A DNA stretch of 63,552 nt, filler included, from Basidiobolus ranarum (GCA_040143965.1; 41 parts of 41 records of this genome joined end to end with filler, not necessarily neighbours in it); one strand, 5' to 3'; positions 1 through 63,552 are shown, counted from the first letter of the whole stretch. Made by a program: numbers and translations. Notes: generated by a model not told the origin, from the letters alone.

Positions 1-496
1 GACTTATAATCCTTCAGTAATTAAACTGCCTTTATGTCCAAATGGTTGTTTGGCTTTTACTGGTGATCTGAAAAACCTGAAGTCATGTACTGTTTGCACA
101 CAATTGGCAATAACTGAATCAGGTAAATATCATTCATATTTGGCTTACATACCATTGATTCCCCATCTGAAAGTTTTGATGAAATCACCCAAATATAGAT
201 CATTGATCCAATACCAAAGTACTCACTGTAAAGCTCATGGTATTACCAATATACTTGATGGATATCACTACCAGAATCTTAAAAGTCAAGGTTTCTTGGA
301 GAACAAGTATGATCATGCATTTGCATTGGCTCTGAATGGTTTCTCCCCAAACAAATACACTGTTGGGAAGTCTTGCTGGCCAATAATTTTAATTAACTTA
401 AATTTACCTTCTTCTGAATGGTATAAGAGTCATAATATTTGATACTATCCATCATATCTGTACCTAAATCACCAGTGCTTATAGATACCTTCTTGG
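1..496 (+). mobile_element. CACTA/EnSpm (Tnp2-like) transposase fragment, decayed, interrupted by a Copia LTR
   Basis: CPNGCLAF..CTVC, YIPLIPHLKVL, ILDGYHY, LALNGFSP..SCWPIILINLNLP resemble Tnp2-family motifs. Paralogues lie at 15578, 17628 and 44490. Confidence 0.8.
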
Positions 497-874
497 TGTT
501 GAAGTTTATTGTTGTTAGCATGTTTTTTATCTCTATCTTTATACACCTAACTATTTCATATATCTTATATAAGTTAGTTAACATTACTTAGTCAAATATC
601 ACTTAGCTAAAAATCGGAACATATATTATATATATATGTGAATAATATGAGAATTAGCAATTCCATAATAGATATTTCAAACTTGACCAAATTGGCCCAA
701 AAATAGCTCATTTTACTCCCACAGATGCTCTGAGCACAACCCCAGTGTTAGTTTTCTGTATTTCCACCCAAAAGTATATATGCTTTATTTCTCAACAATA
801 AACAATTATCTCACAAAGCTATTCACAACTCCATTTTCCTAAAGTTCCTCCAAACAGCCCATATATTCCCAATA
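497..874 (+). repeat. Copia 5' LTR, family A (about 378 bp)
   Basis: TGTTGAAG...CCCAATA termini, directly followed by PBS and gag. Many other copies occur in the window. Confidence 0.9.
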
Positions 875-886
875 GGTTATGAGCCC
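875..886 (+). promoter_or_regulatory. Primer-binding site GGTTATGAGCCC (half-tRNA-iMet type)
   Basis: Abuts the LTR end. The same motif, sometimes degenerate, occurs at 5666-5677(-), 23179-23190(+), 44100-44111(-) and 62175-62186(-). Confidence 0.85.
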
Positions 887-906
887 CGCGTTCCAACCTT
901 TACAGC

Positions 907-1410
907 ATGACAGAAAACACTACTGCCACTTTTATTAACTCAAGTGTTGAAAAGCTTGATGGAGAAAATTACAATTTCTGAAAGTTCAAGATGCAAATTA
1001 TGCTGGAAGACAGGGAGCTTTGGGATGTAGTCTCTGGAGATGAAAAGGAATATTCTGACCTTTCTTTATCGGAAGCTTACAAGAAAAAAGAAAAGAAGGA
1101 CTTTAATGTCATTTGTCAAAGTTTGTAGGATTCACAACTTGTGAATATTGAATATGCCAAGACCTCACATCAAGCTTGGACTATATTGGAAGAGTGTTAT
1201 GAAGCAAAGAGTCTTGCTAATAGACTCTTTCTCAGACAAAACCTTTTCAATATAAAAATGGAAAAGTCTGAAAGCATGGTTACTCATATTGCAAATATGA
1301 GATATTTGGCAAAACAACTGGAAAATATTGGTGCAACTTCACAGAAAGGAGATGTCATTATGATGCCTTTAAGTAGTCTACCAGAACAGTATTCAAACAT
1401 CACAATTGAA
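907..1410 (+). mobile_element. Copia gag N-terminus, pseudogenised
   Basis: MTENTTATFINSSVEKLDGENYNF*KFKMQIMLEDRELWDVV, with in-frame stops. Confidence 0.88.
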
Positions 1411-1459
1411 AGTGGGCACACCGAAGGTACCACCTGACTCATGGTGTAACATTTCATAT

Positions 1460-1559
1460 NNNNNNNNNNNNNNNNNNNNNNNNNNNNNNNNNNNNNNNNN
1501 NNNTTAATTAATTAANNNNNNNNNNNNNNNNNNNNNNNNNNNNNNNNNNNNNNNNNNNN
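1460..1559. other. Artificial contig spacer (first of 40, recurring about every 1.55 kb)
   Basis: Identical 44N-TTAATTAATTAA-44N block, with stop codons in all six frames. Contig lengths never increase, falling from 1459 to 1446 bp. Confidence 0.98.
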
Positions 1560-3018
1560 AAAATTACAATTTCTGGCAGTTCAAGATGCAAATCATGCTG
1601 GAAGACAGGGAACTTTGGGATGTAGTCTCTGGAGATGAAAAGGAACCTTCTGACCCTTCTTTATTGTAAGCTTACCAGAAAATACACAAGCAGGCCTTAA
1701 TGTCATTTGTAAAGGTTTGAAGGTTTCACAACATGTGAATATTAAATATGTAAAGACTGTGCATTAAGCTTGGACTATATTGGAAGAGTGTTATGAAGCA
1801 AAGAGTCTTGCTAATAGAATTGTTCTCCAACGTAAATTCTTCAATTTTAAGATTGAAATGTTTGAAAGCATGGTTACTCATTTTGCAAATGTGAGATTTT
1901 GAGCAAAACAACTGGAAAAATTGGTGCAACTTTACAGGAAAAAGAAGTTATTAATAATATTCTATGAAGTCTACCAGAACAGTATTCAAACTTGGTCACA
2001 ACTTCGGAAGCAAGATCTGACAAGTTATCTTTGGAGTTTGAGGTGGCAAGACTAATGGATCAGCATCCCAGAAGTAAAAATTTGGAAAAAGAATCAGAGG
2101 AAGTGGCTCTTTGTGGGGCTGGAAAACATAGCTTTGGCAAGTAGAAAGGTTACAGAAGAAGAAAACCAGATTTATGCTGTGGCTGTAACAAACCAGGACA
2201 CCAGTTAAAAGATTGCAAATCAAGAAATTACAACAAAAATGAGAAGTCAGAACAAGCAAGTTAGGTTTCAACCAAAGAGGAAGTTTTATTCATTTCTGCC
2301 CTACTGGTGATTTCTCAAACAAGACTGTAGGATGTGGTATATTGATTCTGCAGCCTCTCAACATTTCTCTAACCAAAAAACTTGTTGAAGACATTCAAAA
2401 CTAAAATAAACAAGAAGGTTTATATGGGGGAGGACTGGCCATTAGAAGCTCTGGGAGTGTGAGAAATCAAAGTTGATGTTAGGGGCAAACCTAGGAACAT
2501 GTATTTGACATTGAAAAATGTGCTATATGTGCCTGGGATAGCAAAAAATTTGTTATTAGTGAGTAATGCTACATCTAAGGGATATAGCTTTAATTTTGAT
2601 CAAAATGGCTGTACAATCAGGGATCAACAAGGGAATTACATAGCTTCTGGAGCTAAGCAAAATGACTCCCATAGACTTCATTATATTAAGCCAATATATG
2701 AACAAGTTAATACTGCCACAGCTGAAGTGTTAGACTGGAAAATCTGGCATAGGAGATTGGGTCATCTAGGAGCTGAATATATGTGATATTTAATCAGTAA
2801 CCAGATGGTTTTGGGACTAAATTCTGCAATTCCACCAGATCTGGAGCTATGTAAAGGCTGCCAATATGGTAGGCAACACAGATAGCCATTTGCAGGCTGT
2901 GGAATGAGCAAAATTCATCAAACATTGGGCCTGATACACTCAGATCTGAGTGGCCCAACATAGATAAAATTGTTAGGTGGAAAAGGTGTTTTAGGACCTT
3001 ATCAATGATAAGACATAG
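1560..3018 (+). mobile_element. Copia gag-protease-integrase N-terminus, decayed
   Basis: Zinc-knuckle remnant (CNKPGHQLKDC), WYIDSAASQH protease, LKNVLYVPGIAKNLL, WHRRLGH. Confidence 0.9.
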
Positions 3019-3118
3019 NNNNNNNNNNNNNNNNNNNNNNNNNNNNNNNNNNNNNNNNNNNNTTAATTAATTAANNNNNNNNNNNNNNNNNNNNNNNNNN
3101 NNNNNNNNNNNNNNNNNN

Positions 3119-3384
3119 CTACTGGCAAGCCTACCAAGCCCGCTACTAGCGTCAAGCCCACCAAACCTACTGCCACTGGAAAGCCTACCAAGCCTACAGA
3201 AACCACTAAGCCTGGCAACGATGGTGACAAGCCTGGCCGTTGCTCTGGATTTGAAACCAAATGTGTTAATCCCGGTGAATCACGCGAGTTCAAAGTATGC
3301 TCTAATGGATACGAGTATACTCAAAGTTGTGCCCCTGGAACTGTGTGTCGCGGTGGAATTAATCAAGTAACATGTGGTTATTAG
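3119..3384 (+). CDS. 3' end of a host gene: Lys/Pro/Thr linker plus a six-Cys CBM19-like chitin-binding module (5' truncated)
   Basis: Hand translation: TGKPTKPATSVKPTKPTATGKPTKPTETTKPGNDGDKPGRCSGFETKCVNPGESREFKVCSNGYEYTQSCAPGTVCRGGINQVTCGY*. AATAAA follows downstream. Missing from the ORF track because it has no start codon. Confidence 0.75.
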
Positions 3385-4676
3385 TTTAGAAACATTATAC
3401 GAGTGACACTGCTTTATAATTGAATAAATTCACATAGTTCATGTTTCATGTTTCTGAAATAAACCCCATGTTGCAAGTCGATATTATTACCAATACTCGT
3501 ATGCAGGTTTATTTACCAAGACTAGGCTACATCCATTGATTTTATGTCTTGGGATGCAATAGGACTTGAATAATCACTCCAACACGGTAAGGCATATATA
3601 CAGCCATGTTGACAAAGTCTGTAGCACTCATGACAGTTCAACAGCGATTCTAAAACGGACCCTCAATTGGATAATAAAGTAAAATGGTAGATGAAGGAAT
3701 TAAATCTATATCTGACTGAAGCTGTAGCGTTCAAACGTTTCCCAGGAATGGTAAAGAGTTGTTCAACTCCGTGCCATCAGGAGAACTATGGCCAGCTATG
3801 GTGAACGTGTAATAGTTAAAACGAGCTAATATTAGACTGGTCCATGGCTAATTGTTAGATGAAAAACATCTCCACCCCTGCTATCCAGTTCTCGATATAT
3901 TCAAGTACATTTTAATACATTATGTCAGATACACCTGTGTTGCAACCACATAACAATTGTAACTCTAAGTGAGTGATCTTTCAACCAAGGGATTCTTGCT
4001 GAAACTAGCTTTCCAGCACTAAAATTAAGGAATTAATAAACATTAAACATCGATTATAGCACTTACTATATTTGGGCAAAACTATGGAAGTGTGCGTAAA
4101 CGTTCATGTATTAAGTATGTGAAATACCATTTTCCTCACAAATGGTCTGCCACTAACCAAAAGCTACTAACGAGATACTGGGACCGGAATACACTAGTTG
4201 TACTAACTTTGTTGTATTTTAGGTGGAACCAAGGCCCATAACTACCAAGATGAAGACTAAATGGAGGGTATTTTTATGCCATATATGTAGCATAGGTTGC
4301 TTTGAAATATAAATGCAAGAACAATACCGGTATTTAATGCTAGATGGAGTTGTCGGGATTTCCACACTAGACAAACGTCTGGATCGTATTAGTACTAAAT
4401 TCAGTGAACCAATGTAGCACAAAGGGTAGACTACCTAGCAGTTATCCATGCATTACACAGTGAATATTTTGTAAATCCTTCGCTCCATCATTATGAGCCA
4501 CACATGGTTGTATTAGAGCCTCCAACCAACAAGAATAACTCTCAAGGATTACGGACTAATGGAGAGATCCCGATCCNNNNNNNNNNNNNNNNNNNNNNNN
4601 NNNNNNNNNNNNNNNNNNNNTTAATTAATTAANNNNNNNNNNNNNNNNNNNNNNNNNNNNNNNNNNNNNNNNNNNN

Positions 4677-5700
4677 CAAGTTAATCCTATCCCAATATAT
4701 CAAGATAATATTAGTTGTATTCAGATCACCACAAATCCTGAGTATCACTGAAGGATGAAACATATTGACATAAGACATCTTTTATATGAGAGAAAGTTCA
4801 AGACAAAGAAGTGACCTTTATTTATTGTAATACTGAAAATATGCTTGCAGATATACTAACAAAAGCACTCAAAACTTCTAGCTTTAAGAAGTTAAGAGCA
4901 GGAATAGGCATTAGTGAATATAAGCACAATGCTGAATAAGAATTAAGAGAAGGTGTTGGATAATTAATCTTTATTCAACATCACAGTTAACTTTAGTTAT
5001 GATACATATATCAGAAACAGAAAGCAATGTATCTATAGCCACTATATTTTAAATAGGGATATCTCTATATATATATAACAAGTATGTCTTATTACCCCCA
5101 CTTATCTATTATATCCTATTACACAAATTCCTGAATATCTCAAACAAATGATTTACTTCTCTATTATATAAGTCACCATATACTTTTAAGAATAAAGTAA
5201 CTAAAAACACACTATCATAAGTTGCCTTTATACTCAAAGTCTACTGCCATTATGTCAAGATCCTCCTACAAGTTGTCAGCAAACTAACATGTAGAATGTG
5301 TTAAGGAAGGTCACAGGAGCTTGTGTGCAAAGTTTGGGGCTTCTATCACAACTCTGAAAAAATTATATATCCAAGAACATCTAAGTTGGTAACAATATTC
5401 TAAGTAAATTCCAATTGAGAATAATGGATAATATCTTGGTGAATTATAAGATAACTAAGTACTAAGATATATATGACTATATAGATGTTTAGGCAAAGCT
5501 AATTTCTACATTTTCTTCTCCTACAACAGTGTCCCAAAATCCTTTTTCTTGCAGCAACATTTTCATTTTGATTTTCTAAACTTGATGATTGGTTCCATCC
5601 AATTATTCAGAAGAGGGAAAAGTTTCAGGAATTGAGATACAGATTTTAGAGAGAGTGCAAGCTTGGGGCTCATAACCTGTTAAAGTATTTGAGAGCCTGG
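4677..5700. mobile_element. Copia mosaic: RNase H end and LTR (+), LTR family B piece, gag start and PBS (-)
   Basis: KHIDIRHL..ENMLADILTKAL; purine tract then TGTTGG near 4953; reverse PBS at 5666-5677. Confidence 0.8.
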
Positions 5701-6234
5701 CCTAATTCTTTCCATATACAAGTAACTTGGTATATTGTAAGGGAGGGGTGTACATATGGGATTGCATCCCTCAAACCCCATACTTTATTTTTATACTGTG
5801 AGGACTGCATCCCCCAGGCCCATTCATTTCATCCTTTCCCTCCCTTACCCTTACCCTTACCATGACATCTATATCCAGGCCCTCCACTTATCATTATATA
5901 TTACCTGAAATTAGGTTTTATAGCTGAATGATGCAGAATCAACATCTAAGAAAGAGAGTAAAAACTACTCAAAATTTTAACTCCATGTTTGAAGCTGAGG
6001 GGACTGCATCCCCCAGCCCCCCTTTTTTCGTCCTTACCCGCCTTACCCTTTCCAGGATTGGGAAAATATGGGCTGTTTGGAGGAACTTTAGAAAAGTGGC
6101 GTTGTGAATAGCTTTGTGAGATAATTGTTTATTGNNNNNNNNNNNNNNNNNNNNNNNNNNNNNNNNNNNNNNNNNNNNTTAATTAATTAANNNNNNNNNN
6201 NNNNNNNNNNNNNNNNNNNNNNNNNNNNNNNNNN

Positions 6235-6302
6235 GGTAGCTCAGTGGTTAGAGCACCTTGCTAGAGTGAAGGAGGCCCCAGGTTCAAATCCTGGCCAGAC
6301 CA
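6235..6302 (+). pseudogene. tRNA-like sequence (5' truncated by the contig edge), nominal anticodon AGA, short variable loop
   Basis: A box TAGCTCAGTGG, D stem GCTC/GAGC, T arm CCAGG-TTCAAAT-CCTGG, acceptor 3' strand CCAGACC-A. The anticodon stem has a G-G mismatch and there is no T4+ terminator nearby. Confidence 0.75.
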
Positions 6303-6328
6303 ATATTTCTCCCTAAATAATTTCAATA

Positions 6329-7692
6329 TCCATTGGGATAGATACTGGATTACATACTTCCTTTTTAAACTTATTTCGAATATCTAGGATATACTAAGAC
6401 TGGTTTAAAGTTATTGTTTTGGTAGTTTTATCTATCTTGATTTGGATTCCAAGATAGTACATCAGTTCACCTAGATCAGTCATTTTGAATTTGGCAGATA
6501 AGCTGGATTTGGTTTTCTCCAAAGTCTTCAAGTCATTGGTTGCTATAATAAGATCATCTACATATAAGGCTAATAAAACTGGGTTTGTCTTATCTGGCCT
6601 GAAGTAGATACTATAGTCAGCATTACTCTTTTGGAATTTGAGTGTTTCTAAAAAAGCATCTATCTTGCTATTCCAAGCTCTTGGAGATTGTTTTAAGCCA
6701 TAGAGTGTTTTCTGGAGTCTGCAAACTTTTTTAGGGTTTTCTGGGTCCACAAATCCATCTGGCTGGTCCATATAGATCTCCTCAGCAAGCTCACCATTCA
6801 AAAAAGCTGTTTTAACATCCATTTGATGTATAATAAACTGATATTTAGCTGAAATTGCTAAAATCAATCTAATTGAATTAAACTTTGCTACAGGAGCAAA
6901 AGTTTCTGTGTAATCTATTCCTGGTGTTTGGGAATAGCCTTTGGCTACTAGTCTAGCCTTGTACCTTTCTATATTGCCATCAGAGTTGTATTTAACTTTA
7001 AACACCCATTGGCAGCCAATTGATTTTCTATCATCAGGTAAGTTGGTTAAAATCCAAGTTTGATTATCAATCAAAGCCTGGTACTCATCAGCCATTGCAG
7101 ATCTCCAAAATTTTATGTGAGGGCCATTCAGGGCCCTTTTACAGTCTAAGGTTCATGTATTTGAGCTGTGCAGACATAGGCCCAATTTTGGGGCTCATTA
7201 ATATAGTAATCAGGGCTATTCCTGATCCAATTTGATCTCCCGGTTTGGGATAAAGGTACTACAACTTCTGGCATTGTACTGGGCACTCCAGTAAGCAAAA
7301 TGTTGGTTGAAGGGTCCACAGGAAGGCTATTTTCTTCATTGCTTTGGTTTGAATCAATTTGAATGATTTGATCAGGAGAAAATTGATTTTTGTCTTCATC
7401 TGAGATCATTTTGGGTGAAGATTTTTCATTTTCATTAAACAAAACATCCCTGAACTTGATTAGCTTGGAAATTTTGGTATCATAGAGTCTGTAGGCCTTA
7501 GTTTGAGTACAATAACCCAGAAATATGCATTTGTTAGTTTTTGGATCAAATTTAGATCAACTTTTGGTCATAATTTTGACTTAAGCAATGCATCCAAAGA
7601 TCCTCAAATGTTTTACATCAGGTTTAACTCCAAACCAAGCTTGATATGATGTAGAGTTAGACAGACTACTAGTAAAACTCCTATTCTTCAGA
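6329..7692 (-). mobile_element. Copia pol: integrase C-terminus and reverse transcriptase
   Basis: [42 protein letters not shown] (ORF 6394-7095). Confidence 0.95.
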
Positions 7693-7792
7693 NNNNNNNN
7701 NNNNNNNNNNNNNNNNNNNNNNNNNNNNNNNNNNNNTTAATTAATTAANNNNNNNNNNNNNNNNNNNNNNNNNNNNNNNNNNNNNNNNNNNN

Positions 7793-9250
7793 AGCTCTGA
7801 AAAATGCCCGAGTCTTTGAACAGCTTCCTTGACTACATAGCCTCCTTTGTTGTATGGGATGCTGCCATGTTCTCTGCTTCAGTTGTTGAGAGTACTACAT
7901 TGGGTTGTTTCTTGCTATTCCAAGATATGGCTGCTTCACTATAGAGAAAGGCATATCCAGTGATAGATCTTCTGTCCTCAATAGCACATCCACAATCTGC
8001 AACACTAAACCCAATTAGACCCTTATTCTCATAAGAATGTGTGTATCTTAATCCCAGATCAATAGTGAACTTCAAATGATATATTTTGAGCCATATTTGG
8101 CCAATTTGCATCTCTTTGATGGGATTTTTGACTAGTTTCACACCTGGATCCATGGGAGTTGCTACTGGCTTATATTCTATAACATCTGAGAATGTCAGAG
8201 ATGTATCTAGACTGATTTAGAGTAATAGATTTGCTCAATATATCCATATTGCATCTGCAGGCAGAAAAAATTTGTAAGTTCACCTAAATTGATCATCTTG
8301 AATTAGACTGATAGATCTCTTTTGGTGTTCCCCAGTGCTTCATTATTATTGGTAGCTGTAATCACATCATCTACATATAAGGCAAGTATTACCTTATTGT
8401 CCCTATCTGTCACAAAGTAGATCTCAAAATCTACTATACTCTTTTGGAAATGAGTGATTTCAAGTATGTATCTATCTTAGTGTACCAGGTCCTAGGTGAT
8501 TATTTGTGTCCATAAAGTGATTTTTGAAGCTTACACACATCTGCAGGGTGCTCAGGATCTACAAAACCATCTGGTTGATCCATGTATGCATCCTCTTCCA
8601 AGTCCCTATTCAAACAAGAAGTTTTAACATCCATTTGATGGACTTGTAAGCTGTGTTTTGCTGCTACTGCTAGTAAGGTTTGGATGGAATTAAACTTTGT
8701 GATAGGAGCAAATGTTTTGTTGTAGTTTACTCCTTACATTTGGAGTATCCTTTAGCCACAACTCTGGCTTTACATCTCCCTACAGATCCATCAGCTTGCT
8801 GTTTAACTTCAAATACCCATTTGCATCCAACTGGTTTTTGGTCATCAGATAACTTAACCAAAGTCCAAGTTTGATTATCTTTGAGTGACTGATACTCCTT
8901 TGCCATTGCAGCACTCCAAAACTTTGTGTTGGGACTCTCCTTAGCCTCCTGTATTGATTTGGATTCAACAAAAAAGGCTAAATTAGCACTAGGTTCCTTT
9001 TGGCTAGAGTGAGAGTAGTAATTAGGCAAAGATCTCATCAAATTGGATTTCCTAAGATGGGAAATTGGCACTCCAACTTCCAGTACCAATTTAGTCAATG
9101 AAACCATCCCAGGCTTTGTTGAGGAGACTGCAGGTGAGGAATTTTCAATGATTTTCTTACTGAGCAGGATCTGGTGAGGAAAAGAAGAATCTTCATCAAT
9201 TTTTGGTTGTTTTTCTTGATCCTGGATTGTTTTCATTGAAAATATTTTAT
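7793..9250 (-). mobile_element. Copia RT and RNase H, decayed
   Basis: GCKWVF..KARVVAKGY, DRRSITGY, ISWNSKKQ, STTEAE. Confidence 0.92.
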
Positions 9251-10168
9251 NNNNNNNNNNNNNNNNNNNNNNNNNNNNNNNNNNNNNNNNNNNNTTAATT
9301 AATTAANNNNNNNNNNNNNNNNNNNNNNNNNNNNNNNNNNNNNNNNNNNNTACAAGCAACTGATTGGCCTTAGACTTTGTGTTCAGATGCAGTCACCATA
9401 CTCCATATTTTCCTCTTTGGGAATTACTGCTTGTACCACAAGTCACCAGACTTTCAACAATGTCAACATAGAACTCTATTGCAGATCACTATTGAAGACT
9501 ACCAGGATGATACACATTCCTATCTGTATGAAAACAGCAAGTTTGATTCAGTACTTTGAAAGAATTGACAATTGTGGCATGATATAAATGTTGATTGCAG
9601 AATCCATAAAATTATTGTCATAAAAGCTGGAAAGACTTATCAGCTCATCATAGCAGACATGTATTATAACCTTCTCATGAATTGCCAGGCAAATGAAATA
9701 TCTTTATTTGGTGGAACCAGCTTAGAAGTAGCTAAGGTTATAAAAAAAGTCAAGGTAACTCCAAATTGATAGCAACACACTTCTACAGTGGGAAGCAGGT
9801 AATTCATGCTGATGGCTTTTTATTACAAAAGATTTGTCAAAGAATTTATCATGTGTCAGCCATATTGAATCAGCTACTCAATAACAAGATTATCAAGACT
9901 CAAAATGGCAAGAGTGAAGTATATTACATGACAGTTGAACTGCAGGAGAATATTAGCAAATACTTGACAAAATCCTGTTTGCTGTAGGAATGCTACAACA
10001 AAACTGGGATGAAAACTGATTTTGAACTGTGAAGAATCAATTTGCAGCTCACTCAATATATCCATTCACCAGAGTAGCAAAGCTATTATTGGCTAAAGGT
10101 CCTTGTAAAACTTATGCTTTGTCTATATAACTTGCTTGAACATCTCTTTCATTTATCATCATTGTTGT

Positions 10169-10808
10169 TGTTATGCACCAACATACAAAGTTGTTCAATT
10201 TACACCTTATGTATACAACTTGCTTGAATGTTGGTTTAGTTTATCATCATTGCTTGCTAGTTACCTGATCAAATCCACTGACTCTGTTATGTAACTAATC
10301 ATATGACTAACTATGTATTATTTTATCACTTCTATCAGATCATATGCGCAATCACATGATCATTATACAGTTAGTATTAACATCAGAGACTACTGCTTAC
10401 ACACAAGTCATTATGAGTTACAAGATTTATAACCCATATTCTTTTACTGCCAAGACTACAGTTGATGCATGACTCACTTGTCTATCTATCTATCTATCTA
10501 TCCAATCATATTGTTTTTTATCAGAATCAGTCATCTAATAGCTTGGCACCAACTAATTCACTCTGCTATCAAAAAGTATAAATAAAGATAACTGAGCCTT
10601 TTGGTTTAGTGTGTATCTCAACAAATATAGGTTCTTAACACTTTTTAGTGTTCTCAACAAATTCAATATTCCCCTCTCATTTCTATCAAAACCTAGTATT
10701 CACTATCACCTACAGAACACCAAGCCTAGCTGCCTAGCAAACCCACTCTCTACCGGACAATAGCAACCTACTGCTATTCCCAAGACATATATTAGATAGG
10801 TCCACTCT
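10169..10808 (+). repeat. Probable LTR-like dispersed repeat (family D)
   Basis: The first ~100 bp match 63452-63552, where the sequence starts at TGTTG and interrupts another element. Contains (TCTA)5 at 10481-10500. Confidence 0.5.
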
Positions 10809-10908
10809 NNNNNNNNNNNNNNNNNNNNNNNNNNNNNNNNNNNNNNNNNNNNTTAATTAATTAANNNNNNNNNNNNNNNNNNNNNNNNNNNNNNNNNNNN
10901 NNNNNNNN

Positions 10909-12365
10909 ATAGTAAATTGCTGCTGAATTCCCTTTTCTTGACAAAAGCTAGTCATGGCTTCATTGCTAAATTCAGTTCCATTATCACTGCATAGGTATTT
11001 GATTTTTCTTCCTGTTATGATTGTGACCATTGCTTCATATATCTTGAAATATTGAAATACTTCTCCTTTGCTCAACAGAAGATGAGAAACTATGAAGTGA
11101 GATTTATCATCAGTAAAGATGAGTAAATATTGTCACTTACTTGGTGTCAGTGTTTGCATTGGGCCACATAAGTCTGTATGAATAAGATCCAATAAATCTT
11201 TGGCTTTGCTAGCTCCTTCTTTTTGAAATGGTTTTCTGATGATTTTCCCTTGAATACAGCTTTCACATTTAGTAATATCTGAGGGCTTAAGATCCATTCC
11301 AGTACATAGGCTATTTTTGTATAATAGTTTCACACTATTATAATTTAGATGACACAAGTGCTGATTCCCAATTATCAAGTTTCCAGAAGTAATTGTTGCA
11401 AAGTTAGAAACAGTCTCAGTTATCGGTGCAATATCTTGGTGATATAGATTCCCAATTCTTGTTCCAGTTGCTACAAAAGTCCTTTGATTTGTATATGGTT
11501 GCTTTTCCTTGGCTGAATTTGACATCATAATGTTTCTTTTCATTTGCTCCAATTGAAAACAGATTTGTTGTAAATGATGGAAAACATAAGACATCTTCCA
11601 AGGTTACCGTTACACTTTTGGTTTTACATATTTGTAAGTCAAGTGTGACCTTTCCCATTCCATATGCAACCTGTTTATTTATTCCAGCTACTGTGATGTC
11701 TAGAGGTTCTATTTCCTTATAGTCATGCATTATGTTTCTATTGTGACAAATATGATCACTTGCACCAGTATCTATAATCCATATATCAGCAGAGTCATTT
11801 CCTGATTTAGAGGTTGCCATAAGTACATAGTGTTCATTTCCTCTTTTAGTGATGTTATATACTTCCTTTTTCTTTGAAACCCATTTCTTCTTTGATCTGC
11901 AGTAATGTGCTATATGTCCCAGTTTTCCACATTTGTAACATTTCACAGTGTTCCTTTCTGGTTGACTATTTTGAGAATAAAATGCTTGTGTAGTTTTTGT
12001 TTCATCTGCAAGCTGACTTTTGTCTTTCCTTTTAAAATCTTCTTGACATAGATGAGAGATCACATAATACTGAGTAAGCTTATCCCCAATTGCTTCCAAC
12101 ATGAGTACAAGGGCTGAATATGATTCAGGGAGACCATTGATTATGGTAAGAATTATATTCATTTCAGGTACATCATAATTCACTAATTCGAGTTGTTGGG
12201 CAAGTTTCTTGACACCATTTACATATGTCAGAATATCTGAATCATCAGACATACAAGAGTTTAGAATTTTCTTTGTAGCATCATCAAGTGAGCAAGCCCT
12301 TTTTGCTCATGATGTTCCACTAGGATTTCCCATGCATTCTTGGCAGAGTCAGCATCTCTGCCTAG
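10909..12365 (-). mobile_element. Copia gag-protease-integrase, decayed
   Basis: CYKCGKLGHIAHYC knuckle, WIIDTGASDH, LIHTDLCGPM, SDNGTEF. Confidence 0.93.
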
Positions 12366-12922
12366 NNNNNNNNNNNNNNNNNNNNNNNNNNNNNNNNNNN
12401 NNNNNNNNNTTAATTAATTAANNNNNNNNNNNNNNNNNNNNNNNNNNNNNNNNNNNNNNNNNNNNTATCTTGACTTTGGCAGTGTTACCAAAACTTTGAG
12501 GCAAAGTACAGTCAGTGGACTCTGTGAGCAAAACTAAGGTCAATTTTCTGCCCTTATTACTGTTGATATTCTCCAGGCTTTGTGCAGCTGGTGGCTTTGT
12601 ACAGTTACTATGCTTGTGATTATTTTTCTATGAAGCCTCCAGCTTTCATAGCACAAGAATATGTGACAATAATAGCAAGGCTTCTTTAAATGTTTGTGTT
12701 GCAGTATCAGAAGAATATTGTGGAAAAAAGAACACCTCCTATGTAAGGATGGTATTTCAGGTAAAGCCCATAAATATCATCATCTGATTCTGAGATGGTT
12801 GCACAGATGAGTCATCAGGGGATTTACAGAATATTCTAGTAATAGATGGCAATATTGGTTTATTATTAGCTGTTGCTATGCAATTTCATCACACCATGTT
12901 AACCATCTGAAAATTTCAATGC

Positions 12923-13298
12923 TATTGGGAAAATATGGGCTGTTTAGAGGAACTCTAGAGAAGTGGAGTTGTGAAAAGCTTTGTAAGATAATTATTTATT
13001 GTCCAGAAATAGAGCATTTATACATTTTGATGCAAATACAGAAAACCAACACTGGGGTTGTGTTCAAAACATCTGTGGGAGTAAAATGGGCTATTTTTGG
13101 GGTAATTTGGATGAGTTTGAATATTCTAATATGGAGTTGTTAATTCTCACATTATTCACATATATATAATATATGTTCCAATTTTCAGTTAAGTGATATT
13201 AGACTAAGTAATATTAACCAACTTATATGTGATATATGAAATAGTTTGGTCTATAAAGATAGAGATAACAAATATGATAAAGACAATAAACTTTGACA
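12923..13298 (-). repeat. Solo LTR, family A, with 5-bp target-site duplication
   Basis: Flanks AATGC / AGTGC. The empty site TTCAATGCCATTCAAA is seen near 62615-62630. Confidence 0.9.
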
Positions 13299-13921
13299 AG
13301 TGCCATTCAAAAAGTGTTGAAAATCTAAATCAAAATTGGCTTCCAAGCCAAAGCCTCATGGCACAAAAGGAAAAAAACCCACAAGAACAGAGGACTTTAT
13401 TGATGAGCAATCTAGTGATCCACCGTCCACTTTGGAAGGCATTTGCATGCAGCAACAAAGTCAAGTAATGCTGAAGCATTAATCAATTTACCAGATGTGT
13501 TCCTTTCTAGTGATAGTGCAAGTGAAGAGATTATAATCCCCCAATTGCATAGTAAGTCAATAGTTGAGCAAAGTTCAACCAAAACACCATCAAGACCATC
13601 AACTTCCACAATGGCTACTTTGCCCACTATTGAACAACCCTCCATAGAAAATTTGGATAGAATTGTTACAACAAGGGAATCACAGGCAGAACACTGTAAT
13701 GATTTGTATGCAATCATAAGTAAAAACTATGAAGTTGCTATACAGGCCATGACAAGCAATAATGCCGCAATATTGCAATTAATGCAGCGTTTGGAAGCAA
13801 CTAGTCAACAGTTAGAGAGTCACTCAACAATGATACAAGACCTTCAGAATGCTATACTTGAGCTACAGCAACATGCTGCTCCCTCCATCCATTCTCATAC
13901 GGGATTTCAATCAATCCCACA
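13299..13921 (+). mobile_element. 5' part of the second ORF of the CACTA-type element (coiled-coil-like)
   Basis: ORF 13443 onward. Its homologue at 62565-63451 continues into the sequence shared with 39103-40326. Confidence 0.6.
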
Positions 13922-14021
13922 NNNNNNNNNNNNNNNNNNNNNNNNNNNNNNNNNNNNNNNNNNNNTTAATTAATTAANNNNNNNNNNNNNNNNNNNNNNN
14001 NNNNNNNNNNNNNNNNNNNNN

Positions 14022-14280
14022 ACAACAGCATATTGCTTCAGTTGAGAAGCGGCACAATGGTGAAAAACATATTGCCTCGGTTGAAAAGCGTCACAATGGT
14101 GAGAAGCATGTTACTTCAGTTGAGAAGCGTCATAATGGCGAAAAGCATGTTGCCTCGGTTGAGAAGCGTCACAATGGCGAAAAACATGTTGCTTCAGTCG
14201 AGAAGCGCCACAATGGCCAACAACATGTTGCTTCAGTCGTGAAACGCCACAATGGCCAACAGCATGTTGCTTCAGCCTAA
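14022..14280 (+). CDS. Kex2-processed repeat peptide precursor, upstream copy (3' end only)
   Basis: Hand translation: QQHIASVEKR HNGEKHIASVEKR HNGEKHVTSVEKR HNGEKHVASVEKR HNGEKHVASVEKR HNGQQHVASVVKR HNGQQHVASA*. AATAAA follows. Confidence 0.88.
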
Positions 14281-14897
14281 TGGTGGCACAATAAACGGCA
14301 AGTACGTAAAGAGGTCAACATTATTATACCTTATTTTCCTATTCTTTCAAGTTATAGAATACCCCAAGCCACTCACATGTTTGTTATATATATATATTTA
14401 TTAATAAATTGATTTGTTCAACTTCAAAAGGAGCCATTGGATTATATTTGCTATGTTTATTCACATATCAGGTTGATTTAAGCAAGTACATCTCTACTCA
14501 AGGATAATGTCAAAATTATATATAAATCATTAGATATATACCTCCCGATTATCACATACATTTAGCACTATGTCAGGGTACGATCCGTATACTGAAAATC
14601 ATACTTATCCTTGCAACAAGTTAATATACATCATACTTTAATATTAGATGACGAAGTTCAACGGAAATAAAGCTATAAGTAGATATAAAGTACTATTGAA
14701 GGTGGGGTCAAACAAACACAATATAAATCCGGTTTAGATAACTAGATGCAACTTCATGTAAGCAAACATATATGGCGTTGGAATCAGGGCATGATTAAAC
14801 TGCAGAGCATCCTGACTGATTACTTATTCCTCCGAAGAAAGTTGCAGTGATCACGCTTGCTCAATTGGCTACAGAAGTAGTTGAGATCTTACTAGAC

Positions 14898-14905
14898 TAT
14901 AAAAG
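14898..14905 (+). promoter_or_regulatory. Candidate TATA box of the downstream repeat precursor
   Basis: TATAAAAG about 140 bp upstream of the ATG at 15040. Confidence 0.55.
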
Positions 14906-15039
14906 AGTCCAGTTATATCTAAAAAGATATTAAGCAATCTCTACTCTTTAGTACAACAATACTAATAGAATTCAACTTGAGGTTTTCAGGATAATTTCTA
15001 CCAAGCAACACCTCTAGCGACAACAATCAGCTTTTCAAA

Positions 15040-15477
15040 ATGCGTTTTAACTCTTTCAGTTTAACAGTATTGGCTTTGGCTTCTCTAGCATTAGCAGGTA
15101 GTAGTCAGGCTGTAAATGTGCAATTCTTAGAGAAGAGGATGACTGAATTAAATGGCCAACATCATGTCGCCTCGGTTGAGAAGCGCCACAATGGTCAACA
15201 GCATGTTGCCTCGGTTGAGAAGCGCCACAATGGACAACAACACGTTGCTTCAGTTGAAAAGCGTCACAATGGTGAGAAGCATGTTGCCTCGGTTGAAAAG
15301 CGTCATAATGGTGAGAAGCATGTTGCCTCGGTCGAGAAGCGCCACAATGGACAACAACACGTTGCTTCTGTTGAGAAGCGTCACAATGGCGAAAAACATG
15401 TTGCCTCGGTTGAGAAGCGTCACAATGGACAACAACATGTTGTCTCAGTCGAGAAGCGTCACAATGGTGAAAAGCAT
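15040..15477 (+). CDS. Secreted Kex2-processed repeat peptide precursor (KEP), downstream copy, 3' truncated
   Basis: Signal peptide MRFNSFSLTVLALASLALAGSSQA, pro-segment ending LEKR, then eight complete KR-terminated units plus a partial ninth of HNG(QQ/EK)HVASVEKR. Variation between units is mostly synonymous. Confidence 0.92.
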
Positions 15478-15577
15478 NNNNNNNNNNNNNNNNNNNNNNN
15501 NNNNNNNNNNNNNNNNNNNNNTTAATTAATTAANNNNNNNNNNNNNNNNNNNNNNNNNNNNNNNNNNNNNNNNNNNN

Positions 15578-17033
15578 GGTATTACCAATATACTTGATGG
15601 ATATCACTACCCAAATCTGAAAAGTCAAGGTTTCTTTGAGAACACATATGATCATGCATTTGCATTGGCTCTGGATGGTTTCTCACTAAACAAATATACC
15701 GTTGGAAAGGCTTGCTGGCCAATAATTTTAATTAACTTAAATCTTCCTCCTTCTGAACAGTATAAGAGTCATAATATTTTGATACTATCCATCATATCTG
15801 GACCTAAATCACCAGTGCTTATAGATAGCTTCTTGGAGCCTTTGATTGCAGAATTTGAATGGTTATCTAATGGGGTTCAGATGGGTGAATATTTTATTAA
15901 GGCTAATATCCTTGTATGTATTGGTAACACTCCTGCCATCAGTAAACTTGGAGGTTTTTGCAGGAACAATGCACTATCTTGCTGTAGATTTTGTCAAATC
16001 AATGGAGTTTACTCATTCAAGCATATACTTTACTATTATCCAAATACAGAACTAAACTCCATGATTTTATCATCAAGAGGCCAGTCAAATTTCAACATGA
16101 TCACTAATATCACCTCACTAAATAGTCAGTCTAACATCAAACTTGTTATTAGCCAAAGCCTAGGGTCATATTGCTCAAGGGGTTCAGCTGGAGTCGGAGC
16201 GTCCCATTAGGCACTATGCACTTACTATTCCATAACATTGCAGTATTACTTACTCAGCTATATAGCAGCAAATTCATTATGGATGAGCCATTGGAGATAG
16301 GATCTAAGTTTGAATTGATTAAGAAAATGCTTGAAAACATCAAGATACCATCATATTTTACCATGACTTTCAATAATATCCACTCATCTAGGTGTTTATT
16401 CAACTGGAAAGATTAGAAAGATTGGAAGTATTGAATTCTTATATATTCAAGTCAAATTACAAAAAGATTTCTGCCCAATAAGTATTGGCAACATTGGGAG
16501 TTGTTTGTTGATATTGTTAATACATTCTTATGGCATTAACTCACATTGCCAGATCTGAGGCAGATACAGCAACAGTGCAAAGATTTTGTAATTGGATACA
16601 AACCACTTTATTATAGGCTTAAAGAAAATAGTCTGAATGTACGCCAGTATTCAATACATTCCCTGCTCCATCTTTCTCAATGCTTAGAGATTATAGGCCC
16701 TTGCTGTACAATCTGGGAGTTTCCAATGGAGCATACATGTGGTGAAGCAATGCTCCATATGAAATTGTCAGTGTTACCATATGCAAATCTGATTAACAAT
16801 GTATCAGCAAAATCAGTGATGGATGTCATGCAATGGGTTAAGGAGACTCCAAAGTATATTAACCTTCCAACAAAAGGCTCTTTTCAATGTGTGCATGGGT
16901 TTGCACATTGTTTGAGCACAATAACAGCAACAAAGCCCAATCCTTGGACACAGAGTAAGTACCTCTATAATTCAGACTAACTTGTTTGTTTTATTATTTG
17001 ATGGTGTCAGTTGGAATGCTGCAACACAGACTT
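15578..17033 (+). mobile_element. CACTA/EnSpm transposase core, decayed
   Basis: LALDGF, GPKSP..DSFLEPLIAEF, CRFCQING, MHLLFHNI, HSLLHL..IGP..WEFPME. Confidence 0.85.
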
Positions 17034-17133
17034 NNNNNNNNNNNNNNNNNNNNNNNNNNNNNNNNNNNNNNNNNNNNTTAATTAATTAANNNNNNNNNNN
17101 NNNNNNNNNNNNNNNNNNNNNNNNNNNNNNNNN

Positions 17134-17627
17134 GTCTGGTGTTGACCATGCAGATATCTGGGAAGAACTTAATACAGAGTGGCACAATATTGCAGGGTAT
17201 CTGCCAGATAGCTGGAAGAATGTTGATTCAGCAACATTAATACATTGGTGGGCTTTGATGGAGATATTGATACAAACTCCTGTTGGGTATGAGCTAAACC
17301 TGGGTATGAAGAAGTCCATATAAATATTCAGGAGAATATATCAAAGAGACTAGGGATTTCAAAGGTGATGAATTAGCATTCAAGTGGTAATTGTGTAAAA
17401 TTTGAGTTATGTTTTTGACACATGTGTTAATTCATAGTTCTCTGAGATTGAGGCCAATCATGCTCAACTATTTTTCAAAATCTTGAAATTTCACTCCTGA
17501 AAATGAAAAAATTGATTAAAATTAAATCTGACTTGACAATTTTATGATGGGAAGCAAATGGTCAATCCAAAACAGATTAAAGTTGTGAGAGTTTTCTATG
17601 ATAACAATCCTCAAATTTCTGTTAGAG
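17134..17627 (+). mobile_element. 3' end of CACTA second ORF running into a terminal repeat
   Basis: VDHADIWEELNTEWHNIAGYLPDSW; ends ATTTCTGTTAGAG, a degenerate reverse complement of CCCTAACAGAAAT. Confidence 0.7.
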
Positions 17628-18588
17628 GACTCTTTGTTAGTGTTGAGCATTGGTCCACTGATAACACTTAAAGTAAAGGAAGCAGCTTTGATTATTGAAG
17701 AGTGGAGAGTTCAATCCAATCTTAGCAACCAGGTGTTTATTGGTTTTCTTACACTTTGACACAGTTGATTAGGAACTGTTGCTTGCTACAGACCTGGTAC
17801 AAGTGGAAAACACTTGTCAATTTTATGACTTACAATTCTTCAGTAATTAAACTACCTTCATGTCCAAACGGTTGTTTGGCTTTCACTGGTGATCTGAAAA
17901 ACCGGAGGTCATGTACTGTTTGCACACAATTGGCAATCACTGAATCAGATAAATATTGTTCATATTTGGCTTACATACCATTGATTTCCCATCCTAAAGT
18001 TTTGATGAAATCTCCAAAATATAGATCTTTGACCCAATACCAAAGTACTCATCATGAAGCTGATGGTATTATCAATTTACTTCACAGAGATCACTTCCAG
18101 AATGTGAAAAGTCAAGGTTTTGTTGAGAATATGTATGATAGTGAATTTGCATTGGCTCTGGATGGTTTCTTGCTAAACAAATATACCATTGAAAAGGCTT
18201 GTTGGCCAATAATTTTATTTAACTTATATCTCTCTCTTGCTGAATGGTATAGCAATCATAATATTTTGATACTATCCATCTTATCTGGATGTAAATCACC
18301 GGTGCTTATAGATAGCTTCTTGGAGCCTTTGACTGTGGAATTTGAGTGGCTTTCTAATAGGGTTGAGATGGGTGAATAACTTATTAAAGCTAACATCACT
18401 TTATGTATTGGTTACACTGCTGCCATTGGTAAACCTGGAGGCTTTTGTGGGCACAATGCACTATCTTGCTATGCATTTTGTCAAATCAATTGAATTTACT
18501 CTTAAGCAATTACTCTTTTTAGATCATTTTGAAGTAAAGCACTTGAAGCTCCAAAGAAAGCAGTTAATGCTCCTATCCAAGTTATTAC
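17628..18588 (+). mobile_element. CACTA transposase N-terminal half, decayed
   Basis: ORF 17756-18379, homologous to 1-496. Confidence 0.82.
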
Positions 18589-18688
18589 NNNNNNNNNNNN
18601 NNNNNNNNNNNNNNNNNNNNNNNNNNNNNNNNTTAATTAATTAANNNNNNNNNNNNNNNNNNNNNNNNNNNNNNNNNNNNNNNNNNNN

Positions 18689-20143
18689 ATCTATATGGAG
18701 CAACCAGAGGGTTTTGTTGACCCAAAACCCTGATATGGTAAGTAAACTGCAAAATCTCTATATGGACCCAAGCAAGCACACAGGGCTTGATACATCAAGA
18801 CAGATACCTATTTGGAGTCACTGATATTCCAAAAATGCACAACAGATCACAGTATTTACTTCAAAACAACCAGAAATAGAGTTCTTATCTTGGCACTATA
18901 TGAGGAGGACTTGATTATAGCCACAAATGATTGACAAGCACTTAATCAGACAAAAAGCAGCTTATTAAGCCAATTTTTGATGATTGATGTGGGTGAATTA
19001 AGTTTTTTTTTAGAATCCAAATCAAAAGATAAACCCAATAAGAAACTCATGCTGCCTTCATTGTAATACATCCTAGGCATCCAAAAACACTTCAACGTGG
19101 AGAATAGCAAGCCCATTTTCAAGGTGAATGTAAGCACAATTTCATCCTATTTGGCCCAAAATGACTTAAATCAAAGCCAGCAGTTCCCTTCTCAATCCAT
19201 GGTAGGTAGTTTAATGTATACAATGGTTGGAACAGTTCCAGACATTCCTGCGGTAGTAGGAGCTGCTAGCCAATATCTCAAAAATTGAAGATCTGAGAAC
19301 AGAACTGCATGCAACAAATCTTTGGATGTACAGGCAGAGTTACAAATCTGGTTCTGAAATTATGTGGCACTTCTGATGCATGAATTTTTGAAGGCTTCAG
19401 TGATGCAGACTGGTGAAGAAACCTTAATGATAGAAGATTAACAACTGGGTAAACTTTTCTCTATGATGATGGAGCCATAACTTGGAATAGTAACAAGCAG
19501 CCAACCATGGCACTTTCCACTACAGAAGCAGAGTATATGGCTGCCTCTGCTACCACTCAGGAAGCTATCTGGTTAAGATAGTCATTTACAGACTCATGAT
19601 ACATGCAAAAAAATGCTATTACTCTATTTGAAGATAATCAAAGTTGTATTTCATTAGCTAAAAACCCTATGTTGCAGGCTAAGACAAATTATTTAGATAT
19701 AAGGCAACTTTTTGTTTGAGAAGCAATAATGAATTCCTCAATTCCACTTGGCTATTGTGTACTGAAAAAACTTAATCAAACTTTTAGTTAAAGCACAATT
19801 TGAAATATCAAGATTTCAGTTAGGTTTAAGAGAATTACAAATAATTATTGCGAGGAACATTAAGATTAGCTGAATAGCATTCTGAATGTTTAACACTCAA
19901 TCCTACCATTAAAAAACTTGTGTTTATTGCTCTAATTGATGAAAAAATATAAATATATTACCTTCACCAATTTTAGGTTGTTAGGTAAACAGCAACTCAT
20001 TATTTAGTAGTTAGTTTATTTATATTCAGATTATTTAGCACTCAATTCTACCATTCAAAAACATGTGTTTATAGCCCTAACTGATAGAATTATCAAACAG
20101 CTCACTTTTACCAATTTTCACTATTTTCTAAAAACTTCTCCAA
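18689..20143 (+). mobile_element. Copia RT and RNase H remnant with 3' LTR (family C)
   Basis: YMEQPEGF, GSLMYTMVGT, ALSTTEAEYMAA, EDNQSCI. The tail matches the reverse complement of 51609-51780. Confidence 0.88.
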
Positions 20144-20243
20144 NNNNNNNNNNNNNNNNNNNNNNNNNNNNNNNNNNNNNNNNNNNNTTAATTAATTAAN
20201 NNNNNNNNNNNNNNNNNNNNNNNNNNNNNNNNNNNNNNNNNNN

Positions 20244-20939
20244 CTACAAAGGAGGCTATGTGGTTAATAAACTGCTCAAAGACTTGGGCATTTTCCAAAG
20301 CTCACCCACCAAAATTTTCAAGGATAATCAAAGTTGTAGTTCTTTAGCTAAAAATCCCAAATTTCATGCTAGAAGTAAGCACATTGACATTCAACATCAC
20401 TTTGTTAGGGAAGCTATTGAGAAAAAGCATGTCCAACTAGGGTACTGTCCCACTGAGGACATGATTACTGGCACCCTTACCAGAATATTACCCAAGCCAA
20501 AATTTGAAGAATGAAGATTTAAGTTTGGATTAAGATATACAAATATTTAGTTAAGTGGGAGTGTTGAAGTTTATTGTCTTTATCACATTTGTTCTCTCTA
20601 TCCTTATACACCTAACTATCTCATATATCACATATAAGTTAGTTAATGTTACTTAGTCAAATATCACGTAACAGCAAATCAGAACATATATTATATAAAT
20701 ATGTGAATAATGTGAGATTTTGCAGTTTCATATTGGATATTTCAAGCTTGTCCCAATTGCCCCAAAGATATCTCATTTTACTCTCACAGACGTTCTGAAC
20801 ACAACCCCAGTGTTAGTTTTTTGTATTTCCATCAAAATGCATAAATGCTTTATTTCTGGACAATAAACAATTGTCTCACAAAGCTATTCACAACTCCACT
20901 TTTCTAAAGTTCCTCCAACCAGCCCATATTTTCCCAACA
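20244..20939 (+). mobile_element. Copia family A RNase H end, polypurine tract and 3' LTR (20562-20939)
   Basis: KNPKFHARSKHIDIQHHFVRE, AAGTGGGAG, TGTTGAAG...CCCAACA. Confidence 0.92.
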
Positions 20940-21300
20940 GAATGATATCTTCAGAGAGTATCTTGACCAGTTTGTGGTAATCTACTTTGATGATATCATT
21001 GCCTTCTCAAGCTCTCAAGAAAAACATAATATTCATGCTTTCCAACTCCTAGAAAAGTAGAAAACCTCTGGTCTCCAAGCTAAACTTGAGAAATGTGAGT
21101 TTGACCAAGCTCAAGTTGAATTACTTGTATATAACATCAGCCAATCAGGCATTTCCATGGACCCCAAGGAGGTTGAATCTGTTCTGTCTTGGGATACTCC
21201 CAGGAGTGTGAAGGATGTCTAATCTTTCCTTGGATTTGCAAACTTTCTCAACAGTTTGTCAAGAACTACTTCAAACTATCTGCTCCATTAACAAACCGTA
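20940..21300 (+). mobile_element. Ty3/Gypsy reverse transcriptase fragment (target of the Copia insertion)
   Basis: Hand translation: NDIFREYLDQFVVIYFDDIIAFS..KLEKCEF..GISMDPKEVESVLSWDTPRSVKDV*SFLGFANF. Confidence 0.88.
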
Positions 21301-21607
21301 CAAAGAAAAACTCCTTTATATATATATGAATAATGAGAGAATTAGCAATTTCATATTGGAAATTGCAAACTTGTCCAAATTGCCCCAAAGACAGCTCATT
21401 TTACTCCCACAGATGTTCTGAACACAACCGCAGTGTTAGTTTTCTGTATTTCCATCAAAATCTATAAGTACTGTATTTCTGGACAATAAATAAGTATCTC
21501 ACAAAGCTATTCACAGCTCAACTTTTCTAAAGCTCCTCCAGACAGCCCATATTTTCCCAATAATATTGAGGACAGAAGATGTATCACTGGATATACCTTT
21601 CTCTATA

Positions 21608-21698
21608 CCCTAACAGAAATTTGAGGATTGTTATCGTAGGAAAACCGTCACAATTTTAATCCATTTGGGATTGACCATTTACTTACTGTCATAAAATT
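21608..21698 (+). mobile_element. CACTA-type terminus CCCTAACAGAAAT (end 1), inserted in Copia RNase H
   Basis: The same sequence begins abruptly in unrelated flanks at 29383, 46801 and 48743. Confidence 0.8.
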
Positions 21699-21798
21699 NN
21701 NNNNNNNNNNNNNNNNNNNNNNNNNNNNNNNNNNNNNNNNNNTTAATTAATTAANNNNNNNNNNNNNNNNNNNNNNNNNNNNNNNNNNNNNNNNNNNN

Positions 21799-21933
21799 TG
21801 GGACCAGGCTGCTCAGGTTCTCTAGAACTTGAGCTAGCCATCTGAGCTTCTCTTCAACCGGAACCAACCGATTGGGCGTCAGTTAGTAAGAAGGAATTCA
21901 TTCGTGGTGATGGATCCAACTAACTTTTTTCAT
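21799..21933 (-). other. Possible 5' end of a host gene with a short intron
   Basis: Minus strand reads ATGAAAAAA/GTTAGT...TACTAAC...AG in CpG-retaining sequence. Frame and product are unresolved. Confidence 0.3.
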
Positions 21934-23160
21934 TGGATCGAAGTGACCAATTTTAGATGAGAATCGAGTAAATTAGCCAGAGATTGGATTGATGTGACAA
22001 AGATTAGCTCGAAACACTATACGTATACAGGTTCGGGTTGGGTGACGTTTAGCTGGCTGATGGTTGATGGTAGATGATGGATTGTCGGTCAAGATGATTG
22101 GGGCTAGGGTTGGATTGGTACTCTTCCAGTGGATGCCAGAGAGTGTCGAACCCGAAAATACTAATATTCACTGAGATCGCGAGGATCGCGGTTCCACCTG
22201 AGTAGGAATCTTAATGTTTGATCTTCCACAATGGGTGTTTCCGGATCTTCTTGATAAGAGCCAATCGTTTACCAATCATCTGGATCTCCTCTATTCCACA
22301 CTCAAGTCGCCTTATCCTATGATGTTGGACTATCCCAGTGAAGTATTCGAGATCACTTCACCATGAAACGAGTTTGGTACAATAGTTTAACTTAAACACC
22401 CCCCAGACATACATAGTCAATAGCTCATTAGATCACGTTTCTAACTCTAAGCTACAGAAAGCGATCCTCTCAATACTCCATTTTGATTGGATCTTGTGAC
22501 AGAAGTGAAGTAAGGGCTAGTTTGGAGAGAGAGTACTTGGTTTCAACCACATTCGTAGGCTTAACATATGACCGGCTGATAAGAGGATGACGTTCATGCT
22601 AAGCATAAAATCTATCTTAAACGTAGTGTCAATCTCTGAACTTAATGCCCCCAAAACCTTAACCAAGGAAAATTTGCTTAGCCGTAGCATAGTAAATGAG
22701 TAGCATATTTGCATGAACAATGAAAAATCCAAGATAGGATGAGTCATCCGAGTTCCTCACCTCGCAAATATTCTGGTGAAAAGGTTCCATTACCTGAGAC
22801 CTAGAGAAATGATTTCCAATCAATTTCTTTAACTTGACCATTAACTCTATGAAAACCATTCGCTTATTTCCGAATTTTTTAGCACAGAATTAAACTTTTC
22901 AACCACAATCTGTATGTTAACAGTAAATTAATTAGCCACTAATCTTTGTGGAATTAGGAAGTTGATCTCTGTCCTAATGGATGACATATAATTCTAATTA
23001 ATGGTATTATGTTTGTGTTTGGATGGAAAATGTAGATGGTTTTCAGCTAATGATCAGTACTATGCTAAGTGACATATATAGTCACTATATTATAACTTTA
23101 ACTTTATATCTATGCCATAGTAGCAGCATGAATTGTTAATAGTGTTGGTGTATAGTATAA

Positions 23161-23252
23161 GCCCATATTTTCCCAATAGGTTATGAGCCCTGTGTTCTAA
23201 TCTTTACAGCATGATAGAAACCACTACTACCACTTTTATTAACTCAAGTGTT
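23161..23252 (+). mobile_element. Copia family A LTR end, PBS and gag start
   Basis: CCCAATA-GGTTATGAGCCC..MIETTTTTFINSSV. Confidence 0.85.
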
Positions 23253-23352
23253 NNNNNNNNNNNNNNNNNNNNNNNNNNNNNNNNNNNNNNNNNNNNTTAA
23301 TTAATTAANNNNNNNNNNNNNNNNNNNNNNNNNNNNNNNNNNNNNNNNNNNN

Positions 23353-24806
23353 AGAAAAGCATCCTATTCTCAAATGTTCTGCTGTAAATACTGTGAGCTG
23401 CTGTGCATATTTGGAATTTCAGTGATTCTAAATAGATATCTATCTTGCTGTACCATGCCTTGGGTGCTTGCTTGAGTCCGTGTAGCAATTTCCGCAGTTT
23501 GCAGACTATATCAGGATGTTTTGGATCAACAAGTCCATGTGGTTGCTCCATATAGATCTCTTGTTCTAGTTTTCCATTCAGAAAGGCTGCTTCTACATCC
23601 ATTCAATGTAAATCAGGGTTATTGATGACTAAGAGTGCCATGATTGGTCTAATGGAGTTAAACTTAGCTACTGGAGCAGAAGTTTCATTAAAATTGACTC
23701 CTAGAGTTTAGGTATAACCTTTAGTAACTATTCTTGCTTTGTACCCTTCTATGGTTTCATCAGCTTGATTTTTGACTTTGTAGACCCATTTGCAATCTAT
23801 TTGTTTTCTTCCTGATGGTTATGGACTTAAAACTCATGTTTTATTGTCCTGAAGTGAAGAAAACTCAGCAGACATTGCTTTTTTCCATAATTTGGATTCT
23901 GGACAATCCAGTGCTTGATCTAGAGTCTGTGGTACACCACAGAATGCTGCATAAGCATATACATTGTCATTGAAGGTGTTTTGCCAGTTTCTTGGCTTCT
24001 TTCTGCTTCCGGATGATCTTCTGGGTCCTGAATCATCCTCTGATGGAATCAGGAGTGGATTTCTGGTTGAATAGGGCTCAGATACAGCTGCAATTTTGTC
24101 AGACACTTCCTGAGTAGTGCTGATGTTTTCCAGATCAAGAACTGTGATTTGAGGTAAAACATTTGCTTTTTCATCAAACATCACATCTCTGCATTTAGTT
24201 AAATTCTGATTTTTGGTATCAAACAGTCTGCAGGCTTTAGATACATAAAAATAATCAAGTAATATGCATTTTCTGCTTTTGGGTTTCAATTTAGAGCATG
24301 TTTGAGCTGGACTTAGGCATTATGCTATTCTAGCAAAGATCCTGAGATGATCTACACTTTATTTTGATCCATATAGGGCTTCAAATGGAGTAGAATTTTG
24401 TAGCAATCTTGTTGGGCATCTGTTTTTGATATGGATTGCAGTGGAGACAGATTCAGTGCAATATTGGTAATCTAAATTTTGATCATGTGACATTGATCAT
24501 GGCATCTCCACTATGGCCCTATTATCACATTCTGCAACTCCATTTTGCTGTGGATTATAAGGTACAGTAGTTTGTTGCTTAATTCCATATTTAGAACAAA
24601 AAACTAGTAAAGTCTTTACAGCAGTATTCCCACCATTATCACTCCTTAGTACCCTTATTTTTTTGCTGATTCTTTCTCTACCAATGCTTTGTAGTGCTTG
24701 AACATAGCTAAGGCTTCAGATCTTGATTTGAGAAGGAATACCCAAGTATATCTTGTTTTGTCATCAATAAAGGTCATAAAGTACCTTTTCCCACCCAGTG
24801 AGACGT
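23353..24806 (-). mobile_element. Copia integrase-RT, decayed
   Basis: SDNGGEY-like motif, [28 protein letters not shown]. Confidence 0.92.
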
Positions 24807-24906
24807 NNNNNNNNNNNNNNNNNNNNNNNNNNNNNNNNNNNNNNNNNNNNTTAATTAATTAANNNNNNNNNNNNNNNNNNNNNNNNNNNNNNNNNNNNNN
24901 NNNNNN

Positions 24907-26213
24907 GACATATTGGATCTGATTTTTTGAGCAAAGTGATCAAAAATCTCCTAATTTCTAGAACTCAAATCAATCCTCAACCCAAAATGGAAATTTGTGA
25001 GGGTTGTATATATGTAAAACAAGCCAGCAACCATTCCAGAGCTCTGGTTTAACCAAATCTGTCAATAAAATGGATCTAATTCATTCAGATATGTGTGGAC
25101 CTATGCAAAATTTATCTTTAGGCAGAATAAGATATTTAATCACACTGCTTGATGATTATACAAGAAACACTTCAGCCTACTCTATGGAAAGAAAAGAAAA
25201 AGCTCTCTTTATCTTGAGAGATTTTAAAATACTTGTGGAGACTGAAACCAAAACTAAAAACAAGAAAATCTATAGTTGTAATGGTGGAGAATATACTTCA
25301 ACACTATTTAAGCACATTTGCAAAGTTCATGGAATCAATCAAGAAACTACTGCCCCATATTCATCTCAACAAAATGGAATTGCTGAAAGAGCTAACAGGA
25401 CTATAACAGATATGGCAAGATCTATGATAAATGCACAAAATTTATCTCATAACTTTTATGCAGAATCTGTTGCTACAGCTGTATATCTGAAGAATAGGAG
25501 CTTTACTAGCAGTCTGTCTAACTCTACACTATATCAAGGTTGGTTTGGAGTTAAACCTGATATAAAACATTTGAGGATCTTTGGATGCATTGTTTATGTC
25601 AGAGTTGTGACCAAAAATTAGTCTATATTTGAACCAAAAGGTGAGAAATGAATATTTCTAGGTTATTGTACACAAACCAAGGCCTACAGACTCTATGATA
25701 CCAAGATTTCCCAGTTATTCAAGTCCAGGGATGTTATGTTTAATGAAAATAAAAATATTCACCCAAAATGATCTCAGATGATGATGTAAATCAACTTTCT
25801 CCTGATCCAATCATTCAGATTGATTCAAACCAAAACAATGAAGAAAAAAGCATTCCTGTGGACCCTTCAACCATGATTTTGCCTACTGAAGTGCCCAATA
25901 CAATTCCAGAAGTTGTAGTACCCTTATCCCAAACCAGGAGATTAAATTGTATCACAAATAGCCCTGATTATTGAATCAATAAGTCCTAGAATTGGGCAAA
26001 TGCCTGCACAGCTCAAATATATGAGCCCCAGACTGTAAAAGATATTGAAATTAGCATCTATATAGTCATATATAACTTAGTACTTAGTTATGTTATAATT
26101 CACTAAGATATTATCCATCATTCTCATAAGGAATTTATTTAGGATATTTTACTAACTTAGAAGTTCTCAGATATATAGATTTTTTCAAACTTGTACTAGA
26201 AGCCCCAAACTTT
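24907..26213 (+). mobile_element. Copia integrase, interrupted near 26043 by LTR family B
   Basis: LIHSDMCGPM, NGGEY, QQNGIAERANRT. Confidence 0.92.
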
Positions 26214-26359
26214 CCCTAACAAAAATAAAATTGATTTGATCCGGATCAGATCCACCCTCCAAAATAGCAAAACCGTCAGAGAACCGTCACAATATTGTTG
26301 GCTTGCATTCTGCCAGGGATTTTGATGATGTGACGGCGGTTTCTTGACGGTATCTTGGC
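26214..26359 (-). mobile_element. CACTA-type terminus CCCTAACAAAAAT (end 2) with subterminal CCGTCA repeats
   Basis: The reverse complement ends the transposase-downstream region at 33606 and 44018. ACCGTCA at 26272 and 26283; TGACGG at 26331 and 26345. Confidence 0.8.
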
Positions 26360-26499
26360 NNNNNNNNNNNNNNNNNNNNNNNNNNNNNNNNNNNNNNNNN
26401 NNNTTAATTAATTAANNNNNNNNNNNNNNNNNNNNNNNNNNNNNNNNNNNNNNNNNNNNTCTTGACTTTTGGCAGTGTTACCAAAACTTTGAGGAAAAT

Positions 26500-27912
26500 A
26501 AAAGATTGCAAACCAAGAAATTACAACAAAGATGTGATGTCAGAACCAGCAAATCAGGTTTCAACCAATGAGGAAGTTTTATTCATTTCTGCCCTATATG
26601 TGACCTCTGAACAAGACTGTAGGTTGTGATATATTGATTCTGAAGCTTCTCAACATTTCTCCAATCACAAAATCTGGTTTAAGACACTCAAAACTGACAT
26701 AAAGTAGAAGGTTTATATGGGATATGACCGGCCACTAGAAGCTCTGGGAGTGGGAAAAATTGAAGTGGAGCTTGAGAGCATCTCTGGGGACATGAATTTG
26801 CACAGAAAAATGTGCTATATGTTCCTGGGATAGCAAAAAAATTTGTTATCAGTGAGTAAAGCTACATACAAGGGGTGTAGCTTTAATTTTGATCAAAATG
26901 GCTGTGCAATCAGGGATCAAAAAGGGAATTATGTAGCTTCTGGAGCTAAGCAAAATAACTTGTATAATATTCATTATATTAGGCCAATATATGAACAAGT
27001 TAATATGGCCACAGCTGAAGAGATAGGCTGGAAAATCTGGCATAAGAAATTAGATCATCCAGGAGCTGAAAATATGAGATATTTAATCAAAGACAGGATG
27101 GTTTTGGGACTAAGTTTTGTAAATCCACTGGATCTGGGGCTATGTGAAGGTTGCCTATATGGTAGGCAACACAGACAGACATTTGTGGGCCCTGGAGTGA
27201 GCAAAATAGATCAAAAATTGGGCCTGATACACTCAGATCTGTGGGGCCCAATGCAGATGAAATCCTTAGGTGGAAAAAGGTATTTTATGACCTTAATTGA
27301 TGATAAGCCAAAGTATACTTGGGTGTACTTTCTGGCCAGTAACAATGAAGCCTTTGATACCTTCAGGAAATTCAAAGCAATGGTGGAGACTGAAACAGGT
27401 CTAAAGATTAAGATTATCTTTACTGATAATGAATGGGAATATACCTCAAAACTCTTCTGTAACTTCTGCTCAACACATGGGATAAAACAGCAGACTACAG
27501 TGCCATATTCTCCACGGCAGAATTTGCAAACAGATCAACAATGGAAAAGGCAAGATCAATGCTTCGTGGTCAAGATTTGCCAAAACAGTTCTGGGCTGAA
27601 TTGGTTGCAACTGCAGTATATACTAGAAATAGATGCCCTTGTAGGTCTCTATTGGCTGTGCCACCTTATCAAGCTTGGTTTGGAAGTAAACCTGATGTGG
27701 CTAATCTAAGAGTTTTTGGAAGTACCACATATGCACTGATTCTAGACCAGAAGAGATCAAAATTAGACCAAAAAAGCTAGAAATGTCTTTTTTGGGATAT
27801 TTGTTATAGAACAAAAGGGTACAGACTATATGACACTGAAAATAAAAGGCTAATGAAGTCAAGGGATGTGGAACTTGCTGAAGAAGAAAAACTTTCACTG
27901 AAAATAATCCTG
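26500..27912 (+). mobile_element. Copia family A protease-integrase, decayed
   Basis: Paralogue of 2200-3018. [21 protein letters not shown]. Confidence 0.92.
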
Positions 27913-28012
27913 NNNNNNNNNNNNNNNNNNNNNNNNNNNNNNNNNNNNNNNNNNNNTTAATTAATTAANNNNNNNNNNNNNNNNNNNNNNNNNNNNNNNN
28001 NNNNNNNNNNNN

Positions 28013-28978
28013 CATTCTTCCAGCCATCTGGCAGATACCCTGCAATATTGTGCCACTGTGTATTAAGTTCTTCCCAGATATCTGCATGGTCAACACCAGA
28101 CTGAATGTCAAGTCAAGTTTTCTTCTTCTGAAGCTGCTTTCTGCATACTTGCACAGTATTTCCCCCTCATACTTTTGAAAATCCTTCTTAAGCACTTTGA
28201 CTATTTTTGTATGTCCTTGTAATGTGACAATACTGAGGGTGCTTTGCGGTGTTTGTGCAGCTTTTTGCTTGCCTTTAAGTTTCGGGTTAATTTCAACACT
28301 TCAAAAAGTACCAGTGGAGTTTGGAGAGCTGTGAGTTTTATTTGCTGTTGTTTTAGCTTGCTGAGAGGTGCCAGGTGTTGGGTAAACTCCTAAATTTAGC
28401 ACTCTTCCAACTGGTGTACCCAGTTCCATGGTGAAATTAAGCTTTTTTGCCAGTATATCTGACTCTGTAAATGCAAATCTTTTTAATTGTGCAAAGAATT
28501 TGGTAAGTGGGAAAGTAAAGACTATACTCACTGGCTCCTTTGCTTCTCCCATGAGCTTACTAACTTCCTTCTCCTGGAGTACTTCTTTAGCTGCTTTTCT
28601 TTCTTTTACATGTACATAATTGCATACATTTTTGAGATGTTTCATGAATAGGCCTATACTAGCCCAATTGCCATTTCCTTACAAAAACCCAGCATAATCT
28701 ACATGAAATAAGTCAAGAACCTTTAGAGTAATGCCTGGTTTTTGGTTTTCAACAATTGACTCAAATCCAGGAGATTTTGGGCAAGTATCCACACAGTTTG
28801 CAAAATGTTAAACCACTCATCATCAGAGCAAGTGATGGCAGTTCTGACATTCAGAGTCTTTGAGTTTGCCAGTTTTCCTATCAGAGTTCTACTTTCATGT
28901 GCCAAGCAAATCTGGGTTGTTGTGTAAGCTTAATGGTCTGACACATATTCTGCTCTGCTAGATTGTCACAATGATGGT
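28013..28978 (-). mobile_element. CACTA second ORF, decayed copy
   Basis: ITCSDDEWFNIL, KHLKNV, ESDILAKKLNFTMELGTPVGRVLNL. Confidence 0.65.
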
Positions 28979-29382
28979 GTAAAGTGGGATAGGGGTGTTA
29001 ACTTAAAATATTCAGTAAGAAAGCTTAATCCCACTACAAATCTCCAGCAAAGCTGAATGTTATATACTGTAAGCTTAAAAATATCAACAGGAGATATATT
29101 CTTCACTCTATCTTCAAAGGGTAAAGAAAAACTTTAGTATGTCAATAGCTTGAAGACTTTAAAAGAAAAGATCATTTGTGATAATAGAACTATCAAAAAA
29201 TCCTCAATACTACAAGGGTAGATAAAACTCTGGTGGTTTCTCTAACTTGAAGTCTGAAGAAAAAGATATAGTTCTTTCAAGATTGGCAAAGACTTTGATT
29301 AAGAGTTGGATATATTCTATGGCTGTAAAAGTGAAGATAACTATGAAAGAATCTGTACTGCAATCTTCAAAAGTCAAGCCTA

Positions 29383-29464
29383 CCCTAACAGAAATTTGAG
29401 GATTGTTATCGTAGGAAAACCGTCACAATTTTAATCCATTTGGGATTGACCGTTTACTTACCGT
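29383..29464 (+). mobile_element. CACTA-type terminus (end 1)
   Basis: CCCTAACAGAAATTTGAGG, with intact CCGTCA/CCGT motifs. Confidence 0.8.
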
Positions 29465-31116
29465 NNNNNNNNNNNNNNNNNNNNNNNNNNNNNNNNNNNN
29501 NNNNNNNNTTAATTAATTAANNNNNNNNNNNNNNNNNNNNNNNNNNNNNNNNNNNNNNNNNNNNACATATCATGGGTAATAGGTCAAGCCTAACCCGACC
29601 CTGAGAAATATAGGTGTACTACCTCATCTACTAGGTGATCTCGTTTTTCTCGTCCATATTAAGTTTTGATTTTGAATACAGTGATCGTCCATCAGGTTTG
29701 ATGATAAAACCTTTGAAATAAGGTTTAAACTCTATATGAATTAGCCTTCTTAACACTAAGCTCTTTGTGAATTTGCCCTCTTAACCCAAGTCTTTTTGGC
29801 TCCTTACTTTCATTGATTTCCTCCTTTCCTCTCAGTGATTCCTACGTCTTTGGTTATTCCTTAGCGTTATAGATTATGCGTCAACTACTGTATAGGACTC
29901 ATTTCTAAGTATTTCAATATCTGGCTCACATGCGCTCTCTTCAGGCTATCATAGATGCTCGATGGGCCTAGTATCTATGTAGTACAGTATTGCCAATTCA
30001 TCTTTTAATACAATCGATATTAAAGTCTGTACCATGGCTGATATGAATAGTGTGAGATGAATACTGACACAAGTTGTGTGTTAGCGATGGTTGAGTAATG
30101 TGAGATTAAGTCACCAGCTACATGAGATAGTATTGATCTAGTTTCATCAAACACTCTCATGGCTGTCAAGTTTGCACTATCAATTAATCAGCACACCTAT
30201 TCAAGTAACTGCTATACAACTTTCTATTCAGGTTCAAAGTGATGTGTCTAAGAATAAGCCGAAATGTCTCGGAAAATTTGAATGAATTTTGTTATGAAGT
30301 GTGAACATACAACATGAATACTTCCCCAGACCCCTTGACTCTTGAATAGATGATCTTGCACACGAACAAATCCCATTTTGAAATACTGTCCCTAATCAGC
30401 CACTACACAGCCACTGTAATCGAGTGGCACGTGAATGCTTGTCTAAGGCGAACACTCGTGAACTACTTAGCTGAATCAGTGTGAAAGTAGCATATTGAAT
30501 CTGTACTCTGAATGGCCAAATAGCATATTGCTCAAGTAGTGTTTGGAATTGAATCGGTGTGAAGCAATTCGGTGACACAGATTCCGTTCTACCATGGATC
30601 CACCCACAAGAAATACCTCGGTTAAATCTTCGGTTGAACAAAAAGTGATTTTCTATTCAATTGAGAGAAAGATGAGAATAAATTTCCTGTGACTATCTCA
30701 CGAGATTGTGAACCAGATTATATCTAGATATCTACTAGATAAGGACCTACCATTCCAAAACCAGCTTACCTAATCATTAGAACATTTGGCGCGTGATTTA
30801 ATAGTGCTTCTCAGAAATGGAAACCAAACAAAACTGCTCAGCTGACCTTGCCTTGTGGCCCTGTTTATGTAACATATTTCCTGGTACTATGGATTTTCAT
30901 GTATTTAATAAGATTTTGTTAGTCGAAATGAAATTTCAAGAAACCCAAATGTATGAAGAGACGCCTAAACGTATGGCATCTTCAGTTGTGAAATTCTCTC
31001 TAAAAATCTCTGTTTTNNNNNNNNNNNNNNNNNNNNNNNNNNNNNNNNNNNNNNNNNNNNTTAATTAATTAANNNNNNNNNNNNNNNNNNNNNNNNNNNN
31101 NNNNNNNNNNNNNNNN

Positions 31117-32568
31117 ATTTATAGTTTTGTCAAGATGTAAACAAACTAACATGTAGAATATGTTAAGGAAGGTCCCAGGAACATGTGTGCAAAGCTTGGG
31201 GCTTCTAGCACAAGTTTGAAAAATCTAAATATCTAAGAACTTCTAAGTTGGTAAAAATATTCTAAGTAAATTCCAATTGAGAATAATTGATAATATCTTA
31301 GTGAATTATAAGATAACTAAGTACTAAGCTATATATGATGCTATAGATGTTTAGACAATGCTAATTACAACAAGTTCATCCAGATTACCTAATATGGAAG
31401 TCGTTTTCTTTGGAACATTCCATGAAACCTAACCAATCATGTCATCCCACACATAGTGTATTTCCGCCAAGACCTTCTACGGAAGGTCACCTGATCATCC
31501 TTATATCATTCATACATCATCCCTCTTTGTATTAGTCCTTGTAGTCCCTAACACTCCAACTCTCAAGCTTGCCACAGTATATTCCCTATTCAGTATGTTA
31601 TGTTTCACCTTGCAATATCTATATAAGCGCCATGTATTTCTTGATCAGACATCAGTCTGATCAATGCCAGTTATCAATAAAGATTCTTGCCAAAGTTTCT
31701 TCCTTGTCCAGTCTTGTCTTGTCTTATCTTGTGGTATATACCCAAGTACTCTGCTGCCTTCTAGCCTCTTGTTGTTGTTTCTAGTCCTTGTCCAGTTCCT
31801 TATTGTGACACTAAGATCAGTCATTTTGAATTTGGCAGATAAGCTGGATTTGGTTTTCTCCAATGTCTTCAAGTCTTTTGTTGCTATAATAAGGTCATCT
31901 AAATATCAAGCTAATAACACGGGGTTTGTCTTATCTGGCCTGAAGTAGATGAATGCTAATTTGTCACCTTCAAAATCCCTAGTATTTTTGATATATTCTC
32001 CTGAATATTTTTATAGAGTTCTTCATACCCAAGGTTTAGCTCATACCCAACACGGGTTTGTGTCAATAGCTCCATCAAAGCCCACCATTATATTAATGTT
32101 GCTTAAACAACATTCTTCCAGCTATCTGGAGGATACCCTGCAATATTTTGCCACTCTGTATTAAGTTCTTCCCAGATATCTGCATGGTCACCACCAGACT
32201 GAACATCCAGTTGAATGTTCTTCTTCAGAAGCCACTGTCTGCATACTTGCACTGCATTTTTCCTTCATACATTTGAAAATACTCCTCAAGCACTTTTACT
32301 ATTTTCATACATCCTTGTAGTGTCATACTACTGAGGGTGCTTTGCAGTATTTGTGTGGCTTATGCTTGCCTTTAAGTTTGGGGCTAATTTCAACACTTTA
32401 ACAAGAACCAGTTGAGGTCGGAGAGCTGTGAGTTTGAATTAATGGTGTTTTGACTTGTTGAGAAGTGCCAGGTCTTGGATAAACTTCCAAATTTAGCACT
32501 CTTCAAACTGGTGTACATGGTTCCATGGTGAAATTAAGCTTTTTTGCCAATTTATCTGACTCTGGAAA
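31117..32568. mobile_element. Mosaic: LTR-B piece, LTR family E (ends TGACA at 31810), Copia RT piece, CACTA second ORF (-)
   Basis: Segments match 48910-49166, 35490-35672/49727-49941, 6470-6610 and 47044-47820 respectively. Confidence 0.78.
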
Positions 32569-32668
32569 NNNNNNNNNNNNNNNNNNNNNNNNNNNNNNNN
32601 NNNNNNNNNNNNTTAATTAATTAANNNNNNNNNNNNNNNNNNNNNNNNNNNNNNNNNNNNNNNNNNNN

Positions 32669-34120
32669 ATTACTGTATGCTAATCTGATTAACAATGTAT
32701 CAGTAAAATCAGTGATGGATGTAATGCAATGGGTTAAGGAGACTTCAGAGTATATTAACTTTCCAACAAAGGGCTCTTTTCAATGTGCTCATGGGTTTTT
32801 GCATTATTTGAGCCCACTAACAGCAACAAAGCTCAATCCATGGACACAGAGTAAGTTTCTCTATAACTTGGACTCATTTGTTTGTGTGATAAACTAATGG
32901 TATTTTTTGGAAAGCTGCAAGACAGACTTCTTGGTGAGCTAGATCAAGATATGCAATATTATTGTTTTAGCCATGGGGTAATCTATTCAAGCAATGACAC
33001 ATCTACTTGTGGCAGGACATTTGTTGACTGCAAGTTGGAGATACATTGGCTGAATTCTTTACAGAAAGTTGCCACAATCAAGAGCTTATTCTCATTGTAA
33101 ATAGTAACAAGAGTCAGCTATTTGCCAAGTGTCAATGCTATTCAAAATTTCAGATGTTTAGCAATTTATCCACTGTTAGTTTGCTGGTAAAGCATATTGA
33201 TGTTGTTTAGTTATGTCTAATGGTCAAGTATGTGCATATGTGGAGACTAAACACAATAAGATTCTTGTTTTTTTTGATTCTCTTTATGGCTGGAATACAA
33301 AGCCTAAGATATCTAAATAAAGGCATGCATATTAATTTAAATTCCTACAGCAGTAAACCCAGGAATTTGCCACTTGAAAATTAACTTTTTGCAAAAATTG
33401 CCAGATAATGAATAACTCATGCCATATTTGAGGATCAATATTTCAACATGTATGGATGCCATCAAAATAATGTCAAGAAACCACCATCACACCATCAAAG
33501 TCCCTGGCAGAATACAAACCACCAATATTGTGATGTTTCTCTAGTGGTTTTGCTATTTTGGAGGATGGATCCAATCCAGATCAAATTGATTTTATTTTTG
33601 TTAGGTGGTGAGATAGATCAAGATATGCTGTATTATTGTTTTAGCCTTGAGGCAATCTATTCAAGCAATGACACATCTACTTGTGGCAGGACATATATTG
33701 ACTGCAAGTTGGGAATGTATTTGCTGAATTCTTTATGGAAATTTGCCTAAATCCAAGAGCCTATTCTCTTTGTGAATGGTAACAAGGGTCCACTATTTGC
33801 CAAGTGCCAGTGCTATTCAAAATTTCAGATGTTTGGCAATTTTTCCACTGTTAGTTTGCTGGTAAAGCATATTGATGTTGTGAGTTATGTCTGATCAGTC
33901 AAGTATGTGCATATGTAGAGACTGAACACAACAAGAATCTTGTATTTTTTGATTCTCATTATGGTTGGAATACAAAGCCTAAAATATCTAAACAAAGGCA
34001 TGCATATTAATTCAAATTCCTACATTGGTAAGCCCAGTAATTTGCCATTCAAAAATTAGATTTTTGCAAAAATTGCTGGATATTGAATAATGCATGCCTA
34101 ATTTGAGGAGCAACATTTCA
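32669..34120 (+). mobile_element. CACTA transposase C-terminus and end 2, followed by a second partial copy
   Basis: Continues the sequence at 16780-17033. Terminus TTTTTGTTAGG near 33605; 33606-34120 repeats 32932-33447. Confidence 0.75.
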
Positions 34121-34220
34121 NNNNNNNNNNNNNNNNNNNNNNNNNNNNNNNNNNNNNNNNNNNNTTAATTAATTAANNNNNNNNNNNNNNNNNNNNNNNN
34201 NNNNNNNNNNNNNNNNNNNN

Positions 34221-35384
34221 TTTGAAGATATTGGCACATAACTCCCACTGAATATGCAATATCTGGCCGTGTTCCAACCATGATATATATCAAACTACCA
34301 ATCATAGATTGATAAGGAAATTTCTGGCTTTCATTTGCATCCAAGAATGCAACTCCACTTCTCTAAAGTTCCTCCAAACAGCCCATATTTTCCCAATAGT
34401 GATTGATTGCTTACTTCCAGTAATTGATTGCATCCAATATCAGCCAAATTGAGAGTAGGATGTTTATTAGATATATAATTGGTCAAAAAAAATATTTCCT
34501 TGTTTCTGAGACCAATTTCCTGAATATTGATTTGCTGGAAAAATTATCCTTTTTCTGATTACAATATCTTTGATTGGCAGATATAATATGCTGATTTCCA
34601 GAAGCTGTTCCAAATTATCAGTATCCACAGAGTAATTGTCAGGTTTTCTGGTATAAATTGGTGCATTTCCAGTGCTGCCTGATGTTTCACTATTTGTATA
34701 GCTCCTTGATTCCAGAATATCATATAATTGTTTGTTCTCTTTGGTTTCAGTACTCAAAGTGAAGTTTGAGACAGGATTATTGCTTTTGATTTTCTGCTAG
34801 AAATATTCATTACAGGGATTGGTAATGATTCAAGCTTTTCACAGATTTGTTGGTGGCTGATCTTTAAGACTTTGTCCCAGATGTGATATATTCTAAATTT
34901 GGCCTATTTCCAGTATCTATTTCCAATGTATCATTTTCCAAGTTGGTTTCAGTGTATTGTAAGTTCAAGATGGGTTTCAGAACTTGTTAACTTGAAATTT
35001 GAGTTATTGAGAAATTAATTTTCAGCCAAAATCAAGTTCCCTTGATTAGAAGATTTGAGATTTTCTTTAATGATTATAGTATCTCTGGAGTTGATGACTT
35101 GATGTGTGCCAGCAATTAGGAGACAGTAGCCTTTGTTTGGATATCTTAATACAATACATTTAATTGCCTTATTGTCCAATTTCCAATGCTGAGGTTTAGG
35201 AATATGACCATACACTATTGATCCAAAAATTCTGAGGTGATTCAGATTAGGCTTGTTTCCAGTCCGGATTTTAATAGGAGTATTAGAGTCATGGTTGCTA
35301 CATGTTAGACTTCTATTTTGGAGATATGTAGCTGTTAGAATAGCTCCACCCCAATAGGTCTTAGGCAGAGCACAATCAATCAGC
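34221..35384 (-). mobile_element. Copia integrase and RT fragments
   Basis: YWGGAILTATYLQNR, KLDNKAIKCI, YQSMIGSLIYIMVGTRPDIAY. Confidence 0.85.
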
Positions 35385-35672
35385 TGTCATGATGCTGATC
35401 TTGGCATACTGATCCACTGCAAATAGAACTTTTCTATTATTAGATTATGGCATCATATCTGTGGTGCCATCCCTTCTTGGCAATCTGGTATTAGTTCATC
35501 CAGGTTACCTTATATGGAAGTCATGTTCTTTGGAACATTCCATGAAACCTAACCAATCATATCATCCCACACATAGTGTATTTCCACCAAGACCTTCCAT
35601 GGAAGGTCACCTGATCATCCTTACATCATCCCTCTTTGTATTGGTCCTTGTAGTCCCTAACACCCCAACTCT
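35385..35672 (+). repeat. LTR family E (TGTCA...TGACA termini), partial
   Basis: Starts TGTCATG. A reverse copy lies at 37325-37718, and other ends at 31810 and 49941. Confidence 0.75.
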
Positions 35673-35772
35673 NNNNNNNNNNNNNNNNNNNNNNNNNNNN
35701 NNNNNNNNNNNNNNNNTTAATTAATTAANNNNNNNNNNNNNNNNNNNNNNNNNNNNNNNNNNNNNNNNNNNN

Positions 35773-35947
35773 GTATGGCGGTGGTGGTGGCGGCGACTAC
35801 GATGATGATGAGTATGATGGCCATGGTGATGGAAGAGGAAAGAAGTACGGTGGAGGTGGGGGAGGTGATGATTATGATGGTGACGACTATGATGGCAAGA
35901 AATACGGTGGCGGTCATGGTGGAAACAATGACTACAAGAAATACTAA
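35773..35947 (+). CDS. Gly/Tyr/Asp-rich repeat protein, upstream copy (3' end)
   Basis: Hand translation: YGGGGGGDYDDDEYDGHGDGRGKKYGGGGGGDDYDGDDYDGKKYGGGHGGNNDYKKY*. AATAAA follows. Confidence 0.82.
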
Positions 35948-36793
35948 ATTAACTAGTTCGATGTGGTAGAGTTACTCTTTGAATAGAATTATTCTTCAGT
36001 TATACCCAGAGTTATCCTTATCATTATTTCGATGAATAAATCTTTCGTTTGACACACTATACTAGCCGCTATTCATGATAAAGTTGTAGGTCAACATATT
36101 GCTTTTCTTGGAGTAATAGCTAACAATCCTGATACCTGTTTAGATATAGTGTCGATATAAAGTAGCATTGAACTGAATAGACTTGTACGGATAATGGATG
36201 CTTTTGCCGTACTAGTTCAAAACGAAACACTACCCATATCTCAGTTTGAAGACAAACATTTCATATCTCTTTGCGTTTTCATTAATAAAACATCGAGAAT
36301 TTTTGTCTTGTTAAGCCCGTCGTAAAGAAAAGGGTGCGATAAAATAAAATGCACGGGATTGGCATATCTATCTGACCATTGGAATGTTTCAAAGAACTAG
36401 CATTCTGATATACTAAGATCTAGATTGCCTTATTTCTGAATTAAGCCTGACTTTATCAGGACTAATCGGTGTAAGCTATTACTGCCTCACAACATCAAAC
36501 AAACACTGTTAAACTCTAACGTAGAAGCATGTGTATTTGTACATCAGGGGTATGCACAAACACTCAGAGACTATCATTATTTTAAGTAGGGATCGTTTTA
36601 GGGCAGTGTTTTTTGATGAATACTTGGCAGATTTGGACAATATTTTCATATAACAGCAGTAGACAATGTTTTTTCAACTCTGTTGCAGATAAAGAGGAGA
36701 TTTAACGTGGTACCTAAACTGAGTTTTGTAATAGGTACCGCAAGATGCAGAGATCTACATATTAGTACCTCTCAATAAAAATTATTTTGAAAC

Positions 36794-36801
36794 TATAAAT
36801 A
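36794..36801 (+). promoter_or_regulatory. Candidate TATA box
   Basis: TATAAATA 46 bp upstream of the ATG at 36840. Confidence 0.55.
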
Positions 36802-36839
36802 GAGAACCATTTTCAGTATCTTAATAAATCATCTCAATA

Positions 36840-37224
36840 ATGAAATACTCTACTGCACAGCTATTGATCGTCCTTTCCGCTATTCTAGCTATAAATGCTA
36901 GTGTGTTCGAACGCTCGTACGACCCTAGTTATAAAGGGGTAGAATATGGTGGTGGCGGTGGTGGTAGAACCAAAAAATACGGAGGTGGTGGTGGTGGCCA
37001 TGGCGATTACGATGATGACGAATACGATGGTGACGGTCATGGAAGAGGAAAGAAATACGGTGGTGGCGGTGGTGGTGACGACTATGACGATGATGAGTAC
37101 GATGGGCACGGTGATGGAGGTGACTATAAGCATGGACGGGGAGGAGGCAATAAATATGGAGGTGGTGGCGGCGGTGATTATGACGATGATGAATATGATG
37201 GTCATGGTAATGGAGGGGGAAGAG
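36840..37224 (+). CDS. Secreted Gly/Tyr/Asp/Lys repeat protein, downstream copy, 3' truncated
   Basis: Signal peptide MKYSTAQLLIVLSAILAINA, then repeats of KKYGGGGGG-DYDDDEYDGHG. Confidence 0.88.
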
Positions 37225-37718
37225 NNNNNNNNNNNNNNNNNNNNNNNNNNNNNNNNNNNNNNNNNNNNTTAATTAATTAANNNNNNNNNNNNNNNNNNNN
37301 NNNNNNNNNNNNNNNNNNNNNNNNATCAGACTGGGGTCTGATCAAGGAATACATGGGGCTTATATAGATATTTCAAGGTGAAACATAATATACTTAATAG
37401 GAAATATATTGTGGCAAGTTCAAGAGTTGGGGTGTTGGGGTGTTGGGGGCTATAAGGACCAATACAAAGAGGGATGATGTAAGGATAATCAGGTGACCTT
37501 CCATGGAAGGTCTTGGCAGAAATACACTATGTGTGGGATGACATGATTGGTTAGGTTTCATGGGATGTTCTGAAGAACATGACTTCTATATAAGGTAATA
37601 TGGACAAACTAATACAAGATTGCCAAGAAGAGATGGCACAGAAGATATAATGTCATAATCTAATAATAGAGGAGTTCTATTTGCAGTGGATCAGTATGCT
37701 GAGATCAGAATCATGACA

Positions 37719-38130
37719 GTATGTGTTGGAGCAAGTTGTCTACCTTGTGGTTTGTGTTTGGCAGTTCTTGCCTCTTCAACCACAGTAGAAGCTTCATCTC
37801 TTTTGACTGGCCGTGGCTGCGGTCGCATGGCAGTACATGTTGGAGCAAGTCGTCTACCTTGTGGTTTGTGTTCGTGGTTATTGCTTCTTTAACCACAGTG
37901 GAAGCTTCATCTCTTTTGACTGGCCTTTGCCAAGGTCACATTCCAGTACATGTTGGAGCAAGTTGTATACCTTGAGGTTCATGTTTGGCAGTTCTTGCCT
38001 CTTCAACCGCAGTAGAAGCTTCATCTCTTTTGACTGGCCGCTGTGACCTCTGTTGCATGGCAGAACATGTTGGAGCATATAGTCTACCTTGAGGTTTGTG
38101 TTTGATTATTGTGGCTTCTTCAAGCTCAGT
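37719..38130 (-). repeat. About 114-bp tandem repeat (3.5 units) within a dispersed element
   Basis: GTTGGAGC at 37725, 37839, 37952 and 38069. Same array at 56215-56580 and 58175-58420. Confidence 0.85.
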
Positions 38131-39102
38131 AAGAGCTTTAATATCTCTCTCAAACACGCGTTGTCTTGGTCTTGTGGGGGTACATGTAGTAGCAGATTGC
38201 TGTCTTAGTAGATTGCTCTCAGGTGCCAGATCTTCATCCAACAAAGTGGAAGGTTCAATAATTCTTGTGGTTGGCCTTTGTTGCTGTCATGCAGTTGTAT
38301 GCATTAAACCAGTATGTCTTTCTGGTGGCATGCTCCTTGGAGCTAACTCTTCTCCAGATGTAAAAAGCTCACTAGTTGGTTTGGTTGAATCAGGTAGATC
38401 TCTGCAATGGTCTAGACTGCTCCAATTCTCCTTTGGGAATATCTTCTGATTCAATACATTGTCTTGCTTTTCTCTTCAAACTTCTGTTGATTACTCTTGC
38501 AATAGTGTCCTGAAATGTTGTTTTGAACTCTGTAACCTCCATCAACAGTTGCTGCAAGGTCTCTTTGTGTAGTGGTAGATATCTATTTGGAACATCTTTT
38601 GTCTCTAAAGTTGAGGCTCAATGGTTGCTTCCAGTCCATACAAGCAAAAACACAATTGAAATCGTGTCTTTGCGGACTCAAAATCAAAATTCCTATTTCT
38701 CAATTCACACTTTCTATCCTCATGAGTCTTATTGTATATTTTCTTGCAGACTTCTGAAGGCATGAAGACATAGTANNNNNNNNNNNNNNNNNNNNNNNNN
38801 NNNNNNNNNNNNNNNNNNNTTAATTAATTAANNNNNNNNNNNNNNNNNNNNNNNNNNNNNNNNNNNNNNNNNNNNTAAATGTTCAACAGAAATCTGGACA
38901 TTGCATCATGGTTTATCAGTCCTTAGACATTTCTAGAGGCTTGATTCCCTTTCACAAGGACCAAAGAGGAAAGAGACAGACCCATATTACAGTACATCCA
39001 GAGTTATTCAACCATGGTTATTGCACCCTTGGGACACCTCACAAAAACTCTTAGGATATTACAGTTATAGTTGCTGCTTTCACTGTAAAACAACTACAAC
39101 AT

Positions 39103-40326
39103 CACCATGACAATCTAGCAGAGCAGAATATGTGTTGGACCATTAAGCCTACACAACAACCCAAAATTGGTTGGGCACATCAAAGTAGAAATCACATAGA
39201 AAACTGGCAAACCAAAAGATTCTGAATGTCAGAGCTACTGTCTCTTGCTCTGATGATGAGTGGTTTAACCTTCTTGAAGCTGTATGGAATCTTGCCCAAG
39301 ATTACCTTGATTTGAGCTAATCATGGAAAAACCAAAAATGAGGTGTTACTTTGAGAGTTCTTTACTTATTTCATGTTGGTCATCCCAGGTTTTTGCAAGC
39401 AAGTGGCATTTGGGCTAGTATAGGCCTATTCATGAAACATCTCAAAAATGTAAGCAATTGTCAATGTGGAAAAGAAAGAACAGCAGCCAAAGAAGTACTA
39501 AAGGAGCAGGAATTTGGTAAACTGAAGGGAAAAGCAAAGGAGCCAGTGAGTTTAAGCTCTACTGTCCCACTTAACTAATTCTTCACACCATCACAAAGAT
39601 CTCAATTTCCAGAGTCAGATATACTCGCAAAAAAAGCTCAATTTCACCATGGAACCAGGTACACCAGTAGGCAGAGTCCTAAATTCAGTGGTTTAACATT
39701 TTGGAAACTGTGTGAAATCTTGCCCAAAATCACTGGGACTCTACTGTCCCACTTACCAAATTTAACAGACCATTATGAAGATCTGCATTTCCAGAGTCAG
39801 ATATACTGGTAAAAAAGCTTAATTTCACCATGAAACCTGTTACACCGCTTGGAAGAGTGCTAAATTAGGAAGTTTATCCAACACCTGGCACCTCTCTACA
39901 AGCCACAACACCAGCAAATAAAACTCATGCTCTGCAACCTCAACTGGTACTTTTCATAGTGTTGGAACTAGCCCCAAACTTTAAGGCAAGCAAAAAGCCA
40001 CACAAACACTGCAAAGCACCCTCAGTAGTGTCACACTACAAGGATGTATAAAAGTAGTCCAAGAGCTTGAGGAGTATTTTCAAAAGTATGAAGGGAAAAA
40101 TGCAGTGCAAGTATGCTGAAAGTGGCTTCAGAAGAAGAACATTCAACTTGACATTCAGTCTGGTGTTGACCGTGCAGATATCTGGGAAGAACTTAATACA
40201 GAGTGGCACAATATTGCAGGGTATCCGCCAGATAGCTGGAAGAATGTTGATTCAGCAATGTTAATACAATGGTGGGCTTTGATGGAGATATTGATACAAA
40301 CCTGTGTTGGGTATGAGCTAAACCTT
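39103..40326 (+). mobile_element. CACTA second ORF, decayed copy with an internal duplication
   Basis: Overlaps 63256-63451 at its start and 17134-17310 at its end. Confidence 0.65.
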
Positions 40327-40556
40327 NNNNNNNNNNNNNNNNNNNNNNNNNNNNNNNNNNNNNNNNNNNNTTAATTAATTAANNNNNNNNNNNNNNNNNN
40401 NNNNNNNNNNNNNNNNNNNNNNNNNNGTTCAAGTAGGTAACTAAAAATAATTGCATTTCATGTCAACTAGTAGGGAACCAAGAATTGTGATTGATCATGG
40501 AAAGAGTTTTATTGGAAAAACGGCTAAGATAGTTAAATCTATGGATCAGAATTGGT

Positions 40557-41877
40557 TTATTCCTCATCTTCTTCAGCATCACCACCGCTGGCAGCCATTC
40601 TCTTTCTCTTGACACGGCCAGCACGACCACCACCATAGGGGGAGGTCAAGGCGAAGTCGATGTGCTTCTGGGATTCCAAACGAACAACGAAAGAAGGAAT
40701 GTCGACAACTTGTTTACCAACACGAATGTGTCTTTGCTTGATGAGGACACGGGCGTGGTGAATGGACTTGGCCAATCCAAGCTTGAATACTTGGGTTTGG
40801 AGTCTGCGCTCCAAGAAATCTTCAACCTTAAGACCTAAAACGTAATCAAGCTTGGCCTTGCTCTCATCCAAAACACCAATACGAATGAGGCGACGGATAA
40901 GGGCGTTACCTTCGAAGAGACGACGGGTATCCTTAACATCTAAGGTAAGGAGCTCACGAGCGGCACGACGAATGTTGGAAAGAGTATAACCAATTCTCCA
41001 AATTTCGCGCTTGTTACGAAGACCATACTCACCGATGATCTTCAACTCTTGATCCATACGTTCCTTCTCGAAAGGACGTCTAGGAACCTTGTAGGTTTTT
41101 GAGCCTATAGAAATTGAAAAGAAATTTCGGTAAAGTTTCTGTTGTAACTTTCCTTTAACTTTAAGCTAGACCTATTTATTCGTTCATGCCCAGAGAATAT
41201 GCTAGGTCTCTCTTCTTTAAAATAAACCGTATTTGAAAAATTACTAATAAAATTCTACTAATAAAACGTGAATTTTACCGATAAAAAAACGGCTTTTAAA
41301 GAATACAGTTTCTTGGGGGAGCCATTCTGTGCCGTTGTTAAATCTGACCAAGGGAAAAGATGGTTTCTTAAGCGAAGTCTTCTTTTTTAACCGACATTCT
41401 GACGAAAAAATCCGAACCCTCCCTAATTCAGTCCAATCAATCCAATCATCCCTCATAATTTCTACTTGATCGACCCCTGTTAGGATTAGTCCAGATTTTT
41501 TTTTTGCCCCGGAGCCGAGGAAATAAAGGGTAGTTCGAAGTCAGGAAACATCCTTTTCTCTTTCACGAGTCCCGTGGGAAACTCCTGTAAGTATACGCAT
41601 GTTTTACAAGATACGAACAATGTCACCAATGAACATGGTCGAAACCGATTGAATCTTTCGGAAGACCAACGTTCTGAATTTATTGGACAATCTAAGCAAT
41701 TTAGGGTTAGGTTAAATCCTCACATACATGTACTAATGTTACGTTGGATTAATGTTATTATTAGTAAGCAAACATGCCTCACTCATTCGGTTATCGTGCT
41801 CGTACCCGTCACTTGTTTTCCCAAAAATTCCGTGAACATGGTTCCATTAAGCTTTCGACTTACTTAAAGACTTACCG
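40557..41877 (-). CDS. RPS9: 40S ribosomal protein S9 (uS4): main exon 41104-40557, probable intron 41875-41105, first exon cut off by the contig end
   Basis: [36 protein letters not shown]...[31 protein letters not shown]; acceptor CTATAG; donor CG/GTAAGT. Confidence 0.97.
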
Positions 41878-41977
41878 NNNNNNNNNNNNNNNNNNNNNNN
41901 NNNNNNNNNNNNNNNNNNNNNTTAATTAATTAANNNNNNNNNNNNNNNNNNNNNNNNNNNNNNNNNNNNNNNNNNNN

Positions 41978-43428
41978 ACATATCTGTTTTTTACTGTGAC
42001 TGATTTCAGGGCACTGTAGTCCACACACATCATTAAAGAAACATCTTTCTTGGGGACAAAGAGTATGGGGGATCCCCATGGACACTTATTAGGTCTGATG
42101 AATGCCTTATTTAGTAGTTCTTACATTTTGTCCTTCAAAGTATGTAACTCCTTGGGGCTCAACAAGTAGATAAATCTGGCAACAGGTGTAGTATCAAAGG
42201 TCTCTATTTTAGGGTCAGCATCTCTGTGAAGGGGAAGTATTGGGAAATCTCAGTGAGGGTGGGAATGACATGGATTGTGATTAGAAAGTTGTTGAAGTTT
42301 ATTGTGTTCATCTTATCTTTTATCATTATCTTTATTCACCTAACTATTTCATATATCACACTTATGTCAGTTAACATTATTTAGTCAAATATCACCCAGC
42401 TGAAATTTAGAACATATATTTTATATATGTGAATTATCTGAGAATTAGTAACTCTATAATGGAAATTTCAAACTTGTCTAAATTGCCACTAAGATAGCTC
42501 ATTTTACTCCCACAGATGTTCTGAACATAACTACAGGGTTATTTTATGTATTTCTACCAAAATGTATAAATGCTTTATTTCTAGACAATAAATCAATGTC
42601 TTTCAAGCCAATCACAACTCTATTTTTCTATAGTTCCTGCAAACAGCCCATATTTTTCCAATCAAGGTGTGGTTTTCACTTGTTGGTATAGTAGTTGAAG
42701 CTTTAGTATTTATATTTATTATAAGTCCCAAAACTTGATACTGTATTGTGGTAGAAAAAATGTCAAGATACTGTGTACAAAGCTTTTGGGCCTTAGGACA
42801 GCTTTGAAATTGCTAATAAATTTCAACATCCTAAATATCATTAATCAGAAGCAATTAAAAACAAAATGATTTCTCCCAAAATTTGATGACTGACTTAACT
42901 ATATATGAGGTAATAGGTGTATATTCAAACAGGAAAGCTTTCCAGTTCCTTTTCAAAGACTTCAGGGAACTGATCCTGGAGTTATTTAATATAATAGGGT
43001 TTATGATGTTCTTCTGTATCCTGCAATAAAGCAATGTTATTAGAACTTCCAGGTTTAACATCTCTGGCAAAGTCAGATAGAGTAGATATACACTGACATA
43101 TAGATCCACTTAGTTTGCTTAGTACTCCTCCAGTAGAATATGATATATATGTCTGGGTGTGGGCCATCATGGCAGTCTGGTTGGTCCTCTGGTCATTTAC
43201 CAGCTTATGCCTCCACAACCAAGGCTTACCAAATAGAATGTCAAAATTTGCATTTGGGAATATCAAAGGCTTCAGCTGCTCTTTCAATGTCCCAAGAGTG
43301 ATAGATATATCTGTATATTGCCTATTGATGCTTATTGAGTGTTGATTAGCAATAGATGTTGGTTAGGCATAATGCCTACTGTAGTGGGCTGGAGCATGTC
43401 CACAACTTTAGATCTACAATCTCTAGCA
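41978..43428 (-). mobile_element. Ty3/Gypsy protease-RT fragment with a solo LTR-A inserted at 42290-42663
   Basis: [34 protein letters not shown] flanks AAAGT / AAGGT. Confidence 0.85.
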
Positions 43429-43528
43429 NNNNNNNNNNNNNNNNNNNNNNNNNNNNNNNNNNNNNNNNNNNNTTAATTAATTAANNNNNNNNNNNNNNNN
43501 NNNNNNNNNNNNNNNNNNNNNNNNNNNN

Positions 43529-44890
43529 GCTATTTTCCAAGTGTCAGTGCTATTCAAAATTTCAGATGTTTAGCAATTTTTCCACCATTAGTTTGCTAGT
43601 AAAGCATATTGATGTTGTTGATTAATATCTAATCGGTTAAATATGTGCATATGTAGAGACTAAACACAACAAGATTCTTGCATTTTTTATTCTCATTATG
43701 GCTAGAATACAAAGCCTAAAATATCTAAATAAAGGCATACATATTAATTCAAATTCCTACAGCAGTAAACGCAGTAATTTGTCATTCAAAAATTATATTT
43801 TTGCAAAAATTGCTGGATATTGAATAACGCATGCCAAATTTGAGGATTAATATTTTAACATGTATGAATACTGTCAAGATACTCTCAAGAAACCGCCATT
43901 GCACCATCAAAATCCCTGGCAGAATGCAAGCCAACAATATTGTGACCATTGTCTGATGGTTTTGCTATTTTAGAGGGTGGATCTGATCGGGATCAAATTG
44001 ATTTTATTTTTGTTAGGGTTTCACCATCAAGCTTTTCTACACTTGAGTTAATAAAAGTGGTAGTAGTGGCTTCTGTCATGCTGTAAAGGTTAGAACATGC
44101 GGCTCATAACCTATTGTAAAAATATGGGCTGTTTGGAGGAACTTTAAAAATGTGGAGTTGTGAATAGCTTTGTGAGATAAATTATTTATTGTCCAGAAAT
44201 AACGCATTTATACATTTTGGTGGAAATACAGAGAACTAACGCTGGGTTGTGTTCAGAACATCTGTGGGAGTAAAATGAGCTATCTTTGGGGCAATTTGGA
44301 CAAGTTTGAAAATTCCTATGTGGAATTGCTAATTTGCACAGCATTCACACATATATATAATATATGTTCCAATTTTCAGCTAAGTGATATTTGGCTAAAT
44401 AATGTCAACTAACTTATATGTGATATATGAAATAGTTAGGTGTATAAAGATAGAGATAACAAATATGATAGAGACAATAAACTTCAACAGACCTAAATCA
44501 CCAGTGCTTGTAGATAGCTGCTTGGATCCTCTGATTGTGGAATTTGAATGGTTATCTTATGGGGTTCAGATGGGTGAATATTTTATTAATTCTAATATCA
44601 TTGTATGTATTGGTGACACTCCTGCCATCATTAAACTTGGAGGTTTTTGCAGGCACAATTCACTATCTTGCAATAGATTTTGTCAAATGAATGGAGTCTA
44701 CTTTATCAGACATACACATTACTACTATCCAAATACAAAACTAAGCTCCATGATTTTACCATCAAGAGCCTGGTCAGATTTAACATGATTACTAATATCA
44801 ATTCACCAAATAGTCAGTCTAACATCAAACTTGGTATTAGCCGTAAGCCTAAGATTATATTGCTAAAGGGGATCAGCTGGAGCCAGAGAC
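43529..44890. mobile_element. Nest: CACTA end 2 (to 44018) inside Copia gag, PBS and LTR-A (44112-44489, -), inside CACTA transposase (44490 onward, +)
   Basis: TTTTTGTTAGGG junction; reverse PBS; transposase resumes at PKSPVLVDSCLDPL. Confidence 0.85.
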
Positions 44891-45078
44891 ATTGAATATA
44901 AGCCTTCCAGTTCCTCCATTTGATAAGGTTATATGGTCTTCGGCAAGTCCAAATACAAATATGTAGCAAAACATCTAGNNNNNNNNNNNNNNNNNNNNNN
45001 NNNNNNNNNNNNNNNNNNNNNNTTAATTAATTAANNNNNNNNNNNNNNNNNNNNNNNNNNNNNNNNNNNNNNNNNNNN

Positions 45079-45355
45079 TCCCCCTGTCACCACCTCCACT
45101 GCTCAGGCTACCTCCTCTGTGACTAGTAAGACTTCTTCCACCGTTGCTACTGGATCTACCAGCACTGCCTCCGTGACTCCAACCTCCGTTCCCGGTATTT
45201 GTAATGGGGTTGCTGAATGGGTTTCTGCCACTGCCTATAATAGCGCTCAGAAGGTTACCTACAAGGGACACTTGTGGCAAGCCAAGTGGTGGACTCAAAA
45301 TGATACCCCAGGAAGCAATAGTCAATCTGTATGGAATGACATTGGCGCTTGCTAA
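45079..45355 (+). CDS. 3' end of a GH18 chitinase paralogue: Ser/Thr linker plus CBM5/12 (ChtBD3-type) domain
   Basis: CNGVAEWVSATAYNSAQKVTYKGHLWQAKWWTQNDTPG..VWNDIGAC*. The linker end PTSVPGICNG is shared with the chitinase at 54372. Confidence 0.88.
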
Positions 45356-46074
45356 TTACCAACAACATGTATTAATTCTAAAGAGTTTTTTAACTAAAAT
45401 ACCTCGATCTAGCTGTTGCTATCTTACTAAAATATGAACTTCAATCGATAACAGCAATTGAAAAAAAAACATATTGACTATCACTGGCAAAGATAGATGC
45501 TATAGTGAATCGCAAATTGGCATATGATTGAGATTTCTTCCATCAAGTTCCTAGTCACGAATTGTATCATGCTGAATTTCTAGTAATAAAATATTGTAGT
45601 GATCGACCTTGTGAAAACTATATTTGGAAACATTTACATTTTTTAGTGATTACGAATAAGACTAATACAATGTGGCACAAAGTTAAAGATTGCATTTATT
45701 GATCATTTGACCCTTTAACCGGAACCAACACTGGGACTGAATGAAGTTACTAGCTACGACAGTGTCATTGTTTGTTCAGTCGTAGGAGGCATTCACTCAT
45801 ATACTCGGGAATAGTATTGGTCGCACGAACCGAATAGCACGAGTTGCGATGCGTAAAAACTCGACTAATGATCCCACCTTAACCTGCTTAGGATGTTACA
45901 ACAGTTATTAACCTCAACCTTATCAGGAAATATTCCCTAGCATCTATATTCTCCAAATGGTCGTAATAAGTCTAAAAGGAGTGAAAGCAGAATATACATT
46001 GCTCGATGGTTGACTATAAGAACCGTCGTAAACTTCGTAGAAAACACACAACTAGATACTTGAACAGGCGCGCA

Positions 46075-46528
46075 ATGAAGTTGAATATCTTCCTGATCTC
46101 TACGCTTTCCACTACTCTCTTGTTTGCCCCTTTAGGTAGCTTAGCAGCAGATGACAAGGTAGTCGTCGGTTACTATGTGCCATGGGGTAAAGTTGAACCG
46201 GAACAGTTAAGCCTGGATAAGGTGACTCACATCAACTATGGTAGATTCTATCTTTCTATTACTGCCTGGTATATACTCGGTACATGTAGCTAACAGTAAC
46301 TTCTTTCATTTAGGATTCGGAGTACTAACGAAGAAAACTGCTGACCCTGCTGAAATTACCATTGATAGATACTATGATGGTAACAGAATCCGTAAACTCA
46401 AACAAGTAGCCAGTGCCAAAGGTGTGAAGACTCTGATCTCATTAGGTGGCTGGACAGGTAGTCAGACCTTTTCCACCGTCGTACGTGACGCTGCTCTACG
46501 CAAGAAGTTCATCAACAATGCTCTTGTA
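46075..46528 (+). CDS. 5' end of a secreted GH18 chitinase (exons 46075-46240 and 46314-46528+)
   Basis: Signal peptide, VVVGYYVPW, VTHINYGFG, KTLISLGGWTGS; 73-nt GT..GCTAAC..TAG intron. Confidence 0.93.
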
Positions 46529-46800
46529 NNNNNNNNNNNNNNNNNNNNNNNNNNNNNNNNNNNNNNNNNNNNTTAATTAATTAANNNNNNNNNNNNNNNN
46601 NNNNNNNNNNNNNNNNNNNNNNNNNNNNCAATTGGATCTCCTGGTTTGGGATAAAGGTACTACAACTTCTGGCATTGTATTAGGCACTTCAGTAGGCAAA
46701 ATTTTGGTTGAAGGGTCAACAGGAATGCTATTTTCTTCATTGTTGTGTTTTGAATCAAATTGAATAATTGGATAAGAAGAAAATTCATTTCTGTCATCAT

Positions 46801-48077
46801 CCATAACAGAAATTTGATGATTGTAATTGTAGGAAAACCATCACAATTTTATTCCATTTCGGATTAACCATTTACTTACCGTCATAAAATTGTCAAGTTA
46901 GATTTGATTTTAATCAATTTTTTCTGTTTCAGGAGTGATTTCAAGATCTTGCAAAATAGTTGCGCATGATGGCTACAATCTCAGAGAACTATGGATCAAC
47001 ACATGTGCAAAAAATGTAACTCAAATTTACACAATTACCACTTGAATGCTAATTTGTCACCTTCAAAATCCTTAGTCTCTTTGATATATTCTCCTGAATA
47101 TTTCAATGGAGTTTTTCATACCCAAGATTTAGCTCATACCCAACATGAGTTTGTATTTATATCTCCATCAAAGCCCACCATTGTATTAATGTAGCAAAAT
47201 CAACATTCTTCCAGCTATCTGGCAGATACCCTGCAATATTGTGCCACTCTGTATTAAGCTCTTCCCAGATATCTGCATGGTCAATACCAAAATGAATGTT
47301 AAGTTGAATGTTGTTCTTCTGAAGCCACTTTCTGCATATTTGCACTGTGTTTTTCCCTTCATACTTTTAAAAAATCTCCTCAAGCACTTTGACTATTTTT
47401 GTATATCCTTGTAAGTTCTGCCCAGATATCAGCATGGTCAACACCACACTAAATGTGGAGTTGAATGTTCTTCTTCTGAAGCCACTTCCTGCATACTTGC
47501 ACTGAGTTTCTCCCTTTATATTTTTGAAAATACTCCTCAAGCACTTTGACTATTCTTTGTATGTTCTTGCAGTGTGACACTATTGAGGGTGCTTGCTGGT
47601 ATTTGTGTGGCTTTTTGCTTGCCTTTACCTTGGGGCCAACTTTTGCACTTTGAAAAGTACCAGTTGAGGTTGGAGAGCCGTGAGTTTTATTTGCTGGTGT
47701 TTTGGCTTGTTGAGAGGTGCCAGGTGTTGGATAAACTTCCAAATTTAGCACTCTTCCAACTGGTGTACCCGGTTCCATGGTGAAATTAAGCTTTTTTGCC
47801 AGTATATCTGACTCTGGAATTGCAGATCTTTGTAATGGTGTGAAGAATTCGGTAAGTGGGACAGTAGAGCCTAAACTCACTGGCTCCTTTGCTTTTCCCT
47901 TGGGTTTACTAACTTCCTGCTCCTTCAGTACTTCTTTAGCTGCTTTTCTTTCTTTTCCAAGTCAATAATTGTGTACATTTTTGAGATGTTTCATGAATAG
48001 GCCTATACTAGCCCAATTGCCATTTGCTTGCAAAAACCCAGGATAAGCCACATGAAATAAGTCAAGAACCTTCAGAG
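46801..48077 (-). mobile_element. CACTA end 1 plus second ORF, inserted in Copia
   Basis: CCATAACAGAAAT start, contiguous with ORFs 47157-47880. Confidence 0.75.
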
Positions 48078-48177
48078 NNNNNNNNNNNNNNNNNNNNNNN
48101 NNNNNNNNNNNNNNNNNNNNNTTAATTAATTAANNNNNNNNNNNNNNNNNNNNNNNNNNNNNNNNNNNNNNNNNNNN

Positions 48178-48742
48178 GCTATCATCAGGTGCAGTGACAC
48201 ATGAGACAACCATTATGACACTCATGTCCACTGCTCATCAAGAAGAAATAGCCTTTGATATCATTTCTTTACCTCACCACCCAGTCATCCTTGGTATCTC
48301 ATGGCTCATGCGGCACAACCCAGTAATCCATTGGAAGAAGAAGATTATGATGTTCAAGCAAACTCCACCTCATAGTCCATATTTGCCAACCTGCAAAGTA
48401 TCCAACTCATCACTGGCCCAACTCTTAAAAGCATCTATGAAGACAATATCTGCTGACATTATAGCTGATGAGCAGAAACCAACAAAACATATAGTTCACA
48501 AGCTCCCACCCAAATACCAAGCCTTTGCTGATGTCTTTGACAAAAAGAAATCTGATATACTCCCAGCTCAGTACCCATATGATTGCCCTATAGATCTACA
48601 GAAAGGAAAACAACCTTCATGTGGGCCTATACATGGGCTGACCCAGCCAGAACTCAACATTCTGAAAGAGTACATTGCAGAATATCTGGATAAATGAATT
48701 ATTCAACATTCAAAGGCCCTGGCAGGCTCTCCAATCTTATTT
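48178..48742 (+). mobile_element. Ty3/Gypsy protease-RT fragment
   Basis: PVILGISWLMRHNPVIHW, YQAFADVF, YDCPIDL, LKEYIAEYL. Confidence 0.9.
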
Positions 48743-48818
48743 CCCTAATAGAAATTTGAGGATTGTTATTGTAGGAAAACCGTCACAATTTTAATCCATT
48801 TGGGATTGACTGTTTATT

Positions 48819-49166
48819 TGTTAAAGTATTTTGGAGCCTGTCGGAAGTGGTTTGGAGAATTAGAGGAATTGGTGGTTCTCACCCATTGAGTTATTCAGTA
48901 GAAAGTTGACATTTATAGTTTTGTCAAGATGTAAACAAACTGACATGTAGATTATGTTAAGGAAGGTCCCAGGGATATGTGTTTAAAGTGTGAGGCTTCT
49001 AGCACAAGTTTGAAAAATCTATATATCTGAGAACTTCTAAGTTGGTAAAAATATCACTAATAAGTTCCGATTGAGAATAATTGATAATATCTTGGTGAAT
49101 TATAAGATAACTAAGTACTAAGCTATTTATGACTATATAGGTGTTTAGGCAATGCTAATTTCAACA
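48819..49166 (-). repeat. Solo LTR family B (348 bp) inside CACTA end 1 (which starts at 48743)
   Basis: TGTT..AACA termini; flanks TTATT / TTACT; empty site at about 29452-29464. Confidence 0.88.
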
Positions 49167-50129
49167 TTACTTACCGTCATAAAATTGTCAAGTTAGATTT
49201 TATTTTGATCAATTTTTTCAGTTTTGGGAGTGAAATTTCAAGATCCTGCAAAATAGTTACAAATGATTGGCTAAAATCTCAGAGAACTATGGATCAACTC
49301 ATGTGCAAAAAATGTAACTCAAATTTTACACAATTACCACTTGAATGCAAATTTGTCATCTCCAAAATCCCTAGTCTCTTTGATATATTCTCCTCAATAT
49401 TTTTATAGAGTTCTTTGTAACCAATGTTTAGCTCATACCCAACACAAGTTAGTGTCAATATCTCCATCAATGGCCACCATTGTATTAATGTTGCTGAATC
49501 AACATTCTTCCAGCTATCTGGTGGATACCCTGCAATATTGTACCACTCTGTATCAAGTTCTTCCCTTATTGATTTATTGAGTAGAAAGTTGACATTTATA
49601 GTTTTGTCAAGATGTAAACAAACTAANNNNNNNNNNNNNNNNNNNNNNNNNNNNNNNNNNNNNNNNNNNNTTAATTAATTAANNNNNNNNNNNNNNNNNN
49701 NNNNNNNNNNNNNNNNNNNNNNNNNNTACTATGTTTCACCCTGTAATATCGATATAAGCTCCCTGTTATCCTTAATCAGATCTTCGGCTGATCAATGCCA
49801 GTTATCAATAAAGATTCTTGCCAAAGTCTCTTTCCTGTCTAGTCTTGTCTTGTCTTGCCTTGTGATCTACATCCAAGTACCCTCGTGCATTCTAGCCTCT
49901 TGTCTCAGTTTCCAGTCCTTGTCCAGTTCCTTATTGTGACAGTTTGATCAGACTACTTACACTAGCCAGTAGATCTCTCTCTATCCTTGTTCTCCAACCT
50001 TGAAACCTCCTGATGTTGGCTTCCCTCTTGTTACCCATCTTTCCCAAGTTTCCCTGCAAAGGCAAAGATACCTTCAACCTTTTATAATTGCTCTAAGTGC
50101 ATCCTTGTCAAGACACTACTGATTACATT

Positions 50130-50916
50130 TATTGGGAAAACATGGGCTGTTTGGAGGAACTTTAGCAAAGTGGAGTTGTGAATAGCTTTTGTGACATAAT
50201 TATTAATTGTCCAGAAATGAAGCAATTATACATTTTGGTGGAAATACAGAAAACTAACACCGTGGTTGTGTTCAGAACATTTGTGGGAGTAAAATGAGCT
50301 ATCTTTGGGGCAATTTCAATGAGTTTAAATTTCCAATATGGAATTGCTAATTTTCACATTATTTACATGTATATACAATATATGTTCCAATTTTCAGCCA
50401 AGTGATATTTGAATAAGTAATCTTAACTAACTTATATGTGATATATGAATTAGTAAGGTGTTTAAGATAGAGATAACAAATATGATGAAGACAATAAACT
50501 TTAACACTCCTACTCAACTATATATTAATACATCTTATTCTTAACTCAAATCTTAATTCTTCAAATTTTGACTTGGGTAATGGTTTGGTAAGGATGTCAG
50601 CAATCTTGTCCCCAGTTACACTGTACTCTAATTGGACATGCTTATTCTCAATAGCTTCCCTAACAAAGTGGTATTGAATGTCAACATGCTTACTTCTAGC
50701 ATGAAATTTGGGATTTTTAGCTAAAGAAATACAACTTTGATTATCCTTGAAAATTGCAGGGGGTGAACTTTGAAAAATGCTCAAGTCTTTGAGCAATTTC
50801 CTTAACCACATAGCCTTCTTTGTTGTATGTGATGCTGCCATGTACTCTGCTTCAGCAGTTGAAAGTGCTATGGTGGGTTGTTACTTGTTATTCCAAGATT
50901 TGGCTGCTTCACTATA
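50130..50916 (-). mobile_element. Copia family A RNase H and 3' LTR (50130-50506)
   Basis: ORF 50518-50841; purine tract then LTR. Confidence 0.9.
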
Positions 50917-51175
50917 CACTATGAGAAATATGGGAATGAATAACAGGGGAAAACCAGAGAAAAAACAAATATAGGGGTTTAAATACCATAAGAAAATGGG
51001 AGAAAAAGAAGACTGGTAGAGAAACCATGAGAAAATTATTGCAATACCAGCATGATACCTTTATCTGGGTGCGTGGGGGGTTAGTAATGAAATTAGAATT
51101 AAGTCTACTAATAATAGGGGTAGGTTTATTATTCAAAATAGCAGCTGCTCCATTCCATAATTGGGCTCCTGATGT
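50917..51175 (+). pseudogene. nad2: Mitochondrial nad2-like fragment (candidate NUMT)
   Basis: [25 protein letters not shown] at 51093-51175 matches the conserved ND2 motif. A/G-skewed composition. Confidence 0.8.
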
Positions 51176-51608
51176 NNNNNNNNNNNNNNNNNNNNNNNNN
51201 NNNNNNNNNNNNNNNNNNNTTAATTAATTAANNNNNNNNNNNNNNNNNNNNNNNNNNNNNNNNNNNNNNNNNNNNATAAGCATAATCACTTTACAAAGCC
51301 TCCAGCTGCACAAAGCCTGGTTAAGATCAATAGTTATAAGTGCACAAAATTGACTTTAGTTTTGCCCACTGATTCAACTGGCAAATTCTTTGCCTCAACG
51401 TTTTGGTAAAACTACTGAAAGTCAAGATTGGTAAAAGTGCTTAGGGGATCTGGAAGTGATTTGGACAAGATTTGGATTTGTGAATTAGACACTTACACTT
51501 TGTGGAATTGAATATTTCCTATTTATAGTTTACTATCAAATAGGATCATTGAATATGCTTAGATCATAACAAACATGCTTGTTAAGCATGGGTGATAATT
51601 TGAGGCAA

Positions 51609-52723
51609 TTGGGAAAAGTTTTGAGAAAATAGTGAAAATTGGTAAAAGTGAACTTATTTATATTTTTATCAATAAGAGCAATAAACACATGTTTTTAAAT
51701 GACAGAATTGAGTGCTAAATAATCAGAATATGAATAAACTAACTACTAAATATTGAGTTGCTATTTAACTAATTTCAACATTCCCACACAACTAATTATT
51801 TTGTATTTCACTTAAACCTAACTTATATCTTAATGATTCACAATATGCTTTAGCTCAAGGTTTGGTTAAGATATCAGTTGTCATTTCTTCAGTAGGGCAA
51901 TAGACAACTTCAATTGTATCACTCTCTATTGCTTCTCTAACAAAATGATGCTAATATCTATGTGTTTAGTCCTAGCATGAAATGTAAGGTTTTTAGCTAA
52001 TGAAATACAACTTTGATTATTTTCAAATACAGTAATAGCACATTTTTGCATGTATCCCAAGTCTGTAAATAACTTCCTCAACCACATAGCTTCTCATGTA
52101 AGAGCAGAAGCAGCCATATATTCTGCTTCTGTAGCGGAAAGTGCTACATTTGGTTACTTCTTACTGTTCCAAGTTATTGCTCCATTACTACTGAGAAAAG
52201 TGTACCCAGTTGTTGGTCTTCTATCATCAAGGTTCCTTTCCCAGTCTGCATTACTGCAGCCTTCAAAATCTTGTGCATCAGGAGTGGCAGAGTATTCCAG
52301 AACTAGATCTACAGTTCCTCTCAAATACCTGAATATTCATCTTACTGTAGTTTTCTGCTCAGATCCCGGATTTTTGAGGTATTGGCTGCCAGTTCCCACT
52401 GCCACAGCATTGTCTGGACGTGTTCCAACCATTATATACATATGACTACAAACCACAGATTGATAATGGAACTACTGGCTTTGATTTGAGTCATTTTGGG
52501 CCAAATTGGATGAAGTTTTAATTAATTTTGCATAGGGATCCATTGGTGTTGATACAGGCTTGCTATTCTCCATGTTGAAGCGTTTTAGGATGTCTAGGAT
52601 ATTTCTAGACTGATTCAGCATAATTTTCTGATTGGGTTTATCTTTCTTGATTTGGATTCCAAGAAAATAACTTAATTCACCCATATGAGTGATCTGAAAC
52701 TGGTTTGATGTGCTGATTTTTGT
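51609..52723 (-). mobile_element. Copia RT-RNase H with 3' LTR family C (51609-51780)
   Basis: GELSYFLGIQI, NADW, ALSATEAEYMAA, TGTTGAAATTAG. Confidence 0.88.
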
Positions 52724-52823
52724 NNNNNNNNNNNNNNNNNNNNNNNNNNNNNNNNNNNNNNNNNNNNTTAATTAATTAANNNNNNNNNNNNNNNNNNNNN
52801 NNNNNNNNNNNNNNNNNNNNNNN

Positions 52824-54271
52824 AAGATCTTGCATTTCAAACTTGGTAGATAGCCAGATCTTGGTTTGTATCATCAGATTTAAGCAATTACTAACTATTA
52901 TGATATCATTAACATTGTGAGCAATTATGACTTTGGTGGCTTTGATGGTCTTGAAGTATATGCAGTGATCAGCTTTGCTATAATGGTAAAGATGATTTGT
53001 GAAGATCTGATTGACTTGGGTATTCCATGCACAAGGAGCCTGTTTGAGACCATATAGACTTCTCTGTAGCTTACATACTTGGTGTTCTTTTTCTTTTGCA
53101 ATATATCACTCTGGTTGATCCATGTATATATCTTCATCAGTTTCTCCATGAAGTAATGCTGTCTCAATATTCATTTGTTCAATCCACATTCCTAGATGAG
53201 TAGCAATAGCTAAGATTACTCTCATTGAGGTAAACTTAGCAATAGGAGAAAATGTTTCATTATACTTAGTGCCATGCTTCTGAGCATAACCTTTTATTAC
53301 TGGTCTTGCTTTGTACTGGTTGATAGATCTATCTGGATTAAGTTTTGATTTCAGCATTCATTTCTTACCAGTAGTTTTTCTTGCAGTAGGTAAGTCCTTA
53401 TGGATCCATGTCATTCTTGATTAGGGAGTGAGTTTCATCTTCAGTGGCTTTTCTTGTTTCTTTCATTGTAACATATTTCAAGCTTGCATCAAATTTTCTG
53501 GTTCAGAAAAGGCTATATGTTCAGATATATTCCACCCTTTTTCTGAATTGAATCTATTAATTTCATGCTCTGATATGAGACATCCAAGGTCCTTAGTAGA
53601 AAGATCAGATATTTCACTTACAGGATATTTCATAGACACATGATTAGTCAGAAAACTATGGCCTTGTTTCTGAGCCTAACTTCCTGATTCCTGATTGGCT
53701 GAAAAAATATCCTTTTCTGATTACCATATTCATCATTGGCAGAGATAATATGCTGATTTCCAGAAGCTGGTTCTAAATTATCAGTATCTTCAGAGTAATT
53801 ATCAGGTTTGCTGGTACAAATTGGGGCATTTCCAATGTTGTCTAGTGTTTCACTACTTATATAGCTGCTTGATTCCAGAATATTATAAAATAGTTTGTTC
53901 TCCATGATTTCAATACTTGTAGTGAAGTTTGGATTATTGCTTGTTGGTTTTCTGCTAGCAATATATACCATAAAGATTGGTAATGATTTGAGCTTTATCA
54001 AATATTCATTGGTGGCTGATGTCTTAGACCTGGTCCCCAATGAGAAATTTGGCCTAATTCCAGTATCTATTTCAAAGAGAGTTTTAATGTCATGGTTGCT
54101 ACATGTTGGACTTCTATTTTGGAGATATGGAGTTGGTAAAATAGCTTCACCCCAATAGGTCTTAGGCAGATATGAGTCAATCAGCATTGTATGTGCTTTC
54201 ACCTCTTAAGTCCTATTCATCCTTTCTGCAACTCCACTTTGTTCAGCACTATAGGGAAAAGTAAATTGCTG
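52824..54271 (-). mobile_element. Copia integrase-RT, decayed
   Basis: YWGEAIL..YLQNRSPT, YKARPVIKGYAQ, IYMDQPE. Confidence 0.9.
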
Positions 54272-54371
54272 NNNNNNNNNNNNNNNNNNNNNNNNNNNNN
54301 NNNNNNNNNNNNNNNTTAATTAATTAANNNNNNNNNNNNNNNNNNNNNNNNNNNNNNNNNNNNNNNNNNNN

Positions 54372-55819
54372 TTGAGCAGCTTGGCAGCAGATGACAAGGT
54401 GGTTGTTGGCTACTATGTCCCTTGGGGTAAGGTTGAGCCCGAACAGTTGAGTCTTGATAAAGTCACCCACATCAACTATGGTAATTACAAGTGTCTACTC
54501 CTCGTTAAAGGCATGATGCTGATATCTTACTAATCTGATTTCCTTTCCTTTCATCCAGGATTTGGAGTATTGACTAAGAAAACCGCAGACCCTACTGAGA
54601 TCTTCATCGACAGATACTATGATGGTAACAGAATTCGTAAGCTGAAGCAAGTAGCTAGTGCTAAGGGAGTCAAGACTCTGATCTCCTTGGGTGGTTGGAC
54701 TGGAAGTCAAACCTTCTCCACCATTGTTCGTGACGCATCTCTACGCAAGAAGTTCATCAACAATGCTCTTGTGTTTGTACGTAAGAACACAAAGCCTGAC
54801 TATGATGCCAATCCCGACGGTTGGGACCTTGATGGTATCGACATCGATTGGGAATACCCTGGAAGACAGGCTGCTATTTGTAACGTTGTTGACAAAAGTG
54901 ATAGTGCCAACTACTTGGTGTTGCTGAAGGAACTCAGAGCCGCTCTTGATGCCGAGTTCCCTAACGAACACAAACTCTTGACTGCCGCGGTCAGAGTACA
55001 ACCATTCGATGGTGTCGATGGCAAGCCAATGTCCGACGTATCTGCTTATGCTCAATACTTCGACTTCATCAATGTGATGGCTTATGATATCATGGGATCC
55101 TGGTCAGCTACCACAGGACCCAATGCTCCATTCGATTATGACACTGCAAAGGGTGGGGATGCCTATTCCTTCCGTCAGTCAATCAACGATTGGATTGGTG
55201 CCAAATGGCCCGCTAACAAGCTTGTCATGGGAATGCCATTCTATGGCCGCTCTCTCACCGCCACTGTTGACATGAACGCCAATCCAAGCAACCAGTATGC
55301 ATCCAAAGAGAGTGTTACTCCCAAGGGTGATTCCAATGATGCCAATGATCCAAACTTCTTCTGTAACGAGGGAACCTTCTACTCAGGTATCTGGAAGTGG
55401 AAGTCCATTCGTAGTGACATTCTTCAGTCAGGACCTACCTCACCTGCCAGTGGCTGGACACGTAACTGGGACAACACTACTCAAACCCCATGGTTGTTCC
55501 GTGCCAGTGACAAACGCTTCATATCCTATGATGATCCTCAATCTCTTAAGATCAAGGTGGACTACACCAAGCAAGCTGGACTTCGTGGAGTGATGTACTG
55601 GGACATGAGCCACGACTCCAATGACGAATTGCTTAACGTGTTACAAGGAGTTCGTTGTACCGGATCAGGCTGTCCCGTCCCAACCATCCCCCCTATAACT
55701 ACTACCACTGCTCAACCTACTTCCACTATTCCCAGCAAGACATCCACCGCTACCTCCAGTGGTTCAGTCAGTACCGGTTCACCCAGCCCTACCTCAGTAC
55801 CCGGTATCTGCAATGGTGT
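54372..55819 (+). CDS. GH18 chitinase, near complete (exon to 54480, intron 54481-54558, exon 54559-55819+)
   Basis: SLGGW, catalytic DGIDIDWEYP, NVMAYD, GMPFYG, ISYDDPQS, GVMYW; Ser/Thr/Pro linker leading into the start of a CBM. Confidence 0.97.
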
Positions 55820-56012
55820 NNNNNNNNNNNNNNNNNNNNNNNNNNNNNNNNNNNNNNNNNNNNTTAATTAATTAANNNNNNNNNNNNNNNNNNNNNNNNN
55901 NNNNNNNNNNNNNNNNNNNATGTCAACTTTTTACTCAATAAATCAATAAGTGAAAACCACCAATTCCTCTAATTCTCCAAACCACTTCCAACAGTCTCCC
56001 AAATACTTTAAC

Positions 56013-57366
56013 ATATAATGCATACTACCATGCAACAGCAACAAAGGCCAACCATAAGAATTATTGAACCTTCCACTTTGTTGGATGATGATCTGATACC
56101 TGAGAGCAATCTACTAACACAGTGATCCATTACAATGCATACCCCCACAAGACCAAGACAATGATATTTGAGGGAGATAGTGAAGCTCTTCCTGATCTTG
56201 AAGAAGTCACAATAGTCAAACACAAACCTCAAGGTAGATAATATGCTCTGATGAATTCTGCCATGCAACAGAGTTCATAGCAGCCAGTCAAAAGAGATGA
56301 AGCATCTACTATGGCTGAAGAGGCAAGAACTACCAAATGCAAACCTCAAGGTGTGCAACTTGCTCCAACATGTACTGCCATGCAACTGTGGTCATGACCA
56401 ATCAAAAGAGATGAAGCTTCTACCATGTTTGAAGAGGCAAGAACTGTTGAACAAGAACTACAAGGTAGATGACTTGCTCCAACATGTACTGCCATGCAAC
56501 CATGGCCACGGCCAGTCAAAAGAGATGAAGCTTCTACTGTGGTTGAAGAAGCAATAACAGTCAAGCACTAACCTCAAGTGAGACATTCTGGTCAATGCCT
56601 AGAGCTGCATGCCAGCAGCAATGGCTGGTTGACCCATTAAGTGAAGGCTCCACATCAGAAGAAGAAACTGTCAACACAAACAAACCATAAACTAGACTGG
56701 ACAAGCCAATGCATACCACAGCACATCAATCTCAAGCCACAACTCATGCTGGCTGAGGTAGAGGAACTTCAGCAGGATCAAACCAACCAACTCAGCACAG
56801 AGGTTCAAGCAAAGTTCCTACTGTGGAAATAGTAAGGAGACAACAAAAGTAACAGAAGCAAATCAGCATATACTGCTTCAAACCTAGGCAAATGCTGAAT
56901 ACTTGTATTAATACTTACATTATCCTATCTTTACTGTTTAGCACTTCATGCAAAATCAATATGGACCGCAGCTAAATATAGCATAAATTGCTTTAGTTAG
57001 ATCTTGATTGCTTATGTGTTTATGAAACCCCAATAGCATGAAATTGTCTTATATCAAAAAAATTAATGATAGCCTATTAATACAAGCAATTTCACTAAAA
57101 TCAAATGAAAAATGTCGGTCAATAAAAAGCTTGCAAAGCCGTATTAGCTCAATATGGCTCAATCTATTCACATTTTCACCCAATTAGAAGCTTATATGAT
57201 TGAATGAATAATTTGCTGATCTAAGAATGAAGACTCAAGCAATCCTGATCATTACTTTAATACTGCAGACCAATTCATCATTGAGTACTGTGATTTGTCA
57301 CCAGTGTGCCAAAACTACTGGTGCTTTGTAATGCAGGAGCTGTTGTGCCCAATTGAAAATCCAGAT
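56013..57366 (+). mobile_element. Dispersed element carrying the 114-bp tandem repeat
   Basis: AAAAGAGATGAAGC recurs at 114-bp spacing. Reverse-complement homology to 37719-38305 and 57467-58420. Confidence 0.7.
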
Positions 57367-57466
57367 NNNNNNNNNNNNNNNNNNNNNNNNNNNNNNNNNN
57401 NNNNNNNNNNTTAATTAATTAANNNNNNNNNNNNNNNNNNNNNNNNNNNNNNNNNNNNNNNNNNNN

Positions 57467-58913
57467 ACTCAATGATTGATCAATCTGCAGTATGATAGTA
57501 GTGATCAGGATCACTTGATTCATCATTTTTAGATCAGCAAATTATTCATTCAATCATGTAAGCTTCTAATTGGGTGAGAATGTCAATGGATTCAGCCACA
57601 TTGAGCCAATACAGCTGTGCAAGCTTCTTATTTATAGACATTTTTCATTTCATTGTAGTGAAATTGCTTGTTGTGATAGGATATCATTGATTTTTTTGAT
57701 ATATGACAATTTCATGCAATCATTGCTTCATAAAGACATAAGCAATTGTGATCCAACTAAAGAGATCTATGCTACATTTAACTTCAATCCATATTGATTT
57801 TGCATGATGTGCTAAGCAATAAAGTTAGGATAATGCAAGTATTAACTAGAGCAAGTGGCAGTTGCCCAGCTTTGAAGCAGTACATGCCGATTGGTTTCTG
57901 ATATTTTTGTTGTCTCCTTGATATTTCCATGGAAGGAACTTTGCTTGAACCTCTTCACTGAGTTAGTTGGTTTGATCCTGCTGAAGTTCCTCTATCTTGG
58001 CTAGCATGAGTTGTGGCTTGAGATTGATGCACTGTGGTATGCATTAGCTTGTCCAGTCTAGTTTCCAGTCTGTTTGTATCTACAGTCTCTGCTTCAGATG
58101 TGGAGCCTTCACTTAATGGGCCAACAAGCCATTGCTGATGGCATGCAGCTCTATGCTCTAACCTGGAATGTCTCACTTGAGGTTTGTGCTTGACAGTTAT
58201 TGCTTCTTCAACCATGGTAGAAGCTTCATCTCTTTTGACTTGCCATGGCCACAGTCACATGGCAGTACATGTTAGAGCAAGTCATCTACCTTGAGGTTTG
58301 TGCTTGACTGTTATTGCTTCTTCAACCACAGCAGAAGCTTTGTCTCCTTTGACTGGCCATAGCTGTAGTTGCATGGCAGTATATGTTGGAGCAAGTCTTC
58401 TACCTTGAGGTTTGTATTAAGTAGAAATCTCATTGCAAAACCAGCAAAGCAAAAGACTCTGAATTATCAGAGCTGCAATCACTTGCTCTGATGATGAGTG
58501 ATTTAACAATTTGGAAACTGTGCAAAATGGTGCCCAAAATCACCTGGATTTGAGCCAATTGTGGAAAAACCAAAAACCAGTTGTTACTCTGAAGATTCTT
58601 GACTTATTTTGTGTGGCATATCCTGGGTTTTTGCAAGTAAATGGCAATTGAGCTAGTATAGGCCTATTCATGAAACATCTCAAAATGTATGCAATTATTG
58701 ACTTGGAAAAGAAAGAAAAGCAATTAAAAAAGTACTGAAGGAGCAGGAAGTTAGTAAACTCAATGGAAAAGCAAAGAACCCAGTGAGTTTAGGCTCTACT
58801 GTCCCACTGACCAAATTTTTCACACCATTACAAAGATCTGCAATTCCAGAGTCAGATATACTGGCAAAAAAGCTTAATTTCACCATGGAACCAGGTACAA
58901 CAGTTGGAAGAGT
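57467..58913. mobile_element. 114-bp-repeat element (-) joined to CACTA second ORF (+, from about 58425)
   Basis: Homology to 56215-57290 and to 39190-39680. Confidence 0.7.
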
Positions 58914-59013
58914 NNNNNNNNNNNNNNNNNNNNNNNNNNNNNNNNNNNNNNNNNNNNTTAATTAATTAANNNNNNNNNNNNNNNNNNNNNNNNNNNNNNN
59001 NNNNNNNNNNNNN

Positions 59014-59790
59014 CTGGTTGTAATACAATGGGTCAAGGAGCCTTCAGAGTATATTAACCTTCCAACAAAGGGCTCTTTTCAATGAGCTCATGGGTTTTTT
59101 GCATTATTTGAGCACAATAACCACAATCTAACTCAATCCATGGACTCAGAGTAAGTACCTCTTTAATTAGGACTAATTTGTTTGTGAGATAATCTGATGG
59201 TATTTCTAGGAAAGCTGCAAGACAGACTTGTTAGTGAGATAGATCAAGATATGAAGTATTATTGTTTCAGCTATGGGGCACTTAACTCAAGCAATGATGC
59301 ATCTACTGGTTGCAGGACATTTGTTGACTGCAAGTTGGAGATATTTTGGCTGAATTCTTATTGTAAATTTGCCAAAATCCAAGAGCTTGTTCTTATTGTG
59401 AATGGTAACAATGGTTAGCTATTTGCCATGTGTTAGTCCTATTCCAAATTTCAGATATTTAGCAATGTTTCCAGCTTTAATTTGCTGCTGAAACATATTG
59501 ATGTTGTTGAGTTATGTCTGATCAGTCAAGTATGTGCATATGTAGTGGCTGAACATAACAAGATTCTTGTATTTTGTGATTCTCATTATGGCTGGAATAC
59601 AATGCCTAGATTATTTAAATAAAGGCATGCATATTAATTTAAATTCTTATTGTAGTAGACCTGGTAATTTGCCTTTTGAAAATTTGTTTTTTGCAATTAT
59701 TGTTGGGAATTAAATAATGCATGCCAAATATGAGGATCTATATTTTACCATGTATGATTACCATCAAAGTACCATCAAGAAACTACAGTT
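59014..59790 (+). mobile_element. CACTA transposase C-terminus and downstream region
   Basis: Paralogue of 32715-33490. Confidence 0.72.
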
Positions 59791-60560
59791 GTAGTTATCA
59801 CCAACAGTATCTTGCACATGATAAGTACAACAAATATTGTCTATTGCTATCTTAAAGTATTTTTAGAGATCAAGAAAAAGAACAAGAATATTCAATCACT
59901 CATAGTTGCATCAATACTTAATTGATTACCGTAACTCTAACTTTAATCATAAGCTCCTGAATCAGAGCTTTACAACCACACAAGAATTATAAGATATAAT
60001 TGATTATTGGTGCAGCTACAACCATTTCAAAATGCCAACACAAAAATCAACACTAGCATATATTCAGAACACAAGAATTCAGGACCTCAACATGTTCACA
60101 AAGTTAGTGCTAACCAGCTAATAGATTCACCTCACAGTTTGCACAGAGCTGTGGCAGTACTTGATGCTAATGTGTTTGAAGCTTGAAAACCATAACTGTT
60201 ATTTTAGTGATTATAATAGCGCTACAATGCTAAACCACCCACTCTTGGCATTTATACTCAGCCACCAATTCACAGCATTTAATCTAAGCTATTTCTTTAT
60301 ATAAGTAACCCTTCCCCTCTAGTGAAAAAGCTTCTAGCCTTAGAACCATCAAAACTGCACCATATTCATTATCCTTTCTTTAACCAGATTCTCTACCCTG
60401 AATCTCAGTAGGATAATAAAGATTCCTATTGTAACTCAACTAGGCTTGACTATTGAAGATNNNNNNNNNNNNNNNNNNNNNNNNNNNNNNNNNNNNNNNN
60501 NNNNTTAATTAATTAANNNNNNNNNNNNNNNNNNNNNNNNNNNNNNNNNNNNNNNNNNNN

Positions 60561-60803
60561 GCCACTACTTCCGCTACCACTTCAAGTGCATCTACCACCA
60601 CTACAGATTCAAGCGTCTCTACCACTACAACCTCTACTCAGACGGCAACTCCGCCCATTCAAACTGTTGTGTCTACGGATACCCGGTGCGGGTATATAGA
60701 TAATGTGGCGGTCATCTGTCCACCAAGTGTTTGTTGCTCTAAATTCGGGTGGTGTGGGGCAACTTCTGAATGGTGTGACGAGTTGTATAACTTCAATCGC
60801 TAA
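60561..60803 (+). CDS. 3' end of a host gene: Ser/Thr linker plus hevein-like (CBM18) chitin-binding domain
   Basis: Hand translation: ..STDTRCGYIDNVAVICPPSVCCSKFGWCGATSEWCDELYNFNR*. Not in the ORF track. Confidence 0.88.
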   Translation, partial: ATTSATTSSASTTTTDSSVSTTTTSTQTATPPIQTVVSTDTRCGYIDNVAVICPPSVCCSKFGWCGATSEWCDELYNFNR

Positions 60804-62106
60804 TCGTTCTTTCTTATCCATACTGCATATGATACGTGCTTTAATGTCCCTTTTAATGTCATACTTTAATTATATGGATATCATCGATTAAAGTCGGATT
60901 TTCACTCATAATTCTATTGAATAGATTTTTAATAGTAATCTACTATAAGTCTTAGAAGTAAGCCATTTGATATTTTTTTGACTTTTGCATGCATTAAATC
61001 GTGTTTAAGATTTTATACCTGCTTCTTCAGATTTTTGATGGGTTATATTGCAGTTGAAGTAGCACTCTGTAAGTAGTAAACCTTTTAATGATAGACATAT
61101 AGTGTTATTTAACTAGAGTATAGAAAACATAATAAGGGATGAAGATACATTTATACCAAGAAAGACATATATTTAGCCTATCTGTGCTAGCTACAAGGTA
61201 CATTTCATCTGGGCGTTCTATTATAAAAAAGGATGTATGTATGTTGGGACTCCATCATTCCATACGAAAAAGAGAGATTTCTTAAATATACCAACTGAAT
61301 TATACTTGGGCTAGATACTCCTATTCTGTAATTACAATACAAGTATTTAGTGATAGATTAATGTGATCTTGACTCAGATTGGATACGGATAAGGTTCTTG
61401 ACCCAGTTGAAATGTGTACCTTCTAGAGAAGTCAAGAATGAATTCAGCAACTTTGCCTAACCCTGTGTATTGCGTTAGACTCCGGATCCATAGGACTTTA
61501 TTCCCTAAAAAGAAAGTACATATTAGCACCTGGCTTAACTGGATCATATATAGCTAGCGCCCGCAAATATCGAGCCCGTATCCTGAGATACATTGCAAGA
61601 GTAGCCTCCTGGTCCAATCACTCTTCCTTCTTTAGGAGCCCTATGTTGATATTTCCTAACACAAGGGGAATGCTTCAAGATTCGACTTGTTAGATATAGT
61701 GGAGTTTGAGACCAATATTATACACTTCAGAACTAGTCTGGCTCTAATCGAGGTCCAACTGCTACTGAAAGATCCGCTTAATATCGGACAAAGGTATATA
61801 AGAGCTAGTGTAGAATGTGAAATAGCCATCATCTCTTAGTCATGCTTTTCTCCAAGAAAGTCTTCGCATTTGTGGCAGTTCTTTTGCACTTAGCCATTGT
61901 TCAAGCAATCATCTCCACTACTAAGCGGTGTGGAGTCATCAAGGGTGTGAAATATACGTGCTCACAGGGACTATGCTGCTCAACTGAAGGATTGTAAGTA
62001 ATGATTNNNNNNNNNNNNNNNNNNNNNNNNNNNNNNNNNNNNNNNNNNNNTTAATTAATTAANNNNNNNNNNNNNNNNNNNNNNNNNNNNNNNNNNNNNN
62101 NNNNNN

Positions 62107-62564
62107 CTTTTCAACACTAGAGTTAATAAAAGTGGTAGTAGTGGTTTCTGTCATGTTGTAAAGATTTGAACATGGGGCTTGTAACTTATTGGGTAAATAT
62201 GGGCTGTTTGGAGGAACTATAGAAAAGTGGAGTTGTGAATAACTTTGTGAGAAAATAAGTTGTTGTCCAGAAATAAAGCATTGATACATTTTGGTAGAAA
62301 TACAGCAAGGTAACACTGGGGTTGTGTTCAGAACATCTGTGGGAGTAAAATGAGCTATTTTTGGGGCAATATGGACAAGTTTGAAATTTCCAATATGGAA
62401 TTGCTAATTCTCAAATTATTCACATATATATTTAATGTATGTTCCAAATTTCAACCAAGTGATATTTGACTAAGTAATGTTAACTAACTTATATGTGATA
62501 TATGAAATATTCAAGTGTATAAAGACAGGGATAGCAAATATGATAAAGACAATAAACTTCGATA
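62107..62564 (-). mobile_element. Copia family A 5' LTR (62187-62564), PBS and gag start
   Basis: MTETTTTTFINSSVEK; degenerate PBS. Confidence 0.88.
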
Positions 62565-63451
62565 ATAAGCTGTTTCTAAGCAATTTCATCACACCAAGTT
62601 TACCATCTGCAAGCTTCAATGCCATTCAAAAAGCATTCAAAATCCAGGTCAAAGCTGGCTTCCAAGCCAAAGTCTGCTGGCACAAAAGGAATAAAACCAG
62701 CAAGAATGGAGGACTTAATTGATGAGCAGTTTAGCAATCCACTATCCACTTTGGAAGGCATTAACATGACAGAAACTAACTCAGGTAATGATGAAGCACT
62801 AATCAATTGACCACATGTTTTCCTTTCCAGCAGTAGTGCAAGTGAAGAGATTGTAATCCCTCTATTACATAGTAAATCAATAGTGAGCAAAGTTCAACCA
62901 AAACACCTTCAAGACCATCAACTTCCAACATGGCTACTTTGCCCACTATTGAACAACCCTCCATAGAAAATTTGGATAGAATTATTACAGTAAGGGAATT
63001 GCTGATAGAACACTGTAATGATTTGTATGCAATCATAAGTAAACCTATGAAGTTGCTATACAGGCCATGACAAGCAATAATGCCGCAATATTGCAATTAA
63101 TGCAGGGTTCAGAAGCAACTAGGCAAAAGTCAGGGAGTCACTCAACAATGATAAAAGATCTTCAGAATACTGTACTTCAGCTACAGCAACATGCTGCTCC
63201 CTCCATATATTCTCATACGGGATTTCAATAAATCCCACATCATACATATGAATGTCACCATGACAATCTAGCAGAGCAGAATATATATTGGACCATTAAG
63301 CCTACGCAAGGTCTCAAAATTGCATGCGCACACAAAAGTAGAATATCATAGGAAAACTAGCAAACCAAAAGACTCTGGATGTCAGAGCTGCCATTACTTG
63401 CTGTGACAATGAGTGGTTTAACATTTTGGAAACTGCATAGAATCTTGTCCA
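62565..63451 (+). mobile_element. CACTA second ORF, 5' part, interrupted at 63452 by repeat family D
   Basis: Bridges 13299-13921 and 39103-39300. Confidence 0.62.
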
Positions 63452-63552
63452 TGTTGTGCACCAACATACAAAGTTGTTTAACTTACGCCATATCTACACA
63501 ACTTGCATGAATATCTATTTAGTTTATCATTATTGCTAACTAGTCACCTGAC

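Follow-up and report, generated by a model that had tools for sequence, protein, structure and literature searches.

We describe a contig that probably represents the junction between head-to-tail members of a tandem array, of at least two copies, of genes for a Kex2-processed repeat protein (KEP) of Basidiobolus, built of HNG(QQ/EK)HVASVEKR units. Judged by its sequence, the protein belongs to the known KEP class, which is abundant in Basidiobolus, and its peptide sequence is new to every collection searched. Each gene would code for a protein with a signal peptide for the ER, a short pro-segment with LEKR at its end, and multiple 13-residue units.

The contig and its repeat genes

The window, that is, the whole stretch of 63,552 bases that was analyzed, is made of 41 stretches of 1446 to 1459 bp placed in falling order of length and joined artificially, and it is not contiguous genome. 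The linker between stretches consists of 44 N, TTAATTAATTAA, and another 44 N. The repeat genes are carried by one complete contig of 1456 bp (14022..15477, + strand; GC content of 39.1%) with this linker on each side. As the sequences that flank it in the window are unrelated contigs, its gene neighborhood is unreadable, a consequence of the concatenation of short contigs; repeat genes are typical casualties of short-read assembly. The unrelated contig before position 14022 harbors a coiled-coil-like open reading frame (ORF), and the one after position 15477 harbors a fragment of a tnp2-type transposase. No other part of the window resembled the repeat-gene contig in blastn comparisons or by the unit pattern, and the GC contents of the other 40 contigs (33.6 to 47.9%) bracket its own.

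Marker genes of other contigs, none being present on the contig itself, assign the sequence to Basidiobolus. A GH18 chitinase encoded by another contig shares 87% identity across 98% of its length with a protein of B. meristosporus CBS 931.73, compared with 71% identity to B. ranarum and at most 69% to Mortierellaceae. Ribosomal protein S9, encoded by a third contig, shows identities of 97% and 98% to its counterparts in the two species B. meristosporus and B. ranarum, and the remaining S9 proteins of normal length among the matches listed show at most 91% identity. The assembly apparently derives from a strain other than either of these annotated ones. A bacterial or viral origin was rejected.

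Along the contig, the 3′-terminal part of one repeat gene is followed by a spacer of 759 bp and then by the 5′-terminal part of a second, and both ends of the contig fall within the 39-bp repeat. The visible part of the upstream gene begins with a partial unit, QQHIASVEKR (14023..14052, +), truncated by the contig start. It is followed by five complete 13-aa units (14053..14247, +), four of which have the form HNGEKH(V/I)(A/T)SVEKR and one of which is HNGQQHVASVVKR, and by a terminal unit, HNGQQHVASA, devoid of KR and followed by a TAA codon (14248..14280, +; stop at 14278-14280). In this 3′ piece (14023-14280), the repeats continue right up to the stop.

The intergenic spacer (14281..15039, +) is AT-rich, with a GC content of 32.7%, and its measured length agrees with the distance of about 760 bp given in the initial annotation. 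It yielded no Rfam match, and motifs of bacterial promoters and terminators were found in it only at chance level. An AATAAA motif is present at position 14290, 10 nt past the TAA of the upstream gene, and a TATAAA motif is present at position 14898, 142 nt ahead of the ATG of the downstream gene. They may represent a candidate poly(A) signal and a candidate TATA box, respectively.

The downstream gene starts with a signal-peptide-like leader, MRFNSFSLTVLALASLALAGSSQA (15040..15111, +), recognized by inspection and hydropathy. It is composed of a basic n-region, MRFN, a hydrophobic core of 15 residues (mean Kyte-Doolittle value of 2.01), and the sequence GSSQA, with small residues at positions −3 and −1 (S-Q-A). 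The pro-segment VNVQFLEKR (15112..15138, +) is 9 aa long and ends at the first dibasic site, L-E-K-R. Both a signal peptide and a short pro-segment had been noted in the initial annotation. The first unit, MTELNGQHHVASVEKR (15139..15186, +), is a variant of 16 aa with Leu instead of His and QH instead of QQ or EK; as had been noticed, it is the only one with LNG. After it come seven complete 13-aa units (15187..15459, +), four of the QQ type, including one with VVS, and three of the EK type, all of which end with V-E-K-R. Lastly, a partial unit of 6 aa, HNGEKH (15460..15477, +), is truncated by the contig end. The visible 5′ piece (15040-15477) thus encodes 146 aa, of which residues 34 to 146 (77%) are repeat units.

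Repeat units and their predicted processing

A repeat period of 39 bp, corresponding to 13 aa, was found in both blocks using TRF. With a degenerate unit pattern, we identified 12 complete units, all located within the contig at 14022-15477, while none was expected (100 shuffles). Partial units included, the contig has 16 units, consistent with the earlier count of at least 15. All 15 dibasic sites are intact and all are K-R, in the contexts V-E-K-R (13 sites), V-V-K-R (1 site), and L-E-K-R (1 site), in line with the observation that complete internal units end with KR. The Arg codons at those sites vary (CGT, 8; CGC, 5; CGG, 1; AGG, 1). The residues C, D, P, W, and Y are missing from both coding pieces.

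Across such a repeat every frame is open, and openness alone is therefore no proof of coding. We compared the 12 complete units by codon position, and variable columns numbered 4, 2, and 11 of 13 at positions 1, 2, and 3, respectively, i.e., 11/13 third positions versus 6/26 first and second positions (Fisher P = 4.3e-4); the pooled pN/pS was 0.095 in the frame of the leader-bearing ORF and exceeded 1 in four of the remaining five, both sets of figures being descriptive, as unit pairs are not independent. In the fifth frame, which is antisense, pN/pS was 0.143, but its third positions coincide with those of the ORF and the unit holds a stop. Codon-position variation and pN/pS led us to reject any reading frame other than the leader-bearing one. 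Strong purifying selection acts on the units in the ORF frame, and the peptide sequence is what is conserved, as the initial annotation had suggested from third-position variation. Conservation spans the whole unit, beyond KR, and hence it does not single out cleavage.

The QQ and EK unit types never mix. In full NG..H contexts, there are eight EK, six QQ, and one QH, to which one leading partial QQ unit is added. Outside those codons, the units differ by 4.45 positions within a type and 4.89 between types (permutation P = 0.14), a result that allows no inference on descent versus selection for the linked pair.

By analogy with known precursors, the leader would send the protein into the ER, where the signal peptide would be removed. 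A Kex2-type protease of the Golgi would then cleave after every K-R, and a Kex1-type carboxypeptidase would take off the K and the R. As X-A/X-P dipeptides are absent, a Ste13 step would not be needed. The predicted main products, secreted in many copies, are the linear 11-mers HNGQQHVASVE and HNGEKHVASVE. Variants I7, T8, V8, and V11 would arise as minor products, as would a 14-mer derived from the first unit and the terminal 10-mer HNGQQHVASA, which would be released without trimming. We infer secretion, cleavage, trimming, and any activity of the peptides from this analogy. A nonrepeat pro-segment ending with EKR before the first unit is typical of processed precursors. As to the enzymes, a survey of 250 species reports, in the text available, that only 15 protein catalogues are devoid of at least one of KEX1, KEX2, and STE13 (PMC6339444).

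The calculated masses of HNGQQHVASVE and HNGEKHVASVE are 1205.2 Da and 1206.3 Da, respectively. For both 11-mers, the pI was calculated at about 6.0, and their net charge, equal in the two, would be about −1 at pH 7 and would rise to about +1.4/+1.6 at pH 5. The predicted products are cheap to synthesize, and they are easy targets for mass spectrometry. A free N-terminal His together with a second His at position 6 could chelate Cu, Ni, or Zn. The Asn-Gly pair is prone to deamidation and is a classic tight beta-turn.

The protein might instead be secreted uncut, as a His-rich beta-sheet repeat protein with a role in the wall, adhesion, or metal binding, in which each unit would be a strand, Asn-Gly would be the turn, and KR would be structural. 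We consider this unlikely. The conservation of every unit position, not solely KR, is compatible with such a protein, but KR is found at 15/15 unit boundaries, and the nonrepeat pro-segment also ends with EKR just before the first unit. A single-sequence AlphaFold2 model of the protein showed eight strands of 10 residues with a turn at each N-G, with pLDDT values of 77 to 91 over the repeats and a pTM of 0.62, the leader being of low confidence. A control translation frame-shifted by +1 was helical, with a mean pLDDT of 59.8 and a pTM of 0.20, which indicates that the confidence of the model is not merely a matter of periodicity, although a single control was folded. The confident beta-meander suggests that the uncut protein might fold and hide its KR sites. 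Nevertheless, single-sequence structure models of perfect repeats are unreliable, as such repeats can falsely give confident, regular models. Moreover, the strands are mostly polar, an obvious hydrophobic core is missing, and Foldseek found no match in the PDB at an E value of ≤0.001, the best one being 0.17. We take the AlphaFold2 result to denote beta-strand propensity, which would fit self-assembling released peptides as well as an uncut folded protein and so keeps both readings alive.

Tandem arrangement and searches for relatives

A tail, a spacer, and a head follow one another on one contig, from which we deduce that two or more genes lie side by side; a tandem gene arrangement is thus likely, based on this single broken contig. 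The two head-to-tail copies reported in the initial annotation prove to be fragments that complement each other, a tail and a head, with a single signal peptide seen and no complete gene; their succession supports the tandem duplication described there. As both contig ends are inside repeats, the contig fixes neither the gene copy number nor the number of units per gene, and the locus may comprise two genes or many. The units differ by 6.74 positions within a block and 6.63 between blocks, and similarity is therefore no greater within a block.

Exact words common to the two repeat blocks reach 35 nt in length. Together with contig ends located in the repeat, these words are the signature of a short-read assembly broken by repeats. 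Such repeats can break or loop assemblies, and this one is highly fragmented, with 41 contigs of ~1.45 kb in the window. The join of tail, spacer, and head might accordingly be a misassembly of a single gene, or the contig might be the collapsed consensus of a larger array, but we find either improbable. The 759-bp spacer has no second copy in the window and links the two coding ends with no long shared repeat evident, and if the gene were single-copy, its downstream sequence would not come to lie ahead of its own start. Even if a larger array had collapsed, the genes would still be in tandem. In addition, duplicated and clustered KEP genes are on record in B. meristosporus (PMC7329392).

We looked for relatives of the repeat protein in several collections. 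A Pfam search returned four rows, none of them MF_alpha and all with scores falling well short of the curated cut-offs, and a word-indexed search among proteins of 80 to 256 aa gave no hit at an E value of ≤0.01 out of 6196 candidates. A phmmer search of 1.84 billion representative proteins yielded 59 matches at an E value of ≤1e-3 and none at ≤1e-30, the top one having an E value of 1.1e-20 and 36% identity. All 59 were screened by script, and 18 were read individually. They were rejected as homologues, being unrelated proteins with a 13-residue period and a few KEP look-alikes that aligned only at unit boundaries.

KEP-like builds were found for the phmmer matches P0015, P0027, P0031, and P0058. 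P0031 (202 aa) and P0058 (262 aa) share with our protein a signal-like leader followed by repeated units, in their case of the HNPSNVPSPVEKR type; their E values, 6.8e-5 and 7.9e-4, respectively, are inflated by repetition. Their units also start with H-N and end with (V/I/A)-(E/Q)-K-R, and hence their predicted products would likewise have an N-terminal His-Asn. However, the core of their units is PSNVPSP rather than GQQHVAS, their unit lengths are variable, and the second His is missing.

A degenerate HVASVEKRHNG pattern found no match in metagenome contigs or in prokaryote genome contigs. In a separate scan of metagenome contigs, 224 pattern matches were obtained and none was confirmed by tblastn. 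The peptide strings did not occur in the supplements of either KEP catalogue, which says little, as the tables of Umemura hold accessions. The nearest clusters in the ESM Atlas were small fungal hypothetical proteins (0.86 and 0.84) and an MF_alpha cluster (0.79), all of them below the 0.9 level and thus leads only. The peptide, which had not been recognized in the initial annotation, thereby remained without a homologue in the protein, metagenome, and prokaryote genome searches. Annotated proteins of B. meristosporus and B. ranarum were present in the collection searched, and no relative of the repeat protein was among the matches. This suggests that the family is very young, or unannotated in those two genomes, or absent from them.

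Possible roles and comparison with known systems

Our best guess is that the locus would supply an unmodified secreted peptide that acts on the biotic or chemical surroundings of the fungus, either as a signal or as a weak metal- or pH-responsive peptide, and we favor none of these options. By default, a subtle, environment-facing role is to be expected for such a peptide. It is conceivable, though we attach little probability to it, that the array floods the surroundings of this gut-passaging fungus with a bis-His, Asn-Gly peptide that would serve as a Cu/Ni/Zn binder, as a pH-switched beta-sheet coat, or as a pheromone of the Zoopagomycota. To our knowledge, functions have been assigned to hardly any KEP-derived peptides outside Dikarya, and the peptides described here would matter more if they were shown to be abundant and active. 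The existence of a peptide pheromone in early-diverging fungi has been raised as an open question (PMC6339444).

The pro-region of the yeast alpha-factor precursor is cut at L-E/D-K-R, and the sites here are similar, with an aliphatic residue at P4 and an acidic one at P3. A likeness to MFalpha1/2 is also hinted at by the MF_alpha cluster among the nearest ones in the ESM Atlas, which we regard as a lead. In contrast to alpha-factor, the units are devoid of EA/DA (Ste13) spacers, the peptide has neither Trp nor Pro, and the pro-segment, with 9 aa, is far shorter. The sequence was rejected as an alpha-factor homologue, as in the initial annotation, given that no Pfam MF_alpha_N or MF_alpha match was found, that H-N follows KR, and that X-A/X-P spacers are absent.

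Dikaritin precursors similarly combine, in the descriptions available, a signal peptide and repeated cores separated by KR. However, according to the same descriptions they carry Tyr (Y-x-I), an aromatic residue that serves in cyclization, and their genes are found near DUF3328 (UstYa-type) genes, some 15 genes away at most, whereas the core here contains neither Tyr nor Trp. A precursor of the UstA type (ustiloxin/phomopsin) was rejected for that reason, again in agreement with the initial annotation. That KEP-type cleavage is followed by tailoring by enzymes encoded nearby, yielding a new fungal RiPP rather than linear peptides, is very improbable: the available accounts place 22% of KEP genes near genes for DUF3328 cyclization factors, some such types having His motifs, and describe Basidiobolus as rich in secondary-metabolite clusters, but the core has no Tyr, Trp, Cys, or Pro, no neighboring genes are visible on a contig of 1456 bp, a DUF3328 gene lies near none of the 185 Zoopagomycota KEPs (Table 1, PMC7329392), and, in the text available, those KEP peptides that mass spectrometry has revealed to date, in four agaricomycetes, are linear or minimally modified.

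Another precursor with KR-separated repeats is Rep1 of Ustilago maydis, whose Kex2 products form beta-rich fibrils at the hyphal surface. The likeness lies in the units here being predicted to be prone to form beta-strands, as judged from AlphaFold2 and its control. Rep1 peptides are several times longer than the 11-mers predicted here, and the phmmer library search showed no sequence relation to Rep1. Rep1-like self-assembly of the released peptides would be pure inference. If a pH-switched beta-sheet surface coat were confirmed, it would be the first Rep1-like system outside Dikarya.

According to the available text of two surveys, KEPs have a signal peptide, predicted with SignalP in both, and repeats that cover at least 15% of the protein, with at least three tandem repeats of at least 8 aa each, none longer than 100 aa, and KR, KK, RK, or RR between them (PMC6339444, PMC7329392). 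Here, the leader was assigned as a signal peptide solely from inspection and hydropathy; the 5′ piece has seven complete units and the variant first one, which cover 77% of its visible 146 aa, and the 3′ piece has five complete units. The layout of a precursor processed by Kex2 and Kex1, put forward in the initial annotation, is thus that of a catalogued class. Like the KEPs of Le Marquer et al. 2019 (PMC6339444), the protein has a signal-like leader, a short pro-region, and more than three near-identical short units with KR between them. The 13-aa unit falls in their class of 9 to 24 aa, which in the text available takes in known pheromone-type peptides. The difference resides in the core, HNG(QQ/EK)HVASVE, which matched nothing in the collections searched.

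In our full-text search, the only published work joining Basidiobolus and Kex2 was the Umemura paper (PMC7329392), and the words “RiPP” and “KEP” do not occur in a 2025 preprint on new Basidiobolus genomes. In the Umemura survey, B. meristosporus CBS 931.73 has 43 KEPs, the most among 1461 strains, 7 of them of one type and 18 present in 2 to 3 copies (PMC7329392). In the 30 of 43 B. meristosporus rows of Table S2 available, accessions form near-consecutive runs (e.g., ORX75517-75524 and ORX91595-91599), and many entries are of type “0,” i.e., with no homologue (PMC7329392). The KEP type S-3 (#158) of that fungus is, as far as it is described in the text available, rich in Tyr with multiple Asp residues (PMC7329392), whereas the protein here has neither. 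The comparison with B. meristosporus KEPs covers this type, the others being given as accessions in Table S2 and as repeat logos in figures. Over the whole survey, 2560 of 7878 KEPs, about a third, have no homologue, and most KEP types are described as genus-specific in the text available (PMC7329392). The possibility of a new class, raised in the initial annotation, was therefore not retained.

The present locus resembles the KEPs of B. meristosporus CBS 931.73 by its tandem or duplicated genes and by its genus (PMC7329392). Given the record number of KEPs in Basidiobolus, their duplications, and the commonness of orphans, a tandem orphan KEP in this genus is expected from the literature. The locus would add one more orphan KEP to the record-holding genus, and it supports an expansion of the KEPs of Basidiobolus via tandem duplication.

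Composition of the window and its repeats

The window (1-63552) consists of 41 separate contigs, each of 1446-1459 bp, sorted from longest to shortest and joined by linkers in which TTAATTAATTAA is flanked on either side by 44 N. The neighbourhood of contigs within it is biologically meaningless. Many of these short contigs are pieces of LTR retroelements of the copia type (RVT_2, gag, integrase) or of a tnp2-family transposase, with fragments at 6397-7152, 8730-9248, 11419-12306, 25001-25618, 26834-27706 and 15578-16207. Their presence is consistent with a genome rich in repeats, which are left as contigs of ~1.4 kb.

Three contigs have in common a tandem repeat of 113/114 bp (37712-38104, 56258-56558 and 58176-58415), present in 2.1-3.4 copies per contig with 81-86% matches. 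The repeat stretches are enclosed only by stop-to-stop frames of ~90-116 aa. The likely identity is a non-coding repeat dispersed in the genome, or a portion of a mobile element. Short tandem repeats of 15 and 75 bp were also found on two adjoining contigs (36975-37118 and 35864-35895).

Chitinase and ribosomal protein contigs

A GH18 chitinase is encoded on the plus strand by an ORF without introns (54534-55817), in a contig with a GC content of 47.9%. Its product and a protein of Basidiobolus meristosporus have 87% identity, and among PDB chains a Rhizomucor miehei chitinase ranked third. Cytosolic ribosomal protein S9 (uS4), encoded by an unbroken ORF on the minus strand (40560-41165), shares 97-98% identity with Basidiobolus proteins.

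Units starting with His-Asn in library proteins

Units separated by KR and beginning with His-Asn were observed in three library proteins matched in the phmmer search, namely P0031 and P0058, HNPSNVPSPVEKR, and P0007 (1634 aa), HNNSKVSSSDSKR. The boundary at which E/S-K-R is followed by H-N may represent a recurrent context of putative processing sites.
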